Positions 1 to 64,000 of a DNA stretch of 64,000 nucleotides are shown here, one piece after another. How positions within the stretch are numbered: position 1 is the first letter of the stretch; every line of letters starts with the position of its first letter. Under the pieces are notes generated by a model. The model did not search any database. It had not been told where the DNA came from and worked only from the letters and a program-made list of their open reading frames with translations. The position numbers were made by a program, and so were the translations under genes. The stretch comes from Chthoniobacterales bacterium (GTDB lineage Bacteria; Verrucomicrobiota; Verrucomicrobiia; Chthoniobacterales; JAATET01): positions 381-64,380 of the forward strand of contig DATCRI010000087.1 of assembly GCA_036569045.1 (NCBI GenBank), written 5' to 3'.

Positions 1-471
1 CGCCAGGGCGTCGCCGAGCAGCGCCAGCTTCTCGCCTTTCTCCGCGCGCAGGGCGTCACCGAATTTGGCCTGCTGGGCACGAGCTACGGCGGCTGGACGG
101 CCTCGCTGCTCAGTTTTGTCGAGGCGGACTTCCGCTTCCTCACGCTCATCCAGCCGATCATCGATCTGGAGCACGCCATCTGGGAGAACCCTGCCGCGGC
201 TTCGATTCGCCGCATTCTCCGCCAGCGCGGCATCACCGCCGGCCAGACGCATCGCCACGCGCACCTCACCTCGCCGCTGCATGGCGAACCCCTCACGCCC
301 GGCGATCGCATCACTCTCGTCGGCGGCCGCTACGACACGGTCGCGCCGCCCGCCGGCCTGCGCGCCCTCGCCGACGTCTGGCACGGCGCCACCTACGTCG
401 AGGTCGTGCAGGGGCACTTCGGCTACGCCGCGCTCGAGGAAGCCAAGCGCCGCATCGCCCCACGGCTTTAA
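1..471 (+). CDS. alpha/beta-hydrolase fold protein, C-terminal fragment (start lies upstream of window)
   Basis: Frame +1 is open from base 1 to TAA at 469-471. My translation reads ...EFGLLGTSYGGWTASLLSF...VVQGHFGYAALEEAKRRIAPRL, with a G-x-S-x-G nucleophile elbow (GTSYG). It is missing from the ORF track only because no start codon lies inside the window. Confidence 0.6.
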   Translation, partial: RQGVAEQRQLLAFLRAQGVTEFGLLGTSYGGWTASLLSFVEADFRFLTLIQPIIDLEHAIWENPAAASIRRILRQRGITAGQTHRHAHLTSPLHGEPLTPGDRITLVGGRYDTVAPPAGLRALADVWHGATYVEVVQGHFGYAALEEAKRRIAPRL

Positions 472-665
472 GGCCTTTCGAGAAATCCATCACCTCCAGA
501 TCCTCAAGGCCGCGAAGATCGCCCTCATGCCAAGATCGGCTCTCTCTCCGATACTCGGGCCGCGGTCCTGGCAGGTGTCGCCCCCTTCAAACGCGACAGC
601 GGTCAGTTCCGGGCTTGGCAATGCCGAATTTTTGGGTCATTTGCTGGCAGCCCCCCTTCCTGCCC

Positions 666-3600
666 ATGCGCCGCACATTTCTTGCGCCCGTGATTTCCCT
701 GCTCTCCGCTCTGGTTCCTTCGGAGAGTGACGCGGAGCTGGTAAACCGCTGGTCTTTCAACAACCCGGCCGGCAGCGTGGCGAATGGCACGGTGTTCACG
801 GACTCCGCGAGTGGCGCGACCGCGACGTTGCGCGGGAATGGCGCGACTCTCAATGGCGCCGCGCTCGCGCTCCCCGGCACGACCACTGGGAATGCCTCGG
901 CGGCGAACATCTCCGCCTACGTCGATTTGCCGAACGGCATCCTCTCCTCGAAGACAAACGTGACGATCGAGATCTGGGCCACGCCGATTTCCTCGAAGAA
1001 CTGGCAGCGCCTCGTGGATTTCGGCCGCACGACACAGGCGGGCGACGGACTCGGCGCGCCAGGCGAGTGGACGGGCGCCACCGCGCCGGGCACGACGAGC
1101 GCATCGGACAACTTCATGCTCTCCATTCAGCGAGGCACGAATCTCAGCCAGCAGCGTTTCGAGGCGATGCTCGACGGCTCGGCGACGAGACTCGACACCG
1201 CCATCGCCACGACCGCGGGCACGCAGCGCCACTACGTGATCACCTGCCAGAGCGGCGTCGGCGTGTTTCCCGCCGGCGGCCGCATCACCTGGTATGCCGA
1301 CGGCGCCTCCGCCGGCTCGATCGACGTGCCTTACGCCCTGAGCCAGATCGAGGACGTGAACAACTGGCTCGGTCGCTCCCAATTCAGCGGGGATAGCACC
1401 TCGAACGCCGCCTACGACGAAGTTCGCATTTACGATCACGCGATGTCGGCAGCCGAAGTGGCCTCCAGCCGCACGGCGGGAGCGAACGCCACGTTCCCGC
1501 CACCCGCGGTGCAGCCCGACGCGATCACCATGCACGCGGGGCAGAAGGCGCTCATTCCCGTGCTCGCGAACGACTCCGGGAGCATCAACCCCGCAAGCGT
1601 CCAGATTGCGCAGCCTCCGCAGCACGGCACGGCCACGCCGGACAGCTCCGGACGCATTCTCTACACCTCCACCGGCGGCACGATCGACACATTCACCTAT
1701 CGCGTTTCCGGCGCGGGCGGCTTTTCCCCTCCGGCGACGGTCACGGTGTCGCTTTCCTCCCAGCTTCGCCTCCCGAGCCCGACACTCAACGTCCCCGGCA
1801 CGCCGCCGGCGACGGCCATCCAGCTCGTCAACGCGCTCCCCGGCCTCACCTTCTCCCAGCCGCTCGCCCTCGCCAGCCCGCCCGGCGACGCGGCGCGGCT
1901 CTTCATCTGCGAGAAAACCGGCATCGTAAAGGTCGTCCCCGACGTCACGCTCGCATCGCCGACGCAGGCCAGCTTTCTGAATCTGCCCACGCTGCTGGGC
2001 AGCCGCGGCGAGACCTTCGTCACCGATGGCGAGCAGGGGCTGCTTGGGCTCGCGTTCCATCCCGCTTACGCGACGAATCGCTTTTTCTACGTCTTCTACT
2101 CGGTGCGAAAGGCGGACAATCTCGTTTACGAGCGCGTGTCACGCTTCACCGCGCAGACGGGCAATCCGAATGCCGCCGACACCGCGTCCGAGTTCGTGCT
2201 CATCGAGCAGCGCGACGAGGCGTCGAATCACAACGGCGGCGGCCTCGCCTTCGGTCCCGATGGCTACCTTTACATCTCGCTCGGCGACGAGGGCGGGCAG
2301 AACGACCAATACAACAACGGCCAGCGCATCGACCGGGATTTCTTCGCGGCCATCGCCCGCATCGACGTGGACAGGAAACCCGGCAGCCTCGATCCGAACG
2401 CCCATGCTGCGGTTCCGCGCGACGGCGGCGTCGCGCGCTACGCCATTCCGCCGGACAATCCGTTCGTTGGCGCCACCAGCTTCAACGGCGCCGCCGTCAC
2501 GCCTGCGAACGTCCGCACTGAGCTCTGGGCGGTCGGCCTGCGCAATCCCTGGCGATTCTCGTTCGACATGCAGACGGGTGAGCTGTGGGTCGCCGACGTC
2601 GGCCAGAACGTTTACGAAGAGATCGACATCGTCACGAAGGGCGGCAACTACGGCTGGGCCTATCGCGAGGGCGCCCACAACGGCCCGAAGACGGCCCCGG
2701 GGGGCTTCACCTCGATCGATCCCATCTACGAATACACCCACGGCTCCGGCGCGCTGCAGGGCAACTCGGTCACCGGCGGCCTCGTCTATCGCGGCACGCG
2801 CATCTCCAGCCTCTTCGGCAAATACATCTTCGGCGACTACGTCTCCGGCAACATCTGGGCGCTGACGAAGAATGGAGCCACCGCGACCGTGGAGCGCATC
2901 ACCGGCGAGGGCGGCATCGTCGCGTTCGGTTCCGACCCTTCGAATGCGGACATCCTCATCGCGGACATCGACGGCAGTCGCATTCTCCGCATCGTCACCG
3001 GCCCGGCCAACGACGGCTACCCCCCGACTCTCGGCGCTACCGGCCTTTTCGCCGATCTCGCCGATCTCTCGCCGAACCCCGGCCTGCTCCCCTACGAGCC
3101 GAATCTCGCATTCTGGAGCGACCATGCGATCAAGCGCCGCTGGTTCGCCATTCCCGACACAGCAACCCGCATGACGTGGTCGAAGGACGGTATGTGGACG
3201 TTCCCGACCGGCTCGATCTGGGTGAAGCATTTCGACCTCGATACGACCCGCGGCAACCCCGCCACGAAAAAGCGCATCGAGACACGCGTGCTCGTAAAGA
3301 CCGCCACGAGCGCCTACGGCGTGAGCTACCGTTGGAACGACGCCGGCACCGATGCCACGCTCGTGCCCGATGAGGGTGTGTCCTTCGACGTGTCGGTCGT
3401 GGAAAACGGATCATCGCGCACGCAGCGGTGGCAGATCCCTAGCCGCACGAGCTGCCTGACCTGTCACACGCCGCAGGCCGGCTCCGCGCTGTCGTTCACC
3501 ACACGCCAGCTCAACCAGCCTTTCACGATGAACGGCTTCATTGGCAACCAGCTCGATCTCCTCGCCCAGGGCGAGTATTTCGCGAATGCCGTCCCCGCGC

Positions 3601-4334
3601 CAAACACACTCCCTCGTCACCTCCGACCTGACGAAACCGCGTATCCCGCCGAGGCCCGCGTGCGTTCCTACCTCGCGGTGAACTGCGCCTATTGCCACAT
3701 GGCCGGCGGCACGGCGCCCACGCAATGGGATGGCCGCCCGCACCTCACCCTCGCGCAGACCGGCCTCATCAATGGCAGCGCGGCAAACAACGGTGGCGAT
3801 CCGGCCAACAAGCTCGTCGTCTCCGGCGACGTGCCGCATTCGATCGTTTACAACCGTGTCGCCGCCGCCAACGGCTTCACCCGCATGCCTCCCCTCGGCT
3901 CGAACGAACTCGACCAGACGAGCATCGCATTGCTTCAGGACTGGATCGCCACGCAACTCCCGAACCGGCAGGACTACACGACCTGGCGCCACCAGAAATT
4001 CGGCTCGCCGAGTTCGCCCGAAGGCGAGCCGCAGCAAAATCCCGACTCCGACGCCATGGCCAACGAGGGCGAATACCTCACCGGCACCGACCCGCTGAAT
4101 GGCGGCAGCGCGTTCACCTATTCCCTCACGCCGGGCAGCAGCGGCGCGACGATCAGCTTCACGTTACCCGCGCTGCGCTCGTTCCAGATCGAAAGCTCGA
4201 CGGACCTGACCGCTTGGACGCCGTGGAATGCGCCCGGCAATGGCGGCCTGCCCGTCCCCGGCGTCCCGATTACGATCACGGGCGGAGTCGAGCATCCCCG
4301 ACAATTCTTCCGCGTGCGCATCTGGGAAAACTGA
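666..4334 (+). CDS. secreted multidomain protein: LamG-like lectin domain + Ig-like domain + glucose/sorbosone-dehydrogenase-type beta-propeller + two CxxCH haem-c motifs
   Basis: Track ORF 615-4334. ATG at 666 gives a signal-like N-terminus, MRRTFLAPVISLLSALVPSESDA. LamG-style region: NNWLGRSQF...YDEVRIYDHAMS. Propeller motifs GLLGLAFHP and NHNGGGLAFGPDGYLYISLGDEG. Haem motifs CLTCH and CAYCH, followed by FTRMPPLG. Confidence 0.75.
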   Translation: MRRTFLAPVISLLSALVPSESDAELVNRWSFNNPAGSVANGTVFTDSASGATATLRGNGATLNGAALALPGTTTGNASAANISAYVDLPNGILSSKTNVTIEIWATPISSKNWQRLVDFGRTTQAGDGLGAPGEWTGATAPGTTSASDNFMLSIQRGTNLSQQRFEAMLDGSATRLDTAIATTAGTQRHYVITCQSGVGVFPAGGRITWYADGASAGSIDVPYALSQIEDVNNWLGRSQFSGDSTSNAAYDEVRIYDHAMSAAEVASSRTAGANATFPPPAVQPDAITMHAGQKALIPVLANDSGSINPASVQIAQPPQHGTATPDSSGRILYTSTGGTIDTFTYRVSGAGGFSPPATVTVSLSSQLRLPSPTLNVPGTPPATAIQLVNALPGLTFSQPLALASPPGDAARLFICEKTGIVKVVPDVTLASPTQASFLNLPTLLGSRGETFVTDGEQGLLGLAFHPAYATNRFFYVFYSVRKADNLVYERVSRFTAQTGNPNAADTASEFVLIEQRDEASNHNGGGLAFGPDGYLYISLGDEGGQNDQYNNGQRIDRDFFAAIARIDVDRKPGSLDPNAHAAVPRDGGVARYAIPPDNPFVGATSFNGAAVTPANVRTELWAVGLRNPWRFSFDMQTGELWVADVGQNVYEEIDIVTKGGNYGWAYREGAHNGPKTAPGGFTSIDPIYEYTHGSGALQGNSVTGGLVYRGTRISSLFGKYIFGDYVSGNIWALTKNGATATVERITGEGGIVAFGSDPSNADILIADIDGSRILRIVTGPANDGYPPTLGATGLFADLADLSPNPGLLPYEPNLAFWSDHAIKRRWFAIPDTATRMTWSKDGMWTFPTGSIWVKHFDLDTTRGNPATKKRIETRVLVKTATSAYGVSYRWNDAGTDATLVPDEGVSFDVSVVENGSSRTQRWQIPSRTSCLTCHTPQAGSALSFTTRQLNQPFTMNGFIGNQLDLLAQGEYFANAVPAPNTLPRHLRPDETAYPAEARVRSYLAVNCAYCHMAGGTAPTQWDGRPHLTLAQTGLINGSAANNGGDPANKLVVSGDVPHSIVYNRVAAANGFTRMPPLGSNELDQTSIALLQDWIATQLPNRQDYTTWRHQKFGSPSSPEGEPQQNPDSDAMANEGEYLTGTDPLNGGSAFTYSLTPGSSGATISFTLPALRSFQIESSTDLTAWTPWNAPGNGGLPVPGVPITITGGVEHPRQFFRVRIWEN

Positions 4335-4396
4335 GGCGCCTGATCTGGCCCAACATCCCCTTGCGGTCAGCTTCGCGACGCCGTGGTTGAACCTCC

Positions 4397-5479
4397 TCAG
4401 CGCCCCTGGATCGTGAACGAGTAGTCGACCTCGAGTTTACCGCCCTCGAGCAACTCCGACACGTCCCTCGGGATCGGCGGAATCTCCGCCTCCATGATCG
4501 CGCGCACGCTGCAGCTCGCCAGGCTCTCGTTCGACGAGTTCCGCAACACCTGCACGCGCTCGACCGTTCCGTCGGCTCCCACCACGAAGCGCAGCTCGAC
4601 CGTGCCGATCCCGACGAGATCGAGCATGTCGTTCACGTAGTAATACCAGCGCGAGCCGATCGCGTCGGAGAGCATCTTCTTGTAGCGCCCCAGCGGCGTG
4701 GCCACCGCATCGACCGACGAGCGCCCGCGGTTGGAAATCCCGCCGGTGAGCCGGGTCACGCGGCGCTGGGGCTGGAAGCCGGGAGGTTGCGGCTTCGATG
4801 GCTGCGCCGGCTTCTCGGGCTGTCTGACCTCGGGCTTTGCTTCCGGCGGCTTCGGCGTTGGCGCTTCGGGTTTCAGCAATGCGAGGGCGTCATCCTCGGG
4901 ATTCGGCGTCGGCTTCGGCCTGGGGGTGGCCTTGGGCGTCGGGGTCGGCGTGGCTTCCTTCGGCGGTTCTTTCTCGGTCTTTTTCTCCTCGCGCGACTTT
5001 TCCGCGGGCTTCGCCTGGGCAGGCCTCGATGGCGAGGCCGGACTCGGCGCCACCGGCTGGCGATTCGGCCCGAGACTGAGATCCTGGCTCTGCAGCGTGA
5101 GCCCCGGCCCCTCCTCGCCGTTCAGCGTCGGCACGGGCGCGTTCGACTGCGCCGGCAATTCGCTCGCGGCGACGGTGTTTTGATCCGACTCGAAGGCGGC
5201 CTTGTCGGGCGCCTGTTCGCTCACCGTTGCCTGCGAGCTATCGACGAAATCGCGCTGGTTATTCTTCGATGGCGGGGTCGGCGATGGCGCGGGGATCAGG
5301 GTGAACTCGGCCGGCTGCGGCTGCGGCGGCGGCGACACTTTCGGCAGCCATTCCGGCTTCAGCGAGAGCAGCACGAACGCCACGAGGACGATCAGCAGAT
5401 GAATGAGCAACGACAGCAGCAGCGCAACAAGGGTGCGCTTGCGCTGTTTCTGGCGCTCGGTCCGGACCGTCTCGATCAT
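4397..5479 (-). CDS. TonB-family energy transducer
   Basis: One N-terminal TM helix (LVALLLSLLIHLLIVLVAFVLL). Long Pro/Lys/Glu-rich spacer. C-terminal TonB-like fold (GTVELRFVVGADGTVERVQVLRNS). Its start abuts the stop of the upstream glycosylase gene (5479/5480). No exbBD adjacent. Confidence 0.75.
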   Translation of the reverse strand: MIETVRTERQKQRKRTLVALLLSLLIHLLIVLVAFVLLSLKPEWLPKVSPPPQPQPAEFTLIPAPSPTPPSKNNQRDFVDSSQATVSEQAPDKAAFESDQNTVAASELPAQSNAPVPTLNGEEGPGLTLQSQDLSLGPNRQPVAPSPASPSRPAQAKPAEKSREEKKTEKEPPKEATPTPTPKATPRPKPTPNPEDDALALLKPEAPTPKPPEAKPEVRQPEKPAQPSKPQPPGFQPQRRVTRLTGGISNRGRSSVDAVATPLGRYKKMLSDAIGSRWYYYVNDMLDLVGIGTVELRFVVGADGTVERVQVLRNSSNESLASCSVRAIMEAEIPPIPRDVSELLEGGKLEVDYSFTIQGR

Positions 5480-6310
5480 TCAGGAAGTCGGCAGCGTCTT
5501 CGAAACCCGCGCGTGGTGGAAGAGATATTGCTGCACGTAGCCGGCGTAGCGTCCGAACCGCTCTCGCGAAAACGCCTCGAGCTCGGCGAGCGACGCATCC
5601 CCGCCCCGCGGCGCCATGGCGCGCGTCACCCGGGCAATCCACACGTCCACCGGCACGGACTCGAGCCGTTCATACGCAAAGAGCAGCGCGCAGTTCGCGA
5701 TCTTTCGCCCCACCCCCGGCAGCGCACAGAGCTCCGTCAGCAATTCCGCCGTCGGCAATCCGGCCAGCACCTCGAGATCGACCTCGCCATCGGCAATCCG
5801 CCGTGCGGTGGCCCGCAGATTCGGCGCGCGAAAGCCGAGGCCACAGCCGCGCAGCTCCGCCTCGCTCGCGGCGGCCAGGGCGGCCGGGGCCGGATAGGCA
5901 TTCACCGCGGAGCCCGCCACCGGTTCGCCAAACCGAGCCCGCAGCGCAAGCGACATTCCGCGAATGTGGCTCACCTGCTTCATCGCGCTCGTCAGGAAGG
6001 TCGCGAGGCATTCCCACCGCGGCTGGCGCATCACGCGCAGCCCCCGGCACGAGGCCAGCGCCGCGCGCGAGAAGGCGTCCTCCGGAAACGTCGCCCGGAT
6101 CTCGGGCAACGGATGATCCAGCGCGAAATAACGCGCCACGAGAGCCTCGCAGCCGTCCGTCACCTCGAGCATGTCGCCACGCTGCGCGACGCGCACCGCC
6201 GTCGCCCCGATCACGCCGCACCACGCGTCGTCCTCACGCTGCCAATGAAAGACCTGCCCGCTTTCCAGCGTCATCCGGAGATCGAACTCCGGCGCCGCGA
6301 TCACGCTCAT
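5480..6310 (-). CDS. ogg: 8-oxoguanine DNA glycosylase / HhH-GPD family N-glycosylase-lyase
   Basis: N-terminal OGG-like motif DLRMTLESGQVFHW. HhH-GPD region LPGVGRKIANCALLFAY with Lys, plus downstream VPVDVWI Asp. Its start overlaps the rex stop (6307-6310). Confidence 0.8.
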   Translation of the reverse strand: MSVIAAPEFDLRMTLESGQVFHWQREDDAWCGVIGATAVRVAQRGDMLEVTDGCEALVARYFALDHPLPEIRATFPEDAFSRAALASCRGLRVMRQPRWECLATFLTSAMKQVSHIRGMSLALRARFGEPVAGSAVNAYPAPAALAAASEAELRGCGLGFRAPNLRATARRIADGEVDLEVLAGLPTAELLTELCALPGVGRKIANCALLFAYERLESVPVDVWIARVTRAMAPRGGDASLAELEAFSRERFGRYAGYVQQYLFHHARVSKTLPTS

Positions 6311-6924
6311 CGAATAAAGTAACTCAGGTTCTCGAGTTCGATTGCGAGGTTCACGTTGTTGACCATCACGTTCTTCGGCACATCGAGCACGACCGGCGCA
6401 AAATTCAGGATCGCCTGGATGCCCGACCGCACGAGCCTGTTGCAGATTTCCTGGGCCGCAATGCCCGGCACGCAGAGGATTGCCATCTTCACCCCGTGCT
6501 CGGAAACGAATTTCCCCATGCCGGTGAGCGGAAACACCCGCGTCTTCACCTCCTTCGTGCGCTTCGATGGCGTCGCGTCGAACGCGGCCGCGATCTCGAA
6601 GCCCTCCCGGGCAAACCCTTCCTCGTAACGCAATAGCGCCGACCCGAGATTACCCGCACCCACAAGAACAACCGGCTGCAGGCTGGTGCGTCCGAGCACG
6701 TCGGACAGCCGCTGGTGCAGCGTCCGCACGTCGTAGCCGAGCCCGCGTTTTCCAAACTGGCCGCAGTAGCCCAGGTCCTTGCGGAGCTGCGTCGGCTTCA
6801 CCCCGACCACTTTCGCCAGCGCCTCGGAGGACACCGTGAGGCTTTCCCCGTTCGTCAGCCGCTCGAGGCATCGCTTGTAGAGCGACAGCCGATAGACCGT
6901 CTTCCGCGGGATGGGCTCCTTCAT
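6307..6924 (-). CDS. rex: redox-sensing transcriptional repressor Rex
   Basis: N-terminus IPRKTVYRLSLYKRCLERL...ISSEALAKVVGVKPTQLRKDLGYCGQFGKRGLGYDV is the Rex winged-helix signature. It is followed by the Rossmann segment VVLVGAGNLGSALL. Confidence 0.9.
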   Translation of the reverse strand: MKEPIPRKTVYRLSLYKRCLERLTNGESLTVSSEALAKVVGVKPTQLRKDLGYCGQFGKRGLGYDVRTLHQRLSDVLGRTSLQPVVLVGAGNLGSALLRYEEGFAREGFEIAAAFDATPSKRTKEVKTRVFPLTGMGKFVSEHGVKMAILCVPGIAAQEICNRLVRSGIQAILNFAPVVLDVPKNVMVNNVNLAIELENLSYFIR

Positions 6925-6979
6925 GATTTCGTGAAAAGGAGCAATGTTTTTCCCGAATTGTCAAACGACTCGCCGGCAC

Positions 6980-8338
6980 TCAGAGAATCGCCGGATCGCC
7001 GTAGAGCGTGGAGCTCGACGCCCGCGTGATGCGCAGGTCGAACACCTCGCCGACGTGCCGCGCATCGCCCTCGAACACGACAATCTTGTTCGTGCGCGTG
7101 CGGCCGAAAAGACGGTCCGCATTGTGCCGGCTCGCGCCCTCGCAAAGAATCTGCTGATGCGTGCCGACGCAGGCTTCGAGCTTGCGCGCGACATTCGCGT
7201 TCACGACATCGAGGAGTTCCTGATTGCGCGCCTCCTTCACGGCCTCGGGCAGCTGTCCGTCCATCGTCGCGGCCGGAGTGTCGCGACGCGGCGAGTAGCG
7301 GAAGACAAACGCGTTGTCGAAATCGGCCTCCGTCACCATCGCCTTCGAAGCCGCAAAGTCCTCGTCCGCCTCGCCGGGGAAGCCGACGATGATGTCCGTC
7401 GTGATCGCGATGCCCGGTCGTGCGGCGCGCATCTTTTCGACGATTCGCAAGAATTGTTCGCGCGTGTAGGCGCGGTGCATCCTCTTGAGCAGGGCGTTCG
7501 AGCCGGATTGCAGCGGCAAATGCACGTGCTCCATGAGGTTCGGCAGGCGCGTGAAAGCCTGGATCAAGTCGTCGCGATAGCCGATCGGGTGCGGAGAGGT
7601 AAATCGAAGGCGTTCGAGGCCGGGAACGTCGTGCACGGCCTCGAGCAGCTGCACGAACGGACTGATGCCGCCGACCTTCTCGAATTCGTGCCGGCCGTAG
7701 AGATTCACGATCTGCCCGAGCAGGGTGACCTCCTTCACGCCGCGATCAACGAGCCCGCGGACTTCGTCGACGATCTCCGCGATCGGCCGGGAGCGCTCGC
7801 TGCCGCGCGTCGACGGCACGATGCAGAACGTGCAGCGCATGTTGCAGCCCTGCATGATCGAGACGAACGCCGTGGCCTGGCCGTCCTTCAGCGTGTGCTC
7901 GCGAATCGTGTTCTGCGAACCGGGTTCCTCGTCGGTATCGACGATGGCGAGCCGCTCGTCGTCGATGCGCGCCTCGAGTTTCGCGCGCAGCAGGTCGTCG
8001 ACGTAATCCGCGACGCGATGAAATTTTTGCGTGCCGACGACGAGATCGACCGGCACCGAACCAGCCGTAAGTTCCGCGCCGCGGCTCTGCGCCATGCAGC
8101 CAAGATAGCCGAAGACGAGGTGCGGCCGGCGCTCGCGCAGCTTGCGCATCATGCCCATTTTCCCGATCGCCTTCTGCTCCGCCATGTCGCGCACGCTGCA
8201 CGTGTTCAGCAAAATCACGTCCGCATCGGTCTCGTCGCGGGTGAGGCGATACCCGCGCGCAGCCAGCATTTGCGCGACCTGGTCGGAGTCGCGCTCGTTC
8301 ATCTGGCAGCCATAGGTCTTGATGTAAACAGCGGGCAT
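6980..8338 (-). CDS. miaB: tRNA-2-methylthio-N6-dimethylallyladenosine synthase
   Basis: MPAVYIKTYGCQMNERDSD N-terminal MTTase domain. Radical-SAM cluster motif MQGCNMRCTFCIVP. C-terminal TRAM region. Confidence 0.93.
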   Translation of the reverse strand: MPAVYIKTYGCQMNERDSDQVAQMLAARGYRLTRDETDADVILLNTCSVRDMAEQKAIGKMGMMRKLRERRPHLVFGYLGCMAQSRGAELTAGSVPVDLVVGTQKFHRVADYVDDLLRAKLEARIDDERLAIVDTDEEPGSQNTIREHTLKDGQATAFVSIMQGCNMRCTFCIVPSTRGSERSRPIAEIVDEVRGLVDRGVKEVTLLGQIVNLYGRHEFEKVGGISPFVQLLEAVHDVPGLERLRFTSPHPIGYRDDLIQAFTRLPNLMEHVHLPLQSGSNALLKRMHRAYTREQFLRIVEKMRAARPGIAITTDIIVGFPGEADEDFAASKAMVTEADFDNAFVFRYSPRRDTPAATMDGQLPEAVKEARNQELLDVVNANVARKLEACVGTHQQILCEGASRHNADRLFGRTRTNKIVVFEGDARHVGEVFDLRITRASSSTLYGDPAIL

Positions 8339-8453
8339 GCGGAGCGTAGGGAAGCGAGGACCCTACACCGCCCGGCGCGCGAACTCCAGCGGTCATCCAT
8401 GTCGGAAAAAACCGCTTGTTTTCGACCTCCGCGCGGCAAAAGACTTCCCCCCA

Positions 8454-9497
8454 ATGGCCACCTCCACACCAGCCGAACTCGGCTACGCCATGCCCGCGGA
8501 ATGGGAACCGCACGAAGCCACCTGGCTGTCGTGGCCCCATCGCGAAGGCATCAGTTTTCCAGACGCCTACAACCGCGTCATCCCGACCTTCGTCAAGATG
8601 GCGTGCGCCCTCGCCGAGTCGGAAACCGTTCGCATCAACGTCAGGGACGCCGCGCAGGAAGCCGACGTGAAGCGCCTGCTGGCCGCCGCGCCGCCCGAGC
8701 GCATCGAGTTCCATCACATCGCCACCAACGAGCCCTGGTGCCGCGACCACGGCCCGATCTTCGTGAAGCGCCGGAAGGAGCCGCGCGTGGCTGCGATCAA
8801 CTTCGGCTACAACGCCTGGGGCTGGAAACACATGCCCTTCGATGACGACGACGAGGTGCCGGTCCGCATCGGCGAGAAGCTCGGTCTCGAGATCTTCGAC
8901 GCAAGCGACTTCATTCTCGAAGGCGGTTCCATCGACGTGAACGGCGAAGGCGTCCTCCTTACCACGGAGAGCTGCCTGCTCAATCCGAACCGCAACCCCG
9001 ACCTCACACAGGACGAGATCGAGAAGCGCCTCGAGGATTACCTCGGCGTCAAAAAAATCATCTGGCTCGGCGACGGGATCGAGGGTGACGACACCGACGG
9101 CCACATCGACGACATCACGCGCTTCGTCGGCCCCAACAATGTCGTGACCGTCGTGGAAGACGACGAGAACGATCCCAATCACGACGCCCTCCACGCGAAC
9201 CTCGAGCGGTTGAAGGCCATCGAGCTCAAGAAGGACGAGCCGCTGGAAATTCGCGAGCTTCCCATGCCGTCGAAGATCGTGCGCGACGGCCAGCGCCTGC
9301 CCGCCAGCTACGCGAATTTCTACATCGCGAACGAGGTCGTCCTCCTTCCGGTCTTTGGCGAGACGAAGGACGCCTGGGCCGAAGCCGTGTTCAAGGAAAT
9401 CTTCCCGAAGCGCAAAATCGTTCCCATCGACTGCCGTGAGCTCATCTGGGGGCTGGGCGCCTTCCATTGCCTCACCCAGCAGCAGCCCAAGGCCTGA
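8454..9497 (+). CDS. aguA: agmatine deiminase
   Basis: Track ORF 8337-9497. ATG at 8454 gives MATSTPAELGYAMPAEWEPHEATWLSWPH, the typical N-terminus. The C-terminal catalytic Cys motif GLGAFHCLTQQQP is present. Confidence 0.9.
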   Translation: MATSTPAELGYAMPAEWEPHEATWLSWPHREGISFPDAYNRVIPTFVKMACALAESETVRINVRDAAQEADVKRLLAAAPPERIEFHHIATNEPWCRDHGPIFVKRRKEPRVAAINFGYNAWGWKHMPFDDDDEVPVRIGEKLGLEIFDASDFILEGGSIDVNGEGVLLTTESCLLNPNRNPDLTQDEIEKRLEDYLGVKKIIWLGDGIEGDDTDGHIDDITRFVGPNNVVTVVEDDENDPNHDALHANLERLKAIELKKDEPLEIRELPMPSKIVRDGQRLPASYANFYIANEVVLLPVFGETKDAWAEAVFKEIFPKRKIVPIDCRELIWGLGAFHCLTQQQPKA

Positions 9498-9506
9498 GGC
9501 GCCCCC

Positions 9507-10013
9507 ATGGCGGACTTTCTCAACGAGCTCGGCAATCCGGCCTACCGCCACCTCCTGCTCAATCACCTGCCCATCCTCGGCCTCGCCGCCGGGGCGCTCG
9601 CGCTCTTCTTCGCATTCTTCCTGCGCAGTCGAGCCGCGCAGGTTCCCGCGCTGCTCCTCGTCCTCGTCATGTCCGCCTCCGCCCTTCCGGTCTACGAAAG
9701 TGGTGAGCAGGCCTACAAATCGATCCGTCGCATCGCGGACGACACCGGAGTGGACTGGCTCGACGCCCACATGGACCGCGCCGACGAGGGCATCCGCGCC
9801 TTCTACGCACTCGCCGGCCTCACCCTCGTTGCACTCGTTCTTCCCGTGAAGTGGCCCCGCGCTGGCACGCCGCTCGCCGTGATTGTCCTCATCGCCACCG
9901 TCGGCTGCGTCGGAATCGGCGGCTGGATCGCCCAGGCCGGCGGCCCGATCATGCACACGGAACTTCGCCCCGCACCGCCCGCGAACGAGGATTCCCTGCC
10001 CGCCGAACCGTAG
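9507..10013 (+). CDS. hypothetical integral membrane protein
   Basis: 168-aa ORF with about 4 hydrophobic helices (ILGLAAGALALFFAFFL, ALLLVLVMSASAL, LAGLTLVALVL, LAVIVLIATVGCVGIGGWI). No family recognised. Confidence 0.55.
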   Translation: MADFLNELGNPAYRHLLLNHLPILGLAAGALALFFAFFLRSRAAQVPALLLVLVMSASALPVYESGEQAYKSIRRIADDTGVDWLDAHMDRADEGIRAFYALAGLTLVALVLPVKWPRAGTPLAVIVLIATVGCVGIGGWIAQAGGPIMHTELRPAPPANEDSLPAEP

Positions 10014-10070
10014 TTCTCGACAGAATTTCCTTGCCCGGCAGGAGAAACCGTGCACTATTTCCGGTTCCTT

Positions 10071-10340
10071 ATGGCAAAAACATCATGGCTTGAGCGCGAC
10101 AAGCGCAAGCGCAAAACCGTCGAGAAATACGCGGAAAAGCGCGCGGAGTTGAAGGCCGCCGGCGACTACATCGGTCTCTCCCAGCTTCCCCGCGACGCCA
10201 GCCCTACCCGGCTCGTCAACCGCTGCAAAATTTCCGGACGTCGGCACGCTTACATCCGTCGCTTTAAAATGTCCCGTCTCACCTTCCGCGAACTCGCGAC
10301 CAACGGTCTCATCCCCGGCGTCACGAAGTCGAGCTGGTAG
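10071..10340 (+). CDS. rpsN: 30S ribosomal protein S14 (long, Cys-less form)
   Basis: ATG at 10071 gives [28 protein letters not shown]...[39 protein letters not shown]. This is full-length S14 lacking the CxxC zinc-ribbon pairs. It stands alone, not in a ribosomal-protein operon. Confidence 0.92.
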
Positions 10341-10404
10341 GTTTCCGATCGCCAGATCCGCTCCGCTGGGCGTCTCTGGCTTCCATCGGCACGGGAATGC
10401 GCTC

Positions 10405-10650
10405 ATGCCGATTTACGAATACGAACCCGAGGACGGGGACTGCAAACGCTGTGGCGGCCGCTTCGAGCTGCGCCGCCCGGTCGATCGCGAGCCTTTGAAG
10501 GCCTGCCCGCTTTGTAAAAAGCCCGTCCGCAAGGTTGTTTCGCTCGTCAATTCCCCCCGGGTTGCTAAACCCCTGTCGGTCTCCGACGCGAAAAGCGCCG
10601 GATTCCAAGTGCTCAAACGCCGTGACAAGGGAACGTATGAGAAACTCTAG
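10405..10650 (+). CDS. FmdB-family zinc-ribbon protein
   Basis: MPIYEYEPEDGDCKRCGGRFELRR...ACPLCKKPVRKV: the MPxYEY start plus two CxxC pairs is characteristic of the FmdB/CxxC_CxxC_SSSS family. Confidence 0.8.
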   Translation: MPIYEYEPEDGDCKRCGGRFELRRPVDREPLKACPLCKKPVRKVVSLVNSPRVAKPLSVSDAKSAGFQVLKRRDKGTYEKL

Positions 10651-10692
10651 GGCCACAATCCCGGCTGCTCCCGCACCGGATCCGCGCAGGAA

Positions 10693-12105
10693 ATGTTTGG
10701 ACTGACTCCCATACTGGCCTCCGCCTCTGCGGAAAGCGCCGAGATCGCGACCCACTGGGATTCGCCCGATATCATTGTGCTCAAGCTGGGCGCGATCGTC
10801 CTGCTCGTGCTGTTGAATGGCTTTTTCGTTGCCTCCGAGTTCGCGCTCGTGAAGGTGCGGGCCAGTCAGCTCGAAGCCCTCGTCGACCAGGGTGCCCGTG
10901 GCGCCAGGGCCGCCCGCCATGCCGCCCAGCATCTCGACGCCTACCTCTCCGCGACGCAGCTCGGCATCACCCTCGCCAGCCTCGGTCTCGGCTGGCTCGG
11001 CGAGCCCTTCCTCGCCGCGATGCTCGAGCCGTTCTTCCTGAAGCTCGGCCTCTCGTCGCCGACGCTCATCCACACGATCTCGTTCGCCATCGCGTTCTCG
11101 ATCATCACGATCCTTCACATCGTGTTCGGTGAACTCGCTCCGAAGTCCCTGGCCATCCGCAAATCCGCCGGCGTCAGTCTCGCCGTCGCCGCGCCGCTTG
11201 GCCTTTTCTACAGTCTCTTCCGCCCCTTCATCTGGCTGCTCAACGGCTTCGCCAACGAATTTCTCAAACGCGTCCTGAAGGTCGAGCCGGTCGGCGAATC
11301 GGAGCTTTCCCACAGCGAAGAGGAACTCCGCCTCATTCTCGCGGAAAGCGAGAAGGCCGACGAGGTTTCCACCCTCGGCAAGGAGATCCTCATCAACGCT
11401 CTCGACCTCAAGCGCCGCGTCGTGCGCGACATCATGACGCCCCGCGGCGATGTCATTTACCTCGACGTGGGCGAGCCCTTCGACCGCCAGGTCGCCACGG
11501 CCATCGAATCTCGCCATACCCGCTTCCCGCTCTGCCGCGAGCATCTCGACGACGCCATCGGCCTCGTCCACATCAAGGACCTGCTCACCCTCGTCCATTC
11601 CGGCAACCGCGACGTCGAGTCGATCCGTCGCGAACTTCTGCACGTCTCGGAAATGATGCCGCTCGAGAAGCTGCTGCGCTTCTTCCTCACCAAGCACGGC
11701 CACCTCGCCGTCGCCGTGGACGAATACGGCGGCGCCGTCGGCATCGTCACTCTCGACAACGTCATCGAGGAACTCGTCGGCTCGATTCAGGACGAATTCG
11801 ACACCGCCGAGGAAGAATACCGCCACATCAACGAGACGGAATTCGAGGTGGAGGGCACCCACGCGCTTTACGAGCTCGAGGAAAAGCTCGACCACAAATT
11901 CGAGAATACCGACGTCACCACAATCGGCGGCTTCATCACGACCGAGCTTGGTCATCTGCCCGTGAAGGGAGAGACCGCGCGCATCGGCGACTGGCAGGCC
12001 ACCGTCGTGGATGCCGATGCCCGCCGCGTGCTGCGCGTGCACCTGAAAAAGGACCCCGAGCCCGTGCAAACAGACGACGACACCAGCACAAGTGGACAGA
12101 ATTAA
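10693..12105 (+). CDS. CNNM/HlyC-CorC family membrane protein (DUF21 + CBS pair + CorC_HlyC)
   Basis: DUF21 motif [25 protein letters not shown]-pair region ([14 protein letters not shown]...). C-terminal transporter-associated domain ([15 protein letters not shown]...[14 protein letters not shown]). Confidence 0.85.
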
Positions 12106-12143
12106 CGGAATTTCAGGAATTTTTCGGAGAGCAATTCCATAGA

Positions 12144-12159
12144 TTCTGTAAATTCTGTC
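12144..12159 (+). promoter_or_regulatory. AT-rich direct-repeat motif TTCTGTAAATTCTGTC upstream of the aminopeptidase gene (possible -10/operator)
   Basis: Seen directly. A 15/16-identical copy (TTCTGTAATTTCTGTC) occurs at 63834-63849 upstream of ychF. It contains TAAATT, which resembles a -10 hexamer. Function not established. Confidence 0.3.
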
Positions 12160-12170
12160 TTATCTTTCCC

Positions 12171-13283
12171 ATGCACGACGTCCGCCACGACAAGCTCGCC
12201 CACGTTCTCACCCGCCACTCCACCGCGCTGCAGCCCGGCGAAAAGGTGCTCATCGACGCCTTCGACATCCCCGACGAATTCGTGATCGCGCTCGTGCGCG
12301 CGGTGCGTTCCGCCAGCGCCATCCCATTCGTGCAGGTGCACCGCGCCCGCATCAGTCGCGAGCTGGCCCTGGCGGCCACCGAAGCGCAATTCGAGCTCGC
12401 GAGCGCCCTCGAGCTGGCGCGCATGAAGAAAATGGACGCCTACATCGCGGTCCGCGGCAGCCACAACATCACCGAGATGTCCGACGTGCCCGACGACCGC
12501 CAGCAGATGATCATGGGCAAGATGCGTCCCGTGCTCGACTGGCGCATCAACAGGACGAAATGGGTGGTCCTGCGCTGGCCGACGCCCGCGATGGCCCAGC
12601 AGGCCCAGAAGAGCACCGAGGCGTTCGAGGAATTTTACTTCAAAGTCTGCACGCTCGACTACGGCCGCATGGCGCCCGGCATGAAAGCCCTCAAGGCGCT
12701 CATGGACAAAACCGACCGCGTGCACCTCAAGGGACCCGGCACCGATCTGCGATTCAGCATCAAGGGCATCGGCGCGGTCTCCTGCGGCGGCGATCGCAAC
12801 ATTCCCGATGGCGAGGTCTTCACCGCACCGGTTCGCGACAGCGTCGAAGGCGAGATCACCTTCAATGCGCCGACGATTTACCAGGGCATCGCCTTCGAAA
12901 ACATCCGCCTTGCCTTCGCCAGGGGCAAGGTGGTGGACGCGACCGGCAGCAACACCGAGGCGCTCATCCGCATCCTCGACAGCGACGCCGGCGCGCGTTT
13001 CATCGGCGAATTCGCGATCGGCTTCAATCCTCACATCCTCCATCCGATGCGCGATATTCTCTTCGACGAGAAGATCGCCGGCTCCTTCCACTTCACGCCG
13101 GGCCAGGCCTATTCGGTCGGCGGCAACGGCAACAAGAGCCGCATCCACTGGGACATGGTGAACATCCAGCGCCCCGACTACGGCGGCGGCGAGATCTGGT
13201 TCGACGGCAAGCTCATCCGCAAGGACGGCCTGTTTGTCGTCCCGTCGCTGAAGAAGCTGAATCCCGACTACCTCGCGGCGTAG
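12171..13283 (+). CDS. aminopeptidase, M29 (AmpS/PepS/aminopeptidase T) family
   Basis: 370-aa ORF. The N-terminus [26 protein letters not shown] and motifs [11 protein letters not shown] and GEFAIGFNP...[13 protein letters not shown] fit M29 thermophilic metalloaminopeptidases. Confidence 0.8.
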
Positions 13284-13323
13284 GCGGCGGCTGCCGCCCC
13301 TGATTCCGATGGGAGGATGGCGG

Positions 13324-14118
13324 TTACAGCCGTCCCTCCTGCCGGGCCTGCCGCACGGAGTGAAGCAGCGCAAAGACGATGCCCGCGACGTCGTTCGTCT
13401 GCTCGGCCGGAGTGCGGGCCGCGGACAGGCCGATGATGACCTCCGACGGCTGGCGATTCACTCCGGGCACGGGCGTAAAACTGCGACGATAGACCGGCGC
13501 GGAAGGGTTGGTCTTCCAGCGAAAATGCGGCGTGTCGGCTGCATATTTTTCGAGAGCCTCGCTGAGCACCCGCTTGTGACTTTCCTCCACGAGCCACGCC
13601 TCGGCGTCGGTCTCGACCGCGCGGGGATTCTCCCGCAGGAAAATCACGATGTCGTAGGGATAGCGGAGCAATTCCTTCTCGATCACCTGAACGTGAGGGG
13701 ACGGAGACTCCTCCCAGCAGCTCGCGCCGGCGGCAAACTGATCGTCGGTGAGGTAGGTCTTCGCGCGATGCGCCTCGAGGTTCGCCACCGGAAATGCCGT
13801 GACTTCGAGACCCGCCGCGAGGCTCGCGCGCTTCTCCATCGTCGCGATCAATCGGGCGATCGCGTAGGGACTGCGCACCTCGTTGCCAAACCATCCTCCA
13901 ACGATCAGCGCCCTCACGGGCGGGTGCTCCGCGTAGGAACCGCACACGTGAAAATAGGGAATCGCATCCTGTCGTTGACGCGACGCGGTCGGGGCGTAGC
14001 CGACGATCAGCGAGGCGGAATCCTGCGCGAGATCCGCCAGCGGGGCAATCAGCCCGTCGATGTCCGTCTGCCCAGCTTCGAAGCGGTTGGCGATGAGAAG
14101 GTCAGTGGTGTTGTGCAT
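13324..14118 (-). CDS. succinylglutamate desuccinylase/aspartoacylase (M14-like) family homologue with altered metal motif
   Basis: The segment ALIVGGWFGNEVRSPYAI aligns by eye to the GGxHGNE zinc motif of the AstE/AspA family, but Phe replaces the His ligand. The rest has no recognised motifs. Confidence 0.4.
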   Translation of the reverse strand: MHNTTDLLIANRFEAGQTDIDGLIAPLADLAQDSASLIVGYAPTASRQRQDAIPYFHVCGSYAEHPPVRALIVGGWFGNEVRSPYAIARLIATMEKRASLAAGLEVTAFPVANLEAHRAKTYLTDDQFAAGASCWEESPSPHVQVIEKELLRYPYDIVIFLRENPRAVETDAEAWLVEESHKRVLSEALEKYAADTPHFRWKTNPSAPVYRRSFTPVPGVNRQPSEVIIGLSAARTPAEQTNDVAGIVFALLHSVRQARQEGRL

Positions 14119-14234
14119 GTGGCCTCGGGGTTGGGGTATGCTGAACGCTTAAACGACGAGCCGCTCAGTGCAAGACGTAGTTGCCTTTGGGGGAAATTTC
14201 ACGTCTCTCGGGACCTCCGGCTCATATTTTTGCG

Positions 14235-15278
14235 CTATTTGAGCTCGCGGAACTTTCCGCCGCCCCCCTGCGTGGCGATGACGCGGCGCATGTCGCGCTC
14301 GTTTTCGGGCCGCATGCCTACGCCGATGAAGTTGATCTTCACCGCCTCGGGCATGCCTTTTTGAAGATCCTTCAACGCGGCGTTCAACTCGGGAAAGGGA
14401 ATCCGCGCATTCTCCGTGCCGGTGCCGCGCTCGAAGCTGGCGTCCGAGATCACGAAAATCACGTCGGGCTGCATCTTGAAAGCCGCGCGCATCACTTCGA
14501 TGAAGCCGGGTGAACCGCGCACCATGTTCGGCGTGGACAGCTTCATCGAGCCATCGTTGCCGGCAAACCATTCGTCGAGCCACGCATTCGCCTTCGCGCG
14601 ATTGTCGTCCGTCGCCGGCAGCATCTCCGTCTCGAAGAAGGCGTAGTTGCGGGCAAACTGCCCGAGACCGAAGCGCGTATTGATGCCGAGCGCGGCGAGC
14701 AACTTCTTTGTTTCCTCGCGAATCTTGTCCATCGGATACCCGGCGCGCTGCGTGGCGGTGACCACGGACGCGGCGATGTCGTAAATGATCAGCACGCGCT
14801 TCGCGGTCGTCTGGATCCCAAGGAAGGTGAACCCGGTGCCCGTGCCGCCGCCTCCGGCGCCTCCCTGGCCGGTTCCCGCCCCGGCGCCGGCCGCGCCGAT
14901 CATGCTCGAAACCTGGTCGGAAACGATCGCGCTCGGATCGAGCGGCAGCATCTGGTCCATCGGCACCTTGGGCAGCTCGGGCAGCGAAAACGCCGTGGGC
15001 TTGAGCGCCTGGAGCTTGTCGTTGAAGCTCGGCTTCGGCGCGAGCGAGTCGAACTCCGCCATGTTCATCTTGTGCTCACGCTCCTTGGCGGGCATGCGCA
15101 GTTCCTTCGGTGCAACGAACGTGGCCTTCGGCTGCAGAAAATAGCGGGCGACAACGAGCGCGCCGGCCACGAGACCGGCCACGATGTGCAGGAGCACGAC
15201 GCCGATCACGACCATCCAGATGAGTTTCCGGAGGCGGGCTTTGCGGTCGGCAGGTTGGAGCTGGGAGCCGGTGGTCAT
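14235..15278 (-). CDS. membrane-anchored protein with Gly-rich linker and VWA-like alpha/beta domain (function unknown)
   Basis: Track ORF 14235-15410. ATG at 15278 gives MTTGSQLQPADRKARLRKLIWMVVIGVVLLHIVAGLVAGALVV (TM). Then the linker GAAGAGAGTGQGGAGGGGTGTG. Then RVLIIYDIAASV...DVIFVISDASF, which resembles a VWA fold with an incomplete MIDAS motif. Confidence 0.5.
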   Translation of the reverse strand: MTTGSQLQPADRKARLRKLIWMVVIGVVLLHIVAGLVAGALVVARYFLQPKATFVAPKELRMPAKEREHKMNMAEFDSLAPKPSFNDKLQALKPTAFSLPELPKVPMDQMLPLDPSAIVSDQVSSMIGAAGAGAGTGQGGAGGGGTGTGFTFLGIQTTAKRVLIIYDIAASVVTATQRAGYPMDKIREETKKLLAALGINTRFGLGQFARNYAFFETEMLPATDDNRAKANAWLDEWFAGNDGSMKLSTPNMVRGSPGFIEVMRAAFKMQPDVIFVISDASFERGTGTENARIPFPELNAALKDLQKGMPEAVKINFIGVGMRPENERDMRRVIATQGGGGKFRELK

Positions 15279-15282
15279 GGCG

Positions 15283-16230
15283 TCAAGGGGTCGCGGTGGT
15301 GGCCGGTTTCGGCGATTCGACCGGATTCCGGGCGAGGTATTCCTTCGCGAGGGTCGCAAACCTCGTGGTGGGATAAAGCGTGACCAGATCGCGGGCCGAC
15401 TCGGCCGCATTTTTCTTGTCTCCGCCGAACTGATAGATTTTTACCGCGCCCCAGAGACCGCGGGAGGCCGCTTCGGTCTCCGAGCCGAGAAACAGGTAGG
15501 GATGCAGGTAGAGATCGAGCGACTCGTTGTAGAGTCGATCATATTCGGGCCGCACCAGCACGTCCTCCTGCCAGCGAGGATTATCCTCCACGAGCTTGCG
15601 GAGACTGGCAGCAGCCGCCTCGGCGAGCAGGAATTTCGCCTCGATGAGCACCGTCGGGTCGTCGGAATTCCTGGCGAGCTCGCCGGCTTCGACCACGGCC
15701 TGCGCGGCGTTTCCGCTCGCCACCATGGCGCGCAGGCGGCCCTGCTTCGCCGTCTGCCGATCCGCCGGATTCCACGCTTCCTTTTCGATGCGATTGAAGA
15801 CCTGAAGCGCCTCGGCCGCGCGCTTCGGATCGTTCGAAACGACGAGGGCGACTCCGTAGGCATTGCCCAGCGCGGCAGCCGGCGACTTCGGCACGCCAAG
15901 GAAGGCCTGCCAGCGCAGCCACTCGACGTTCAGCGCCGTCAGGTTGGCGGAAATGGGATTGGCGATCAGCTTGTCGCGATTCTCGTTCGGCGCGAACTCC
16001 ACGCGACTCACCCGGGCCCGGGGCACGTTCACGGTGGCCTTCGCTCCTGCAGCTCCGCCGACAGCCAGCGGAACCTCCACCTTGAACGAAGTCGCGTCGA
16101 TTCCGACCACCCGGCCGACCCGGCGCGAATTGGCGGCATCGTTCATGAACAAGGTGTCGACCACCTCGGCCTGCGCGGACAGGCCGCCGCAGATCGCGAG
16201 ACACACGACGCCAAGGCGCAGTGCGTTCAT
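15283..16230 (-). CDS. secreted helical-repeat protein (function unknown)
   Basis: Track ORF 15283-16827. ATG at 16230 gives the signal peptide MNALRLGVVCLAICGGLSAQA. Its start overlaps the stop of the upstream TPR gene (ATGA at 16227-16230). The C-terminal half is helical and TPR-like. Confidence 0.55.
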   Translation of the reverse strand: MNALRLGVVCLAICGGLSAQAEVVDTLFMNDAANSRRVGRVVGIDATSFKVEVPLAVGGAAGAKATVNVPRARVSRVEFAPNENRDKLIANPISANLTALNVEWLRWQAFLGVPKSPAAALGNAYGVALVVSNDPKRAAEALQVFNRIEKEAWNPADRQTAKQGRLRAMVASGNAAQAVVEAGELARNSDDPTVLIEAKFLLAEAAAASLRKLVEDNPRWQEDVLVRPEYDRLYNESLDLYLHPYLFLGSETEAASRGLWGAVKIYQFGGDKKNAAESARDLVTLYPTTRFATLAKEYLARNPVESPKPATTATP

Positions 16231-19007
16231 GATTGCGTCGGCCCTCCCAAAGCCTGGAGGCGCTTCTTCGCCTCGGTCGATTCCGGCATTCCCTGAAGGT
16301 CCTCGATCTTCGTCATTTCCTCGTAGGTCTTTCGCGCGGCGGTCTTGTCGTCGAGTTCCTCGAAGGCCTCGCCACTGCTGAGATAGGCCTTGGCGACCCA
16401 GTCGTGCCAGCGGCCGTGCATGATGTAGATGCGTTGGAAATACGGCACGGCCAGCGCGTATTTCTTCTCCTTCATATAGAGGTCGCCGATACGGTAGAGC
16501 GCCTCGGCCTTCTCCGGTCCGCGCGACGCGTTGTTCGCGAGCAGGGCCTCGAGCGCCTTGCGCGCGCCCTCGGAATTTCCGTCCTCGGCGAGCAGCTGCG
16601 ACTTCTCGATCATCACCTTGCCGAACAGCATCGAGCCGAGCGTCTCCTTCTCGAAACGATCGAAATACGCGACGGCGGCGGCCCGATTCCCCCGTTTGGC
16701 TTCGATCATCCCTAGCGCGGCAAAGGCATCGTCCTTCTGCGGGGCGCGCGGATTCCATTTCACCAGATCGCGCCACATGCGCTCGGCGTCGTCGGCGCGG
16801 CCGGCCTGTTCCAGAGCGACGGAGCAATCGGCCATGATGAGCGGGTTCGTCGTCGAGGGATTCACGCGCGTGGCCGCGTCGAGCAGGAGATTGCGGGAGC
16901 GATCGGGATCCTTCTTCCGATAGACAAGCGCCTCGGCCCAGAGCGCGCGCATTGCGAGAATCGTCTTCTTGTCGGTGTCGGCCCCCGCGTGCAGCTCACG
17001 CAGACGCGCAAGGTAACTCGCGGAGTCGTCGCCGGACGCGTAGAGTTTTTGCAGCGCGGGGAAGAGATCCTCCACCGATCGGATGGTTGCGTCGTTGCCG
17101 TATCGATTGATCGCCTGCCAATACGCCTCGCGCGCCCTGGAGGGATCGCCCTCCTGCAGATATGTCCATCCGATCCAGTAGATTGCCTCGGCCACGCGCG
17201 GGCTGCGAGGATGCTCCTTTACGAACTGCTCGAAATGCGGGCGCAATTTCTTCGGCTCCTCGAGCAGCCGGTAGGCCTTGCCGATCTTGAACCAGCCCTC
17301 TTCGAAGAATTTCGAGTCGTTGGAAGGGATCTGCTTCAACGCCGCGATGCCCTCCTCGATGTCGCCCTGCTCCATCAGGGCATCGCCGAGCAGCACGAGC
17401 GCCTCGGAGTTCGACTCGTGGCCGGGATACGCCTTCAAATAGGCCCGCAGCTCGCGAATGGCGGTGGCGGTGGCGTGCATCGACTGGGCAGCGTAGGCCT
17501 TCTGGAAAGTCGCCGCGCCGCGGAAGGCGCCGTCCTTGTATTGGCCGAGGTATTCATCCATCACCTCTCGCGTTTGCGGGAATTGCTTGTCGAAAGAGAA
17601 TCCCATGCCGCGCCAGTAGGCGGCCGACTCCGCGAGATCGCTCTTCGGATCCGTCTTCGCGAATTCCTCGAAGGTCGCGATGGCGGGCTTGTTCTGGTCG
17701 GAGAGCAGCTGGCTGAAGCCCTTCATGAACAGCGCCCGCGCGGCGAAGTCGGACTGCGGGAACTGCCGGCGAATCCCCTCGAACGTCGCAATGGCCGCCG
17801 GCTGGTCGTTCATCCGCTGCTGCGCGATCCCTTCCAGATACAGCGCCATCGGGAGCTGCTTCGACTCCGGAAATTTCTTCGCGAAGGTCTGCGCGGCCTC
17901 GACCGCCTTCGGCCAGCGCTCGATCGCAGACCAACACTGAATCAGGTTCAGCGACGCGGACTCGACGACGGCATCCGGCGGCATCGTGACCAGCATGTCC
18001 TCCATGATGAGCGCCGCCTCGCGGTAGCGCTCCATCGCGAGGTAGGCGGTGGCGAGGCGCAGACGCAGGGCCGAGTCGAAGTTCGCAATCTTTTCGATGT
18101 TCGCGACCTCGCGCTTGACCTTGGCGATCATCTGCCTGAGGCGGAACGTGCGATACGGGTCACTCTTCGGCTGGGCCTCGGCAGCGGCGACGGCGTCCTC
18201 GAGTTCCCCCAGGCGCTGGGCCTGGTATTTCAGCAGGCGATCGCGATTCCACACGCGCTGGAGCGCGGTGATGGCCTTGCGATTCTCTCCCTTGTCGAGG
18301 AACTCGGAGCCGAGCTGCAATGCCAGCGTCTGGAAGGTCGCGATCTGCAGCATCTGGTTCAACCGGGGGAATTCCTCGACGACCAGCGCGAGCGCGTCGT
18401 CGAATTTTTCCTCCTGCATCAGCGCATAGAGCTCGAGCACCGTCGCGCGCCCGCGATCGACGGGATCCACCAGCGGCCGGATCGCGGCGAACTGCTTCGC
18501 CGCTTCGGCCCACTTCTCCTCGAGCACCCACGTCGTGCCGTAGAGCAGCATCGCTTCGGCAGCCTGCTTCGAGCGCGGAAACTCCTTCACGAACGTGTCG
18601 AAGGACTTCCGCGCAGCCGCGTATTCCTGGTCCTGCATCTCGCAGACGCCCTTGTAAAAAACGAGGTCCTCCCGCTGCTCGGCAATCGGTGGCGGGGTGG
18701 CGGCCAGCGTGGCCTGAATCACCTCGAGCGCGGCCGGAAATTTCTGCGTATGCAGGAGGCTCATGGCGTAGGGGTAACGCAGGTTCGCCATCGCCTTCTG
18801 CCCGGCCTCGGTCTTGCTGAAATCCTGCTCGAAGCGCTGGAAGCCCACCACGGCTTCCGCGAATTTGCCGGCGTTGTAGGCGTTGATCGCCGCGAGATAG
18901 CGCTCCTCGGCCGTCATGTCGCCGGCCCCCGGGGCCGCCCAGGCGGCGGTCGCCATCCAGGCGGCCGCCAGCGTGCCGCCGACCCGAATCCAGAAACCGG
19001 CTCTCAT
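16227..19007 (-). CDS. large secreted tetratricopeptide-repeat protein (about 926 aa)
   Basis: Track ORF 16227-19208. ATG at 19007 gives the signal-like MRAGFWIRVGGTLAAAWMATAAWAAPG. Throughout there are 34-residue TPR-like repeats with the recurring pattern A..Y..G......G....A...F..F...P.S, resembling YbgF/CpoB-type repeats. Confidence 0.75.
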   Translation of the reverse strand: MRAGFWIRVGGTLAAAWMATAAWAAPGAGDMTAEERYLAAINAYNAGKFAEAVVGFQRFEQDFSKTEAGQKAMANLRYPYAMSLLHTQKFPAALEVIQATLAATPPPIAEQREDLVFYKGVCEMQDQEYAAARKSFDTFVKEFPRSKQAAEAMLLYGTTWVLEEKWAEAAKQFAAIRPLVDPVDRGRATVLELYALMQEEKFDDALALVVEEFPRLNQMLQIATFQTLALQLGSEFLDKGENRKAITALQRVWNRDRLLKYQAQRLGELEDAVAAAEAQPKSDPYRTFRLRQMIAKVKREVANIEKIANFDSALRLRLATAYLAMERYREAALIMEDMLVTMPPDAVVESASLNLIQCWSAIERWPKAVEAAQTFAKKFPESKQLPMALYLEGIAQQRMNDQPAAIATFEGIRRQFPQSDFAARALFMKGFSQLLSDQNKPAIATFEEFAKTDPKSDLAESAAYWRGMGFSFDKQFPQTREVMDEYLGQYKDGAFRGAATFQKAYAAQSMHATATAIRELRAYLKAYPGHESNSEALVLLGDALMEQGDIEEGIAALKQIPSNDSKFFEEGWFKIGKAYRLLEEPKKLRPHFEQFVKEHPRSPRVAEAIYWIGWTYLQEGDPSRAREAYWQAINRYGNDATIRSVEDLFPALQKLYASGDDSASYLARLRELHAGADTDKKTILAMRALWAEALVYRKKDPDRSRNLLLDAATRVNPSTTNPLIMADCSVALEQAGRADDAERMWRDLVKWNPRAPQKDDAFAALGMIEAKRGNRAAAVAYFDRFEKETLGSMLFGKVMIEKSQLLAEDGNSEGARKALEALLANNASRGPEKAEALYRIGDLYMKEKKYALAVPYFQRIYIMHGRWHDWVAKAYLSSGEAFEELDDKTAARKTYEEMTKIEDLQGMPESTEAKKRLQALGGPTQS

Positions 19008-19081
19008 CTTCCGCTCCGTGCTACCTCTTTCGCGCGCAAAACACCGGTGACAATTTTGCCACAGCCCGCATCTTGGAAGGG

Positions 19082-20104
19082 ATGAATTCCGAATCGCTGG
19101 AATCCCGCCTGCTCGCCTGGATCGAATGCCCGGAAAGCGCCGCCCTCGGCGACGTCCTGCTCGAGGTCCACGCCTTTCAGCGGACGGCAAACTCCGCCTA
19201 CGGGGCATATTGCGCGCAGTTTCCCGCGCCGCGTCGCTGGCAGGACATTCCGGCCCTCCCGCAGCGGCTTTTCAAGGAAACGGCGCTGCGCTCCTTCCCC
19301 TCGGCAGAAACCAGCCGCACGTTTCGCACGAGCGGAACAACAGGCGAAGGCTACGGGGAACATCATTTTCGGTCTCTACGTCTTTACGAAGCGGCGGCGA
19401 CCCACGGGTGGAGTCGCGCGGGGCTGGACGGTCGCCGGGTGCTGGCCCTGCTGCCGCCATCCGCCGATGCCCCCCATTCCTCGCTGAGTCAGATGGCTTC
19501 GTGGCTGTGTCCGGACGAAAAAGCATTTTTCATGCGCAACGGTCGCGGCAAATGGGAGGAACTTTCCGCAAATCTGACGGCGACCGAGGAATCCGTCGTC
19601 CTTTTCGGCACCGCCCTCGCCTTCCTCGACTGGTTCGAGACGCTCGGCGACCAGACGATCGCCCTGCCGCCCCGCAGTCTGGCGGTGGAAACCGGTGGCT
19701 ACAAGGGCACCCGCCGCGAGTTGCCGAAAGCGGACCTCTACGCGCAATTCACCGCCCGGCTTGGCCTGGCTGGTCCGAGCGTCGTCAACGAATACGGCAT
19801 GACGGAGCTGTCCTCGCAGTTCTACGCCCGCGGCGTCGGCACCCCGCACATCGCGCCGCCGTGGGCGCGCGGCCTCGTGGTCGATCCCGGCACCGGCGCC
19901 GAGGTGGCCGAGGGAGAAACCGGCGTGTTGCGGCTCTTCGACGCGGCGAATCTCTGGTCCGTCTGCGCCGTGCAGACGCGGGATCTCGCGATCCGCCGCG
20001 GCGAGAATTTCGAACTCATCGGCCGCGACCCCGCCGCCCTGCCCCGCGGCTGCTCGCGCACGGCGGACGAGATGCTTGCCGTTACTCGTAGCGCAGCGCC
20101 TTGA
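19082..20104 (+). CDS. LuxE-like acyl-protein synthetase / adenylate-forming enzyme
   Basis: Track ORF starts at TTG 19073; first ATG is at 19082. AMP-binding-type motif FRTSGTTGEGYG, then ETGGYKG and NEYGMTELSSQ, as in the LuxE acyl-protein synthetase family. No LuxC/LuxD partner nearby. Confidence 0.65.
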   Translation: MNSESLESRLLAWIECPESAALGDVLLEVHAFQRTANSAYGAYCAQFPAPRRWQDIPALPQRLFKETALRSFPSAETSRTFRTSGTTGEGYGEHHFRSLRLYEAAATHGWSRAGLDGRRVLALLPPSADAPHSSLSQMASWLCPDEKAFFMRNGRGKWEELSANLTATEESVVLFGTALAFLDWFETLGDQTIALPPRSLAVETGGYKGTRRELPKADLYAQFTARLGLAGPSVVNEYGMTELSSQFYARGVGTPHIAPPWARGLVVDPGTGAEVAEGETGVLRLFDAANLWSVCAVQTRDLAIRRGENFELIGRDPAALPRGCSRTADEMLAVTRSAAP

Positions 20105-21407
20105 CCGGATCGAGGCGGGCCGCGAAGTAGGCCGGAATGAGCGCCGCGACCGAGCAGATCACGAACGCGCTCACGCAAATGATCGCGACGTCGGAGGGCA
20201 CGACCTTCGCGGGAATTTCACTGAACTGGTAGACCGACTGCGGGAAGACGGAGATGCCCAGCACGTCGGCGAGGAAGTCGCGGGTTTCGTTGCGGAAGCG
20301 GATAAGCGTCATGCCGAGCCCGAGGCCGGTGAGCGTGCCGAAGAACCCGACGACCATGCCCTGCGCGACAAAAATGCCGACGATCTGCCCCGTGCGGGCG
20401 CCGAGCGCCTTGAGAATGCCGATCTCGCGCGTCTTCTGCACCGTGACGGTGATGAGCGTGTTCATGATGCCGAATGCCGCCACGAGCACGATGAACATCA
20501 GCAGGAAGAACATCACCCCGCGCTCCATGCGAATCGCGTCGAAGAGTTCCTTGTTCTGCTCGACCCACGTGCGGGCGATATTCGGCGGCCCGATGCGCTG
20601 CATGATGCCGTCTCGCGTGACGCCCGATGTGAAGGGATCCGTCGTCTTGACCGAAAGCCCGTGCACGCTGTCGGGATCGAGCTCATACATCTCCTGGCCG
20701 ATGAAAAGCGGCACGAGCACAAAATCGCTGTCGTAGAGGTAGCGCCCGCTCTCGAAGATGCCGGTGACGGTGAGCGCCGTCGGCAGGACGAGCGACTTGA
20801 TGTTCTCGAAGACCTGCGGATCCTTGTTCCCTTCCTTCTGCGCCTTGTCGATTTGCACCATGATTTCCTGGGCATTCTTGGGCGAAGTGACGTTGAGCGT
20901 GCTGCCGATGCTCAGCCCGAGCTGGCGGGCAAAATCGGCGCCGACGACGCATTTTTCGCCGTCGAGATCGAGCTGCGGGCGGCCATCGGCGTCCATCTTC
21001 GAGGACGCGATGAGGTATTTGCCGATGTCGGTGATGTGCGCCTCCTTCACGGGGTCGATGCCGCGGACGATCGGCGCAAGCCAGCGGTGGTCCGCCTCGG
21101 CCATCACGCGACCCATGGTGTAGGGCGCGACCCCATCTGGCACGACGCCCGGCACGGCCTGCACTTCCCTCGCAATTTCCTTCCAGTTCTCGACGATGCC
21201 GTCGCTCTGGACGGTGATGTGCGCGTCGAACCCGATCACCTTCTTCTGAAGCTCGAGCTCGAAGCCGCTCATCACCGAAATCACGAGGATCAGCACCGTG
21301 ATGCCGAGCGTGACGCCGAGGATCGAGATGATCGTAATGACGGACACGAACGTGCGCTTCGGTTTCAGGTAGCGCAGGGCAAGGAACAGGCTGAACGGCT
21401 TTTTCAC
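20082..21407 (-). CDS. LolC/LolE-type (FtsX/MacB-like) ABC transporter permease
   Basis: The track ORF is over-extended to 21656. GTG at 21407 gives (M)KKPFSLFLALRYLKPKRTFVSVITIISILGV, the canonical LolC/E N-terminus. It has a large periplasmic loop. The C-terminal FtsX domain ends in ARLDPVKALRYE. Confidence 0.85.
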   Translation of the reverse strand: MKKPFSLFLALRYLKPKRTFVSVITIISILGVTLGITVLILVISVMSGFELELQKKVIGFDAHITVQSDGIVENWKEIAREVQAVPGVVPDGVAPYTMGRVMAEADHRWLAPIVRGIDPVKEAHITDIGKYLIASSKMDADGRPQLDLDGEKCVVGADFARQLGLSIGSTLNVTSPKNAQEIMVQIDKAQKEGNKDPQVFENIKSLVLPTALTVTGIFESGRYLYDSDFVLVPLFIGQEMYELDPDSVHGLSVKTTDPFTSGVTRDGIMQRIGPPNIARTWVEQNKELFDAIRMERGVMFFLLMFIVLVAAFGIMNTLITVTVQKTREIGILKALGARTGQIVGIFVAQGMVVGFFGTLTGLGLGMTLIRFRNETRDFLADVLGISVFPQSVYQFSEIPAKVVPSDVAIICVSAFVICSVAALIPAYFAARLDPVKALRYE

Positions 21408-21549
21408 GAGGTCGAGGGCGGCACAATGCCGCGCCCTTGCGTCCAACGCAAAGAGGAATCTCCCCCGGGGCGGGGCGCCTTGCCGGGGCGGGAAGGCTGG
21501 GCTACCTTCCCCTCGAGGAGTGCCGGGTCGGGCCCGGCGAATGGTTTTT

Positions 21550-22776
21550 ATGGCAAACGCAATGGTAATCGGGATCGGCGGAGTGGGCTCCGTGATCGGA
21601 CAGCGGCTGCACGAATACGACTGCTTCGACCGCATCGTGCTCGCGGACATGGACACGACGTTTGCGAATCAGCTCGCGGCCCGCACGCCGCGGAATCGCT
21701 TCGTCGTCGTGCAGGCCAATGCCATGCAGACCGAGCGCCTCGCGGCGCTGATGAAGGAATCCGAGGTGAAGGTCACCTGCAACGCCTGCACCTGCCAGAC
21801 GAATCACTCCGTGCTCGAGGCCTGCGTGCGCTCGGGCTCGCATTACATCGACATGGCCGCGGATATCTATTCCCCGCCCGGCGTGAAGCGCCCCGGCAAG
21901 AATTCCTTCGAGGCCGAGATCGAGAAGTTCAACCAGCGTTTCCTCGACGCAGACCTCGCCGGCATCCTCTGCATGGGCATGGACCCCGGCGCCGTGAACA
22001 TCTTCGCCCGATGGGCCATGGATCGCCTGGACACCGCCAGTTCCATCCGCGTGCTGGACGCTGACAATGCCGAGGTGCGCGGCTACCGCTTCGCCGTCCT
22101 GTTCTCGCCGGAGACGTTCTTCGAGGAGCTCGGCGCCGTGCCGTATTTCGTGAAGGACGGCCGCGTCACCAGCGGGAAGCCCCTCGAGACGGAGGTCGAA
22201 TGGGTGCGCTTTCCCGATCCCATCGGCCTGCAAAAGACCTACGCCGTCGCTCACGAGGAGGGCGTGAGCCTCGGCATCTATCCGCCATTCGTCGAAAAAG
22301 GCGTGCGCTATTCCGTCTTCAAATACTCCATCCCCGAGAAGGTCGTGAACATCTCGAAGTCGCTCGCGCTCCTCAATCTCGACTCGTGGAAAAAGATTCG
22401 CGTCGACGGCGTGGAGGTCGCGCCCGTGCGCGTGGCGAGCGCCAGCCTGCCGAAGCCCGCTCAACTCGGCGCCACGGTGGACGGCTATTCCTGCGTCGGC
22501 ACCGAGGTGCGCGGCACGAAGGACCGCAAGCGCGTCGAATATTTCGTCTACTCGATGGATAGCCACCGCGACACCTACGAGAAATACGGCTACTCGCTCA
22601 CGCTCGTGCAGACCGGCATCCCCCCCGCGCTCACCGCGCGACTGCTCGCCACGGGCAAGATCCCCGAGCGCGGCGTGATGATGCCCGAGCATCTCGACCC
22701 CGAGGCGCTGATGAACGATTTCTCCCGCGAAGGCCTGCCGATCTTCATCGAGAAGCGCGAAGTCGAGCGCTGGTAG
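21550..22776 (+). CDS. saccharopine dehydrogenase family oxidoreductase
   Basis: N-terminal Rossmann motif MVIGIGGVGSVIGQRL. Overall length and motifs (CNACTCQTN, YIDMAADIY, GMDPGAVNIF) fit the saccharopine / carboxy(nor)spermidine dehydrogenase family. Start is ambiguous (ATGs at 21541, 21550, 21562). Confidence 0.75.
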   Translation: MANAMVIGIGGVGSVIGQRLHEYDCFDRIVLADMDTTFANQLAARTPRNRFVVVQANAMQTERLAALMKESEVKVTCNACTCQTNHSVLEACVRSGSHYIDMAADIYSPPGVKRPGKNSFEAEIEKFNQRFLDADLAGILCMGMDPGAVNIFARWAMDRLDTASSIRVLDADNAEVRGYRFAVLFSPETFFEELGAVPYFVKDGRVTSGKPLETEVEWVRFPDPIGLQKTYAVAHEEGVSLGIYPPFVEKGVRYSVFKYSIPEKVVNISKSLALLNLDSWKKIRVDGVEVAPVRVASASLPKPAQLGATVDGYSCVGTEVRGTKDRKRVEYFVYSMDSHRDTYEKYGYSLTLVQTGIPPALTARLLATGKIPERGVMMPEHLDPEALMNDFSREGLPIFIEKREVERW

Positions 22777-22821
22777 AGGCTTGTAGAGCTACGCCGCCTG
22801 TTGCATGAAGTCAGGCAGCCG

Positions 22822-25599
22822 ATGAAGAAAGCCAACACGACGTTGGGCAAATCGCGTGGTCTGACATTGCGCTGGGGAATCCTGCTCGTCGCCATGCTCG
22901 GCTTTCCCTGCCGGGCCGAGGAACCGGCCCGCAAGACAGGCGTCCTGCAATCCGCCGATGGCTCTCCCGTGGCGGATGCGCCGTTTCACGTTTTCACATA
23001 TTCCCGGAAGGCATCGGATTGTGTCGAACTCGCGTCCGGAAAAACCGGAAAGAACGGCGAGTTCTCCTACCCGGTTGAACAGAGCGATGTCGAAAAATTC
23101 TCCCCGCCTTTTTTCTTCGCTGAGATTCCGGGGAACGGACATTTTGCGGCAAATCTTCAGATCAACAAGGCGGAGCCTGTCGTGCTGAAAGCCTGGGGGC
23201 CGTGGGCGGATCTCGTCGTGACCTTCACGACTCCCGATGGCAAGCCTGCCAGCGGGCTGCACGGCCGCGTGACGCAGGTTTACGACACCACAGATGAATT
23301 CCTTTTGGACGTGCCGCGTCTCCCGACAGGCACCTGGGATGCCACGACGGATTCCAACGGCCAATTGATCCTGCACGGCCTGCCGGTCCACTACCGGTTT
23401 TATCTGGAAATGGATGACGCGCGCTACGCGCAGTTGATGGGCCACAATTCCACCCCCCAATGGCTCGCTGCGGGCAGGCCGCAGTCCGTAAAATTGATCC
23501 CGGCCGGCAGCATTTCAGGCCAGGTCACGTTCCCTGATGGGACACCCGTCAGGGACGTGCCCGTGGAGGTCCTAGAGCAGTATCATTATGAAGACGCTGG
23601 CGGCGGCAGTGGCAAGACCCGCACGGATGCGGAGGGGCGCTTTACCATCGGAGGTCTACGCCCGGCAACTTACGACGTCATGGCAAGGCTTACTCCCAAG
23701 CAAGCCGAGGAGTGGGCGGCGGCGGTTCGTCCGGGCGTCAGACTGCGCCTTGCGGAGAACGCCGCGAATCAGGACATCCGGCTGACCAAGGGCGTGCTGG
23801 TCACCGGCAAAATCACGAACTCCGAGACGGGCAAGCTTATTGCCGACCAGGCGCTGACCATCGGGCTCGTCCCTGCAGACGAGACATCGCCCCTCGGCCA
23901 GCTTTGGGCCGAAACCTCCGAGGGGCGCTACCGCACACGGATACCTGCGGTCCCGCATCGCGTCTATTTCGCCAGTTCGGCCAAAGGCTTCGAGCGCGGT
24001 GAGGAAGAACCAACGCGCGTCAACGCCAGGGACGGCGAGGAAGTCACCGTGGATTTCGCGCTCAAGCCGAAAGGCAAGCCGTTCCAAGTCACGGGCCGCG
24101 TGATCGGAACTGACGGCAAACCCGCCGCGGGAGCCGCCGTGCACGTCTTCCTCACGAATGGCTACGAGTCATCATCCGACACGGTGGATTCGACCGGGAA
24201 TTTCTCCATCGAGATTCCGAGGAATATCAAGGAGGCGATCCCGATCTTTGCGACGGACGGCCCGAGGCGATCACCGATCCAAAAGGTCGCTGTGGGCAAG
24301 CCGATCACCCTCCAACTGGGCGACAAGGATCTCACCTCGATCCGCGGCTGCGTCGTCGATGAACAGGGCAAGCCGATCCCCGGCGCCACCGTCCATTTCC
24401 AGCTCGCGGATGATGCCGTGGACTGGCAGCACGCGCTCTCCACCGATGCCACGGGCAGATTCGAGCTGGCGGATATCTGGAGCGATGTCGCATTCAACGT
24501 GTATGGCGAGGCCGAAGGCTTCGGGTATGCCCACAAAAAAGTGACCACGACCCGAGGCAAAAAACTCGACCTCGGGAATCTCGTGCTCAAGAAGGCCGAT
24601 CGGGTATTGGAAGGCGTTGTCGTTGATCCAGACGGAAAGCCCGCTTCCGTCTTGTTAAGTGTATCAGGCGGCAGCGATCAACCGATGGTTTCGGCCAAGA
24701 GCGACTCGGAGGGCCATTTTCTGGTCTCGGGACTCCTCGAAGGAAAAATCTTTCTGCGTGCCCGGCAGAAATTCGGGGAACGCTATGTGGATGTCGCCCG
24801 CGCCAAGGCCGAAGCTGGCGACCGACAAATCAAGCTGACCATCAAGCGCGCGGACGCCACCTTGCACGGCCGGCTTGTAAACTCCGCAAAGCAACCCATC
24901 GCCGGCGCGATGGTCGTGACAAACGATCACGACCAGCCCGGCGACATCTCAGCCATCACCGCGAAGGATGGGACGTTCCGACTGCCCGGCGTCTTCCCGG
25001 GATGGTTGACCGTAAAAGTCATGCCCGACAGGCATTCCAAAACCGCCATCGCCCTCCGCGGCAAGGCTGGCAGCGAGGAAAGTCTCCTCGTGCTGCCCGC
25101 GCCTCCGATCGCTGCGACGGCAAATCCACCCACGCCACCCGCCAGGCTCGTCGGCGTCGGAGACCCGGCCCCGGCGGCCGAGGTTGCCGTGTGGCTCACC
25201 TCCGCGCCACTTCCGCCGCAGAATCAAGGCACGGTGCGCATCCTCGATTTCTGGAACATCTTCTGCGGCCCCTGCATTGCGAACCTGCCCAGGCAGCAGG
25301 AATTCTGGGAAGCGCACCGGCGCGAAGGGCTGGAAATGATTGCTCTCCACCCCGCCTGGAACGAACAGGAGATTCGCGAATTTCTCGCCGCACGGCCAAA
25401 CGTTCGCTTCCCCATCGCGATTGAAAAAGAAGGATGCCCGACCTCTAATCGCTATCCCATCGAGGGCGTCCCCACCTATGTGGTGATCGACCCCGACGGG
25501 AAGATCGAGTTCATCGGTGCCGGAGATTGGGAAGGCGCGAAGGCGAAGGCGCTTTCCCTGCTCGCCGCCCTCGCGAAGCAAAAAGCGGAGTCTCCATAA
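22822..25599 (+). CDS. secreted protein: multiple carboxypeptidase-regulatory-like beta-sandwich repeats + C-terminal TlpA/thioredoxin-like domain (CGPC)
   Basis: ATG at 22822 gives the signal peptide MKKANTTLGKSRGLTLRWGILLVAMLGFPCRA. There are about 8 repeats of the pattern G.V.D..G.P..GA.V ... T.D..G.F.L..L..G.Y. The C-terminus ILDFWNIFCGPCIANLP...GVPTYVVIDPDGKI is a thiol:disulfide oxidoreductase fold. Confidence 0.7.
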   Translation: MKKANTTLGKSRGLTLRWGILLVAMLGFPCRAEEPARKTGVLQSADGSPVADAPFHVFTYSRKASDCVELASGKTGKNGEFSYPVEQSDVEKFSPPFFFAEIPGNGHFAANLQINKAEPVVLKAWGPWADLVVTFTTPDGKPASGLHGRVTQVYDTTDEFLLDVPRLPTGTWDATTDSNGQLILHGLPVHYRFYLEMDDARYAQLMGHNSTPQWLAAGRPQSVKLIPAGSISGQVTFPDGTPVRDVPVEVLEQYHYEDAGGGSGKTRTDAEGRFTIGGLRPATYDVMARLTPKQAEEWAAAVRPGVRLRLAENAANQDIRLTKGVLVTGKITNSETGKLIADQALTIGLVPADETSPLGQLWAETSEGRYRTRIPAVPHRVYFASSAKGFERGEEEPTRVNARDGEEVTVDFALKPKGKPFQVTGRVIGTDGKPAAGAAVHVFLTNGYESSSDTVDSTGNFSIEIPRNIKEAIPIFATDGPRRSPIQKVAVGKPITLQLGDKDLTSIRGCVVDEQGKPIPGATVHFQLADDAVDWQHALSTDATGRFELADIWSDVAFNVYGEAEGFGYAHKKVTTTRGKKLDLGNLVLKKADRVLEGVVVDPDGKPASVLLSVSGGSDQPMVSAKSDSEGHFLVSGLLEGKIFLRARQKFGERYVDVARAKAEAGDRQIKLTIKRADATLHGRLVNSAKQPIAGAMVVTNDHDQPGDISAITAKDGTFRLPGVFPGWLTVKVMPDRHSKTAIALRGKAGSEESLLVLPAPPIAATANPPTPPARLVGVGDPAPAAEVAVWLTSAPLPPQNQGTVRILDFWNIFCGPCIANLPRQQEFWEAHRREGLEMIALHPAWNEQEIREFLAARPNVRFPIAIEKEGCPTSNRYPIEGVPTYVVIDPDGKIEFIGAGDWEGAKAKALSLLAALAKQKAESP

Positions 25600-25687
25600 A
25601 TCAGGCTCTGCGCCAAAACACGAAGTCGAGCGGGCGGTAGGCCGCGCCGGGATTGACTCCTTTCCGGCGACGTGGGACAATCCCACC

Positions 25688-25912
25688 GTGATCGTCACCC
25701 TCGATTCGAAGCGCCGCCTCACGGTGCCAGCCGCCCTTGCGCAAACCGTTCCGGGCGAGCATTTTCAGGTGGATTTCGACGCGGAGGAGGATGCCATCGT
25801 CTATCGCCGGATCGCCACGGAACCGGATTGGCTCGACGTGGTGGCGGCGTGCCCCGAGCCCATGGACGATCTCCCGACCCGCCGCGAAGAATATTTCCAA
25901 TCGAAGCTTTGA
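25688..25912 (+). CDS. vapB: AbrB/SpoVT-fold antitoxin (VapB-like)
   Basis: In-frame GTG at 25688 gives (M)IVTLDSKRRLTVPAALAQTVPGEHFQV..., the looped-hinge-helix antitoxin signature. The upstream part of track ORF 25517-25912 overlaps the preceding gene and was discarded. The start is inferred. Confidence 0.65.
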   Translation: MIVTLDSKRRLTVPAALAQTVPGEHFQVDFDAEEDAIVYRRIATEPDWLDVVAACPEPMDDLPTRREEYFQSKL

Positions 25913-26334
25913 GCTGGTTGCTGGATACGGATGTTTTGAGCCAGCCCGCGCGCAAGCACGGCGATCCCGCCGTCGTCGCGTGGCTGCGGGAGAACAAGGA
26001 CGATTGCTTCACCAGTTCCATCGTCATCGCCCAGCTCGCCTATTGGGTGCGCAGCAAGGATGGCGCTCAACGCACGGCGCTTCAAGCCTGGCTCACCACT
26101 TTGGTCGATGCCATGCGCGGCCGAATTCATGGTTTCAACGTCTCGGTCGCCCATGCCTGGGCGGACCAACAGATCACGCTCGAAACCGCCGGCCAACCCA
26201 TGCCGCTCGAAGACAGCTACATTGCGGCCACGGCCCGCCGCTACAATCTCACCGTCGTCACCGGGAACGATCGGCATTTCCGCCGCCCGGGAATCAAAGT
26301 TTTCAATCCTTTCAAGGAACTCCCGCGTCCGTGA
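25909..26334 (+). CDS. vapC: PIN-domain ribonuclease toxin (VapC-like)
   Basis: TTG at 25909 overlaps the vapB stop (TTGA) and gives (M)SWLLDTDVLSQP...LEDSYIAATARRYNLTVVTGNDRHF. The conserved acidic PIN residues (D6/D8, E, D..N) are visible. Confidence 0.8.
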   Translation: MSWLLDTDVLSQPARKHGDPAVVAWLRENKDDCFTSSIVIAQLAYWVRSKDGAQRTALQAWLTTLVDAMRGRIHGFNVSVAHAWADQQITLETAGQPMPLEDSYIAATARRYNLTVVTGNDRHFRRPGIKVFNPFKELPRP

Positions 26335-26365
26335 AGATCCGGGCCGGTTTCCGCCTTTCCTTCTA

Positions 26366-28852
26366 ATGCCAAAAGCCGCCAACACCACTCTCAGCGAGGC
26401 TCTCGGCGTCCTCCTGCTCGGCGCGGGCATTCTCCTGCTCCTCGCTCTCGTCTCCTACGATCCGGCCGACGTGCCGTCCTGGGTCTTTTTCAGCCACATC
26501 GTCCCGCCAAACCCGAAAATCACGAATTTCATCGGTCTCGTGGGCGTGCTGGTGGCCGGCCTTCTCTATTTCCTCATCGGTGCGGCCGCGTATCTCCTCG
26601 CCGTCGTGCTGCTGGGCTTCGGCGCCGGAAAACTGTTCTTCCCGAAGGTGCGCTTCGCCAGCCGCGCGCCGTGGGTCATTCTGTTCCTGCTCTGCGGCGC
26701 GAGCCTGCTGCACATCCAGCCGTGGTTCCTCCAGAGCTGGAAAGCGATCTTCCACGTGGAGGGCCCCGGCGGCTGGTTCGGGAAATGGATCGGCGAGAAG
26801 GCTTTCGAGACCACGATGGGCACCGTCGGCTCGGCCATCGTGCTGCTAGCCATCTACATCGCCAGCCTCATTCTCGTCACCGGCTTCCATCCGATCCGCT
26901 TCGTTCAGCTCTGCGCGAAGCACATCACGACGACCATTGCCGAGCGCCGCGAACGCCGCCGCGCCAAGCTCGATGCGGACGCGCTTTTTGCCGAGAACCA
27001 GCGGGAAATCGAAAAGGGCGCCCGCCAGCTCGAGAAAAAAATGCGCCGTCGTCCCGCGCCCGCGGCGGAGCCGGAACCTCCCGCACCCGTCGAGGAACCC
27101 GCTCCCTCGTTTCCGCCGCCGAAGATCATCGACGCCTCCGTCCCGCCCCCGGCGCGCAAGCCGACCCTCGAGGAACTCAAGGCCAGCAAGGCGAGGAAAA
27201 GCGACGCGCTTCCTCCCGGCCTGAAGGGCGTGCACGTCGAAAACTACTCCCTGCCGTCGCTCGACCTCATCGACCAGCCCGACGCCGCGGATCACGTCGC
27301 CACCGACCCCGCCGAGCTCCAGGCGACGCAAAACATCATTCTCGACACGCTCGCGCAGTTCGCGATCTCGGCGAGCCCCGGTGACATCACGAAGGGCCCG
27401 ACCATTACCCGCTACGAGCTCTATCCCGCAAAGGGAGTGCGCGTGGATCGCATCGTCGCCCTCGAGCGCGACATCGCCCGCGCCACCCGCGCCGAGCGGA
27501 TCAACATTCTCGCGCCGATTCCCGGCAAGGATACCGTCGGCATCGAGATCGCCAACGCGAACAAGGTGAAGGTCACGCTGCGCGAGCTGTTCGAAAGCGA
27601 CGCATGGGTGAACTCCAAGGCCCGCCTGCCCCTCGCGCTGGGCAAGGATGTCTATGGCAACACGATCATCGCGGACCTCGCGGGTATGCCGCATTGCCTC
27701 GTCGCCGGCACCACCGGCTCGGGCAAGAGCGTGTGCATCAACGCCATCATCGCCAGCCTCCTCTTCCGGTTCACGCCCGAGGAGCTGCGCTTCATCATGA
27801 TCGATCCCAAGGTCGTCGAGATGCAGATGTATAACACGCTGCCGCATCTCGTGACGCCCGTCGTGACCGACCCGAAAAAGGTGCTCCTCGCGCTGCGCTG
27901 GGTCGTCGACGAGATGGAGCTGCGCTACCGCATCATCGCGAAGGTCGGCGTGCGCAACATCGCCGCCTTCAACGCCCGGCCGAAACCGAAATCCCAGGCC
28001 GAGCTCGACGCCGAAGCGGCCGAGAAGGCCGCGGCCAACCCCGCCGCCGAGGACGACGGCCCATTGGAGTTCATTGCCGAGCCGCCGCCCGTGGACGAGC
28101 ATCCCGACGCGCCGGACATGGATCCCGACGAGGCTGTGAACGAGCCCCCGAAGATCAGCGTCCCCCGCGATGCGGACGAGCTCATCATTCCCGAGCACAT
28201 GCCCTACATCGTCGTCATCATCGACGAGCTCGCGGACCTCATGCAGACCGCGCCGGCCGACATGGAAAGCGCCATCGCCCGCATCGCGCAGAAGGCCCGC
28301 GCCGCCGGCATTCACCTCATCGTCGCCACGCAGACACCCCGCGCCGACGTCGTCACCGGCATCATCAAGGCAAACATCCCGAGCCGCATTGCCTTCCAGG
28401 TCGCGAGCAAGATCGACTCCCGCGTCATCCTCGACGAAAACGGCGCCGAAAAGCTCCTCGGCCAGGGCGACATGCTCTACCTCCCGCCCGGCACCTCGAA
28501 GCTCGTCCGCTCGCAGGGCGTGCTCGTCACCGACGACGAGATCCGCCGCGTCGTCGAGTTCGTCTCGGCCAACGGTCCCCCACAGTTCGAGCCCACGATT
28601 CACAGCAAACTCTCCCGCCCGTCGCAGGATGAGGAGGAAATCAGTGAGGAAGACGAGGAACTGGTTGAAAAGTGCCTCGAAATCATTAAGCAGGAGGGCA
28701 AGGCATCGACCTCGATGCTCCAGCGCCGACTCCGCCTCGGATACACGCGCGCGGCCCGGGTGGTGGACATTCTGGAAGTGCGTGGCGTGCTGGGCCCGAA
28801 GGACGGCGCCAAAGACCGCGAAATCCTCATCGACCTCAATTCCATTTCATGA
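26366..28852 (+). CDS. ftsK: DNA translocase FtsK/SpoIIIE
   Basis: Track ORF 26060-28852. ATG at 26366 gives MPKAANTTLSEALGVLLLGAGILLLL plus 4 TM helices. Pro-rich linker. Motor with Walker A VAGTTGSGKSV and DELADLM. C-terminal gamma winged helix STSMLQRRLRLGYTRAARVVDILE. Confidence 0.93.
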   Translation: MPKAANTTLSEALGVLLLGAGILLLLALVSYDPADVPSWVFFSHIVPPNPKITNFIGLVGVLVAGLLYFLIGAAAYLLAVVLLGFGAGKLFFPKVRFASRAPWVILFLLCGASLLHIQPWFLQSWKAIFHVEGPGGWFGKWIGEKAFETTMGTVGSAIVLLAIYIASLILVTGFHPIRFVQLCAKHITTTIAERRERRRAKLDADALFAENQREIEKGARQLEKKMRRRPAPAAEPEPPAPVEEPAPSFPPPKIIDASVPPPARKPTLEELKASKARKSDALPPGLKGVHVENYSLPSLDLIDQPDAADHVATDPAELQATQNIILDTLAQFAISASPGDITKGPTITRYELYPAKGVRVDRIVALERDIARATRAERINILAPIPGKDTVGIEIANANKVKVTLRELFESDAWVNSKARLPLALGKDVYGNTIIADLAGMPHCLVAGTTGSGKSVCINAIIASLLFRFTPEELRFIMIDPKVVEMQMYNTLPHLVTPVVTDPKKVLLALRWVVDEMELRYRIIAKVGVRNIAAFNARPKPKSQAELDAEAAEKAAANPAAEDDGPLEFIAEPPPVDEHPDAPDMDPDEAVNEPPKISVPRDADELIIPEHMPYIVVIIDELADLMQTAPADMESAIARIAQKARAAGIHLIVATQTPRADVVTGIIKANIPSRIAFQVASKIDSRVILDENGAEKLLGQGDMLYLPPGTSKLVRSQGVLVTDDEIRRVVEFVSANGPPQFEPTIHSKLSRPSQDEEEISEEDEELVEKCLEIIKQEGKASTSMLQRRLRLGYTRAARVVDILEVRGVLGPKDGAKDREILIDLNSIS

Positions 28853-29730
28853 AACCCGCGCAGCAACAGCTGATGCTCTCGATCGGCGCCCTTCTGGCAG
28901 CCGAGCGCGAAAAGCGTGGCATCCCCGTGGAGAAGGCCGCCAAGGAGACGCGCATGCGCCCGCAGCGCATCCGCGACATGGAGGCCGACGACCTCTCGCA
29001 TTTCACGAATCCCAGCTACGCCCGGATGTTCATCATCGCCTACGCGAAGTATCTGGACATCCCGATGCAGACGATCCACGAGCATCTGCCCGACCGCGGC
29101 GAGCCTGGCACGGAAGGCTACCAATACATCAACTCCACGCCCGACGAGCTGCCCTCCCTGCGTCGCGACCTCGTCTCCCGCCCGCTACGCCGCACGTGGC
29201 TGCCCACCATTCTCGTCGTCTCGATTCTCAGCCTCGTCGTCGCCGCGGTCATCGCCGTAGCGATCATCGTGATCAATCTTCCGCGACTCACGGCCTCGGC
29301 GGACCCCAAGGAGGCCGCCGCGCCGGAAGGAGCCCCCTCGTCGCCCGCCACCGAGGTGGTCACCAAGACCATCGTCATCACCGAGCCGAACATCACCAAC
29401 CTGCCCCCGGCCGAGCCCAAACCCATCGACCCGATCGATCCCACCCGGGTCAACCCCGCGCTCGCTCCCGCCGCGGCCAGCACGCCGCCCGTCTTCACCG
29501 AGACCGCGCAGATCGCCGCGCCGCCGAAGCCGACCCCCATCGTCGTCATCAGCGATCACCCGCCCGCCACGGCCACCGACCTGCAGACCTCCGTCCCCAC
29601 CGCCAGCCCGGCGACGGAGGAAGACCGCGCCTTCCTTCTCAACTCCGAGTCCGCCCCGCCCGCCGCCAGCGCGAGCCCGGCGCCGACCGCTTCGCCGGCC
29701 ACCTCGCCGGCCGACGCTCCCGTCGACTAA
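28849..29730 (+). CDS. RodZ-like HTH membrane protein
   Basis: Its start overlaps the ftsK stop (ATGA). XRE-type HTH region IGALLAAEREKRGIPVEKAAKETRMRPQRIRDMEADD. FTNPSYARMFIIAYAKYL. One TM helix (TILVVSILSLVVAAVIAVAIIVI). Pro/Ala/Thr-rich tail. Confidence 0.7.
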   Translation: MKPAQQQLMLSIGALLAAEREKRGIPVEKAAKETRMRPQRIRDMEADDLSHFTNPSYARMFIIAYAKYLDIPMQTIHEHLPDRGEPGTEGYQYINSTPDELPSLRRDLVSRPLRRTWLPTILVVSILSLVVAAVIAVAIIVINLPRLTASADPKEAAAPEGAPSSPATEVVTKTIVITEPNITNLPPAEPKPIDPIDPTRVNPALAPAAASTPPVFTETAQIAAPPKPTPIVVISDHPPATATDLQTSVPTASPATEEDRAFLLNSESAPPAASASPAPTASPATSPADAPVD

Positions 29731-29772
29731 ATTCCCGGCGGCCCCGCGCCGCCGCCAGCCCGTCTCGTTTCC

Positions 29773-31161
29773 ATGTCCGCCGTCCTCGATAAAGCCGCTC
29801 CCCGCAAGGTGGGGATGATCAGCCTCGGCTGCGCCAAGAATCTCGTCGATGCCGAGGTGATGCTCGGCGACGCCGCCACCCGCGGCTACGAAGTCACCGC
29901 AAACGCCGACGACGCCGACGTGATCGTCGTGAACACCTGCGGCTTCATCGACTCCGCCAAGCAGGAATCCATCGACGCCATCCTCGACGCCGGCGCGAAG
30001 CTCCGCGAGGGCCAGAAACTCGTCGTGAGCGGCTGCCTCTCCCAGCGCTACTCCGGCGAACTCCGCAACGAGCTCCCCGAGGTCCACGCCTTCATCGGCC
30101 TCGACCAGGTCGCGCAATCCGGCGCCATCTTCGACTCCCTGTTCGACGACGACCACGCCGAGAGCGCGGTGAATCTCGTCACCCGCGGCTCCCGCTACAT
30201 TCCCGACTACACCACGCCGAAGTTCCAGCTCACCCCGGCGCACACCGCCTACGTCAAGATCGCCGAGGGCTGCAACCACCCCTGCAGCTTCTGCGTCATC
30301 CCCCAGATGCGCGGCAAACACCGCAGCCGCACCATCGACTCCGTCGTCCGCGAGACCCGCGAGCGCCTCGCCGCCGGCGTGCGCGAGATCAACCTCATCT
30401 CGCAGGACACCACCTACTACGGCATGGACCTCTGGGAGCAAAAGGCCTCCCCCACCCAGCCGATCGACAGCTCCCGCGGCCCCACGCTCGTCACCCTGCT
30501 CGACGAGCTCGGCCAGCTCGGCAAACCCAGCGACGAATTCTGGATCCGCCTGCTTTACACGCACCCCGCCCACTGGAGCGACGAGCTCATCGCCGCCATC
30601 GCGCGGAATCCCCGCGTCGTCCCCTACATCGACATGCCCCTCCAGCACATCCACGAGGGCATGCTCGGCACGATGAAGCGCCAGACCACCCGCCAGCACA
30701 TCGAGGACCTCATCCTCCGCCTGCGCGCCGGCATTCCGAATCTCGCCATCCGCACCACCTTCATCGTCGGCTTCCCCGGCGAGACCGACGAGCAATTCGA
30801 GAGCCTGCTCGAGTTCATCGAGCGCGTCCGCTTCGAGCGCCTCGGCGTCTTCGCCTACTCCCGCGAGGAAGGCTCCCGCGCCGCCAAGATGGAGGGCCAG
30901 ATCCCCACCGCCGTCAAAAACCGCCGCCACCGCCGCGCCATGAAGCTCCAGCAAAAGATCGCCGGAGAGCTCGCCGCCGCCCAGGTCGGCAGCACCCTCC
31001 GCGTGCTCGTCGAGCAGCCTCGCGTCGGCCGCACCATGCACGACGCCCCCGAGGTCGACTGCAAGGTCATCCTCACGAAAGACGCCCCCGTCGGGCAGTT
31101 CGTGGACGCCAAAGTCACCGGCACCCAGGTCTACGATCTCGTCGCCGAGCCGCTCCGCTAG
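29773..31161 (+). CDS. rimO: ribosomal protein S12 methylthiotransferase
   Basis: KVGMISLGCAKNLVDAEVMLG N-terminus. Radical-SAM motif EGCNHPCSFCVIPQMRG. C-terminal TRAM domain (LRVLVEQP...VTGTQVYDLVAE). Confidence 0.93.
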   Translation: MSAVLDKAAPRKVGMISLGCAKNLVDAEVMLGDAATRGYEVTANADDADVIVVNTCGFIDSAKQESIDAILDAGAKLREGQKLVVSGCLSQRYSGELRNELPEVHAFIGLDQVAQSGAIFDSLFDDDHAESAVNLVTRGSRYIPDYTTPKFQLTPAHTAYVKIAEGCNHPCSFCVIPQMRGKHRSRTIDSVVRETRERLAAGVREINLISQDTTYYGMDLWEQKASPTQPIDSSRGPTLVTLLDELGQLGKPSDEFWIRLLYTHPAHWSDELIAAIARNPRVVPYIDMPLQHIHEGMLGTMKRQTTRQHIEDLILRLRAGIPNLAIRTTFIVGFPGETDEQFESLLEFIERVRFERLGVFAYSREEGSRAAKMEGQIPTAVKNRRHRRAMKLQQKIAGELAAAQVGSTLRVLVEQPRVGRTMHDAPEVDCKVILTKDAPVGQFVDAKVTGTQVYDLVAEPLR

Positions 31162-31371
31162 GCAACCGCCGCGTTTTATCTGCTGAAGAAGCGCCTTTGC
31201 CGGCCTACGACGCCGTTTTGTCGGCTGACAAAGCCCCTTTGTCACCCAACAAAGTCGCTTTGTTGACCGACGAAGCTGTTTTGCTGACTGACGAAGCCAC
31301 TTCGTCGACTGAAGAAGCCGTTTTGTTGACTGAAGAAACGGCTTTGTCGGGTGACAAAACCGTTTTGTGAC
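31162..31371. repeat. tandem array of 9-10 copies of a 21-bp imperfectly palindromic unit (consensus about CTGACGAAGCCGTTTTGTCGA)
   Basis: Read directly, perfectly phased units:
- 31183 ctgaagaagcgcctttgccgg
- 31204 cctacgacgccgttttgtcgg
- 31225 ctgacaaagcccctttgtcac
- 31246 ccaacaaagtcgctttgttga
- 31267 ccgacgaagctgttttgctga
- 31288 ctgacgaagccacttcgtcga
- 31309 ctgaagaagccgttttgttga
- 31330 ctgaagaaacggctttgtcgg
- 31351 gtgacaaaaccgttttgtgac
There is also a degenerate unit at 31162. Confidence 0.9.
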
Positions 31372-31447
31372 CCTTTTCCGCGCCACGTTTCTCTGTAAAC
31401 GGCGCTCCGGGGGTCGCTTTGCGGCCTTACGAAAGCGAGCGACCGTC

Positions 31448-31846
31448 TCAGGCGGAATACACCGCGCCGTCGTCGAAGGATTTCTCCTCGCGGATCGGCA
31501 ACTCCTTCGCCTCGCGATCGAGTTCCTGGAAAAAGCAGCTCCGGTAGCCCGTGTGGCACGCGCCGCCGGCCTGTTCCACCTCGAAAAGCAGCACATCGCG
31601 GTCGCAATCCTGGAACCACCGCACCACACGCTGCGTGTGCCCGCTCGTCTCGCCCTTCAGCCAGAGCTTGCCGCGGGACCGGCTCCAATAGTGCATCATC
31701 CCCGTCTCCAGCGTCTTCTCGAGCGACTCGCGGTTGAGCCACGCGAACATCAGGATCCTGCCGGTCGGCGCCTCCGCACCGGGCACCGCCTCCTGCACGA
31801 TGGCGGGGATGAGGCCGTCCGCCGTAAACTTGAAATCAAATTCCAT
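31448..31846 (-). CDS. hisI: phosphoribosyl-AMP cyclohydrolase
   Basis: GLIPAIVQEA...ILMFAWLNRESLEKTLETGMMHYWSRSRGKLWLKGETSGHTQ...DCDRDVLLFEVEQAGGACHTGYRSCFF is the HisI signature. It is monofunctional (no HisE part). Confidence 0.92.
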   Translation of the reverse strand: MEFDFKFTADGLIPAIVQEAVPGAEAPTGRILMFAWLNRESLEKTLETGMMHYWSRSRGKLWLKGETSGHTQRVVRWFQDCDRDVLLFEVEQAGGACHTGYRSCFFQELDREAKELPIREEKSFDDGAVYSA

Positions 31847-31916
31847 GCGCCACCATCCCGCCCGGAGCCGACCGAAGTCAATCCACGGATTGCGCCGTTT
31901 TCCGCGGAACTAAACT

Positions 31917-32825
31917 GTGAAAATCTCCGAAGTTGTGGAAAATTGCCGGTCCATGAGCGCCGAAGTCCCCGCCACCGATACCCCGCCGCCCGTCCGGTAT
32001 CGCCATTTCACCGTCCCGCCCGCGACCGTGCGCCTCACCGTCGACGACCTCACCACCCTGCTCCCCGACGGCGTCTGGATCGGCACCGAGGCCGACAAAA
32101 AGCGCGAGGTCACGCTCCCGACCACCGAGATTCTCGAGAAGAATTTTCCCCGCATTCGCCTCTCGCGCCTGGCCGACCTCCTGCCCGGCTGCCTGCGCGT
32201 CGAGGGCGCGCCGGACTGGATCGCCCTGCCCGCCGACCGCGTCGTGCTCGCCTACCATCCCGAATCGCGACGGGAAAAGATCCTGGAGCCGGGCGAAGAA
32301 CCCGCTCCGGAACCTGCCCCCGAGCCCGCTGCCGAGGAGAAGCGCCGGCCGGGCTGGAAGAAGATCCCGAAGCCCGAACTCGCCCCGGTCCCGCCACCAA
32401 AGCCCATTCCGCTGAGCGAGCGCAAGTTCCCCGCGGAGGAGGAGAAGCGCCTGCAGCACATCTTCCTCACCGAGGACGCCCTGCCCGTCGCCCGTCTCGT
32501 CGATCTCGCCGGCAGCCTGCCCTCGATCCAGGGCTGCGCGCTCACGCACGGCGCGGAGCACGTGCGCTCCGAGAATTTCCCGGCCGGCATCGACGTGCCG
32601 GCGCTGGCCGACACGGCGCTCGATCTCCTGCCGAAGGCCGGCCACGCCCACGGCCTGCGCTTCCTGCCCACGCTCACGCTCTATGCGGAGTCGGGCCCGA
32701 TCTCGCTGCTCCATCGCGGCGATTACCGCATGGTCGTCGTGCATCGCGAGCGCGGCTTTCTGCCCGGCGTGCGCGAGAAGATCGACGCGGCGTTGGAAAT
32801 GCTCGCCGCCCTGCCGAAGGCCTGA
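31917..32825 (+). CDS. hypothetical protein (N-terminal domain, Pro/Glu-rich linker, C-terminal Roadblock/LC7-like region?)
   Basis: 302-aa ORF with good GC3 coding character. Alternative ATG at 31953. Linker EPGEEPAPEPAPEPAAEEKRRPGWKK. The C-terminal 110 aa (LVDLAGSLPSIQGCALTHG...ISLLHRGDYRMVVVH) loosely resembles Roadblock/MglB folds. That assignment is weak. Confidence 0.45.
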   Translation: MKISEVVENCRSMSAEVPATDTPPPVRYRHFTVPPATVRLTVDDLTTLLPDGVWIGTEADKKREVTLPTTEILEKNFPRIRLSRLADLLPGCLRVEGAPDWIALPADRVVLAYHPESRREKILEPGEEPAPEPAPEPAAEEKRRPGWKKIPKPELAPVPPPKPIPLSERKFPAEEEKRLQHIFLTEDALPVARLVDLAGSLPSIQGCALTHGAEHVRSENFPAGIDVPALADTALDLLPKAGHAHGLRFLPTLTLYAESGPISLLHRGDYRMVVVHRERGFLPGVREKIDAALEMLAALPKA

Positions 32826-33299
32826 TCAGCGGAGCCGATACCGCCCGTCGCCGACGCTCAGCACGGTGATGCGCACGGGCGCGGTGCCACGTTCGTAAAA
32901 GCGAAGCTTCTTCGCGACCGGGGCGGTGACGTCGAGGATGCGGCCTTCGACGTAAGGCCCGCGATCGTTCAGGCGAATGACCGCGCTGCGGCCGTTGCGG
33001 AGATTCGTCACGCGCACGCGGCACGGCAGCGGCAGCGTCTTGTGGGCGCCGCCGGTCGTCCAGCCATACATGCTCTCGCCGAGCGCGGTCTTTCCGGGGA
33101 AGAGGAACCAGCCCTCGCTGTAATGCGAGGCAATGCCCTCCTCGGTGTAGCCGACCGCGTCGCGCGGAGCGATCGGCACGTAATATTGCCCTCGCACCGT
33201 GTAGGGCCGCCACTTGTAGCCGCGGTAGTCGCCGCCGCCGCAACCGGCCAGCAGCAGGGTCAGCCCGAGGAGCGAGGCGATGCCGAGCCGGGTCTTCAT
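32826..33299 (-). CDS. rlpA: septal ring lytic transglycosylase RlpA-family lipoprotein (DPBB domain)
   Basis: Lipoprotein signal MKTRLGIASLLGLTLLLAGC. EGIASHYS...GKTALGE...HKTLPLPCRVRVTNLRNGRSAVIRLNDRGPY is the RlpA double-psi beta-barrel signature. Confidence 0.88.
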   Translation of the reverse strand: MKTRLGIASLLGLTLLLAGCGGGDYRGYKWRPYTVRGQYYVPIAPRDAVGYTEEGIASHYSEGWFLFPGKTALGESMYGWTTGGAHKTLPLPCRVRVTNLRNGRSAVIRLNDRGPYVEGRILDVTAPVAKKLRFYERGTAPVRITVLSVGDGRYRLR

Positions 33300-33307
33300 G
33301 GGGATTT

Positions 33308-34306
33308 CTATTCGGGGAAGCTGGCGATGAGCTCCTCGGCGCTCACGGTCGCGGTGCCGAGCTTGCCGACGACGATGCCCGAGGCGTGGTTCGCGACTTC
33401 GGCCGCTTCCCGCGCCGACGCTCCTGCCGCAAGGGCAAGCGTGTAGAGCGAGATCGCCGTGTCGCCGGCGCCCGAGACGTCGAAGACCTCCTGCGCGCGC
33501 GTCGGCGTGTGGTAGGGCGGCTGCCCTTCATCGAAAAGAATCATGCCGTGCTCGCTGAGCGTGATGAGGAGCTGCTTCACGTGCCAGCGCTCGAGCAAAC
33601 GCCGGCCCACCTCGAGCAGCGGGGCGTCCTCGAGCGGATTGTCGGCGGGTTCGCCATTGGGCACACCGGCGGCGGCAAAGGCCTCGGAGCGGTTCGGCTT
33701 GATCGCCGTCGTGCCGGACCAGTCCAGCGGGTTCGACGGATTCGGGTCCACCGTCACCACGATGTCCCGCGGCGCCACCATCGCGCAGACGGCGTCCTTG
33801 AGCGCCTGGCCGATCAGGCCCTTGCCGTAGTCCTCGAAAATGATCGCGTCCGTCTCGGGCAGCACCCGCTCGACCTGCGCGAGGATCGCCGCGAAGGATT
33901 CGGGCGAAAGCGGGGCGCGTTTCTCGCGATCCACCCGCACGACCTGCTGCTGGCGGGCGATGATCCGCGTCTTCACGATCGTCGGAAAATCCGGAACCTC
34001 GACGAGGCAATCCGTCTGGATCCCCTGCTCCTCGAGCAGCCCGCGGAGCTGGCCGCCGAAAGCGTCGTGCCCGATCGCGCCGAGCACGCGCACGCCCTTC
34101 GTAAATTCCGCGAGGTTGCGGCCGACGTTGGCGGCGCCGCCGGGGTAGCTCGATTCCTTGGAAACTTCTACGACCGGAACGGGCGCCTCGGGCGATATTC
34201 GGGAGACCTTTCCCCATACGAATTCATCGAGCATGACGTCCCCAATCACCAGGATCCGCTTGGCGGATGCGGCGCTAAGGATATTGTGTATTCTGTTGCG
34301 ATTCAT
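33308..34306 (-). CDS. hldA: D-glycero-beta-D-manno-heptose-7-phosphate kinase (RfaE domain I / PfkB family)
   Basis: The track ORF is over-extended to 35146. ATG at 34306 gives MNRNRIHNILSAASAKRILVIGDVMLDEFVWGKVSRISPEAPVPVV. PfkB motif VFDVSGAGDTAISLYTLALAAG near the C-terminus. No adenylyltransferase domain is fused. Confidence 0.85.
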   Translation of the reverse strand: MNRNRIHNILSAASAKRILVIGDVMLDEFVWGKVSRISPEAPVPVVEVSKESSYPGGAANVGRNLAEFTKGVRVLGAIGHDAFGGQLRGLLEEQGIQTDCLVEVPDFPTIVKTRIIARQQQVVRVDREKRAPLSPESFAAILAQVERVLPETDAIIFEDYGKGLIGQALKDAVCAMVAPRDIVVTVDPNPSNPLDWSGTTAIKPNRSEAFAAAGVPNGEPADNPLEDAPLLEVGRRLLERWHVKQLLITLSEHGMILFDEGQPPYHTPTRAQEVFDVSGAGDTAISLYTLALAAGASAREAAEVANHASGIVVGKLGTATVSAEELIASFPE

Positions 34307-34369
34307 TAAGGATACCGGAGGCGATCGAATGGTTCGAGACCGCCGGACACTAAATAGAACTCGTCCATC

Positions 34370-35194
34370 ATGAGAATCTCCATTTTCGGGATCGCGGCCC
34401 CCACGGTTGCCGTCGCGATTCAAATCGCCGCCCTGGCGACCAGCCGGGCCGAATCCGCCCCCGAGCAAATCGACCTTTCGAAATTTCCGGCCGCCGCCGT
34501 GCAGGACGTCGTCGTCCCCGTGCCGAGCGAAGTCTTCAACGTCCTCGACAAACTCGGCTCCCCGAACTGGAAGGGCGAGCTCCGCGATTCCCTCGGCAAG
34601 CAATCCGGCAACCGGGCCCAGGTCGCCCTGCTCCTCGGCACGGTCATCGCCGAGGGCTTCATCGCCGTCGAGGCCGAGGACAGCGAAAAGGTGAAGCAGA
34701 TCGGCCGCGACGTTCTCGATCTCTCCCGCGCCGTCGGCGTGGAAAAGGCCGTCGTCTCCCGCAGCAAGGCCATCGTCGACAAAGCCGACGCCCGCGACTG
34801 GGCCGGCGCCCGCCAGGAACTCGACGGCGCCCTTCAGGACGTTCGCGGGGCGATGCAGGAACTCAACGACGAGGACCTCGCCCAGCTCGTCAGCCTGGGC
34901 GGATGGGTCCGCGGCACCGAGGTGCTCACCTCGATCGTGCAGAAGGATTACAAGCCCTCCCGCGCCGAGCTCCTCCACCAGCCCGAGCTGCTCAACTACT
35001 TCGATCGCCGGCTCGACGACATGAGCCCTCGCCTCCGCAAGAGCGAGCTCGTCAGCCAGCTCAAGACCATGCTCAAGGAAATCCGTCCGCTCATCCTCGA
35101 GGGCGAAGGCCGCAAAATCAGCCCTGAAAGTGTTGAGCGCATTCATTCCGTGACCAGCCAGATGGTTGTCACGATCACCTCGTCCGACGCCTGA
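34370..35194 (+). CDS. hypothetical secreted helical protein
   Basis: 274-aa ORF with a signal-like N-terminus (MRISIFGIAAPTVAVAIQIAALATSRAES). Helix-rich, no recognised family. First gene of a long co-directional string that ends at 41319. Confidence 0.5.
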   Translation: MRISIFGIAAPTVAVAIQIAALATSRAESAPEQIDLSKFPAAAVQDVVVPVPSEVFNVLDKLGSPNWKGELRDSLGKQSGNRAQVALLLGTVIAEGFIAVEAEDSEKVKQIGRDVLDLSRAVGVEKAVVSRSKAIVDKADARDWAGARQELDGALQDVRGAMQELNDEDLAQLVSLGGWVRGTEVLTSIVQKDYKPSRAELLHQPELLNYFDRRLDDMSPRLRKSELVSQLKTMLKEIRPLILEGEGRKISPESVERIHSVTSQMVVTITSSDA

Positions 35195-35202
35195 ACATCC
35201 TT

Positions 35203-35631
35203 GTGAAAAACCGCCTCCTTCTAGCGGCCCTGGCCCTTCTGGTCCTCCCCGCGAGCCTGCACGCCACCGTCGACGACGCCCTGTCGTTCGCCTACGAGGC
35301 CGCGACTCCCTACGTCAAGGAAGGCTACACCTTCCGCGAGGACGCATGGGGTGGCGACCTCGGCCTCGGCGACCAGAAAGCCGTCACGGCCCAGCTTTTC
35401 AAAGGCAACGAGTATTGGTTCTGCCTCGGCACGGACACCGACGGCGCGACCGTCACCGTGAATGTCTACGATTCCAACGGCAAGATTGCCGGCACCAAGG
35501 CCTGGCAAAAAGGTCGCTTCGCCGGCGTGATGGTGACCCCGAGACAGACGGGCACCTTCTACGCCATCGTCGAAGTCAAGAAATCGCCGCAGGAACGCAC
35601 GACCTGGGCGCTCGTTTACGGCTACCGTTGA
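35203..35631 (+). CDS. hypothetical small secreted beta-sandwich protein
   Basis: GTG start gives the signal peptide (M)KNRLLLAALALLVLPASLHA. YWFCLGTDTDGATVTVNVYDSNGKIAG...TGTFYAIVEV loosely resembles pre-peptidase C-terminal (PPC)-type domains. It lies 3 nt upstream of phoH. Confidence 0.5.
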   Translation: MKNRLLLAALALLVLPASLHATVDDALSFAYEAATPYVKEGYTFREDAWGGDLGLGDQKAVTAQLFKGNEYWFCLGTDTDGATVTVNVYDSNGKIAGTKAWQKGRFAGVMVTPRQTGTFYAIVEVKKSPQERTTWALVYGYR

Positions 35632-35634
35632 CCT

Positions 35635-36633
35635 ATGCCCATTTCCTCGGCTGACGCCGCCACGATCGAGTTCGAAAACGCCCGCGCTCTCCAGTCGCTC
35701 TACGCGAACGACGAAAAGCTCCTCAAGGAACTCGAAAGCGAGCTCGGGATTCGCATCGTCGCCCGCGACAACGTCCTCCGCATCGACGGCGATGCCGCCA
35801 AGGTGGACATCGTGCGCCGGCTCTTCGCCGAACTCGAGGAAGCCCGCCAGCGCGGTCTCACCATCCGCGGCCACGAATTCCGCTACGCCCTGCGCACGGT
35901 GCTCGGCGCCGACAAGGACGCCGCCCCGAAAAAAAATCTCAGCCGCCTGCTCGACCAGAAAATCCTCTGCTCGTCGCGGAAGCCGCCGATCGTCCCCAAG
36001 ACCGAGGGACAGTGCGAATACGTCACCACGATTCGTTCCCACGACATCACCTTCGGCATCGGCCCCGCCGGCACCGGCAAGACCTACCTCGCCATGGCGC
36101 TCGCCGTCTCGGCGCTCAAGCAGGAAAAGGTCAGCCGCATCATTCTCACCCGCCCGGCGGTCGAGGCTGGCGAGGCCCTCGGCTTCCTCCCCGGCGATCT
36201 TCAGGAGAAGCTCCTCCCCTACCTGCGCCCGCTCTACGACGCCCTCCACGACATGCTCGAAGTCGAGGAACTCCAGCGCCTGATGGATCGCGGCGTCATC
36301 GAAATCGCCCCGCTCGCCTACATGCGCGGCCGCACGCTCAGCAACGCGTTCATCATTCTTGACGAAGCCCAGAACACGACGACCGAGCAGATGTTCATGT
36401 TCCTCACCCGCCTCGGCGCCGACTCCCAGTGCGTCGTCACCGGCGATCGCACCCAGATCGATCTTCCGCGCAACAAACGCAGCGGCCTCATCGAGGCCGT
36501 CGAGGCCCTTCGCCATGTGGATGGCATCGGCTTCCACGTTTTTCAGGAGTCCGACGTCGTGCGCCACCCCCTCGTCCAGCGCATTCTCCGCGCCTACCGG
36601 AAGCATCGCGGCTTGCAGGATTCGCTTCTGTAA
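35635..36633 (+). CDS. phoH: PhoH-family ATPase (YbeZ-like)
   Basis: Walker A GIGPAGTGKTYLAMALAV. ILTRPAVEAGEALGFLPGDLQEK. FIILDEAQNTT. GDRTQIDLP. These are the canonical PhoH/YbeZ motifs. Confidence 0.92.
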   Translation: MPISSADAATIEFENARALQSLYANDEKLLKELESELGIRIVARDNVLRIDGDAAKVDIVRRLFAELEEARQRGLTIRGHEFRYALRTVLGADKDAAPKKNLSRLLDQKILCSSRKPPIVPKTEGQCEYVTTIRSHDITFGIGPAGTGKTYLAMALAVSALKQEKVSRIILTRPAVEAGEALGFLPGDLQEKLLPYLRPLYDALHDMLEVEELQRLMDRGVIEIAPLAYMRGRTLSNAFIILDEAQNTTTEQMFMFLTRLGADSQCVVTGDRTQIDLPRNKRSGLIEAVEALRHVDGIGFHVFQESDVVRHPLVQRILRAYRKHRGLQDSLL

Positions 36634-36660
36634 GCTATCAGCCGCCAAATCCCAACGCGC

Positions 36661-38250
36661 ATGTGGAAGATTTTCCAACGCCGCCGGTTGATCAGTCAGG
36701 GCCTTAGCAGCCGGAAAACCCGGCGCAAACAGGTCGAGAACCCGATCTTCGAGGCGCTCGAGTGCCAATGGCCCGCGAAGATCGCCATCATGGTGCTCTT
36801 CAATATCGGCCTCGGAATTCTCATCTTCTCCGGCGAGCAAACCGAGCCCGTCAAACACTTCATCATCTGCCTGCTCGTCTTCGGCACGGCAATGACGTCG
36901 CTGTGGATCAACTACCCGAAGAGCTTCGCCAGCAACACCCGGCTGCTGCTGATTCTCTCCGTCTGCTTCCTCCAGCTCGTCGGCGTGCGCCTCATCCTTG
37001 CGAATGCGGTGAATCCCGACTTCGCCCCGCTTCTCTTCCCCTACGCCTTTGCGCCACTGATGCTCTCGGTGCTCATCGGACGGCACCACGGCCTCTACGC
37101 CGCCCTGTTTTGCAGCCTCTGGGGCATGTTCCTGCTCCCGACGATCAAGCCCGTCTTCATCGTTCTCTCGCTCATCACCGGCTTCATCGCCGTCTTTGTC
37201 ACCCTGCAGGTTCGTCGTCGCAGCCGTCTCATCCGCGCCGGCCTCTACGTCGGCATCGCGACCTGGGTGATCGCCGCCACCTTCGGCCTCATCAGCCCCA
37301 TTCAGCTCGAAGGCACCGACTGGCGCATGATCGGCTGGCAAAGCCTGTTCGCGGTCGGCATGGGCCTCGCCACCGCCATCGTCGTCAGCGGCATCCTTCC
37401 CGCTTTCGAGACCACCTTCAACATCACGACCGACATCTCCTGGCTGGAAATGGCGGACATGAATCACCCGCTGCTCCGCCGCCTTTCGATGGAGGCGCCC
37501 GGCACCTACCACCACAGCCTCGCCGTCGCGAATCTCGCCGAAGCAGCCGCCGAGGCCGTGGATGCCAACCCCACCATCTGCCGCGTCTGCGCGTATTTCC
37601 ACGACATCGGGAAACTCGTGAAGCCCGAGTATTTCTCCGAAAACATGCCGCCGGGCCACAACCCGCACGACGAGCTCACGCCGACGATGAGCGCGCTCAT
37701 CATCATCGCGCACGTCAAGGAAGGCGTGGACCTCGCCCTCAAGAACAAGCTCAATCCCCTGCTCGTCGACGTCATCAACCAGCACCACGGCACCTCGCTC
37801 GTCGGCTACTTTTACCAGCGCGCCCTCCAGCAGCAGCAGGACGCCCGCCTCGGCGGCAAGATCATGAACCTCCGCGACGACGACATTCCCGAAGTCCACG
37901 AGGAAAGCTTCCGCTACCCCGGCCCGAAGCCGCAGACCAAGGAAAGCGCCATCGTCAGCCTCGCCGACACGATCGAAAGCGCCTCCCGCTCGATCGAACG
38001 CCCCACCGCCCAGCGCATCGAGGATCTCGTCAACGACCTCATCGACACCCGCATCGCCGATCACCAGCTCGACGAATCTCCGCTCACCTTGGACGAGATT
38101 CGCCGCATCGCCGAGAGCTTCCGCTCGACGCTCTCGAGCATGATGCATTCCCGCGTGGCCTACCCGGCCGCCGCCCGCCGCGATCCCAAGAAAGAAACCC
38201 GATCCCTCAAGGATGCCCCGGCGAAACGCTCCGAGCAAAGCGCCGCCTGA
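36661..38250 (+). CDS. 7TM-HD (PgpH/YqfF-like) membrane phosphohydrolase
   Basis: About 7 TM helices followed by an HD/HDIG domain (GTYHHSLAVANLAEAAAEAV...YFHDIGKLVKPEYF...HHG). It sits in the conserved phoH / 7TM-HD / ybeY gene order. Confidence 0.85.
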   Translation: MWKIFQRRRLISQGLSSRKTRRKQVENPIFEALECQWPAKIAIMVLFNIGLGILIFSGEQTEPVKHFIICLLVFGTAMTSLWINYPKSFASNTRLLLILSVCFLQLVGVRLILANAVNPDFAPLLFPYAFAPLMLSVLIGRHHGLYAALFCSLWGMFLLPTIKPVFIVLSLITGFIAVFVTLQVRRRSRLIRAGLYVGIATWVIAATFGLISPIQLEGTDWRMIGWQSLFAVGMGLATAIVVSGILPAFETTFNITTDISWLEMADMNHPLLRRLSMEAPGTYHHSLAVANLAEAAAEAVDANPTICRVCAYFHDIGKLVKPEYFSENMPPGHNPHDELTPTMSALIIIAHVKEGVDLALKNKLNPLLVDVINQHHGTSLVGYFYQRALQQQQDARLGGKIMNLRDDDIPEVHEESFRYPGPKPQTKESAIVSLADTIESASRSIERPTAQRIEDLVNDLIDTRIADHQLDESPLTLDEIRRIAESFRSTLSSMMHSRVAYPAAARRDPKKETRSLKDAPAKRSEQSAA

Positions 38251-38698
38251 CCCGGCGGAAAACCTTCCCGCGGTCGCCATCGCGAACCGCCAGCGCAAGC
38301 TCCCCCTCGACCTCCGCCGGATTCGCGGCCTCGTCGCCCGCGCCCTGCCGCTGTGCCTCGCGGAGGCGGGCCCGCTTCCCCAGCGCCTCGCCGAGCTGCC
38401 CGAGATCGCCATCAGCATTGTCGGTCCCGACGCGATGAGCCGCGTGCATGTCGATTTTCTCGCCATCGAGGGCCCCACAGACGTCATCACCTTCCCCTAC
38501 GGCGAGATCCTCGTTTGCGCCGCCATCGCCGCCGAAAACTGCCCTCGTTACGGCAACTCCCTTGACGACGAGGTCGCCCTCTACATCATTCACGGATTGC
38601 TCCATCTCAACGGATTCGACGATTTGGAGGCCGGCGCGGCACGGCACATGCGAGCCCGACAGGCAAAGATTTTGAACGCCGCTCGCAAGACCGTCTAG
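38213..38698 (+). CDS. ybeY: rRNA maturation endoribonuclease YbeY
   Basis: Zinc motif LYIIHGLLHLNGFDD and upstream TDVITFPY. The start at 38213 overlaps the previous gene by 38 nt. No later ATG precedes the conserved core, so the exact start is uncertain. Confidence 0.88.
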   Translation: MPRRNAPSKAPPDPAENLPAVAIANRQRKLPLDLRRIRGLVARALPLCLAEAGPLPQRLAELPEIAISIVGPDAMSRVHVDFLAIEGPTDVITFPYGEILVCAAIAAENCPRYGNSLDDEVALYIIHGLLHLNGFDDLEAGAARHMRARQAKILNAARKTV

Positions 38699-38713
38699 AT
38701 TCCCAAGAACTGC

Positions 38714-39298
38714 ATGAATTCCATTTCCGAAGTCGAAAACCCCGGTGAAATCCGCCACGGCCTCGGCCCCATCTGGGCCGCCACCCGGGTCGCCAATCCC
38801 GACTTCGCGCTCTGCAGTCCCGTCACCTTCCGCTGCGGCGCGGTTTTCACGATTTCGTCGTCCGCGTGGCACGAGGCGGTCTTCGCCCCGGTCCTTCTTC
38901 CCGCCCTGCGCGCCTCCCTTGCTCACGCTCGCCGCGGGGAGGCTCGCGAGATCATTGCCCTCGACCAACGCCTGTCCACCCAGCTTCCGGAAAATACCCT
39001 CACCGCCAGCACGCGGGCCGGCCACCGGCTCGCCGCTCTCGGCAGCACGCTTCGCGGCGACCGCCTCCTTCCCCGCCTCGCCGCAAATGTCGCCGACGGC
39101 GCCGCCCCCGGCCATCTCGCGACCGTCTTTGCCGCCCGCTGCGGCGCATTCTCGCTGCCCGACCGTGTCGCGATCGGCGCCTACCTTTTTCAGGAAATGG
39201 GCGCCGGCGCTCCTCACGTCTCGGTCGCCGACGTCTGCGACTTCGTCGCCCGCTGCCTCGAACCCCTCGGCGCCTCCCTCGAACTGCGCGCCGCCTGA
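38714..39298 (+). CDS. hypothetical protein, weak UreF-like helical domain
   Basis: 194-aa ORF. The segment GHLATVFAARCGAFSLPDRVAIGAYLFQEM resembles the conserved core of urease accessory protein UreF. No urease genes are in the window. Weak assignment. Confidence 0.35.
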   Translation: MNSISEVENPGEIRHGLGPIWAATRVANPDFALCSPVTFRCGAVFTISSSAWHEAVFAPVLLPALRASLAHARRGEAREIIALDQRLSTQLPENTLTASTRAGHRLAALGSTLRGDRLLPRLAANVADGAAPGHLATVFAARCGAFSLPDRVAIGAYLFQEMGAGAPHVSVADVCDFVARCLEPLGASLELRAA

Positions 39299-39308
39299 AT
39301 TCCCGCCC

Positions 39309-39596
39309 ATGGCCACGGAGACCACCGCGAATCCCTCGACCGAATCCGAGACCGCGCTCACGCAACCCTGGAACGTGATCGTGCACAACGATCCCGTGAA
39401 CCTCATGAGCTACGTCGCCATGGTCTTCCGGCGCGTCTTCGGCTTCCCCGCCGAGCGTGCCCAGAAACACATGCTCGAAGTTCACGAGCGCGGTCGCTCC
39501 GTGCTCTGGACCGGCGAGCGCGAGAAGGCGGAATTTTACGTCCAGCAGCTCCACGGCTACCTCCTGCTCGCCACCCTCGAACGCGCCGGAAACTGA
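39309..39596 (+). CDS. clpS: ATP-dependent Clp protease adaptor ClpS
   Basis: ATG at 39309, in frame within track ORF 38745-39596. PWNVIVHNDPVNLMSYVAMVFRRVFGFPAERAQKHMLEVHERGRSVLWTGEREKAEFYVQQLH is the ClpS signature. Confidence 0.92.
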   Translation: MATETTANPSTESETALTQPWNVIVHNDPVNLMSYVAMVFRRVFGFPAERAQKHMLEVHERGRSVLWTGEREKAEFYVQQLHGYLLLATLERAGN

Positions 39597-39682
39597 CGCC
39601 CCACCGGGGTTTGTCCCGGCCGGCCGCTTTCTCCCGGGTTGCCCTCGGGTGAAGTTTCCTGTTTTTCTGATTTCGTAATTCC

Positions 39683-40171
39683 ATGGAGTTCTACCTTTCC
39701 GGGAAGTCGCGATACGGCTTTCGCCACATTCATCCGCTGCTCGCCGAGCTCGTCCGCACCCTGCCCGACATCATCGCCGCCGACGCCCTTTCGGATGCCG
39801 CCGCCCACCGCTTTTATCCGGAACCCGCGCAGGGCGAGGATCTCGACGATCTCCGCTCGGACTGGAAAGCCTTCGTCGAACCCGGTCTGCAGGAGCACTT
39901 CCGGTCCTCCCGCGATATCGTCGCCGCCGATCTCAAAAGCCTCACCGCGAAGAAGGACAATTTCGAACTCACCATCCCGGCCAAGCACGCCGACGCCTGG
40001 CTGAATGTCCTGAACCAGGCCCGCCTCGCCCTCGCCGCGGAGATCGGCTTCGACGAAAAGCTGCTCGGCTCCCCGGAAGCTCCCGACCTCGCCAGCGAGC
40101 GCGGCCTCGTCGCCTTTCGCATCAATCTCTACGCCTTCATGCAGCAATGCCTGATCGAGCAGATGGATTGA
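39683..40171 (+). CDS. hypothetical protein (possibly the DUF2017-like family often next to clpS)
   Basis: 162-aa acidic helical ORF directly downstream of clpS. I recall ClpS-adjacent DUF2017 proteins in Actinobacteria, but the family assignment is not verified here. Confidence 0.4.
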   Translation: MEFYLSGKSRYGFRHIHPLLAELVRTLPDIIAADALSDAAAHRFYPEPAQGEDLDDLRSDWKAFVEPGLQEHFRSSRDIVAADLKSLTAKKDNFELTIPAKHADAWLNVLNQARLALAAEIGFDEKLLGSPEAPDLASERGLVAFRINLYAFMQQCLIEQMD

Positions 40172-40199
40172 GGACCGCCTCTCTGCTCGAACCGGCGTC

Positions 40200-40751
40200 A
40201 TGGAAAAAGCCCACGCCATCCTGATCCGGCGCATCCGGTTTTCCGAAACCAGCCTCATCTGCGTCTGGCTCACCCGCACCCACGCGAAGCTCAAGACCTC
40301 CGCCCGGGGCGCCCTGCGGCCCGGCGGCGCCTTCGCCGGCAAGCTCGATCTCTTCTACGAGGCCGATATCGGCTTTGCCCGCAGCCGCAGCGGCGACGTC
40401 CACTCCCTTCGCGAAGTCGCCCTCCTCCAGCCCTTCGACGGCAAAGGCCCTCATTACGCGAACCTCACCGTCGCCGCCTACTTCGCGGAGCTCATCGACC
40501 GCGTCACCGAGCCCGCCGGCCAGGCCGAGGAAGTCTTCGACCTCCTGCGCCGCGCCGTTGGCTATCTGCGCCGGGAGCGAGCCACGCCCCGCGCCATCAC
40601 CCATTTCGAAGCCGAACTCACTCGCGCCCTCGGCATCGAGGATGCCGCCGGTCGCCACGATCCCCAGCAGACGCTGGCCACCCAATGCGGCGGCCGACTT
40701 CCCGCCGGCCGCGAACGCGCCTTGAAGGCTTGCGCCGCGCCGGTAAAGTAG
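40200..40751 (+). CDS. recO: DNA repair protein RecO (short form)
   Basis: N-terminal OB-fold pattern AILIRRIRFSETSLICVWLTRTHAKLKTSARGA...LDLFYEADIGF...LREVALLQPF...AAYFAELI fits RecO. At 183 aa it is shorter than typical, and the C-terminal zinc motif is absent. Confidence 0.7.
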   Translation: MEKAHAILIRRIRFSETSLICVWLTRTHAKLKTSARGALRPGGAFAGKLDLFYEADIGFARSRSGDVHSLREVALLQPFDGKGPHYANLTVAAYFAELIDRVTEPAGQAEEVFDLLRRAVGYLRRERATPRAITHFEAELTRALGIEDAAGRHDPQQTLATQCGGRLPAGRERALKACAAPVK

Positions 40752-40755
40752 CGCC

Positions 40756-41319
40756 ATGCGGGACCAGCCCTCCGCCGGAAACATGACGGGATCGCTCCTC
40801 GTGGCGCATCCGAATCTGCGCGACCCTCATTTTCGCCGCACCATCCTCTTTCTCTCACACCACAACGCCGAGGATGGCGCCATCGGCCTCGTCCTCAACC
40901 GGCCGCTCAAGAAAACGATGGGCGAATTCCCTCGCCACACCCACGACGACGCCGCCCTCGGCCGCGTGCCCGTCTTTTACGGCGGCCCCGTCGGCACCGA
41001 GGAGATCCTGCTCGCCAGCATGCAGTGGCACGACTCCCCGGCGAACGCGATCGCCTTCCGCGGTTTTGGCAACGCCAGCGAGGAGCCCATCATCCCGCCG
41101 GAATTCCACCCCGGCCTGCGCGCCTTTCTCGGCTACTCGGGATGGAGCCGCGGCCAGCTCGAAGCCGAGATCGCCGAAAAATCGTGGCTCGTCCTGCCGC
41201 CGTCGCGGCAACTCATCGAAATGCGCAACTCCGGCACCGCCTGGCGCGACCTCATGCACCAGCTCGGCCCGATCTACCACCTGCTCGCCGACATGCCCGA
41301 CGACCCGAGCCTGAACTAG
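40756..41319 (+). CDS. YqgE/AlgH family protein (UPF0301)
   Basis: GSLLVAHPNLRDPHFRRTILFLSHHNAEDGAIGLVLNRP...VFYGGPV...GYSGWSRGQLEAEI is the YqgE/AlgH signature. An alternative ATG at 40783 is possible. Confidence 0.88.
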   Translation: MRDQPSAGNMTGSLLVAHPNLRDPHFRRTILFLSHHNAEDGAIGLVLNRPLKKTMGEFPRHTHDDAALGRVPVFYGGPVGTEEILLASMQWHDSPANAIAFRGFGNASEEPIIPPEFHPGLRAFLGYSGWSRGQLEAEIAEKSWLVLPPSRQLIEMRNSGTAWRDLMHQLGPIYHLLADMPDDPSLN

Positions 41320-41323
41320 CCGT

Positions 41324-42319
41324 TCACCACTTCCGCACCCGCCAGAGCCACAGCACGGCAAAGCCGCACGCCGCCGCCAGCAGGTTGATTCCCAGGAACG
41401 GCAGATAGCCGTCCAGGCTTTCACCGGGAATGTGCACGTTCATCGAGAAGATGCTCACGATCAGGTTCGCGAGCATGATCGCGATCGTGATGATCGTGAA
41501 CTTCTTGATGAGGTGGTTGAGATTGTTGCTGACGATCGACGCGCGCGAATCCATCAGCCCGCCGAGCACCTCCGAGTAAATCTGCGCCCGGCGGAAACAT
41601 TGCTTGTTCTCGATCAGGATGTCTTCGAGCACGCCGATCTGGTCGCCGTCGAAACCGAGACGCGACGCGCTCAGCCGCAGCTTCTGGCACAGCGTGCTGT
41701 TCGAGCTGAGCGAGTTCAGGATGTAAACGAGGCTCTTCTCCAGCGCGAACATGTTGAGGAGGTATTTGTTCTCCATCGACTTCGCGAGGCGCTTCTCGAG
41801 CGAGTCGGAGAGCATGTTGATCGCCTTCAGGTGCCCTTCGAAATGAGAGATGGACTGGTAGAGCATGCGCAGGATGACGTCCTGCAGCGAATGCACCGGG
41901 AAGGCCGCGCGCCCCTCGAAAAGTGGGGCGTCGTCGGGCATGATGACGACCAGCAGGTCCGCGTAAAGGAACGCGCCGGTCGACGTGACCTTCAGCAAAA
42001 AATTGTCGTCGGCGCAGTAGCTTTTCGGTCGCTTGAAGATCACCGCCGCATGGTCGGGCTCGAATTCCAGACGGGAGAGTTCCTCCGGATCGAGCGCAGA
42101 TTGCAGCGTGTGGCTGTCGATGTTGAACCGCTCGAGCAGCTCCGCCTCCTCGGCCGGGCCGGGATTATTGTAGGCAATGATCTGCGCGTCGCCTTCGTTG
42201 CAGGCAACGGGACGCCCGTCCGTCAGCCGGAAGTAACTCCGTCGCGGCGGCGCCTCCTCGCGCACGGCGGGAATGGAGCGGCTCGCCGGACGGTCGAGCA
42301 TGGCATTGAGGGCATTCAT
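41324..42319 (-). CDS. CorA-family divalent cation transporter with SMN in place of the GMN motif
   Basis: The track ORF is over-extended to 42490. ATG at 42319 gives MNALNAMLDRP.... The C-terminus has two TM helices with TIITIAIMLANLIVSIFSMNVHIPG, where the canonical motif would be YGMNF..MP. Confidence 0.7.
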   Translation of the reverse strand: MNALNAMLDRPASRSIPAVREEAPPRRSYFRLTDGRPVACNEGDAQIIAYNNPGPAEEAELLERFNIDSHTLQSALDPEELSRLEFEPDHAAVIFKRPKSYCADDNFLLKVTSTGAFLYADLLVVIMPDDAPLFEGRAAFPVHSLQDVILRMLYQSISHFEGHLKAINMLSDSLEKRLAKSMENKYLLNMFALEKSLVYILNSLSSNSTLCQKLRLSASRLGFDGDQIGVLEDILIENKQCFRRAQIYSEVLGGLMDSRASIVSNNLNHLIKKFTIITIAIMLANLIVSIFSMNVHIPGESLDGYLPFLGINLLAAACGFAVLWLWRVRKW

Positions 42320-42353
42320 GGGCGCGCGCCTTGGGTTGCCTTGGCAATACAGC

Positions 42354-43697
42354 CTAATTCCAGAGCCTGTCCAGCCCCCGGCGCGTGCAATCGAACAATT
42401 CGTCAATCTCCGCCCGCGTAATGATGAGCGGCGGCGCGAAAGCCACGAGGTCGCGGATGCCGCGAACGATCGCCCCCTCGGCGCGAACAAGGTCCGCGGC
42501 CTTGATTCCCAATCCCAGTCCGGCGCCGATCGCCTCGCGCCCCTCGCGGGGCAAAAGCTCCGCCGCGCCGATCAAGTGGTCGCCTCGCACTTCGCCGACA
42601 GCTGGATGCGTCGCGAGCTCCGCGAGCTTTTGCTGGAAGTAGGGGCCGACATCATCGCGCACCCGTTCGACCAGGCCGAGATCCTCGATCACCCGCACGT
42701 TTGCGAGCCCCGCCGCCGCGCAGGTCGGGTGGCCGGTGTAGGTGTAGCCGTGCGCGAAATAGCCGCCGGTGTTGATGACCTCGGCAATCTCGTCGCTCAC
42801 GAGCGTCGCGCCGAGCGGAAGATAACCGCTCGTCAGGCCCTTCGCGACGTTCAGCAGATCGGGCTCGAGTCCCTCGCGCTCGCTGGCAAACCAGCATCCG
42901 AGCCGGCCAAACGCCGTGATCACCTCGTCCGCCACGAAGAGAATGTCCCGCTCGCGGCAAAGCTGCCGGAGCGCCTGGAGATAGCCCGGCGGCGGCACGA
43001 TCACGCCGCCCGCGCCCTGGATCGGCTCGACGAACATCGCCGCGATCGTGTCCGCGCCCTCGCGGTCGATAATCTCCGCCGTGCGCGCCACGACGTCCGC
43101 GCCATACGCCTCCGTGGCCTCCGCGCGGTCGTTCCACCCATACGGCGCCGGGATTTTCACGAAATTCTCCAGCGGCAGATCGAAGGGATCCACGCAGCTC
43201 GGCAGCCCGGTCAGACTCGTCGCCGCCAGCGTCACGCCATGGTAGGCGAACTCGCGGGAGAGAATCTTGCGTTTTGTCGGCTTACTCCGGAGCTTCCAAT
43301 ACCCGCGGATGATCTTGAGCGCCGTCTCGTTCGACTCGGAGCCCGAGTTCGAATAAATCACGCGGTTCAGCCGCGCAGGCGCGTGTTTCGCCAGCCATTC
43401 GGCGAGGAGGACGGGCGGCTCGGTCGTGGAATTGAAAAACGACGGGTAATAGGGCAGCGCCTCCATTTGCGCATGCACGGCCTGGACGATCGCGGCGCAA
43501 TTGTAACCGACATTCACGCACCACAGTCCCGCAAGGCCATCGAGCAACCGACGGTCCTCCTCATCGACCAGATAACAGCCGTCCCCCCGCTTGATCCACC
43601 GCGTCCCCTCGCGATGCATATCCGCATGATTTGTAAATGGGTGAATGTGATGGTCGCGGTCTTTTTGGCGCAATTCCTGCAATGTCGGATGACCCAT
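42354..43697 (-). CDS. class-III (omega) aminotransferase, PLP-dependent
   Basis: ATG at 43697 gives MGHPTLQELRQKDRDHHIHPFTNH.... Motifs: GLAGLWCVNVGYN, SNSGSESNETALK, PIQGAGGVIVPP, ILFVADEVITAFGRLG, and KGLTSGYLPLGA with the Lys. The upstream part of the track ORF was discarded. Confidence 0.85.
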   Translation of the reverse strand: MGHPTLQELRQKDRDHHIHPFTNHADMHREGTRWIKRGDGCYLVDEEDRRLLDGLAGLWCVNVGYNCAAIVQAVHAQMEALPYYPSFFNSTTEPPVLLAEWLAKHAPARLNRVIYSNSGSESNETALKIIRGYWKLRSKPTKRKILSREFAYHGVTLAATSLTGLPSCVDPFDLPLENFVKIPAPYGWNDRAEATEAYGADVVARTAEIIDREGADTIAAMFVEPIQGAGGVIVPPPGYLQALRQLCRERDILFVADEVITAFGRLGCWFASEREGLEPDLLNVAKGLTSGYLPLGATLVSDEIAEVINTGGYFAHGYTYTGHPTCAAAGLANVRVIEDLGLVERVRDDVGPYFQQKLAELATHPAVGEVRGDHLIGAAELLPREGREAIGAGLGLGIKAADLVRAEGAIVRGIRDLVAFAPPLIITRAEIDELFDCTRRGLDRLWN

Positions 43698-43880
43698 GCC
43701 CAAAACTATCACGTGGCCAAAGGGAATGCCAGCCAGCGGGCGACAGTTGCTGGCCAGTTGCCGGAACTCGCTGAACCGGCGCGGGTTGGAGGCTCCGCAG
43801 TCGGGTTTTGCGCTTGACCTCAACAGGGGTTTTGGATTGTTTCGCCGCGTTTTGAATGAGGGGAAATTCTGACCGGTTCG

Positions 43881-45383
43881 ATGGAAGCGGTTTTTAACAA
43901 CTACGTCTGGAGCGTCAGCTATTTGCTGGTGTTGATCGGTTTGTCGGCTTACGGAATTCACCGCTGGTCGATCATCCATCTATTCCTCAAGCACATCCGC
44001 AAGGACGTGCAGCCCGCCGGGCATTTCGACGATCTGCCGACGGTCACCGTCCAGCTCCCCCTCTACAACGAATATTACGTTATCCGGCGGTTGCTCAACG
44101 CCGTGGCGAAGCTCGATTACCCCCACGACAAGCTCCAGATTCAGGTCCTTGACGATTCGACGGACGAAACCCGCGCTGTCGCGGAAGCCGAGTGCGATCG
44201 TCTCCGCGCCACCGGCCTCGACATCGTCCACATCCACCGGACGGACCGCACCGGTTTCAAGGCCGGCGCCCTCGAAAACGGCCTCATCACCGCCAAGGGC
44301 GACTTCATTTTCATTCTCGACGCGGATTTCGTCCCGCAACCGGACGTGCTCAAGCAGTCCATCCACTACTTCACCGACGAGAAGATCGGCATGGTGCAGA
44401 TGCGCTGGGGCCACATCAATCGCAACGATTCGCTCCTCACCCGCATCCAGGCCATGTTCCTCGACGGCCACCTGCTTCTGGAGCAAACCGCCCGCTGCCG
44501 CAGCGGCCGCTTCTTCAATTTCAACGGCACCGCCGGCATCTGGCGCCGCCAGGCCATCGACGACGCTGGCGGCTGGCACCACGACACGCTCACCGAGGAT
44601 CTCGATCTCAGCTACCGCTCGCAGCTCGCCGGCTGGAAATTCGAATTCCTGCCGAACATCATCATCCCGGCCGAGTTGCCGCCGGACATGAACGGCTTCA
44701 AGAGCCAGCAGCACCGCTGGACGAAGGGCTCCATCCAGACCTGCAAGAAGATGCTCAGCACGATCTGGGCGGCAAAGATTCCGTTCATCCTCAAGGTCGA
44801 GGCCACGATGCACCTCACGTCGAACTTCGGCTACCTGCTCCTCGCGCTCCTCTGCGTGCTCATGCTCCCGCAGACGATGTCGAACCATCACAGCAGCGGC
44901 ATGTGGCGCACCTGGCTGATCGATCTGCCGATCTTCTTCGCCACCACCGTCTCGATCGCCACGTTCTACATCTGCGCCCAGCGGCACCTGAATCCAAAGG
45001 GCTGGATGCGCGACATGCTCTACCTCCCGATGCTCCTCTCGCTCGCGATCGGCATGTCGGTGAACAACGCCAAGGCCGTGCTCGAAGCCCTCATCAATCA
45101 CCAGACCGGCTTCACCCGCACTCCGAAATACGGTTCCACCGTCACCCCGCGCGCCACGAAACGCCGCGCCTACCTTCCGATGAAATCCCTCCTTCCGATC
45201 ATCGAGATGCTCTTCGCCCTCTATTTTGCCTACTGCACCTCGAAGGCCCTGCTCGCCGGGGAATTCACCTCCGTGCCGTTCCTGCTCCTCTTCTTCGTGG
45301 GCTTTTCCTACGTCGCTGGCAAATCCGCCATCGCCTGGCTGCCCTCGTTCGCCCCGCCCTCCGCCACCCCGGCCACCGCCTAG
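43881..45383 (+). CDS. processive family-2 glycosyltransferase (CslA/CslC-like beta-glycan synthase type)
   Basis: N-terminal TM helix. TVQLPLYNE. VLDDSTDET. ILDADF. TEDLDLSYR. QQHRWTKG (QxxRW). Then 4-5 C-terminal TM helices. Confidence 0.85.
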   Translation: MEAVFNNYVWSVSYLLVLIGLSAYGIHRWSIIHLFLKHIRKDVQPAGHFDDLPTVTVQLPLYNEYYVIRRLLNAVAKLDYPHDKLQIQVLDDSTDETRAVAEAECDRLRATGLDIVHIHRTDRTGFKAGALENGLITAKGDFIFILDADFVPQPDVLKQSIHYFTDEKIGMVQMRWGHINRNDSLLTRIQAMFLDGHLLLEQTARCRSGRFFNFNGTAGIWRRQAIDDAGGWHHDTLTEDLDLSYRSQLAGWKFEFLPNIIIPAELPPDMNGFKSQQHRWTKGSIQTCKKMLSTIWAAKIPFILKVEATMHLTSNFGYLLLALLCVLMLPQTMSNHHSSGMWRTWLIDLPIFFATTVSIATFYICAQRHLNPKGWMRDMLYLPMLLSLAIGMSVNNAKAVLEALINHQTGFTRTPKYGSTVTPRATKRRAYLPMKSLLPIIEMLFALYFAYCTSKALLAGEFTSVPFLLLFFVGFSYVAGKSAIAWLPSFAPPSATPATA

Positions 45384-46763
45384 GTGGACGCCCGTTGGAC
45401 GCCGCGCGAGCGGCTCTTTTTCTGGGGACTGTTCGCGGCCGGGATCGCGTGGAATGTCTTCGCGCTGCTCCTCTCGGCCGGGTGGAGCCTCGATGACGAA
45501 CTCTCCCACTACCTGCGCTCCCGCAGCGTCTGGGAAAATCCCGCCCTCATCTTCGATGCGTGGACGCGGATCGGCCGCAACCTCTTCCATGTTCTCCCCG
45601 CGCCCTTCGGCCTCACCGCCACGCGTCTCTGGACCCTCGCCTTCGCCGCACTCTCGGTCCTGTTGACCACCCGGCTCGCCGCCCGGCTCGAGGCTCCCCG
45701 CACCTGGCTCATCCCGCTCCTTCTCTGTTTCCAGCCGTGGTTCGTCGAGCTCTCTTGGGGCGTCCTCACCCAGCTCCCGTTCCTGCTTCTGCTCATTGGC
45801 GGCGTGCTCGGGCTTTCCGCGAACCGCCTCATCCTCTCCGGTCTCTGTTTCGGGGCGCTTCCGCTCGTCCGTCACGAAGGCATCGCCCTCACCGCGCTCT
45901 GGGGCGTCCTCGTCGCCGGCCGCACGCTGCTCGTTTCGCCTCGCGCCTTCCTCCGCCCCCTCGCTGCCGTCGTCTTCTCGACCGCGCCCATGGCCGCCTA
46001 CAATCTCGCCGCCTGGCTCGCCCTCGGCGAATTGCCCTCACGCCTCCTTCTCTCCGCCAAGCCCACCGAAATCTACGGCCACGGCCCCCTCTGGCACTTC
46101 ATCCCCATCTCCATCCTTCCCGCCGGCGTCTTCACCCTCGCCCTGCTCGCGGTTGGAACGCCCGCCCTTCTGCGCCAATGGCGCGCCACCTGGACGCTCC
46201 TCTTTTTCCCCGCCTACTTCGGCCTCCACACCCTCATCTACTGGCAGGGCCTCTTCGCATCCGGCGGTTACTACCACTTCCTCATGCCCATGGCGCCCGG
46301 CCTTGCCGTCGGCGCTCTCTTCGGCGCAAACGCCCTCCTCGACCGCCCCGATCGAAAATCTCGCCGCGTCGCAATCGGCCTTCTCGTCGGCGCCGTCGTC
46401 CAGGGCCTGCTCCTCGTTCATCTCTGGCGCGACGGCCGGCCGCACCTCACCGTTATCCGCGATCCGATCGTTCACGCCATCGATGAAGCCTTCACCTGGC
46501 AAAAGCAGAACCGTCCCCACGCCACGGTCGTCTGCCACCACATCTACGCCGCCTGGCGCGAAGACTGGATCGAGACGCCCGCTCGCCGGCAGCTCGACAA
46601 CACCCCGCCCCCGCAGCTCCCCGGCGGCACAATCGTCCTCTGGGACGAGAAATACGCCGACCTCACCGGCCTTCCCCTTGCCACCCTGCAGGCAGATCCC
46701 GCCTGGCAGCCCGTCGCCAGCTTCGGCAACGGCTCCGTCCAGATTTTCGAAAAAGTTCACTGA
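45384..46763 (+). CDS. polytopic GT-C / PMT_2-like glycosyltransferase-fold membrane protein
   Basis: GTG start immediately after the GT2 stop. About 11 TM helices. Acidic first-loop motif WSLDDELSHYLRS, as in ArnT/PMT-type lipid-linked-sugar transferases. Soluble C-terminal domain. Confidence 0.6.
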   Translation: MDARWTPRERLFFWGLFAAGIAWNVFALLLSAGWSLDDELSHYLRSRSVWENPALIFDAWTRIGRNLFHVLPAPFGLTATRLWTLAFAALSVLLTTRLAARLEAPRTWLIPLLLCFQPWFVELSWGVLTQLPFLLLLIGGVLGLSANRLILSGLCFGALPLVRHEGIALTALWGVLVAGRTLLVSPRAFLRPLAAVVFSTAPMAAYNLAAWLALGELPSRLLLSAKPTEIYGHGPLWHFIPISILPAGVFTLALLAVGTPALLRQWRATWTLLFFPAYFGLHTLIYWQGLFASGGYYHFLMPMAPGLAVGALFGANALLDRPDRKSRRVAIGLLVGAVVQGLLLVHLWRDGRPHLTVIRDPIVHAIDEAFTWQKQNRPHATVVCHHIYAAWREDWIETPARRQLDNTPPPQLPGGTIVLWDEKYADLTGLPLATLQADPAWQPVASFGNGSVQIFEKVH

Positions 46764-46804
46764 TTGATTCGCGCCGCCGGACCGCTGCGCTATCGTTCCT
46801 CCCC

Positions 46805-47335
46805 ATGAATTTTCGGATCGCCCTGCCTCTGCTCGCCGCCCTCCTCCTTCTCGGCGGCTGCGCGGAGGACAAGCGCCACGTCATCATCATCAATGTCCCT
46901 GCCCAGCAGATGACCGTGCTCGACGAAGGCCGCCCCATCGCCACCTACCCGGTCTCCACCTCGAAATTCGGCGTCGGCGACCGCCCCGGCAGCAACTGCA
47001 CCCCCCTCGGCACCTTCAAGATTCGCAAAAAAATCGGCGCCGACGCCCCGTCGGGCATGAAGTTCAAGGACCGCCGACCCACCGGCGATATCGTGGCCGT
47101 CGACGCGCCCGGTCGCGACCCCATCGTCACGCGCATCCTCTGGCTCGACGGCCTCGAGCCCGGGAATCGAAACGCCTACTCCCGCCACATCTACATCCAC
47201 GGCACTCCCGAGGAGCGTAACATCGGCATTCCGGCCAGCTTCGGCTGCATTCGCATGCGCTCGCGCGACGTCATCGCCCTGTTCGACACCGTCGGCGTCG
47301 GCGCCCGCGTGAAAGTCGTGACTGGCGGCTTGTGA
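46805..47335 (+). CDS. L,D-transpeptidase (YkuD domain) lipoprotein
   Basis: Lipobox MNFRIALPLLAALLLLGGC. YkuD catalytic motif HIYIHGTPEERNIGIPASFGCIRMRSRDV. Confidence 0.88.
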   Translation: MNFRIALPLLAALLLLGGCAEDKRHVIIINVPAQQMTVLDEGRPIATYPVSTSKFGVGDRPGSNCTPLGTFKIRKKIGADAPSGMKFKDRRPTGDIVAVDAPGRDPIVTRILWLDGLEPGNRNAYSRHIYIHGTPEERNIGIPASFGCIRMRSRDVIALFDTVGVGARVKVVTGGL

Positions 47336-47417
47336 AGAAACCGCGAAAGACGCACTCTTGAACGCCACCACGGCCGAATCCCTTCGTTCCTAGTTTCAGA
47401 TACCAATCACCGTTTTC

Positions 47418-49322
47418 ATGGGTTCTTCCAATCCCCTGCCCCGCTGGCTCTCCACGATTCTCTGGGGAAATTCCGTCGCTCTCTCCTGGATGTGGGGCCT
47501 TGGACTGTTCTTCTCGGTCCAGTTCACCACGCAGTTCGGCCTTTTCGGCCTCCTTGCCTTCGCGATTCCGAACTTCATCGGCCTCATGGCCTTCGGCCTC
47601 GTCACCCAGCAAATCGCCAACCGCCAGAAAAACAAGGGATCCGAGGCTCTCGCGCAGTTCTTCGTCGCCTGGTCGCGACCGTTCCGGCTGGTTTTCTTCC
47701 TCTACCAGATCCTCGCCCTCTCGCTCACGATCTTCGCGATCATGCGCTACGTCGTGATGCCGCTGCAGCTCCCGCTTGCGTTCCTCTACCTCCCGCTCGC
47801 CCTTCTCGTCATCCTCGCCGCGGCCGTCCTCTTCGGTGAGGAGTTCAACATCAAACGCATCAAGTTCAGCCACGGCGCGCTCTTCCTCGTGCTCCTCGCC
47901 GCGCTTGGCATCATCTTCAGCTCACTCGGAAAATTCGGCGCCGTCTCCACGGTGGAATGGACCCCGCAGCCCACGGGCAGCTGGAGCTTCTGGGGCTACT
48001 TCGTGCCGATCTTCATCGGCTTCCTCGTGGGCCCGTGGCTCGATCTCCAGCAATGGCAGCGCGCCATCCAGATGCACCGCGAGCGCGTCTCGGTCGGCTG
48101 GGGCTACGTCTTCGGCAGCCTGCAATTCTTCGCGCTCCTCCTCGTGCACGGCGGCCTCACGCTCTGGGCGCTCGGGCTCGGCGGCAAGGAGCTCTTCCAC
48201 ACCGGCGTCGAGGGCTTCACCTACGGCCACGACATGCTGCTCAAGTTTTTCTATGCCAGCATCGACGTCCATCCCGTCGTCTTCTCGGCCTACTGCGTTT
48301 TCATCGCCATCTGCATCCTCACCACGCTCGACAGCGGCTATATCGCCATCCGCTGGTTCCTCCAGTCGAACGTGAACACCAGCAACGCCGCCATCCTCTC
48401 GCTCATTCCGGCGAAACTCATCACCTCGCCGATCCCCGCTCTCCTGCTCTGCGGCGTCATCGCGCTCGTCTGCACCGTCGTCGGGCTCGACCTCGAGTAT
48501 TTCATGATCTTCTTCGCAACGTTCCTCGTCGGCTACGAGGTGCTCGGCGTCGCCCGCTGCTACGTCTACAGCCCGGCGAACGCGATCCCACAGATCAAGA
48601 TGTTCTGCATCGGCTCGGTGGCCGTCGTCATCTTCGCCTTCGGCTATCTCCAGTCGCTGCCCGGGCTCCAGATCATCGGCTCGCTGCTCCCGCTCGGCTA
48701 CGTCTTCTGGCTCCTCATCAAACCGACCTCGGCCGAGGAATTTGTGTCGAACACCGAGGAGCTCGAGTCTCCCTCGCAATCCGGCGCCGTGCTTCCCGCC
48801 TCCGCTCCCGCCGCGCCCGTGGCCACGTCCCTCCCCGCCGCGATCTCCTCTGCCGTGCAACATCCCGTCGCCGCCGCCGCCGCCGCGCTCGGCATTCACG
48901 ACCTCACCGGACACTTCGAGGACAAGTGGTTCGTCCATTCGTTCGTCGCGACCTACGCGGACACCAACTCCGTCGGCAACGTCTACTTCGGCATGTATGC
49001 CATGTGGGTCGGCAAGACGCGCGAGCTGTTCTTCAACAAGGTCATGCCGAAGTTCAACCTCAAGGACACGCCGTTCTACATCCTCACGCGGTCCTTCGAG
49101 CACAAGTTCGTCCGCGAGACCCGCGAGTTCGAGACCGTGAAGGTGAAAATCAAGATCGCCGGCTTCAACCGGAAGTTCGTCACGCTCGCCCACGAAATCT
49201 ACGACTCGCACGAGCAACTTCTCGGCAAGGGCCAGCAAAGTCTGCTCTTCGTTTCCTCGACCGATTACCACATGCTCGACATCCCGCCCGATGTCCATGC
49301 GGCCTTCATTGTGCACGCCTGA
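47418..49322 (+). CDS. fusion protein: about 12-TM transporter-like domain + C-terminal 4HBT/hotdog acyl-CoA thioesterase domain
   Basis: Residues 1 to about 430 form many hydrophobic helices. An Ala/Pro-rich linker follows (LPASAPAAPVATSLPAAISSAV). The last 130 aa or so, FVHSFVATYADTNSVGNVYFGMYAMWVGKTRELFF...FVTLAHEIYD...LLGKGQQSLLFV, resemble YbgC/4HBT thioesterases. Confidence 0.65.
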   Translation: MGSSNPLPRWLSTILWGNSVALSWMWGLGLFFSVQFTTQFGLFGLLAFAIPNFIGLMAFGLVTQQIANRQKNKGSEALAQFFVAWSRPFRLVFFLYQILALSLTIFAIMRYVVMPLQLPLAFLYLPLALLVILAAAVLFGEEFNIKRIKFSHGALFLVLLAALGIIFSSLGKFGAVSTVEWTPQPTGSWSFWGYFVPIFIGFLVGPWLDLQQWQRAIQMHRERVSVGWGYVFGSLQFFALLLVHGGLTLWALGLGGKELFHTGVEGFTYGHDMLLKFFYASIDVHPVVFSAYCVFIAICILTTLDSGYIAIRWFLQSNVNTSNAAILSLIPAKLITSPIPALLLCGVIALVCTVVGLDLEYFMIFFATFLVGYEVLGVARCYVYSPANAIPQIKMFCIGSVAVVIFAFGYLQSLPGLQIIGSLLPLGYVFWLLIKPTSAEEFVSNTEELESPSQSGAVLPASAPAAPVATSLPAAISSAVQHPVAAAAAALGIHDLTGHFEDKWFVHSFVATYADTNSVGNVYFGMYAMWVGKTRELFFNKVMPKFNLKDTPFYILTRSFEHKFVRETREFETVKVKIKIAGFNRKFVTLAHEIYDSHEQLLGKGQQSLLFVSSTDYHMLDIPPDVHAAFIVHA

Positions 49323-49329
49323 TCGATCG

Positions 49330-50742
49330 ATGACGGCCCGGCGGAAATTCCCCCGCGATCGCGCCCTCCTCATCGGCCTCGCCGGCGTATCGCTGGCCCT
49401 CGCCGGCTGCGAAAAGCCGGTGCCGCCGCCCCCACCGACGCCGACGCCCGCCCCCTCGGTCACTCCGCGTCCCACCGCGACGCCGCGACCCTCCCCCACC
49501 GCGACGCCGGTTCCCGTGATCGACCGCAAGCGGCTGAGCGTCTCCGAGCTGTTCAACGACATCCAGGTCGTCAGCGAAATCGACGCCGTCCGCAGCCCGG
49601 AAACCGCTTCGCAGGACCGCACCCAGCCCGGCAGCTACGGCCTTCACCTCACCCTCAAGGTCGACGTCCCCGCCCCCAGCCACACGCTCGAGCAGATCAC
49701 CCGCAACGACGCCACGCTGCCCGCGGCCCTGCCCGGCCTCGCGGCCCTGCTCTCCGACGCAAAAACCTCCGCCGCCTTCGAGCAGCTCTACGCCCTCAAG
49801 CTCGACTATCTCAAAGCCCGCCTCTCGCGGCTCGACACCCTGCTCGACCGCCACAACTTCTACGATTGCGAGACCATCCTCGAACTCCGCAATCCCGCCA
49901 CCGGCCGCCGCGCGCTCTTCCTCCAGGGCGACATGGACGTGAATACCGATGGCTCCGACGGCGACCGCAATTTCCCCGTCGAGCCCGGCTCCGTTTTCTT
50001 CCAGCCCCAGACCAGCTACCGCTGGAAGCGCCAGACCGACCGGCCCAACCCCTTTCTCGCTCCCACCCAGGCAAGGCTCGCAATCAACCGCGCCGAACTC
50101 GCCAAAAATCCCGCCCCCGCCCGCCGCGCCGTCCTCCGCGACGCCATCGAGCGCGACACCGCCATCATCTACGAGCTGCAGCGCTACAGCTTCCTCATCG
50201 CGGGCAACGACCCCTACATTGTGCTCCCCGGCTTCATGGTCCGCAATGCCACCGGCCCCTTCGCCCCGGCCATCGGCGACTACGCTGCCGTCGTGCATGG
50301 CGGCATCGTCTACCCCGCCATTCTTGGCGATGTCGGCCCCTCCTTCAAATTCGGCGAGGCCGCCATCCGGCTCTGCCAGCAGATCAACCCCCGCTCCACC
50401 GCCAACTCGCGCCCGGTAAGCAGCCTCAAAGTCACCTACCTCGTCTTCCCTGGCACGAAGGAAGCCGCGGCCGGACCCCCGGATCTCGCCAAATGGCGCG
50501 CCCGCTGCGAGGAGCTCTTCAAGGATCTCGGACTCCAGCCGAGTCAGATCCACTCCTGGGAAAGCCTCATCCAGCCTTGGCCGACCCCGACGCCAACTCC
50601 CACACCCACGCCGTCTCCCTCGCCGAGCCCGACCGCCAGCCCGTCTCCAGACTCCTCACCCAGCGCGACCCCGTCGCCGAGCGCGTCGCCCTCGCCGACC
50701 ATCCCGCCATCTCCATCCCCCTCTCCGGCAACGACCCCGTAA
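49330..50742 (+). CDS. lipoprotein with GH75 (chitosanase-like) motifs and Pro/Thr/Ser-rich N- and C-terminal tails
   Basis: ATG at 49330 gives MTARRKFPRDRALLIGLAGVSLALAGC (lipobox). LFLQGDMDVNTDGSDGDRNF and AAVVHGGIVYPAILGDVGPSFKFGEAAIRLCQQI resemble the DMD.DCDG and GD.GP..IGEASI motifs of glycoside hydrolase family 75. The tail is PTPTPTPTPTPSPSPSPTASPSP.... Confidence 0.5.
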   Translation: MTARRKFPRDRALLIGLAGVSLALAGCEKPVPPPPPTPTPAPSVTPRPTATPRPSPTATPVPVIDRKRLSVSELFNDIQVVSEIDAVRSPETASQDRTQPGSYGLHLTLKVDVPAPSHTLEQITRNDATLPAALPGLAALLSDAKTSAAFEQLYALKLDYLKARLSRLDTLLDRHNFYDCETILELRNPATGRRALFLQGDMDVNTDGSDGDRNFPVEPGSVFFQPQTSYRWKRQTDRPNPFLAPTQARLAINRAELAKNPAPARRAVLRDAIERDTAIIYELQRYSFLIAGNDPYIVLPGFMVRNATGPFAPAIGDYAAVVHGGIVYPAILGDVGPSFKFGEAAIRLCQQINPRSTANSRPVSSLKVTYLVFPGTKEAAAGPPDLAKWRARCEELFKDLGLQPSQIHSWESLIQPWPTPTPTPTPTPSPSPSPTASPSPDSSPSATPSPSASPSPTIPPSPSPSPATTP

Positions 50743-50790
50743 CCGCATTTTGCTTTAGCCTTTCGCCTCCAGCGTCCAGCCTTTCGCCAC

Positions 50791-51537
50791 ATGTCCGACT
50801 ATCTTCACTCCGCGGTGGAAGCCGCCCAGGCCGCTGGCGGCCTGCTCCGCGCCAACTTCGGTCGCAAGCTCACCGTCGACGAAAACCTCGCCCACGACAT
50901 CAAGCTCGAGCTCGACAAGCGTTCTCAGACGCTCATCGAGTCGCTCCTGCTCGCCCGCTATCCCGACCACGCCATCTACGGCGAAGAAGGCATTCGCGGC
51001 GACCAGGACAGCGAATACCAGTGGATCATCGATCCCATCGACGGCACCGTGAACTTCTTCTACGGCGTCGCCCACTTCGCCGTCTCGATTGCCCTGCGCC
51101 ACGCCGGCAAGATCATCGTCGGCGTCATCTACGATCCCATCCGCGACGAACTCTGGGCCGTCGAAGCCGGACAGCCCGCCACGCTCAACGGCCTGCCCAT
51201 CGCCGTCAGCGACCGCACCGCACTCGGGGAAGCCATCGTCTCCGTCGGCGTTTCCAAGACGCTCGAGTCCGTGAACGCCAGCCTCCCGATCTTCACCCGC
51301 ATGGTCCGCGAGGCCAAAAAGTGCCGCATGATGGGCTCCGCCTCGCTCGACGTCGCCTACGTCGCCTGCGGCCGTCTCGATGCCTACATCGAAGGCCAGA
51401 TCAGCCTCTGGGACATCGCCGCCGGCCTGCTCCTCGTCGAGGCTGCGGGCGGCAAGGTCGACCTGAAGCCCCACGCCACGTTGCCGGAGAAATACGCGAT
51501 CGTCGCCACCAGCGGCCGCATCGACTTCGGAGTTTGA
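50791..51537 (+). CDS. inositol monophosphatase family protein
   Basis: IYGEEG...WIIDPIDGTVNFFYGVAHFAVSIAL...MMGSASLDVAYVACGRLDAYIE...WDIAAG are the IMPase/SuhB signature motifs. Confidence 0.9.
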   Translation: MSDYLHSAVEAAQAAGGLLRANFGRKLTVDENLAHDIKLELDKRSQTLIESLLLARYPDHAIYGEEGIRGDQDSEYQWIIDPIDGTVNFFYGVAHFAVSIALRHAGKIIVGVIYDPIRDELWAVEAGQPATLNGLPIAVSDRTALGEAIVSVGVSKTLESVNASLPIFTRMVREAKKCRMMGSASLDVAYVACGRLDAYIEGQISLWDIAAGLLLVEAAGGKVDLKPHATLPEKYAIVATSGRIDFGV

Positions 51538-51572
51538 TAGGTCCTCCGCGACCTGTAGGACATATAAGACCT

Positions 51573-52049
51573 ATGAATACTGTTGGCATCGGCTACGACG
51601 TCCATCGCTTCGCGGAATATCGCCCTCTCGTCCTCGGCGGCATCGAGATCCCTCACGATCGCGGACTCGATGGCCATTCCGACGCTGATGTCCTCTCCCA
51701 CGCCATCGCCGACGCCATCCTCGGCGCGGCCGGCGAGCTCGACATCGGTCACTTTTTCCCGAACACCGACGAATCCATCCGCGGCATCAGCAGCCTGGAA
51801 ATCCTTCGCCGCGTGCGCGAGACCCTCGCCGGCAAATCCGTCGAAATCATCAATATCGACGCCACCGTCATCGCCGAGGAGCCCAAGATCGCCCCGCATC
51901 TCGCCGGCATGAAGGCCGCGCTCTCCGAGGCCCTCCTCCTCGCGCCCGAGCGCATCGGCATCAAGGCCACCACCAACGAAGGCATGGGCTTCCTCGGTCG
52001 CGGCGAGGGCATCGCCGCCATGGCCGTGGCCAGCGTCAACCGTCCGTAA
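51573..52049 (+). CDS. ispF: 2-C-methyl-D-erythritol 2,4-cyclodiphosphate synthase
   Basis: ATG at 51573, in frame within the over-long track ORF 49866-52049. VGIGYDVHRF...LVLGGIEIPHDRGLDGHSDADVLSHAIADAILGA...DIGHFFP...KATTNEGMGFLGRGEGIAA is the IspF signature. Confidence 0.93.
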   Translation: MNTVGIGYDVHRFAEYRPLVLGGIEIPHDRGLDGHSDADVLSHAIADAILGAAGELDIGHFFPNTDESIRGISSLEILRRVRETLAGKSVEIINIDATVIAEEPKIAPHLAGMKAALSEALLLAPERIGIKATTNEGMGFLGRGEGIAAMAVASVNRP

Positions 52050-53435
52050 ATGGCGCTGCAGTTCTTCAACACGCTCACCCGCCAGGTCGAGCCCTTCGCC
52101 CCGCGCGAGGAAGGGCGCGTCTCGCTCTACACCTGCGGCCCGACCGTCTACAACTACGCCCACATCGGGAATTTCCGCGCCTACGCCTTCGAGGATCTCC
52201 TCCAGCGCCACCTCGAGTTCCGCGGCTATGCCGTCACCCGCGTGATGAACCTCACCGACGTGGACGACAAGACGATCCGCGGCTGCCGCGCCGCCGCCGT
52301 CCCGCTCGCCGAGTTCACGCAGCCATTCAAGCAGGCCTTCTTCGCCGACCTCGAAACGCTGCGCATCAGGAAGGCCCACCACTTCCCCGAGGCCACCGCT
52401 GCGAATCACATCGCGCGCATGATCGCGATGATCGGCACGCTCATCGAGCGCGGCCACGCCTACCGCGCCGAGGACGGCAGCGTCTATTTCCGCATCGCCA
52501 GCTTCCCCGCCTACGGGCGGCTCGCGCACCTCAATCTCGACGAACTCCGCCCCGGCGCTCGCGTCGCCGCCGACGAATACGAGAAGGAGAACATCGGCGA
52601 CTTCGCGCTCTGGAAGGCCTGGGACGAAGCCGACGGCGACGTCGCCTGGGACAGTCCATGGGGCCGCGGCCGGCCCGGCTGGCACATCGAATGCAGCGCC
52701 ATGGCCACTGGCATCCTTGGCCCGCAGATCGACATCCATTGCGGCGGAGAGGACAACATCTTCCCGCACCACGAGGCCGAGATCGCGCAGACGGAATGCG
52801 TCACCGGCGAGCCTTTCGTCCGCCTCTGGATGCACTGCAAGCATCTCCTCGTGGACAATCAGAAGATGTCCAAGAGCGCCGGCAATTTCTACACGCTCCG
52901 CGACCTCCTCGAGAAAGGCCGCACCGGGCGCGAGGTCCGCTACGCCCTGCTCTCCGTCAAATACCGCGAGCCGCTCAACTTCACCTTCGAAGGCCTCGAC
53001 GCCGCCCGCAGCGCCCTCGCGCGCCTCGACGAATGGAGCCGCCGCCTCGACGAGGCCGCCGGTCCCAGCGCCGAGCCGGTCGACCTCGACCTCGAGGCCT
53101 TCGGCACCGCCCTTGACGACGACCTGAACATCTCCGCCGCCCTCGGCGCCGTCTTCGAAATCATCCGCGAAACGAACAAGCGCCTTGACGCCGGCACGCT
53201 CACCCCCGGCCAGGCTCGCACGCTAGCAAACTGGCGCGACCAGGTGCAGACCGTCCTCGCCCTCGAGCCCAAGGTCGCCGCCATCCCGCCCGAGGTCGAG
53301 GCCCTGCTCGCCGAGCGCGCCGCCGCCCGCACCGCAAAGAATTTCGCCGAAAGCGACCGCCTCCGCGACGCCATCGCCGCCCTCGGCTGGACGGTGAAGG
53401 ACACGAAAGAAGGCCAGAAGGTGTCAAAGAGCTAA
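52050..53435 (+). CDS. cysS: cysteine--tRNA ligase
   Basis: LYTCGPTVYNYAHIGNFRAY (HIGH-type motif), WHIECSAM, and KMSKSAGNF. Full length, 461 aa. Confidence 0.95.
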   Translation: MALQFFNTLTRQVEPFAPREEGRVSLYTCGPTVYNYAHIGNFRAYAFEDLLQRHLEFRGYAVTRVMNLTDVDDKTIRGCRAAAVPLAEFTQPFKQAFFADLETLRIRKAHHFPEATAANHIARMIAMIGTLIERGHAYRAEDGSVYFRIASFPAYGRLAHLNLDELRPGARVAADEYEKENIGDFALWKAWDEADGDVAWDSPWGRGRPGWHIECSAMATGILGPQIDIHCGGEDNIFPHHEAEIAQTECVTGEPFVRLWMHCKHLLVDNQKMSKSAGNFYTLRDLLEKGRTGREVRYALLSVKYREPLNFTFEGLDAARSALARLDEWSRRLDEAAGPSAEPVDLDLEAFGTALDDDLNISAALGAVFEIIRETNKRLDAGTLTPGQARTLANWRDQVQTVLALEPKVAAIPPEVEALLAERAAARTAKNFAESDRLRDAIAALGWTVKDTKEGQKVSKS

Positions 53436-53440
53436 AAAAA

Positions 53441-53466
53441 CCACGGATCGCACAGATTCCACGGAT
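53441..53466 (+). repeat. three direct CAC(G/A)GAT motifs at 9-bp spacing immediately upstream of the GxxExxY gene
   Basis: cCACGGATcgCACAGATtcCACGGAT, then ATG at 53467. The motifs start at 53442, 53451 and 53460. An A7 run precedes them. Confidence 0.85.
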
Positions 53467-53862
53467 ATGAGGGATGAAGGGACGCTCGTTCACGGCGACT
53501 TGAGCCGAAAAATTATCGGCGCTGCAATGCGCGTATTGAACGAGTTGAAGCCCGGTCTCGACGAAAAACTCTACGAAAATGCCCTCCGGCTCGAACTCCA
53601 GGCCGAGGGCCTCCGAACCGACCAGCAGCGCCGGTTTCCGGTCCATTACCGAAATCAGCTCATCGGAACCCTCATCCCCGATCTGATCGTAGAGGATGCC
53701 GTCATCGTCGATCCCAAGGTCGTAACTGCTTTTCACGACGAACACCTCGCTCAGATGCTTGGTTATCTTTCGATCACCGGCCTCGATCTCGCCTTGCTGC
53801 TCAATTTCCGCACAACCCGCCTAGAGTGGAAACGAGTTCTCAATCCCAGGCTCATTTCCTGA
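53467..53862 (+). CDS. GxxExxY protein (PD-(D/E)XK nuclease-like small protein family)
   Basis: IIGAAMRVLNELKPGLDEKLYENALRLELQAEGL...VDPKVV...QMLGYLSITGLDLALLLNF contains the G..E..Y motif (GLDEKLY) and D/E-x-K-like core typical of this family. Confidence 0.8.
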   Translation: MRDEGTLVHGDLSRKIIGAAMRVLNELKPGLDEKLYENALRLELQAEGLRTDQQRRFPVHYRNQLIGTLIPDLIVEDAVIVDPKVVTAFHDEHLAQMLGYLSITGLDLALLLNFRTTRLEWKRVLNPRLIS

Positions 53863-53878
53863 TGCCACCATCAGAGCC

Positions 53879-53895
53879 ATCCGTGTTATCCGTGG
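53879..53895 (+). repeat. two ATCCGTG motifs at 9-bp spacing downstream of the GxxExxY gene, inverted relative to the upstream set
   Basis: cATCCGTGttATCCGTGGt. ACCACGGAT (53440-53448) and ATCCGTGGT (53888-53896) form a perfect 9-bp inverted pair bracketing the gene. Confidence 0.85.
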
Positions 53896-53904
53896 TCTCT
53901 CATC

Positions 53905-54582
53905 ATGTTCGCGCCCGATAAATTCCTCGATCTCTCGGAAACCGAACACGGCTTGCTGTTCGAAGACGTCGAGCACGTCTGGCAGGCCCTTCCGAAGATC
54001 GCCGCCTACCTGAAGTTCCGGCTGAAGCCCGCCATCCTCGGCAAGGTCGTCGGCAAACCCTTCATCAGCGACAAAGTCTACATCGGCAAGGGCACGATCA
54101 TTGAACACGGAGCGATGATCAAAGGTCCGGCCTGGATCGGCGAAAATTGCGAGATCCGCAATGGCGCTTACATCCGCGAGAACGTCATCCTGGGCGATGG
54201 CGTCGTCGCCGGAAACTCCAGCGAGTTCAAGAACTGCCTCGTCTTCAACGACGCCGAGATCCCGCACTACAACTACGTCGGCGACTCCATCCTCGGGCAC
54301 AAGGCCCACCTCGGCGCGGGGGTGATTCTCTCGAACGTCCGCCTCGACCGACAGTCGGTCTCCGTCGCCGCTCCCGACGGCCCCATCGATACCGGCCTGC
54401 GCAAATTCGGCGCCGTGGTCGGCGACCGCAGCGAAATCGGCTGCAACGCGGTGCTTAGCCCCGGCTCGATTATCGGCCGTAGCTGCATCATCTACCCCGG
54501 CACGCAATGGCGCGGCGTCCTGCCGGATCACAGCATCGCCAAACTCCGCCAGGATCTCAGCATAATCCCGCGGCAGAGCTGA
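53905..54582 (+). CDS. left-handed beta-helix (hexapeptide-repeat) transferase family protein
   Basis: Repeated [LIV]-G-x-x-x-x hexapeptides (IGKGTIIEHGAMIKGPAWIGENCEIRNGAYIRENVILGDGVVAGNSSEFKNCLVFNDAEI...). It resembles the C-terminal LbH half of sugar-nucleotidyl/acetyltransferases, without the nucleotidyltransferase domain. Confidence 0.7.
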   Translation: MFAPDKFLDLSETEHGLLFEDVEHVWQALPKIAAYLKFRLKPAILGKVVGKPFISDKVYIGKGTIIEHGAMIKGPAWIGENCEIRNGAYIRENVILGDGVVAGNSSEFKNCLVFNDAEIPHYNYVGDSILGHKAHLGAGVILSNVRLDRQSVSVAAPDGPIDTGLRKFGAVVGDRSEIGCNAVLSPGSIIGRSCIIYPGTQWRGVLPDHSIAKLRQDLSIIPRQS

Positions 54583-55911
54583 CTACCGCATCCAGATCCG
54601 CGACAGCCGCCGCAGGCGCCCCGCGATCACGTTGCCATCGCCCCGCGGCGTGCTCGCGGCCTCCACCAGCCACGTCACCGCCGCGAAGGCCGCGACGTCC
54701 GCCAGCAGCAACACGGCGAAATAAATGCTGTGCCGCCGCCAGGCGAATTCGCCCCAGCCCGTCGCCATTTCGTAGCCGCCGATCGCATCGAGCGTCACCC
54801 CCCACATCACCGGCGCCGCGCCCAGCCCGAGGCTGGTGATCACCGTGAACAGCGCAAAGAAATGGTTCCGGCCCATTTCCGGCATCGTCGCCATCGCGAT
54901 GCGCGTGTTCGCCACGTTGAAATTCGCCGCCGCGAGGCCGGTGAAGAAATTGAGCGCCGTCACGATCGGCACCGTGCACGGCCACACGCCGCCCGCGATG
55001 AGCAGCCAGCCGATCAGCACGAGGGCGAAGATCGCCAGCGCCACGCGCAGCACGGGCTTGCTCCCCACGCCATCGATCACGCGCGCCGTGATCATCAGCG
55101 AGAGAATCGGCCCCACGAAAGCCACGCCCGAGAGCATCAGGATCATGTCCGCCTCGAAGTGTTGGAACTCCCGGAGGAACTCGACCGTGAAGACGCTCAG
55201 GCTCCCGATCACAAGCATGAACAGCAGGTTGAACCCCAGCAGCCGCAGGAACGGCGAATGCCGCAGCATGGCCAACCACGGCACCGGATGCGCGGAACGC
55301 GTCATCGCCTCGCCCGTCGGCGCGTCCGGGATGCGTTTGATGAACCACAGGCTCGCCGACCCGCCCACCGCACTGATGAGGAACACGACGGAAAATTCCC
55401 ACGGATCGACGCGCCCGCGCATCACCCATGCGCACGCCACGAGCGAGAGCAGGCTGCCGGCGTAGGTAAAAAGCTGGTCGCGTGCGAGGAAGCGCCCTCG
55501 CACCGGCTCGGGAATGATCGCCGCGATCCACGGCATCCAGCCCGCCGAGGAAATCCCGCGCAGCAGGTTGAAAATGAAGAGCGCGGCGAGGAGCAGCGCG
55601 AGCCTCGAGGTATTGTCGAGGAAGCCGAGCAGCGGAATCACCGCCACCAGATAAATGAACACCGTTCGCAGTCCCCAGCCACTCAGCACGAACTGGCGAT
55701 ACGAATAGCGATCCAGAAATCGCGCCGCCGGCAGCTGCATCACCGTCATCAGCGGCGTAAACGCGGCAATGATGCCGATCACCGTCGACGAGGCGCCAAG
55801 CGATTTGCCGAACAGCACGATCGGCGCCCCCATCATCACCTGGAACGCGATGGCGTTGAACAGATTGAACCAATGCGAGTTGAACGCTCCGCGTGGATAG
55901 GACGGCGACAC
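54583..55911 (-). CDS. MFS transporter
   Basis: 442 aa with 12 predicted TM helices. The loop motif LPAARFLDRYSYRQ between TM2 and TM3 resembles the MFS signature. The antisense frame here forms the spurious N-terminal extension of the uvrC track ORF. Confidence 0.8.
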   Translation of the reverse strand: MSPSYPRGAFNSHWFNLFNAIAFQVMMGAPIVLFGKSLGASSTVIGIIAAFTPLMTVMQLPAARFLDRYSYRQFVLSGWGLRTVFIYLVAVIPLLGFLDNTSRLALLLAALFIFNLLRGISSAGWMPWIAAIIPEPVRGRFLARDQLFTYAGSLLSLVACAWVMRGRVDPWEFSVVFLISAVGGSASLWFIKRIPDAPTGEAMTRSAHPVPWLAMLRHSPFLRLLGFNLLFMLVIGSLSVFTVEFLREFQHFEADMILMLSGVAFVGPILSLMITARVIDGVGSKPVLRVALAIFALVLIGWLLIAGGVWPCTVPIVTALNFFTGLAAANFNVANTRIAMATMPEMGRNHFFALFTVITSLGLGAAPVMWGVTLDAIGGYEMATGWGEFAWRRHSIYFAVLLLADVAAFAAVTWLVEAASTPRGDGNVIAGRLRRLSRIWMR

Positions 55912-55937
55912 AAATACGTTTCAACCACACCGCCCGC

Positions 55938-55989
55938 GGAGGACACGGAGATAATCTCAAATTTTTCTGTCATCCTCTCCGTGCCCTCC
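55938..55989. repeat. 13-bp inverted repeat (1 mismatch) with 26-nt spacer in the MFS/uvrC divergent intergenic region
   Basis: GGAGGACACGGAG (55938-55950) and CTCCGTGCCCTCC (55977-55989). A further CTCTGTGG lies at 55995-56002. The core CACGGAG/CACAGAG resembles the CACGGAT/CACAGAT motifs flanking the GxxExxY gene. Confidence 0.8.
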
Positions 55990-56016
55990 GCGACCTCTGT
56001 GGTAAATTTTTCGCTC

Positions 56017-57588
56017 ATGCCCACCGAGAGAACCGACTTTGCCGTGAAGCTGCGCGACGTCCCGCACAAGCCGGGCGTCTACGTGATGCGGGATCGCCTG
56101 AAGAAAGTGATCTACGTTGGGAAGGCCCGCGACCTCCGCAAGCGCGTGGGCAATTACTTCATGCCGTCGAAGAAGATGACGGCGGATCCCAAGACACGCG
56201 CCCTCATCGACAGCATCTGGGATTTCGAATGGCATGTCGTAAAAAGCGAGGCCGAGGCCGTGCTCTACGAAGGCCGGCTCATCAAGGAGTTCCGGCCGAA
56301 ATACAACGTCAGCTTTCGCGACGACAAACGCTTCCTCCTCGTCCGCGTGAATCTCGACGAGCCCTATCCGCGCTTCGGCCTCACGCGGCTGAAAAAGGAC
56401 GACGGCGCGCGTTACTTCGGCCCGTTCGCCCACAGCGGCGCCCTGCGCACCACGCTCAATGCCATTCGCAAGCGCTTCGGCCTGCGCACCTGTGCGCCGC
56501 GCGTGCCGGATGAGGGCGACTACCGCCATTGCAGCAACGACATCATCAAGAACTGCTCCGCGCCCTGCATCGGCCGGGCGACGCAGGAGGACTACCGGCG
56601 TCGCGTGGACGCGGCCTGCGAGTTTCTCGAGGGCCAGTCGACGCAGATGATCGAGCAGGTCGAAGCCGAGATGAAAGCCGCCGCCGAGAAACTCGATTTC
56701 GAAAAGGCCGCCCAGCTTCGCAACCTGCTCGACGACCTGCGCACCACCCGCCGGCCGATGACGCGCTACGTGCACAAGGCGCTGCCCAGTGCAATCGACC
56801 CGCAAAGCGACCTCCTCGCGCTCAAGGATGCCCTCGGCCTCGAGCGACCGCCGCGCATCATGGAATGCTTCGACATCTCGAACATCAGCGCCACGCACAT
56901 CGTCGCCTCGATGGTGCGCTTCCGCGCCGGCGTTCCGGATCGCGCGAATTACCGCCGGTTTCGCATCGCCGGCGTGAGGGGCCAGAACGATTTCGCAAGC
57001 ATGGCGGAAGTCGTCCGGCGCCGCTACGCACGCATTCTGCGGGAAGCCGCGACCGCCGCCGGGGAGGACGCCGAGTTCAACCAGGAAGGCCCTTACGACG
57101 CCGCGCTCCGAGCCACCGAGAATCCAAAATCCAAAATCCAAAATCCAAAATTTCCGGGCTTTCCCGATCTCATTATCGTCGACGGTGGCAAGGGCCAGCT
57201 GAGCAGTGCGTGCACGGAACTCCAGCGCCTCGGGCTCTCCGCGGTGCCAATCATTGGACTCGCCAAGGAATTTGAGGAGATTTACCGCCCCGGCCAGGCC
57301 ATGCCGATCCGGCTGCCCGCGGAAAGCGGCGCCCTCAAGCTCCTCCAGCGCATCCGCGACGAGGCGCACCGCTTCGCGAATGGCTACCACAGCCTGCTGC
57401 TCAAGCGCCGCATCAGCGAAAGCCGCCTCGACGACATTCCCGGCGTGAGCGAGGCGCGCAAAAAGGCGCTCCTTGCCAGATTTGGCAGCGTCGCCCGGCT
57501 CAAACGCGCCACTCCCGAGGCCCTTGCCGAGCTCCCCGGCATCAGCCCGCGACTCGCCGGAGAAATTCTCGCCGCCCTCGCCGGCTGA
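56017..57588 (+). CDS. uvrC: excinuclease ABC subunit C
   Basis: ATG at 56017. GIY-YIG motif (PGVYVMRDRLKKVIYVGKARDLRKRVGNYF). UVR domain (AEKLDFEKAAQLRNLLDDL). Endonuclease domain (IMECFDISNISATHIVASMVRF, PDLIIVDGGKGQL). C-terminal (HhH)2 (LDDIPGVSEARKKALLARFGS). Confidence 0.93.
   Translation: MPTERTDFAVKLRDVPHKPGVYVMRDRLKKVIYVGKARDLRKRVGNYFMPSKKMTADPKTRALIDSIWDFEWHVVKSEAEAVLYEGRLIKEFRPKYNVSFRDDKRFLLVRVNLDEPYPRFGLTRLKKDDGARYFGPFAHSGALRTTLNAIRKRFGLRTCAPRVPDEGDYRHCSNDIIKNCSAPCIGRATQEDYRRRVDAACEFLEGQSTQMIEQVEAEMKAAAEKLDFEKAAQLRNLLDDLRTTRRPMTRYVHKALPSAIDPQSDLLALKDALGLERPPRIMECFDISNISATHIVASMVRFRAGVPDRANYRRFRIAGVRGQNDFASMAEVVRRRYARILREAATAAGEDAEFNQEGPYDAALRATENPKSKIQNPKFPGFPDLIIVDGGKGQLSSACTELQRLGLSAVPIIGLAKEFEEIYRPGQAMPIRLPAESGALKLLQRIRDEAHRFANGYHSLLLKRRISESRLDDIPGVSEARKKALLARFGSVARLKRATPEALAELPGISPRLAGEILAALAG
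57121..57151 (+). repeat. heptanucleotide microsatellite (AATCCAA)x4 + AAT inside uvrC
   Basis: aatccaa aatccaa aatccaa aatccaa aat, read directly. It is in frame as NPKSKIQNPK in a linker just before PDLIIVDGGKGQL. It is strikingly AT-rich relative to its surroundings. Confidence 0.95.
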
Positions 57589-57597
57589 GCACGCCGA

Positions 57598-59229
57598 TCA
57601 GTAGCGAAGAATTCGCAGCACGAGCGGCTCGGAGACGTTTCCGAGCTTATCGGTCGCCGTGACGGAGATCCGATTGATCCCCATCACGAGCGGCACCTCG
57701 AAGCGCCAGAATTTGTCGCCCTTCGCCAGCTTGTGGAATGTGACTTTCTTGCCCTTCTTCCGAGTCTTTCCGCGGCTCTTCGCGTCGCGCTGGACGGTAT
57801 ATTCCACCTTCGCGATTCCCGTGTCGTCCTCGGCCGTGCCGCGGATGGTGATCGAATTCTCCTTCGTGACCCGATCCCGCGGCTTGCGGGGATACGAGAC
57901 GCGCACCCATGGGATCACCGCACGGGTATCCGCGAGATAGATGCCCTCGCCGCTCGCAAAAGACGCGCGGAAGACAAATTGATGGAGGTCATTGAACGTC
58001 CCGGGACCGGCAAAATCCACGGACGTGGCTACCTGATTCCCGGAAGGCGTCGGCAGAGACACGCCGTTCGCCGCGATCAGGACCGGACCGCCCGAGCGAC
58101 GCTGGATCCAGATTCCCTCTCGTGTCCCGCCATTCGGATAAAGGATCACCGCCTTGAAGATCACGTCGCCGGTTTCGTTGACCACCGCCGGCCCAAATAC
58201 GTCGTGAAACGTCACCCCATTGGTAGTAGGCACGGCGTCGCCGCCCCGAACGATGGGCTGCAACGCCCCGGGAAAACCCGCAAAAACGGCCGTCGAGGAA
58301 CTCTCGCTATTGTCGTAGATCGTCGCGCTGAAGGCGACGTGTCCGTCCGACGCGATCGAGGGATGGGGCGAGAGATCGTTCAAATAAGCGCCCGGCATCG
58401 CGGGAGCCGGTTCACCCTCCGTGGCCACGCGTTTCAGGGCACTCGGCGCTCCCGCGTAAAGATTCTGAACCGTGAAGGGCGTGGGCGACGGGCCGGGCGT
58501 CGTCAGCACCTTCAATGCGACATTGCCGGATTCGTTCGCGTCCACCGTCGTCCCTGCAAGAGAATCGTAGGCATCGGCGCCACCCTCGGAGCCCTGAAAA
58601 ATCCGCCGCACCAGCACGTTTCCCGAGCGCCCGGGCAGCGTCTGTCCCTCGACCAGCGGAGTGGTCGCTCCCTGGCCATTCACCAAGCCAAGCACTTCGG
58701 CGAAGCTCTCTGCACCTGTTGCCTGTTCCCCCTTGATCGCCACGAGATTCCCCGCGCGAAACGCGGCCGGGCCAAAATCCACGAACGACGTCGGCAATGC
58801 CAGCGAGACATTTTCCCCGAAAATCCCCACGGAAAATCCGCGTCCGGTCGTCGTTCCATTGAACGCCACCCGCCCGTCGAAGGCCACCGACACCGCACTG
58901 AAGCTGTCGTAAGTCATGCCCGATTCCGGCGCAGCTTGTCCCGCCTGGGCGACCAGTCGGGGTTTTCCAAAGAAGCTGGCCACCACGCGAGGCGTCCCGA
59001 ACTCGGCATCGATCCCGTCGATGAACGCCACCGTGCCATCCGCGCCGAGCTTCGGCAGCCCAAAATTCGAATACTGCCCACCACCGGGCGCCGGCTGCCC
59101 GGTAAACGCCACGACGTCATAGCTCGCCCCAGCCTGCCCAAAGGCCGGCAAAACCACCGCCATCAGGCCCGCAGCCCAAAAGCCAATCAAACGGGCCCCG
59201 ATAAGCGAAACAATCAGTTGGCGACGCAT
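57598..59229 (-). CDS. secreted NxxGxxAF-type tandem-repeat protein with C-terminal Ig-like domain
   Basis: ATG at 59229 (the track starts at TTG 59241). Signal/TM helix LIGARLIGFWAAGLMAVVLPAFG. Recurrent motifs GADGTVAFIDG, AFDGRVAFNGT, NESGNVALKV, ASDGHVAFSAT, NETGDVIFKAV. The C-terminal ITIRGTAEDDTGIAKVEYTV...ISVTATDKLGNVS is Ig-like. Confidence 0.7.
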   Translation of the reverse strand: MRRQLIVSLIGARLIGFWAAGLMAVVLPAFGQAGASYDVVAFTGQPAPGGGQYSNFGLPKLGADGTVAFIDGIDAEFGTPRVVASFFGKPRLVAQAGQAAPESGMTYDSFSAVSVAFDGRVAFNGTTTGRGFSVGIFGENVSLALPTSFVDFGPAAFRAGNLVAIKGEQATGAESFAEVLGLVNGQGATTPLVEGQTLPGRSGNVLVRRIFQGSEGGADAYDSLAGTTVDANESGNVALKVLTTPGPSPTPFTVQNLYAGAPSALKRVATEGEPAPAMPGAYLNDLSPHPSIASDGHVAFSATIYDNSESSSTAVFAGFPGALQPIVRGGDAVPTTNGVTFHDVFGPAVVNETGDVIFKAVILYPNGGTREGIWIQRRSGGPVLIAANGVSLPTPSGNQVATSVDFAGPGTFNDLHQFVFRASFASGEGIYLADTRAVIPWVRVSYPRKPRDRVTKENSITIRGTAEDDTGIAKVEYTVQRDAKSRGKTRKKGKKVTFHKLAKGDKFWRFEVPLVMGINRISVTATDKLGNVSEPLVLRILRY

Positions 59230-59305
59230 ACGAGCCGCCAAACTAGCCCAACAACAGAGAGCGACAACCCCTTTTTGCGAAGGATTGTAGGTAACCGGTT
59301 CATCT

Positions 59306-59349
59306 CAAAAACGTAAAACCCCGACGAGAATCATTCCCGCCGGGGTTTT
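59306..59349 (-). terminator. intrinsic terminator downstream of the PEP-CTERM gene
   Basis: Plus strand: aaaaCCCCGaCG-agaatcattcc-CGcCGGGGtttt. On the minus strand the hairpin is followed by TTTTACGTTTTT. Confidence 0.7.
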
Positions 59350-59363
59350 GCAAAAGAATTTTC

Positions 59364-60197
59364 CTAAACCCGACGACGACGGGAGTTCAGAAAAAGCGCA
59401 CCGATTCCCAAAGCAGCCAACGCAATCATTCCCGGCTCCGGAACCGCACTCACGTCAGCAAAGCTGGTAGAAACAACCAGACCGTCGATTGCCGTCGTGC
59501 CGATCCCACTCGCTTGTCGTAGCAGGATATTTCCCATTGTCGTTATGCCTCCAGGAACCGAGGTCTCGCCATCGACAGTGGTTGAAAAAACAGCCGCTAC
59601 CGAATCGGTCACTGACGAACTGCCTTCACCAGTTGGATTAATCCACAACGTGGAGGTCATCGTCGTAAAATCGAATTTCACGACAATTCGAACTGTCGTG
59701 TTCAAATCAAACTCCGCACCGGAATAAACGACCGCGTTTCCACTGTCGTTGATGATTCCTAACTTGAATTTCGTAGAGGTGGAACCTTGGGCGATTTGCA
59801 AGCGACCGAAATAGTCATTCGCGGCCCCCGTTTCACCGTCCCAAAGTGTGGCGAAATAACTTCCGTTCGCGCTGGGGGCAGCAGTAACCGTGGCTGTGAG
59901 GCCATAATACAAAGATCCGCTACTAACCGGAGTAAACGCCCGTGCATCATCTTGCGAATTCGCAAAAGTCGTGATTGCCCTACCAGACGATACATTCAAA
60001 GGCGTGCTGCCGCTATTGAGAACCCATGCTCCTCCCGAAACCGTTAAAAGATCGCCATCCGCATAATCAAAATATTCCGAAAGCAATGGGGCCGCAGAAG
60101 CGCCACTCATGACGGAAAAACACAGCGCTCCCATGGAAAGGAGCGAAACGAATGGCTTACGAACAAGCGATTTGGAAGTGGGCAGCGGATTTTTCAT
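59364..60197 (-). CDS. PEP-CTERM sorting-domain protein (LamG/jelly-roll-like ectodomain)
   Basis: ATG at 60197 gives the signal peptide MKNPLPTSKSLVRKPFVSLLSMGALCFSVMSGASA. The C-terminus VPEPGMIALAALGIGALFLNSRRRRV is a textbook PEP-CTERM anchor. The gene is visibly more A/T-rich than its neighbours. Confidence 0.85.
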   Translation of the reverse strand: MKNPLPTSKSLVRKPFVSLLSMGALCFSVMSGASAAPLLSEYFDYADGDLLTVSGGAWVLNSGSTPLNVSSGRAITTFANSQDDARAFTPVSSGSLYYGLTATVTAAPSANGSYFATLWDGETGAANDYFGRLQIAQGSTSTKFKLGIINDSGNAVVYSGAEFDLNTTVRIVVKFDFTTMTSTLWINPTGEGSSSVTDSVAAVFSTTVDGETSVPGGITTMGNILLRQASGIGTTAIDGLVVSTSFADVSAVPEPGMIALAALGIGALFLNSRRRRV

Positions 60198-60448
60198 TGG
60201 GAATGGAAACAAGGGCAGCACTTTTGCCATTTGAATAAACACGGTCCGTCGGCAGCCCGAGGAACATTCAAATTGCGACAATTATGCCATCGTCTGTTGC
60301 GAGCCACTCTCAGCAGCCACCGTGCCTGAAATGCCATAGCCCTTCACAAGGGCACGTTATTCCCAAATTTTTTCAGAAATTACGCCGATTTACTTCCGAA
60401 CAAAGATTATCACACGGAGAGCCTCCTCGCTCCCTGCCTGAGCGGGCG

Positions 60449-61447
60449 TCAAATCAGCTCCGCAATCTGCACGGCGTTGAGCGCGGCGCCTTTGAGGAGC
60501 TGGTCGCCGCAGACCCAGAAGGTCAGGCCGTTTTCCATCGCGCAATCGAGGCGCAGGCGACCGACTTCGCAGTCGTCCTTGCCGGCGACTTCGAGCGGCA
60601 CGGGATACTTGCGATCCGCTGGCACGTCGACGACCCGGATGCCGGGAAATGCGTCGATGGCCTTGCGCGCGGCGGCTACGCTGGCGGGACGCTCGAACTC
60701 GGCGCTCACCGCCACGGAATGCGCCCGGTAAACCGGCACGCGCACGCAGGTCACCGAGGCGCGGAACATCGGCAGGTGCATGATGCGCCGGCCTTCGTTC
60801 TGCATCTTCATCTCTTCCTTCGTGTAGCCGGAGTCGAGGAACGAGTCGACCTGCGGGATGACGTTGAAGGCGATCTGATGGGAGAAAACCTCGGGCTTCG
60901 TCGCGACGCCGGCGGCGATATCGTTCACCTGCTGGCGCAGTTCTTCCACGGCCTGGGCACCGGCGCCGGACACGGCCTGGTAGCTGGACGCGAAGACGCG
61001 CTTCACCCGGAACTTCTGATGCAGCGGGTAGAGCGCCATGAGCGTGATGGCGGTCGTGCAGTTCGGATTCGCGATAATCCCCTCGTGATGCTTCACGTCG
61101 GCGCCGTTGATCTCGGGCACGACGAGCGGAACATTGTCGTCCATGCGGAAGGCGGACGAATTGTCGACCACCACGGCCCCGGCCTTCACGGCGATCGGGG
61201 CATATTCCTTCGAGATGCCGCCGCCCGCGCTGAAGAGCGCGATGTCGACGCCGGCAAACGAATCGGGCCCGAGCGCTTGCACGGGGACGTCTTCGCCGCG
61301 GAATGGCAGGGTTTTGCCCGCGGAACGGGGCGAAGCGAGCAGGGTGAGCTTGCCGACGGGGAATTTGCGACGCGCGAGCACGTCGAGCATTTCCACTCCC
61401 ACCGCGCCGGTTGCCCCGACGATCGCCACATGATACTGCCTGCTCAT
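60449..61447 (-). CDS. asd: aspartate-semialdehyde dehydrogenase
   Basis: ATG at 61447 gives MSRQYHVAIVGATGAVGVEMLDVL. Active-site region IIANPNCTTAITLMAL. SYQAVSGAG. The C-terminus QLLKGAALNAVQIAELI is typical of Asd. Confidence 0.93.
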   Translation of the reverse strand: MSRQYHVAIVGATGAVGVEMLDVLARRKFPVGKLTLLASPRSAGKTLPFRGEDVPVQALGPDSFAGVDIALFSAGGGISKEYAPIAVKAGAVVVDNSSAFRMDDNVPLVVPEINGADVKHHEGIIANPNCTTAITLMALYPLHQKFRVKRVFASSYQAVSGAGAQAVEELRQQVNDIAAGVATKPEVFSHQIAFNVIPQVDSFLDSGYTKEEMKMQNEGRRIMHLPMFRASVTCVRVPVYRAHSVAVSAEFERPASVAAARKAIDAFPGIRVVDVPADRKYPVPLEVAGKDDCEVGRLRLDCAMENGLTFWVCGDQLLKGAALNAVQIAELI

Positions 61448-61462
61448 AAAATAAAGAGGGTT

Positions 61463-61945
61463 ATGTCTATCGCAGATTCCGCTTCGGGCCAATCGGCATT
61501 TTCCATTCGGGTGAGCGTGCCGGAGCAACGGCTCGACCTGCTCGAGGACGAAACCATCGTGGCAACCTATCCCGTCTCAACCTCGAAATACGGGCTCGGC
61601 TCCGAGCCGGGAAGCTACCGGACGCCCACGGGCCAATTCGTCATCGGAGAGATGATCGGCGGCGATGCGCCGGCGTGGACGGCGTTCAAAGGGCGACAGC
61701 CGGTCGGGATTTTTTCCGCCACGGATGACGACGAGGACGGCATCCTTTCCCGCATCCTCTGGCTCAGCGGACTCGAGCCGCAGAATGCGAACACGCGCGA
61801 CCGCTACGTCTACATCCACGGGACGAACCAGGAGGCACTGATCGGCACGCCCGCGAGCCACGGATGCGTGCGGATGCGGAACGCCGACGTGATCGACCTC
61901 TACGGCCGGGTGCGCCCCGGGACGCCGGTGCACATTCTCGCCTGA
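61463..61945 (+). CDS. L,D-transpeptidase (YkuD domain), no recognisable signal peptide
   Basis: ATG at 61463, in frame within the over-long track ORF 60284-61945. YVYIHGTNQEALIGTPASHGCVRMRNADV catalytic motif. It is a clear paralogue of 46805-47335 (shared ATYPVSTSK.G.G..PGS..TP.G.F and ILWL.GLEP.N.N). Confidence 0.85.
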   Translation: MSIADSASGQSAFSIRVSVPEQRLDLLEDETIVATYPVSTSKYGLGSEPGSYRTPTGQFVIGEMIGGDAPAWTAFKGRQPVGIFSATDDDEDGILSRILWLSGLEPQNANTRDRYVYIHGTNQEALIGTPASHGCVRMRNADVIDLYGRVRPGTPVHILA

Positions 61946-62041
61946 TTGGTGTCGCGGCGGGCCCGAATTTCATTGTCGCCCGGTGGGGATGGAGCGTTAA
62001 TCAACGCCAGCTTCCAGCAAGGAAAGGAGGGGAAATATTTC

Positions 62042-62161
62042 ATGAAATTCGTCAAGATCGCGGCCTTCACCGTCTTCGCGGCCGCTTCGCTCAGCCTCGG
62101 TGCCTGTGCTTCGAAGCCCGCTCCGGCTCCGATGCCGTCCACGATGGGCATGTCGAAGTAA
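62042..62161 (+). CDS. 39-aa mini-lipoprotein with C-terminal Lys (copy A)
   Basis: MKFVKIAAFTVFAAASLSLGACASKPAPAPMPSTMGMSK. Strong Shine-Dalgarno (AAGGAGG) about 9 nt upstream. Lipobox L-G-A-C. Followed by a strong terminator. It lies inside track ORF 61946-62161. Confidence 0.75.
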   Translation: MKFVKIAAFTVFAAASLSLGACASKPAPAPMPSTMGMSK

Positions 62162-62181
62162 TTCGCCATTGCACATCATTC

Positions 62182-62219
62182 AGGCCGGGATGGTTTTGAG
62201 ATCATTCCGGCCTTTTTTG
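62182..62219 (+). terminator. intrinsic terminator after mini-lipoprotein A
   Basis: AGGCCGGGATGGT-tttgag-ATCATTCCGGCCT followed by TTTTTT. The stem is about 13 bp including G-U pairs. Confidence 0.85.
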
Positions 62220-62314
62220 CGCCCGGACGCGCATTTTTGGAAAATGTATTGTCTCGCTTTCGGCAATCGGTTTAACAGGGCCAGCAATTTGCGAAGAAAG
62301 GGGGGAAATATTTC

Positions 62315-62428
62315 ATGAAATTCGTCAAGATCGCGGCGTTCGCCGTTTTCGCAGCCGCCTCGCTCAGCCTCGGCGCCTGTGCGTCGAAGCCGGCTCCGGC
62401 TCCGGCCAGCGTGGGCATGTCCAAGTAA
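62315..62428 (+). CDS. 37-aa mini-lipoprotein with C-terminal Lys (copy B)
   Basis: My translation of atgaaattcgtcaag...ggcatgtccaagtaa is MKFVKIAAFAVFAAASLSLGACASKPAPAPASVGMSK. It is not in the ORF track (too short). Most differences from copy A in the signal peptide are synonymous. Confidence 0.75.
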   Translation: MKFVKIAAFAVFAAASLSLGACASKPAPAPASVGMSK

Positions 62429-62448
62429 GACATCCCGCCACCTGAATC

Positions 62449-62489
62449 AGGCCGGAGTGATTTCTCGTAAATCATTCCGGTCTTTTTTT
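62449..62489 (+). terminator. intrinsic terminator after mini-lipoprotein B (overlaps the 3' end of the convergent mpg gene)
   Basis: AGGCCGGAGTGATTT-ctcgt-AAATCATTCCGGTCT followed by TTTTTTT. The stem is about 15 bp including G-U pairs. Confidence 0.85.
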
Positions 62490-63065
62490 GTCCGTCGGCG
62501 CGTTCCGCGGACGCACGCTCACGTAGCGACTGCCCGCGAGCGTGAAGCGCCACGGCAATTCCGCCGCCACCGAGATACCGATCCTGCCATCGGCCACCAG
62601 TTTCGGACGCCCGAGCCGCGGCTGAAACGCATGGTCCGGATCCGTGCACAGATCGCGACCATGCCACGCCCCATCGATCCCGAGCGCCTGCGTGAGTCGC
62701 CCCGGCCCGGCACACAACCGACGGCCATCATCGAGGCCCCGGCGCCCGGCCATCGCGGCGATCCCCTTCACCGGCTCCAGCGCGCGAAAGAGGACGAACC
62801 CCTGGCGACGGGGCCCTTTCACCAGCACGTTGAGCATCCAATGCATGCCGTAGTTCAAATACACGTAGGCCGTGCCCGGCCCGTGCCGCTCGACGAAGGC
62901 CCGCGAACTCGGCCGGAAAAACGTGTGGGACGCCGCGTCGCCCACGGTGTCGTAGGCTTCGGTTTCCACGATGATCCCCGAGCACTCGCCCCAAATCAGC
63001 TCCGCGCCGATCAACTGCCGGGCGCAGACCAGCGGCGCCCGCTCGAAAAAATCCCGAGTGATCAC
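62472..63065 (-). CDS. mpg: DNA-3-methyladenine (alkylpurine) glycosylase, Mpg/AAG family
   Basis: FFERAPLVCARQLIGAEL...GIIVETEAYDTVGDAASHTF...RSRAFVERHGPGTAYVYLNYGMHWMLNV...LFRALEP...GPGRLTQALGI is the AAG/Mpg signature. Confidence 0.9.
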   Translation of the reverse strand: MITRDFFERAPLVCARQLIGAELIWGECSGIIVETEAYDTVGDAASHTFFRPSSRAFVERHGPGTAYVYLNYGMHWMLNVLVKGPRRQGFVLFRALEPVKGIAAMAGRRGLDDGRRLCAGPGRLTQALGIDGAWHGRDLCTDPDHAFQPRLGRPKLVADGRIGISVAAELPWRFTLAGSRYVSVRPRNAPTDKKRPE

Positions 63066-63077
63066 GCTCGCCTCGAG

Positions 63078-63815
63078 TTACAGCCCGCTCGGGTGGTCGA
63101 GGAACTCCCACGGCAGATCGAACTTTCGCTCGAGCGCCGCGCCGAGCGCCTTTACGCCGAAAGTCTCCGTCGCGTAATGCCCGGCGTAGATCAGATTCAC
63201 GCCCAGTTCCTCCGCCGCAGTGAAGCTCCAATGCGGGCCCTCGCCAGTGAGGAAGGTGTCCACACCGGCCGCAGCCGCCTTTGCGATCTCGCCGCCGGCG
63301 CCGCCGGAGCAGATGCCCAGCCGCCGCACGCGGTCCGGTCCGCCCGGAGCGACATGCACCGGGGACTGCACGATAGCCTCGATTCGGTCGATGAGCTCTA
63401 CCAACGGCTGGTTCACCGCGGCCTGCACGCCGATTTCAAGGAACGGCGTCGTGCGCCTGATCCCGAGGGCTTTCGCGAGCAGCGCGTTGTTGCCGAGTTT
63501 CGGATGGAGATCGAGTGGCAGGTGGGAGCTGTAAATGGCCAAGCCGGCCGTGATGGCCCGATGCAGCTTGCGGTAGAGCGCGCCGTCGATCCGCTGGGCG
63601 CCGCCCCAGAGAAAACCGTGGTGCACGATCAGCAGATCGGCGCCGGCCTCGACCGCCTGGTCGATCACCGCCTCGCAGGCGTCCACCGCGCAGGCCACGC
63701 GGGTGACCTCGCCCGCATTCGCGAGCTGCAGGCCGTTGTGCGCACCGGGGTAATCCTTGATCTCGTCCGTGCGGAGTTCCCGATCCAGAAAGGCGACGAT
63801 TCCCGCGAGTTCCAT
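63078..63815 (-). CDS. Nif3-like dinuclear metal centre protein (YbgI / GTP cyclohydrolase 1 type 2 family)
   Basis: The track ORF starts at TTG 63851; I prefer ATG at 63815 (MELAGIVAFLD...). Motifs: DYPGAHNGLQ, ADLLIVHHGFLWG, YSSHLPLD, GHYATETFG. Confidence 0.85.
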   Translation of the reverse strand: MELAGIVAFLDRELRTDEIKDYPGAHNGLQLANAGEVTRVACAVDACEAVIDQAVEAGADLLIVHHGFLWGGAQRIDGALYRKLHRAITAGLAIYSSHLPLDLHPKLGNNALLAKALGIRRTTPFLEIGVQAAVNQPLVELIDRIEAIVQSPVHVAPGGPDRVRRLGICSGGAGGEIAKAAAAGVDTFLTGEGPHWSFTAAEELGVNLIYAGHYATETFGVKALGAALERKFDLPWEFLDHPSGL

Positions 63816-63833
63816 GGCGCGAACATCCGTTAG

Positions 63834-63849
63834 TTCTGTAATTTCTGTC
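63834..63849 (+). promoter_or_regulatory. AT-rich direct-repeat motif TTCTGTAATTTCTGTC upstream of ychF (possible -10/operator)
   Basis: 15/16 identical to 12144-12159. It lies 24 nt upstream of the ychF ATG in the nif3/ychF divergent region. Function not established. Confidence 0.3.
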
Positions 63850-63873
63850 AAAGTCCTTTAACGTCCGCCCCCT

Positions 63874-64000
63874 ATGCTCAAAGCCGGAATCGTGGGTCTG
63901 CCGAACGTTGGCAAATCGACCCTCTTCAACGCCCTGACCCGCACGCGCAAAGCCGCCGCGGCCAATTTTCCCTTCTGCACCATCGAGCCGAACGTCGGCA
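63874..64000 (+). CDS. ychF: ribosome-binding ATPase YchF, N-terminal fragment (continues beyond window)
   Basis: My translation from ATG 63874 is [42 protein letters not shown]. This is the canonical YchF/OLA1 G1 motif and N-terminus. Confidence 0.92.

Follow-up and report, generated by a model that had tools for sequence, protein, structure and literature searches.

The window analyzed here is a 64-kb stretch of DNA from a Chthoniobacterales bacterium. Within it, rimO and hisI face each other across a spacer that is largely occupied by a tandem array of short palindromic units. This convergent setting had been proposed in a sequence-only reading of the same DNA and was confirmed by the ORFs (rimO on the plus strand, hisI on the minus strand), as was the claim that the array fills most of the spacer (210 of 286 bp, 73%). 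If transcribed, the array would be located within the rimO 3′ untranslated region. Features of the locus are listed below; Pfam labels for rimO and hisI were taken from the orthologous locus.

29773..31161, plus strand: rimO, ORF; RimO is 100% identical to an NCBI Chthoniobacterales MAG RimO (Pfam UPF0004, Radical_SAM, TRAM_2)
31162..31182, plus strand: degenerate unit 0 (GCAACCGCCGCGTTTTATCTG), its first base directly 3′ of the rimO stop codon
31183..31371, plus strand: tandem array of nine head-to-tail units of 21 bp each, consensus CTGACGAAGCCGTTTTGTCGR
31183, 31204, 31225, 31246, 31267, 31288, 31309, 31330, 31351 (array end 31371): unit starts, read from the sequence
31225..31266, plus strand: units 3 and 4, perfect 7-bp palindromes GACAAAG-ccc-CTTTGTC and AACAAAG-tcg-CTTTGTT; single-unit folds of -3.5 to -6.9 kcal/mol
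31257..31286, plus strand: junction-centred hairpin (left arm of unit 5 paired with right arm of unit 4), after which comes TGTTTTG; the spacer contains no other match to a terminator-like consensus
31288..31308, plus strand: unit 6, perfect palindrome GACGAAG-cca-CTTCGTC; fold energies -7.0 (plus strand) and -8.7 kcal/mol (minus strand)
31372..31447, no strand assigned: right flank, the repeat-free part of the spacer up to the hisI stop codon; contains two modest hairpins
31448..31846, minus strand: hisI (PRA-CH), ORF convergent with rimO; PF01502 on the ortholog

Neighbors of the array are ftsK, an HTH_25 gene, rimO, hisI, a DPBB_1 gene and pfkB, and this gene order is also present in array-free relatives; none of the adjacent genes is a par, rep or regulator gene. 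The two hairpins of the right flank (31372..31447) were not significant (fold z = -0.85 and +0.5).

The unit table agreed with the earlier description of nine units plus one degenerate unit, each exactly 21 bp, and Tandem Repeats Finder (TRF) and autocorrelation gave this same period. In each unit, the left arm occupies positions 3-9, a 3-nt centre positions 10-12, and the right arm positions 13-19; dyad axes therefore recur every 10.5 bp, and arm centres are separated by 10-11 bp. The exact period corresponds to 2 x 10.5 bp, i.e., to helix-phased direct repeats. Unit 0 retains A4, C5 and T13-T16 of the consensus in register. The array has a G+C content of 52% (64% for the window), and its right arms are T-rich (TTTTGT) on the rimO strand only. 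Units abut without any spacer between them, in agreement with the earlier statement that the array is not a CRISPR. On the other hand, a 7-8 bp hairpin had been ascribed to every plus-strand unit, whereas perfect 7-bp palindromes were present in three of nine units, and only these three folded as solo unit hairpins. One palindrome had also been misquoted as CGACGAAG-cca-CTTCGTCG; the correct form is TGACGAAG-cca-CTTCGTCG.

Several tests indicated that the array is not a chance pattern. TRF reported a repeat at 31207-31368 (period 21, 7.7 copies, 70% matches) with a score of 114, the highest in the window. When the pattern GACRAAGNNNYTTYGTC was scanned with up to 2 mismatches, all 15 matches in the 64-kb window fell within the array, and no unit copies were found elsewhere in the window; shuffled sequences gave 3.4 +/- 2.5 matches and reached 15 in none of 100 trials. 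Autocorrelation was 0.63 at lag 21 and at most 0.35 at other lags. Dyad symmetry amounted to 69% Watson-Crick pairs at the best centre, a value equalled in 0 of 500 column permutations that preserved periodicity.

Comparison with a sister strain (locus L081; RimO 99% identical, rimO DNA 98.7%) revealed rapid turnover. With the same flanks, the sister strain carries 11 (+1) units versus 9 (+1) in the window. Orthologous units differed at 15 of 168 sites (~9%), compared to 1.3-2.8% nearby; the left flank had 56 differences in 4410 positions (p = 2e-8 versus the array units). Divergence of the spacer also differed from that of 4-fold sites (p = 0.003) and of other intergenic DNA, which had no differences in 112 bp (p = 7e-5). 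The right flank, with 10 differences in 76 bp, diverged as fast as the array. Unit 4 was identical in the two strains, and unit 0 was kept with one substitution. The array was absent in relatives with RimO identities of 92, 89 and 88%, in which the spacer holds other DNA, and no such array occurred among 80 more distant metagenome rimO loci. At the rimO-hisI locus, it is thus limited to two near-identical strains. The window array is young, unstable and lineage-restricted, and it is dispensable in close relatives.

To find related arrays, a two-unit search pattern built from the window array was applied to 596 Gb of sequence (185,579 genomes). It identified true 21-bp arrays of 6-18 units in Pyrinomonadaceae, Prevotellaceae, Flavobacteriales, Chitinophagaceae and Verrucomicrobiota; two of the 11 pattern matches were clearly unrelated (L085, coding; L086, chance). 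Two of the arrays found in this way precede homologous proteins that contain a fibronectin type III (FN3) domain. Seven further loci of this protein family were reached via the protein, and each had a lag-21 array ~50-400 bp upstream. Thus, in 9 of 9 examined loci from at least four phyla, a 21-bp array lies directly upstream of a gene for a ~207-aa helical + FN3 protein. Lag-21 autocorrelation in these loci was 0.48-0.94; as background, control loci totalling 479 kb contained a single period-21 array. The sequence-only reading had named strain specificity without related sites elsewhere as one of several joint conditions under which the array would be a functionless minisatellite. The first part agrees with what was found at this locus, whereas the second does not, given related arrays in other phyla that are linked to a conserved gene.

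The period was exactly 21 bp in all nine FN3-linked loci and in all orphan arrays, with completely different unit sequences. For example, the FN3 proteins of loci L093 and L098 are 86% identical and their array units are unrelated. In L093 and L104, register was held over 300-440 bp though units were only ~50% alike. The Brocadiia unit CTGACATAGGGGCTGTGTCGA was found without use of the pattern and has 15 of 21 positions in common with the window consensus, for which we roughly estimate a chance probability of ~0.07 after allowing for palindromy and multiple comparisons. By column permutation, dyad symmetry was significant in L093, L102, L104 and L105 and not significant in L087, L098, L107, L108 and L109; it is a frequent rather than universal feature of the FN3-linked class. 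Within-unit covariation was strong in L093, where units were 72% paired compared to 65.0 +/- 2.4 in shuffles (0 of 500 as high, z = 4.6) and 16 cells had changed on both sides compared to 8.7 in shuffles (0 of 500); slid controls gave 28-45%. Arrays without the gene also exist. One Flavobacteriales genome (OY769938.1) has an FN3-linked array and two orphan arrays (L090, L091) that share its unit and have non-homologous flanks. Both flanks are visible for six orphan arrays; convergent genes flank five of them and co-directional genes the sixth. No FN3-family gene was detected in the 64-kb window by tblastn and profile search; therefore, any membership of the window array in this class would be as an orphan, as with L090 and L091.

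The FN3 protein family has at least 327 members of ~207 aa in Verrucomicrobiota, Planctomycetota, Acidobacteriota, Bacteroidota and others. Searches of Pfam, PHROGs, NCBIfam, PADLOC, PDB sequences and Foldseek recognized only the FN3 domain. The AlphaFold model predicts a long helical hairpin followed by the FN3 domain, with no recognized DNA-binding fold; a ribbon-helix-helix DNA-binding N-terminus was considered and found no support, as the model has helices at 13-27 and 40-93 instead. Translation of the array as an N-terminal extension of the protein was also rejected (open and in frame in only one of nine loci, L105). FN3 modules are often located near nuclease, integrase or defence genes. 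Searches of phages and plasmids with the protein (tblastn) and with the array (blastn) yielded nothing relevant. A phage or plasmid origin is not supported. In viral contigs scanned with patterns, there were just two small repeats, AT-rich and operator-like, of 2-3 copies.

Our preferred reading, which we hold tentatively, is that the window array represents an orphan of the FN3-linked class, namely a REP-like satellite of hairpin-forming units. It would expand and contract through slippage of whole units and affect the rimO 3′ end modestly at most. Each unit, with two inverted arms of 7-9 bp around a 3-nt centre, could form a stem-loop in single-stranded DNA or RNA. Slipped-strand events would add or remove whole units, and units would turn over several-fold faster than the surrounding DNA. 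The canonical copy of the class would lie just upstream of the gene for the ~207-aa helical + FN3 protein, from which units may seed arrays at unrelated intergenic sites. The window array may have landed in a permissive zone between convergent rimO and hisI, where it would be dispensable. At most, stem-loops with U-rich right arms at the rimO 3′ end might reduce read-through antisense to hisI or slow 3′-exonucleases. Since the window has no FN3-family gene, we infer the descent of its array from the FN3-linked class; hairpin formation in vivo and any 3′-end effect are likewise putative.

Some observations fit the orphan-satellite reading less well. Cross-phylum matches came from a pattern derived from the window, so their resemblance is partly imposed. 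Roughly half of the nine FN3-linked loci had no significant dyad symmetry, and covariation within the window units was weak (78.4% paired versus 75.6% in shuffles; 40 of 500 shuffles as high). Moreover, a purely selfish hairpin satellite would not be predicted to keep an exact 21-bp period across phyla while its sequences change wholly; this combination suggests helical phasing or some other functional constraint.

A broader reading, which is possible though doubtful, is that of a new cross-phylum module in which a phase-locked, hairpin-capable, hypervariable 21-bp array is paired with the ~207-aa FN3 protein. The protein or a partner would act on the array as DNA or RNA, units would be seeded at new sites, and the window array would be an orphan copy. 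If so, this would be a repeat-plus-protein system without a described counterpart. By itself, the window array is a small dispensable satellite of little importance. However, it led to an apparently undescribed class, with an uncharacterized protein family in at least four phyla, an array in nine of nine loci, a period fixed at 21 bp and freely replaced sequence. CRISPR repeats and REP/RAYT systems were once recognized by this same signature, in which architecture is conserved and sequence runs free. If an interaction between protein and array is confirmed, it would establish a new system based on repeats, in environmental phyla that are little studied, and provide a concrete explanation for orphan palindromic minisatellites such as the rimO-hisI array.

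The fixed period could also reflect a phased DNA-binding lattice, which we consider unlikely. Here, each dyad unit would be the site for a dimeric protein, and 21-bp spacing would place dimers on one face of the helix for cooperative polymerization, as in ParR-parC, omega and ArgR-type systems; the gene for the binder could be located elsewhere, and the binder might be the FN3-family protein. Constancy of the period in linked and orphan arrays, register over 300-440 bp in L093 and L104 despite divergent units, and arm spacing of 10-11 bp are consistent with such a lattice. Small phage arrays, in which 2-3 similar palindromes at 21-bp spacing look operator-like, are also consistent with it. In addition, palindromy of the window array resides in the column consensus rather than in unit-specific compensation, as predicted by half-site recognition; however, the strong within-unit covariation of L093 is unexpected under such recognition. 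Also against this possibility, no par, rep or regulator gene adjoins the window array, and rimO, hisI, ftsK and the HTH_25 gene are kept in relatives that lack it, where the array is evidently dispensable. The modeled FN3 protein has no recognized DNA-binding fold, and fold searches matched its FN3 domain only.

Alternatively, although we also consider this unlikely, the window array might be a purely local minisatellite, derived from one terminator-like hairpin downstream of rimO that was amplified by slippage in one lineage, and its likeness to other arrays would be coincidental, a product of scanning 596 Gb with a pattern derived from it. Restriction to two near-identical strains, lack of a second copy in 64 kb and fast, apparently unconstrained divergence agree with this origin. 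Furthermore, a single matching unit is sufficient for a tandem array to match the two-unit pattern, so some chance matches are expected among the many period-21 arrays of 185,579 genomes. Against coincidence, the recovered arrays share features that the pattern did not impose, i.e., 6-18 copies, intergenic location and dyad symmetry that extends to positions 1-3 and 19-21. Two matches led to a protein family whose pattern-independent members, where examined, all had period-21 arrays, and orphan and linked arrays were documented within one genome (OY769938.1).

A functional multi-hairpin RNA appears quite unlikely. In this case, the array would be co-transcribed with rimO, and in the wider class it would precede the FN3 gene as a leader or as an RNA of its own; the string of stem-loops would serve as a terminator or stabilizer cluster or as a multi-copy protein scaffold. 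As seen from the rimO stop codon, the spacer's only other hairpins come after the array; a rimO transcript would thus contain it, and FN3-linked arrays are on the sense strand of their gene. The plus strand of the window array folds well (z = -5.1), but the minus strand folds nearly as well (z = -4.0), and about equal folding of both strands would be expected of any DNA palindrome. A G-U strand asymmetry had been claimed in support of RNA; we counted 14-15 G.T versus 7-9 A.C pairs on the plus strand, which composition suffices to explain (p = 0.28-0.42), and a strand-specific RNA signal in the window array was therefore rejected. In L093, compensatory covariation was accompanied by an excess of G.U on the sense strand (22 to 8; p = 0.03, composition-corrected). 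T-rich right arms on the rimO strand only create a hairpin + U-tract geometry, although other arrays have no U-tract (e.g., the Brocadiia unit), and solo folding was limited to three of nine units. One consensus terminator match lies within the array, with its hairpin at 31257-31276, and array stems are A/T-rich; however, terminator-like sites were not above chance (2 in the region versus 1.4 +/- 1.2 in shuffles). Scans for canonical terminators and promoters in the window and three FN3 loci were uninformative, and hairpins in the spacer flank were not significant. Moreover, a role as RNA would leave the fixed 21-nt period unexplained.

Known RNA families were also excluded. Rfam searches at permissive thresholds (4227 covariance models) gave only chance-level matches to miRNA precursors in the window (E = 1.6-9.8) and nothing on any array in ten related loci; the sequence-only reading had likewise recognized no described repeat family in the array. 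A CsrA-type GGA sponge was rejected, as GGA occurs in units of L098 and L104 and is absent from the window and other arrays.

A small gene or fragment encoding a 7-residue repeat peptide (plus frame DEAVLLT..., ORF 31197-31370), similar to a PARCEL, is the least probable alternative and can practically be dismissed: the period equals 7 codons and palindromic coding repeats have precedent (PMC2996958), but the open plus frame had 1 synonymous and 9 non-synonymous codon changes versus L081, none of the six frames had a synonymous excess, third-codon positions of that frame are among the invariant columns, and a Pfam search of array translations matched no family. These results uphold the earlier claim that there is no gene in the array. 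The accompanying claim that two minus-strand frames were open needs correction, since one plus-strand and all three minus-strand frames are largely open; at 64% G+C, chance alone gives open frames. The gene caller placed a 36-aa ORF in the L081 array and ORFs in some FN3-linked arrays, but no frame is open across all arrays; the equivalent frame is closed in Prevotellaceae, as are other frames in the arrays of Brocadiia and Flavobacteriales.

Full-text literature searches turned up no description of such 21-bp arrays, and PARCELs and REPs came nearest. A PARCEL is a 25-residue repeat encoded within an ORF by DNA with dyad symmetry (PMC2996958). Both are tandem repeats of dyad-symmetric DNA with a sporadic clade distribution that suggests horizontal spread; however, PARCELs are 75-bp repeats inside ORFs, whereas the period here is 21 bp and coding was rejected.

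REPs comprise GTAG- and CGTC-tagged superfamilies and are typically located between convergent or co-directional ORFs (PMC3733652). REP/BIME elements are imperfect palindromes of 20-40 bp, and the 21-bp units are similar to them in that their 7-9-bp arms can pair into a stem-loop. REP/BIME elements are extragenic and favor positions that are 3′ of genes and that separate convergent or co-directional ORFs, which also applies to the array between rimO and hisI. They are thought to be transcribed as hairpins, vary in presence among close relatives and may occur in clusters. However, REP/BIME elements are inverted pairs with linkers, whereas window units are strictly head-to-tail with a fixed 21-bp period, and there is one locus in 64 kb compared to hundreds of dispersed copies. 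REP tags were not supported: GTAG is absent from the window units, and CGTC (GACG on the plus strand) is present in three of nine, where it is part of the arm and not a tag at the end. No RAYT transposase was seen in the 64-kb window, and the gene linked to the class encodes the FN3 protein, not a transposase.

Phased binding arrays such as ParR-parC, iterons and tandem ARG boxes (18 bp + 3 bp = 21 bp) also have dyad-symmetric sites at one- or two-turn spacing, and cooperative binding on one face would explain a fixed period. They differ in that no partition, replication or repressor gene is linked to the arrays described here, which have up to ~20 units, and in the unit-specific compensatory changes of L093, unexpected for half-site recognition. 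Neither an adjacent binder gene nor a plasmid or phage context, as would mark an iteron or centromere, was found at the window array. CRISPRs have short (21-37 bp), weakly palindromic direct repeats, lineage-specific sequences with kept architecture, and orphan arrays; in contrast, window units abut, and no cas genes adjoin the examined loci. Finally, minisatellites or VNTRs (e.g., mycobacterial MIRUs) are intergenic tandem units of tens of bp that change by whole-unit slippage, with copy number that differs between strains (9-10 versus 11-12 here). Unlike them, each window unit is palindromic, and arrays of the same period recur by one gene family across phyla.

The spacer between the convergent genes rimO and hisI is laid out as follows:

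29773-31161, plus strand: rimO
31162-31371: array of one degenerate and nine clear units, each exactly 21 bp, directly after the rimO stop codon
31372-31447: unique right flank of 76 bp, between the array and the hisI stop codon
31448-31846, minus strand: hisI, convergent with rimO

The exact 21-bp units noticed in the sequence-only reading, nine clear and one degenerate, were confirmed by unit positions, by a sharp autocorrelation peak at lag 21 and by TRF (period 21, 7.7 copies, score 114, the top score in the window). The degenerate unit pattern had 15 matches, all within the array, against 3.4 expected, and none of 100 shuffles reached 15. The consensus unit is CTGACGAAGCCGTTTTGTCGR, with inverted arms at positions 3-9 and 13-19 around a 3-nt center. 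Since the units abut, each right arm complements the following unit's left arm as well, and dyad axes therefore recur every 10.5 bp. Each unit had been proposed to be an imperfect palindrome able to form a hairpin. The symmetry held, exceeding that of 500/500 column permutations that kept the periodicity; a hairpin for every unit did not, as perfect 7-bp palindromes, and the ability to fold alone, were limited to three units. G+C content was 52% in the array versus 64% in the window. The host is an uncultured member of Chthoniobacterales (Verrucomicrobiota), and its RimO matches that of an NCBI MAG with 100% identity.

The most economical account, which we favor tentatively, is that the array represents an orphan minisatellite, REP-like and capable of forming hairpins, from a class of 21-bp arrays found upstream of genes for an FN3 domain protein family. 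The home site of this class would be upstream of the FN3-family gene, the window copy being an orphan that is locally dispensable and would at most affect the rimO 3′ end.

Scanning a two-unit pattern from the window array over 185,579 species genomes yielded 11 stretches. Two could be set aside (one a coding Ser/Thr/Glu repeat, the other a chance match); the remaining nine were genuine intergenic arrays of period 21, with 6-18 units each:

Flavobacteriales MAG: three loci
Pyrinomonadaceae: two species, unit CTGACAAAGCTCTTTTGTCAG
Prevotellaceae MAG: two loci
Chitinophagaceae: one locus
Verrucomicrobiota: one locus

The query itself accounts for part of the similarity of these hits to the window unit, but not for their copy number, their location between genes or the symmetry that reaches the unit ends. 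Orphan arrays with both flanks visible lay mostly between convergent genes. Two arrays, in Flavobacteriales (L087) and Verrucomicrobiota (L093), were directly upstream, on the same strand, of homologous small proteins (blastp E = 6e-16), both with a C-terminal FN3 domain. Searching with the L093 protein returned 23 relatives, and a profile search at least 327 proteins of ~207 aa, most on very short contigs; those with names came from MAGs of Planctomycetota, Acidobacteriota, Verrucomicrobiota, Ignavibacteriales and Saccharimonas. Among the gene contexts retrieved, all seven further loci with upstream sequence (L098, L102/103, L104, L105/106, L107, L108 and L109/110) carried a tandem array ~50-400 bp from the start codon, with a top periodicity of exactly 21 bp. 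Thus, 9/9 FN3-family loci examined had a period-21 array upstream, whereas 479 kb of control loci contained a single one. The FN3-family genes are:

L087 6586-7263, minus strand
L093 1080-1703, plus strand
L098 4001-4627
L102 4001-4624
L104 826-1539
L105 737-1363
L107 2850-3464
L108 2296-3003
L109 6001-6627

Unit arms were unrelated between lineages (GACAAAA/TTTTGTC, GACATAG/CTGTGTC, ACGGAAA/TTTCCGT, GGGAAA/TTTCCC, GAACATT/AATGTTC, GATCG/CGATC). Even L093 and L098, with 86% identical proteins and nearly identical leaders, had unrelated units. By the permutation test, dyad symmetry reached significance at L093, L102, L104 and L105 (four of nine) but not at L087, L098, L107, L108 or L109; since the period is found in all, it is the universal feature. 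The array was open and in frame with the FN3-family gene in 1/9 loci (L105). In addition, many family members, including P0127, P0128, P0129 and P0131, have an N-terminal extension (~33 aa) with two or three heptads xRYGxxx or RYDxxxx, e.g. MTTYRYGDPATRYGVARY. These heptads are encoded by 21-nt repeats (L093 981-1079, L098 ~3900-4000, L105 641-736), so the 21-nt periodicity runs on into the ORF start.

The window array falls in this class by architecture and probably also by descent. That it is instead a purely local minisatellite with coincidental resemblances is unlikely. No FN3-family member was found in the window or near other orphan arrays. The Brocadiia unit, CTGACATAGGGGCTGTGTCGA, which came to light independently of the pattern, agrees with the window consensus at 15/21 positions. 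The Flavobacteriales genome has one FN3-linked array and two orphan ones with only the repeats in common and no flank homology.

The locus itself evolves rapidly. In a sister strain (L081, a JGI contig; RimO 99% identical, DNA identity 98.7% in rimO and 97.5% in hisI), the same array has 11 units versus 9 in the window, the copy-number variation that the sequence-only reading had suggested looking for. Seven units are colinear, one identical and the others differing by 1-3 bases, and three different units replace the region of window unit 2. The strains differ at 15/168 sites in orthologous units and 10/76 in the unique right flank, compared with 56/4410 in the left 4.4 kb (p = 2e-8), 12/313 4-fold degenerate sites (p = 0.003) and 0/112 in two other intergenic stretches (p = 7e-5). 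The divergence hot spot is the whole rimO-hisI spacer, beyond the repeats. Several of the 10 flank changes (31372-31447 versus L081 4642-4717) fall in hairpin arms, in strains otherwise 97-99% identical. The array was absent from relatives at 92, 89 and 88% RimO identity and from 80 more distant rimO loci. Copy-number change, fast divergence and absence in relatives therefore indicate a young, strain-variable, fast-evolving and dispensable array, and its presence in two independent assemblies excludes an assembly artefact. The junction varies among the three close relatives (L082 1815-2849, L083 4421-5158, L084 4390-4517), which contain, one each, an EamA transporter gene, a methyltransferase gene or an unrelated hairpin-rich spacer of 128 bp. 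In a relative with 77% identical RimO, the gene downstream of rimO (L013 5503-5775, plus strand) has a 90-aa product that looks secreted. It contains Cys/Lys/Gly-rich repeats of 6 aa (CKGxxx; 18 bp in the DNA) that bear no relation to the 21-bp array.

A phased DNA-binding lattice is likewise doubtful. Cooperative binding to dsDNA predicts just such a period, fixed at two helical turns in different phyla, and this speaks against a purely structural reading; however, units of L093 have diverged to ~50% identity and their arms covary within units. Paired cells amounted to 72% (65.0 +/- 2.4 shuffled; 0/500 as high; slid controls 28-45%), and cells changed on both sides numbered 16 (8.7 shuffled; 0/500). 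A second covariation analysis gave z = 4.6. On the sense strand, G.U exceeded A.C by 22 to 8 (p = 0.03 after composition correction). These L093 results appear to favor single-stranded stem-loops, or palindrome-regenerating hairpin-templated mutation, over simple half-site recognition. The identical test on the window array was weak (78.4% versus 75.6% shuffled, 40/500 as high).

We consider a functional multi-hairpin RNA improbable. The window array folds well, about equally on both strands (z = -5.1 and -4.0), which is the behavior of a DNA palindrome. G.U pairing had been taken to point to a plus-strand RNA, an argument that failed (14-15 G.T versus 7-9 A.C pairs, p = 0.28-0.42). Rfam gave chance-level matches only, and terminator and promoter consensus scans at the array were uninformative. 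A coding repeat is very improbable, in line with the earlier view that the array holds no gene: the several open frames are no more than this G+C content would lead one to expect, and a gene is contradicted by the lack of synonymous excess in every frame between the two array-bearing strains (1 synonymous versus 9 non-synonymous changes in the open plus frame), by invariant columns at third-codon positions and by zero Pfam families matched by array translations.

For the FN3-family protein, the AlphaFold model (pLDDT 91.5) has a short helix at 13-27, a 54-residue helix at 40-93 and the FN3 domain, so that the family combines a long helical hairpin with FN3. The FN3 domain alone was recognized by Foldseek against PDB and viral models, a PDB sequence profile search, PHROGs, NCBIfam and PADLOC, and the protein family was absent from the phage and plasmid collections searched. 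Neighbors of the FN3-linked arrays, and of one orphan array, vary and are often nuclease, defense or mobile-element genes, suggesting variable-island contexts:

L087 3718-5565, minus strand: full-length phrog_34709 protein with Mrr-like C-terminus, adjoining the array
L094 2227-3891: GmrSD gene, near the orphan Chitinophagaceae array
L093 1-318; L098 1286-2152, minus strand; L102 4723-6114; L107 598-1971: neighbors at other FN3-linked loci, where a Hjc/YraN-like fragment, an HSDR_N-type nuclease, a PD-Lambda-5_A-like protein and a tyrosine integrase occur

A near-threshold c4-2 antisense RNA match (L087 5748-5820, plus strand; 35.9 bits versus 41) lies between the FN3 and phrog_34709 genes.

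Among known elements, REP/BIME elements and VNTRs come nearest, and the closest precedents are PARCELs (PMC2996958) and REPs (PMC3733652). The window array lacks a conserved REP tag, the spacers of a CRISPR and any partition or replication context. Full-text searches of the literature turned up no account of arrays like these.

Several other features were observed. A long inverted repeat, (GAATTAT)n ... (ATAATTC)n heptamer runs around ~80 bp, lies immediately upstream of a Prevotellaceae array (L089 300-466), and a near-threshold Acido-Lenti-1 RNA match (L095 3968-4014, minus strand; 31.6 bits versus gathering score 37) adjoins a Prevotellaceae array end. Two AT-rich viral contigs (L096 4594-4650, L097 4683-4790) have 2-3 palindromes ACAAA-N5-TTTGT at 21-bp spacing, which look like repressor operators. 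In the window, a 952-aa ORF (54730-57588, plus strand) contains 4.4 perfect copies of the heptanucleotide AATCCAA (57121-57151), a unit that is AT-rich within a 64% G+C genome. A downstream motif, DLIIVDGGKGQL, makes the ORF a putative uvrC. As seven is not divisible by three, slippage here would alter the reading frame.

Follow-up and report, generated by a model that had tools for sequence, protein, structure and literature searches.

A gene for a cellulose-synthase-like glycosyltransferase is invariably linked to a gene for an exported YkuD enzyme in Chthoniobacterales

We found that a membrane-integrated, cellulose-synthase-like family-2 glycosyltransferase (GT2big) and an exported YkuD enzyme are encoded by a conserved gene unit in Chthoniobacterales, and that only this pair is invariably linked among five genes at 43881-50742 of the window, the 64,000-nucleotide stretch of a Chthoniobacterales genome that we analysed. 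The locus as a whole may well be a composite, in which a GT-C gene was inserted into the core GT2-YkuD cassette and a second cassette, encoding a transporter::thioesterase fusion and a GH75 lipoprotein, follows. We observed the linkage patterns across genomes and, gene by gene, the identities, folds, catalytic motifs and export signals. The five co-directional open reading frames lie on the forward strand with minimal gaps, and the coordinates and spacing (0, 41, 82 and 7 nt) given in the initial annotation were reproduced. All the motifs quoted there were found as well, namely LDDSTDE, LDADF, TEDLDLS and QQHRW in the GT2, LDDELSHY in the second protein, and the lipoboxes LLGGC and LALAGC. Its names were sustained for all five genes, that of the second gene (GT-C) by fold and not by HMM. 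Its proposal of a single five-gene module was not, because the GT-C gene is optional and the thioesterase and GH75 genes travel apart from GT2-YkuD.

Spacing does not delimit a five-gene unit, since the co-directional run goes on past 50742: suhB follows the GH75 gene after 48 nt, and ispF and cysS come next on the same strand in the ORF list of the window. A promoter and terminator consensus scan of the window performed no better than on shuffled sequences and did not settle the operon structure. Scans of the window for tRNAs and Rfam families gave no matches.

The evidence for the pair comes from metagenomic Chthoniobacterales loci. YkuD lies downstream of GT2big in all 68 loci with room for it, that is, with at least 700 nt downstream of GT2big; 64 of these were found by script, and the others are L082 and L094, where GT-C lies between, and L084 and L099, whose GT2big and YkuD genes overlap. 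In L002 and L166 the overlap of GT2big and YkuD is 4 nt. The flanks of the pair vary by locus (rpoBC/tsf, RNR, PDH, a histidine kinase and others). More than 60 loci carry GT2-YkuD, with or without GT-C, and lack both the thioesterase fusion and GH75. Conversely, GH75 adjoins the thioesterase fusion in L167, where GT2 and YkuD are missing, and in two other Chthoniobacterales loci (L004 and L005) the fusion stands beside alaS/PqiAB or cyd genes. The four genes GT2-YkuD-thioesterase-GH75 are tightly packed in the sub-lineage of the window, down to about 60% identity, and within it their co-transcription and functional link are possible. The neighbourhood comparison proposed in the initial annotation bore out the GT2-YkuD pair (68/68) and a five- or four-gene synteny in a few relatives, but not a five-gene unit elsewhere. 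On the best explanation, the last two genes are a second unit, and the two units adjoin in this sub-lineage alone.

GT2big (43881..45383, forward strand, 500 aa) matched GT2 Pfam families at 94 bits and also Glyco_transf_21. The proposed D,D,D,QxxRW signature was present, with the motifs DDS (44148-44168), DAD (44316-44330), TED (44592-44612) and QQHRW (44706-44720), all on the forward strand. These D/DxD/TED/QxxRW motifs are invariant among six GT2big orthologues, as is FTRTPKYG (45111-45134, forward strand, aa 411-418), which lies between hydrophobic segments and whose equivalence to the BcsA gating loop (FxVTxK) is a motif resemblance only. By hydropathy, a single hydrophobic segment lies near the N terminus and four or more lie in the C-terminal part. 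The closest PDB relatives were BcsA (1e-17) and PcManGT (6yv7, 5e-15); ceramide glucosyltransferase was also among the matches (1.6e-6), and no DPMS, ArnC or GtrB match was obtained in the PDB search at E<=0.001. The best NCBIfam matches, PgaC and CelA, were far under cut-off, and GT2big stayed below the equivalog cut-offs for CelA (116 vs 699 bits), PgaC (119 vs 422) and NodC (65 vs 550). The exact sequence is deposited at NCBI as HEY8901824.1, 'cellulose synthase family protein [Chthoniobacterales bacterium]'. GT2big belongs to a very large family: 1798 clusters at E<1e-30 share 40-50% identity over the full length across phyla, and its members usually stand alone.

Like BcsA, GT2big has a GT-A domain with D, DxD, TED and QxxRW; it also carries a motif that resembles FxVTxK, and it shares with BcsA, its best solved relative, one N-terminal and several C-terminal TM segments. 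The plant CslA/CslC proteins (mannan/glucan synthases) are presumably comparable. A processive enzyme is plausible, although the QxxRW motif is also found in lipid glycosyltransferases that are not processive, ceramide glucosyltransferase among them. BcsA is partnered with BcsZ, and relatives of GT2big are likewise tied to a glycosidase, in their case by fusion. Unlike BcsA, GT2big lacks a PilZ domain and BcsB/BcsC-type periplasmic or outer-membrane partners, and its partner is a YkuD enzyme. Another known system is the Streptomyces CslA-GlxA-CslZ/LpmP tip glycan system, in which the gene neighbours of a cellulose-synthase-like GT2 include enzymes acting on the cell wall or the product. Its partner enzymes, a radical copper oxidase, a GH6 and an LPMO, are not homologous to those of our locus, and the host is Gram-positive.

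Several distant relatives, 40-47% identical to GT2big, are fused to further domains. In P0366 a periplasmic GH113 domain lies between two TM segments and is followed by the GT2; in P0364 the GT2 is followed by a lipoprotein-like segment carrying PG_binding_1; and P0343 is a triple fusion of GT2, a GT-C (GT87/MptA_B) and a small GT2. A weak GH5-like match, below cut-off, was seen in P0246. These fusions point to a beta-glycan that lies in the periplasm, is associated with the wall and can be branched. The tentative mannan assignment draws on a single GH113 fusion and a single GH5 match below threshold. Gene contexts were read for three distant GT2 relatives (Mesoterricola P0234, P0343 and P0366); in none of them was YkuD adjacent, so the GT2-YkuD pairing may be lineage-specific. 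An hhalign comparison of the window GT-C profile with the GT87/MptA_B segment of P0343 was negative, and we therefore regard the GT-C of P0343 as analogous and not orthologous to that of the window.

The invariant partner of GT2big is a 176-aa exported lipoprotein (46805..47335, forward strand), a putative L,D-transpeptidase/carboxypeptidase. The earlier lipoprotein YkuD call held, with a Pfam YkuD score of 87.5 bits against a cut-off of 23.4 and a lipobox at 46847-46861. The catalytic His (47195-47209) and the catalytic Cys motif SFGCIRM (47237-47257), both on the same strand as the lipobox (forward), belong to the stretch IHGTP...SFGCIRM, which is invariant in 80 YkuD orthologues. Orthologues of all clades carry a lipobox or a type-I signal peptide. 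The best-scoring NCBIfam model was ElsL, at 116 bits and under its cut-off of 270. The ElsL of Acinetobacter is a leaderless cytoplasmic L,D-carboxypeptidase (PMC8649774). An ElsL identity was rejected on account of the export signals, by which the window protein differs from ElsL. With E. coli LdtA-E and ElsL it shares the YkuD catalytic domain with its invariant His and GCxR; it differs from these enzymes in having no LysM or PG_binding domain and in being genetically tied to a GT2.

The second gene (45384..46763, forward strand, GTG start abutting the GT2 stop) encodes a polytopic protein of 459 aa without Pfam, NCBIfam or PDB sequence matches. Since these searches were empty, structure prediction was needed to assign it. 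The AF2 model was of high confidence (pLDDT 92.5, pTM 0.91) and its best Foldseek matches were ALG12, ArnT, ALG9, PglB and AftB (probability 1.0, TM about 0.6); all of the top 30 matches, at probability 1.0, were GT-C enzymes or GT-C-like. The model thus supports a GT-C fold for this accessory protein, and of the earlier GT-C/PMT_2-like call the fold stood while the PMT_2 or any other HMM match did not. Among 34 homologues, D38 and E39 of the acidic loop motif LDDELSHY (45489-45512, forward strand) are invariant, with conservation of 90% or more for D37. Only two of the 34 matched DUF2079, and weakly.

GT-C is present in 8 of 80 metagenome GT2big loci and in Terrimicrobiaceae genome loci, at two different positions relative to YkuD, and is missing from L084 and L166, where the arrangement is otherwise that of the window. 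GC and GC3 content gave no indication that the gene is compositionally foreign. About 40 relatives in Verrucomicrobiales directly follow a small GT2, whose best matches are DPMS, ArnC, GtrB and PpgS; GtrA lies directly upstream in 19 of these and a few kb off in seven further loci. The 64-kb window contains neither GtrA nor a GtrB/DPMS-like small GT2. The window GT-C shares its fold and the acidic first periplasmic loop with the GtrA/GtrB/GtrC, CsbB/GtcA/YfhO, ArnC/ArnT and Ppm1-MptA/B systems, and its Verrucomicrobiales orthologues resemble GtrABC in their GtrA - small GT2 - GT-C clusters. Unlike GtrABC, it sits inside a synthase-YkuD cassette and matches no curated GT-C HMM. GT2big was also considered as the lipid-phosphate-sugar synthase for GT-C; the PDB matches, P0343 and the comparison with the small GT2 make this role unlikely.

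The fourth gene (47418..49322, forward strand; alternative start 47490), which neighbours the core without belonging to it, encodes a polytopic membrane domain followed by a C-terminal hotdog thioesterase (from about 48909). About 12 hydrophobic segments and a Pfam 4HBT_2 score of 30.7 bits against a cut-off of 25.5 agree with the earlier description of about 12 TM helices fused to a hotdog thioesterase, and in a PDB profile search the thioesterase part matched the hotdog thioesterases 5vpj, DynE7 and CalE7. The AF2 model was poor (pLDDT 55), and its Foldseek matches were uniformly LeuT/APC-fold transporters, so the membrane domain is tentatively assigned to this fold. The fusion has 1112 homologues at 63-85% identity.

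The gene that pairs with it (49330..50742, forward strand; alternative start 49291) encodes a 470-aa GH75-family lipoprotein with Pro/Thr/Ser-rich linkers. The Glyco_hydro_75 score (38.9 bits, cut-off 27), the lipobox (49393-49410, forward strand) and the Pro/Thr/Ser-rich tails substantiate the GH75-like lipoprotein call. The protein matched the chitosanase V-Csn (PDB 7tvm) at 1e-6 in an alignment that covers just its C-terminal half, and the equivalents of D148/E157 are kept, with the putative catalytic Asp...Glu motif GDVGPSFKFGE at 50326-50358 (forward strand). As in the GH75 chitosanases of fungi and the soil viral V-Csn, the catalytic Asp/Glu and their spacing are conserved, and chitosan is a candidate substrate. 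Unlike V-Csn, the window protein is a lipoprotein with about 180 extra N-terminal aa and Pro/Thr/Ser-rich linkers, and unlike GH75 chitosanases it pairs with a transporter::thioesterase gene. A bacterial GH75 lipoprotein had been called unusual; with 1479 homologues already named 'glycoside hydrolase family 75 protein' by NCBI, it is not. Nor does it appear to be the matching hydrolase of the synthase, as had been suggested, since distant relatives of GT2big carry a GH113 fusion or, in one case, a weak, sub-cut-off GH5-like match.

For the core cassette we propose that GT2big would use a nucleotide sugar at the cytoplasmic face to build a beta-linked hexose chain, which would pass through the enzyme's own TM part and so reach the periplasm; our best guess is a chain of the beta-1,4-mannan or glucomannan type. 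At the site of the chain's emergence, YkuD would work on the stem peptides of peptidoglycan. It would either modify the wall, by trimming tetrapeptides to tripeptides or by forming 3-3 cross-links, or tether something to it. The GT-C, presumably inserted into the cassette in this genome and in a minority of Terrimicrobiaceae, would face the periplasm with its acidic active-site loop. The most likely role of the GT-C would be to decorate the glycan with side-chain sugars as it emerges, drawing on a polyprenyl-phosphate sugar whose synthesis is encoded elsewhere in the genome. In its fullest form this describes a periplasmic wall glycopolymer of Chthoniobacterales, a GT2-made beta-mannan-type chain with GT-C side branches in some lineages, in which YkuD couples the chain or its carrier to stem peptides or creates tripeptide sites; as a complete scheme we consider it decidedly unlikely.

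Alternatively, GT2big could be a single-addition glycosyltransferase acting on a lipid (diacylglycerol, ceramide or hopanoid), and its adjacency to YkuD would then reflect co-regulated envelope housekeeping. The size and conservation of the family across phyla, the usually solitary position of its members and the matches to Glyco_transf_21, ceramide glucosyltransferase and HpnI are consistent with this. However, the best matches are PgaC, CelA and BcsA, an FxRTPK motif resembling the gating loop of BcsA stands in its place, the fusions to periplasmic GH113/GH5-like glycosidases fit only a glycan product, and the 68/68 linkage with 4-nt overlaps speaks for more than chance, so that we regard a lipid product as rather unlikely. 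It is unlikely that all five genes form one operon pathway for an acylated and/or peptidoglycan-attached glycan, with GH75 as hydrolase and the thioesterase adding or removing acyl groups. The tight co-directional packing argues for it, as does the synteny of the five genes, or of four without GT-C, in L006, L082, L094, L084, L166 and the P0005 contig. Yet these relatives, except L166 and L084, also share the flanking housekeeping genes, and the synteny is therefore largely inherited. The thioesterase fusions beside alaS/PqiAB or cyd, the GH75-thioesterase pair without GT2, the many GT2-YkuD loci without the last two genes and the same-strand run into suhB/ispF/cysS all speak against one pathway, and the fusions indicate hydrolases of the GH113/GH5 type and not GH75.

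Two further readings concern the partners of GT2big. YkuD might form a covalent anchor between meso-DAP of peptidoglycan and either the GT2 product or a protein attached to that product, giving a Gram-negative wall glycopolymer. L,D-transpeptidases attach Lpp and outer-membrane proteins to peptidoglycan, the GT2-YkuD pairing is strict, YkuD is exported with an intact catalytic motif, and PG_binding_1 is fused at the equivalent position in P0364. But a neutral polymer of hexoses has no amine to serve as acceptor, the cassette encodes neither a deacetylase nor an aminoacyl/ethanolamine transferase, and the domain resembles the carboxypeptidase ElsL (PMC8649774) most closely, all of which makes such anchoring very doubtful. 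Highly improbable, in our view, is that GT2big replaces a GtrB-like enzyme, making and perhaps flipping a polyprenyl-phosphate sugar that GT-C transfers to LPS, protein or peptidoglycan. In Terrimicrobiaceae GT2big does occupy the position that the small DPMS/GtrB-like GT2 holds ahead of GT-C in Verrucomicrobiales, but the DPMS/ArnC/GtrB similarity of the small GT2 is not shared by GT2big at E<=0.001, most GT2big-YkuD loci have no GT-C, and P0343 combines a GT2big-like domain with a separate small GT2.

All five protein families are of known kinds, and four are already generically named in databases. The strict pairing of the GT2 with an exported YkuD is undescribed, and it extends over an order of soil bacteria that are very abundant and poorly cultured. 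Some of the soil Verrucomicrobiota of highest abundance belong to Chthoniobacterales. We looked in the literature for a GT2-L,D-transpeptidase system, for bacterial mannan synthases of the CslA type and for a link to cyanobacterial MgdA, and obtained nothing usable; we know of no description of a strict pairing between a cellulose-synthase-like GT2 and an exported YkuD. Members of the GT2big family have moreover been joined, in independent fusions, with a peptidoglycan-binding domain, with mannanase-type hydrolases and with a branch-adding pair of GT-C and small GT2. The corrected module boundaries are relevant to plans for deletion or heterologous expression. If the pairing reflects a shared pathway, it would mean an uncharacterised wall-associated glycan in Verrucomicrobiota and a new task for L,D-transpeptidase-family enzymes, and both ideas are open to test in cultured relatives such as Chthoniobacter and Terrimicrobium. 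Should the wall glycopolymer reading be true, the polymer would parallel wall teichoic-acid-like polymers in a Gram-negative setting, with an L,D-transpeptidase as the attaching enzyme.

The five genes under study all lie on the forward strand: GT2big, a cellulose-synthase-like GT2 (43881-45383, 500 aa), GT-C (45384-46763, 459 aa, GTG start), YkuD (46805-47335, 176 aa), a transporter::thioesterase fusion (47418-49322, 634 aa) and the lipoprotein GH75 (49330-50742, 470 aa, alternative start at 49291), as given by the ORF listing. The recomputed gaps between them (0, 41, 82 and 7 nt in order) agree exactly with the initial annotation, and every motif quoted there was found in the encoded proteins. 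The tight same-strand run goes on past GH75 into suhB, 48 nt downstream, then ispF, cysS and more housekeeping genes, so spacing alone cannot delimit a five-gene unit. Upstream of GT2big, a class-III aminotransferase gene is divergently oriented. Its ORF (42354-43979, reverse strand, listed as 541 aa) is probably over-extended at the 5' end, and therefore the true intergenic region before GT2big is probably larger than it appears; the orthologues have 419-446 aa and the Pfam match begins at aa 127. Since the nearest relatives of all five genes come from Terrimicrobiaceae/Chthoniobacterales MAGs, the host belongs to the Verrucomicrobiota, order Chthoniobacterales. No tRNA, tmRNA or Rfam family was detected at threshold anywhere in the 64-kb window (1-64000).

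GT2big matched the Pfam GT2 families, and its exact sequence is found at NCBI as 'cellulose synthase family protein [Chthoniobacterales bacterium]'. The best NCBIfam models were PgaC/IcaA and CelA, with scores far under the equivalog cut-offs. The closest solved structures were BcsA (1e-17) and PcManGT (6yv7, 5e-15), a minimal cellulose-synthase-like mannosyltransferase, and ceramide glucosyltransferase was a weaker structure-database match. The protein carries the D/DxD/TED/QQHRW motifs and an invariant FTRTPKYG between the C-terminal hydrophobic segments, which we take to resemble the FxVTxK gating loop of BcsA. The family is very large, with 1798 clusters at 50% identity (E<1e-30) whose top representatives are 40-50% identical over the full length, and it extends to Acidobacteriota and Planctomycetota. 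The gene stands alone in Mesoterricola (Acidobacteriota). In the set P0243, P0250, P0267, P0222 and P0246/P0384 (Pirellulales-like), planctomycete relatives of the GT2 form part of giant proteins that reach ~2,270 aa and contain long stretches of leucine-rich repeats, and other relatives bear FG-GAP/beta-propeller, CarboxypepD_reg or cytochrome c domains.

YkuD contains the Pfam YkuD domain (87.5 bits) and a lipobox, LLGGC. Its best NCBIfam model was the L,D-carboxypeptidase ElsL, with 116 bits against a cut-off of 270. ElsL is by definition leaderless and cytoplasmic (PMC8649774), whereas a lipobox or type-I signal peptide is present in the window YkuD and all its orthologues. Judged from these sequence features, the window protein is thus an exported ElsL-like enzyme, putatively a transpeptidase or carboxypeptidase. 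A second YkuD-domain ORF lies at 60284-61945 (forward strand, 553 aa, start possibly over-extended). Its C-terminal domain (aa 408-551) is 50% identical to the cassette YkuD, and the ~400 aa ahead of it gave no Pfam match. Just upstream of this gene, a 305-aa ORF on the reverse strand (59364-60281) carries a PEP-CTERM sorting motif at its C-terminus (Pfam E=4e-5).

The initial annotation had read the five genes as one envelope-glycan module. We scanned metagenomes for GT2big and obtained 80 loci at 59-89% identity. YkuD was the next gene in all 68 loci whose downstream sequence reached 700 nt or more (64 by script, L082 and L094 with GT-C between the two, and L084 and L099 with overlapping genes), and its catalytic motif was invariant in 80/80 sequences. 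The genes flanking the pair varied widely from locus to locus, and GT-C was present in just 8 of the 80 loci. These counts do not support the single module. Only YkuD is constant beside GT2big; the two form the deep unit. Loci L084 and L166 have the order GT2big-YkuD-thioesterase-GH75-suhB without GT-C, which indicates that GT-C was inserted into an already existing arrangement.

The initial annotation's assignments of GT2, YkuD, hotdog thioesterase (4HBT_2) and GH75 were matched in Pfam, but GT-C had no match in Pfam, NCBIfam or PDB sequences. Its identity as a GT-C enzyme is borne out by the predicted fold. The AlphaFold model from a 34-sequence alignment (pLDDT 92.5, pTM 0.91) gave Foldseek matches that were all GT-C enzymes (ALG12, ArnT, ALG9, PglB, OST STT3, AftB, PMT and Emb), each at probability 1.0 and TM ~0.6. 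In the first loop, D38 and E39 never vary in this alignment, and D37 is kept in at least 90% of the sequences.

GT-C is an accessory gene, added to GT2big-YkuD in some Terrimicrobiaceae. In loci of this family with 57-59% GT-C identity we found just GT2big-YkuD-GT-C, in another gene order, with 4-nt overlaps and in three unrelated neighbourhoods. In Verrucomicrobiales, ~40 loci have a GT-C relative (33-40% identity) directly behind a small ~246-aa GT2 that best matched dolichol-phosphate mannose synthase, ArnC, GtrB, AglJ and PpgS. A GtrA-family gene was directly upstream in 19 of them and a few kb off in 7 more. This is the classical polyprenyl-phosphate-sugar/flippase/GT-C arrangement; neither GtrA nor the small GT2 is present in the 64-kb window. 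In Rubritalea spongiae (NZ_JBHSJM010000001.1; L031, L065) such a locus occurs twice with identical scores, close to either end of a contig of 3.6 Mb; the two copies may reflect overlapping ends in the assembly of a circular chromosome and not a true duplication. In a few FCB-type loci, GT-C lies within Wzx/GT4 polysaccharide clusters. In L047, L056, L057 and L064 (Chitinivibrionales, Fibrobacterota, Calditrichia) it ends a conserved block of a Wzx-like flippase, a 517-aa protein and a GT4-like glycosyltransferase, the neighbours being named by sequence inspection alone.

The transporter::thioesterase has ~12 hydrophobic segments followed by a C-terminal hotdog domain, for which a profile search recovered hotdog thioesterases of known structure, DynE7 and CalE7 among them. 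Although the AlphaFold model is of poor quality (pLDDT 55), its Foldseek matches were consistently LeuT/APC-fold transporters, which tentatively backs the transporter label. The fusion has >1100 homologues at 63-85% identity. GH75 has the lipobox LALAGC and Pro/Thr/Ser-rich linkers, clears the Pfam threshold (38.9 bits vs 27) and aligns with the solved chitosanase V-Csn, with the catalytic Asp and Glu retained at the same distance from each other. The initial annotation called a bacterial lipoprotein of this kind next to a synthase unusual, but such lipoproteins are common in Chthoniobacterales. GH75 has 1479 homologues, and NCBI gives several of them the name 'glycoside hydrolase family 75 protein'. 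The two genes lie side by side, with 2-48 nt between them, in two independent contexts (window 47418-50742, L167 6073-9374, L166 6118-9335). They may be a functional pair of their own.

Could all five genes still serve a single pathway? They are kept together in a relative with 70% GT-C identity. However, the entire neighbourhood including the flanks is common to both loci, so this is not independent evidence for a module. In L167, GH75 comes immediately after the thioesterase fusion among ribosomal-protein and LptFG genes, where GT2 and YkuD are absent, and in L004 and L005 the two are separate, the fusion adjoining alaS/PqiAB or cytochrome bd genes in these other Chthoniobacterales. The single pathway is thus improbable, and the locus is very probably composite, built around a GT2-YkuD core. 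A second pair, made up of the thioesterase fusion and GH75, is loosely conserved and lies against GT2big-YkuD in this sub-lineage only.

We propose that GT2big would polymerise a beta-linked hexan and translocate the product. GT-C, where present, would decorate the glycan on the periplasmic side, drawing on a polyprenyl-phosphate sugar whose synthesis would be encoded elsewhere in the genome, and YkuD may modify wall stem peptides where the glycan emerges, by trimming, 3-3 cross-linking or tethering. That YkuD covalently anchors the glycan is an unlikely variant. The analysis shows what the proteins are, their folds and motifs, their export signals and how the genes are linked; the overall picture is an inference, which we consider about evenly poised. 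GT2big might instead be a lipid glycosyltransferase, which seems rather unlikely given the fusions found among its relatives. In P0366 a GH113 domain is preceded by an N-terminal membrane anchor and followed by the first TM segment of the GT2, and would thus face the periplasm. GH113 is a beta-mannanase family. P0246 has a weak GH5-like match, and in P0364 the GT2 runs on into a segment that resembles a lipoprotein and bears PG_binding_1, at the position held by YkuD in the window. P0343 (L163 6001-9444) is one 1147-aa polypeptide that unites a GT2big-like domain with a GT-C of the GT87/MptA_B type and with a small Dpm1-like GT2. It serves as a 'Rosetta stone' for a synthase combined with a system that adds branches in the periplasm. 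These fusions independently repeat three associations of the window and its relatives: with a glycan hydrolase, with peptidoglycan, and with GT-C plus a lipid-phosphate-sugar synthase. As the probable product they point to a beta-glycan sent to the periplasm, in preference to a glycolipid, with a mannan-type polymer as the best guess. P0343 bears a separate small GT2 beside its GT2big-like domain, which argues that GT2big would not itself be the donor synthase for GT-C; we find that role very unlikely.

All five proteins come from known superfamilies, and four are already named by public annotation. In the literature searched we found no description of the GT2-YkuD pairing with its fusion links to peptidoglycan and mannanase-type hydrolases. 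The pairing offers a sensible lead, open to testing, towards a possible new wall-associated glycan in Verrucomicrobiota that are abundant in soil.
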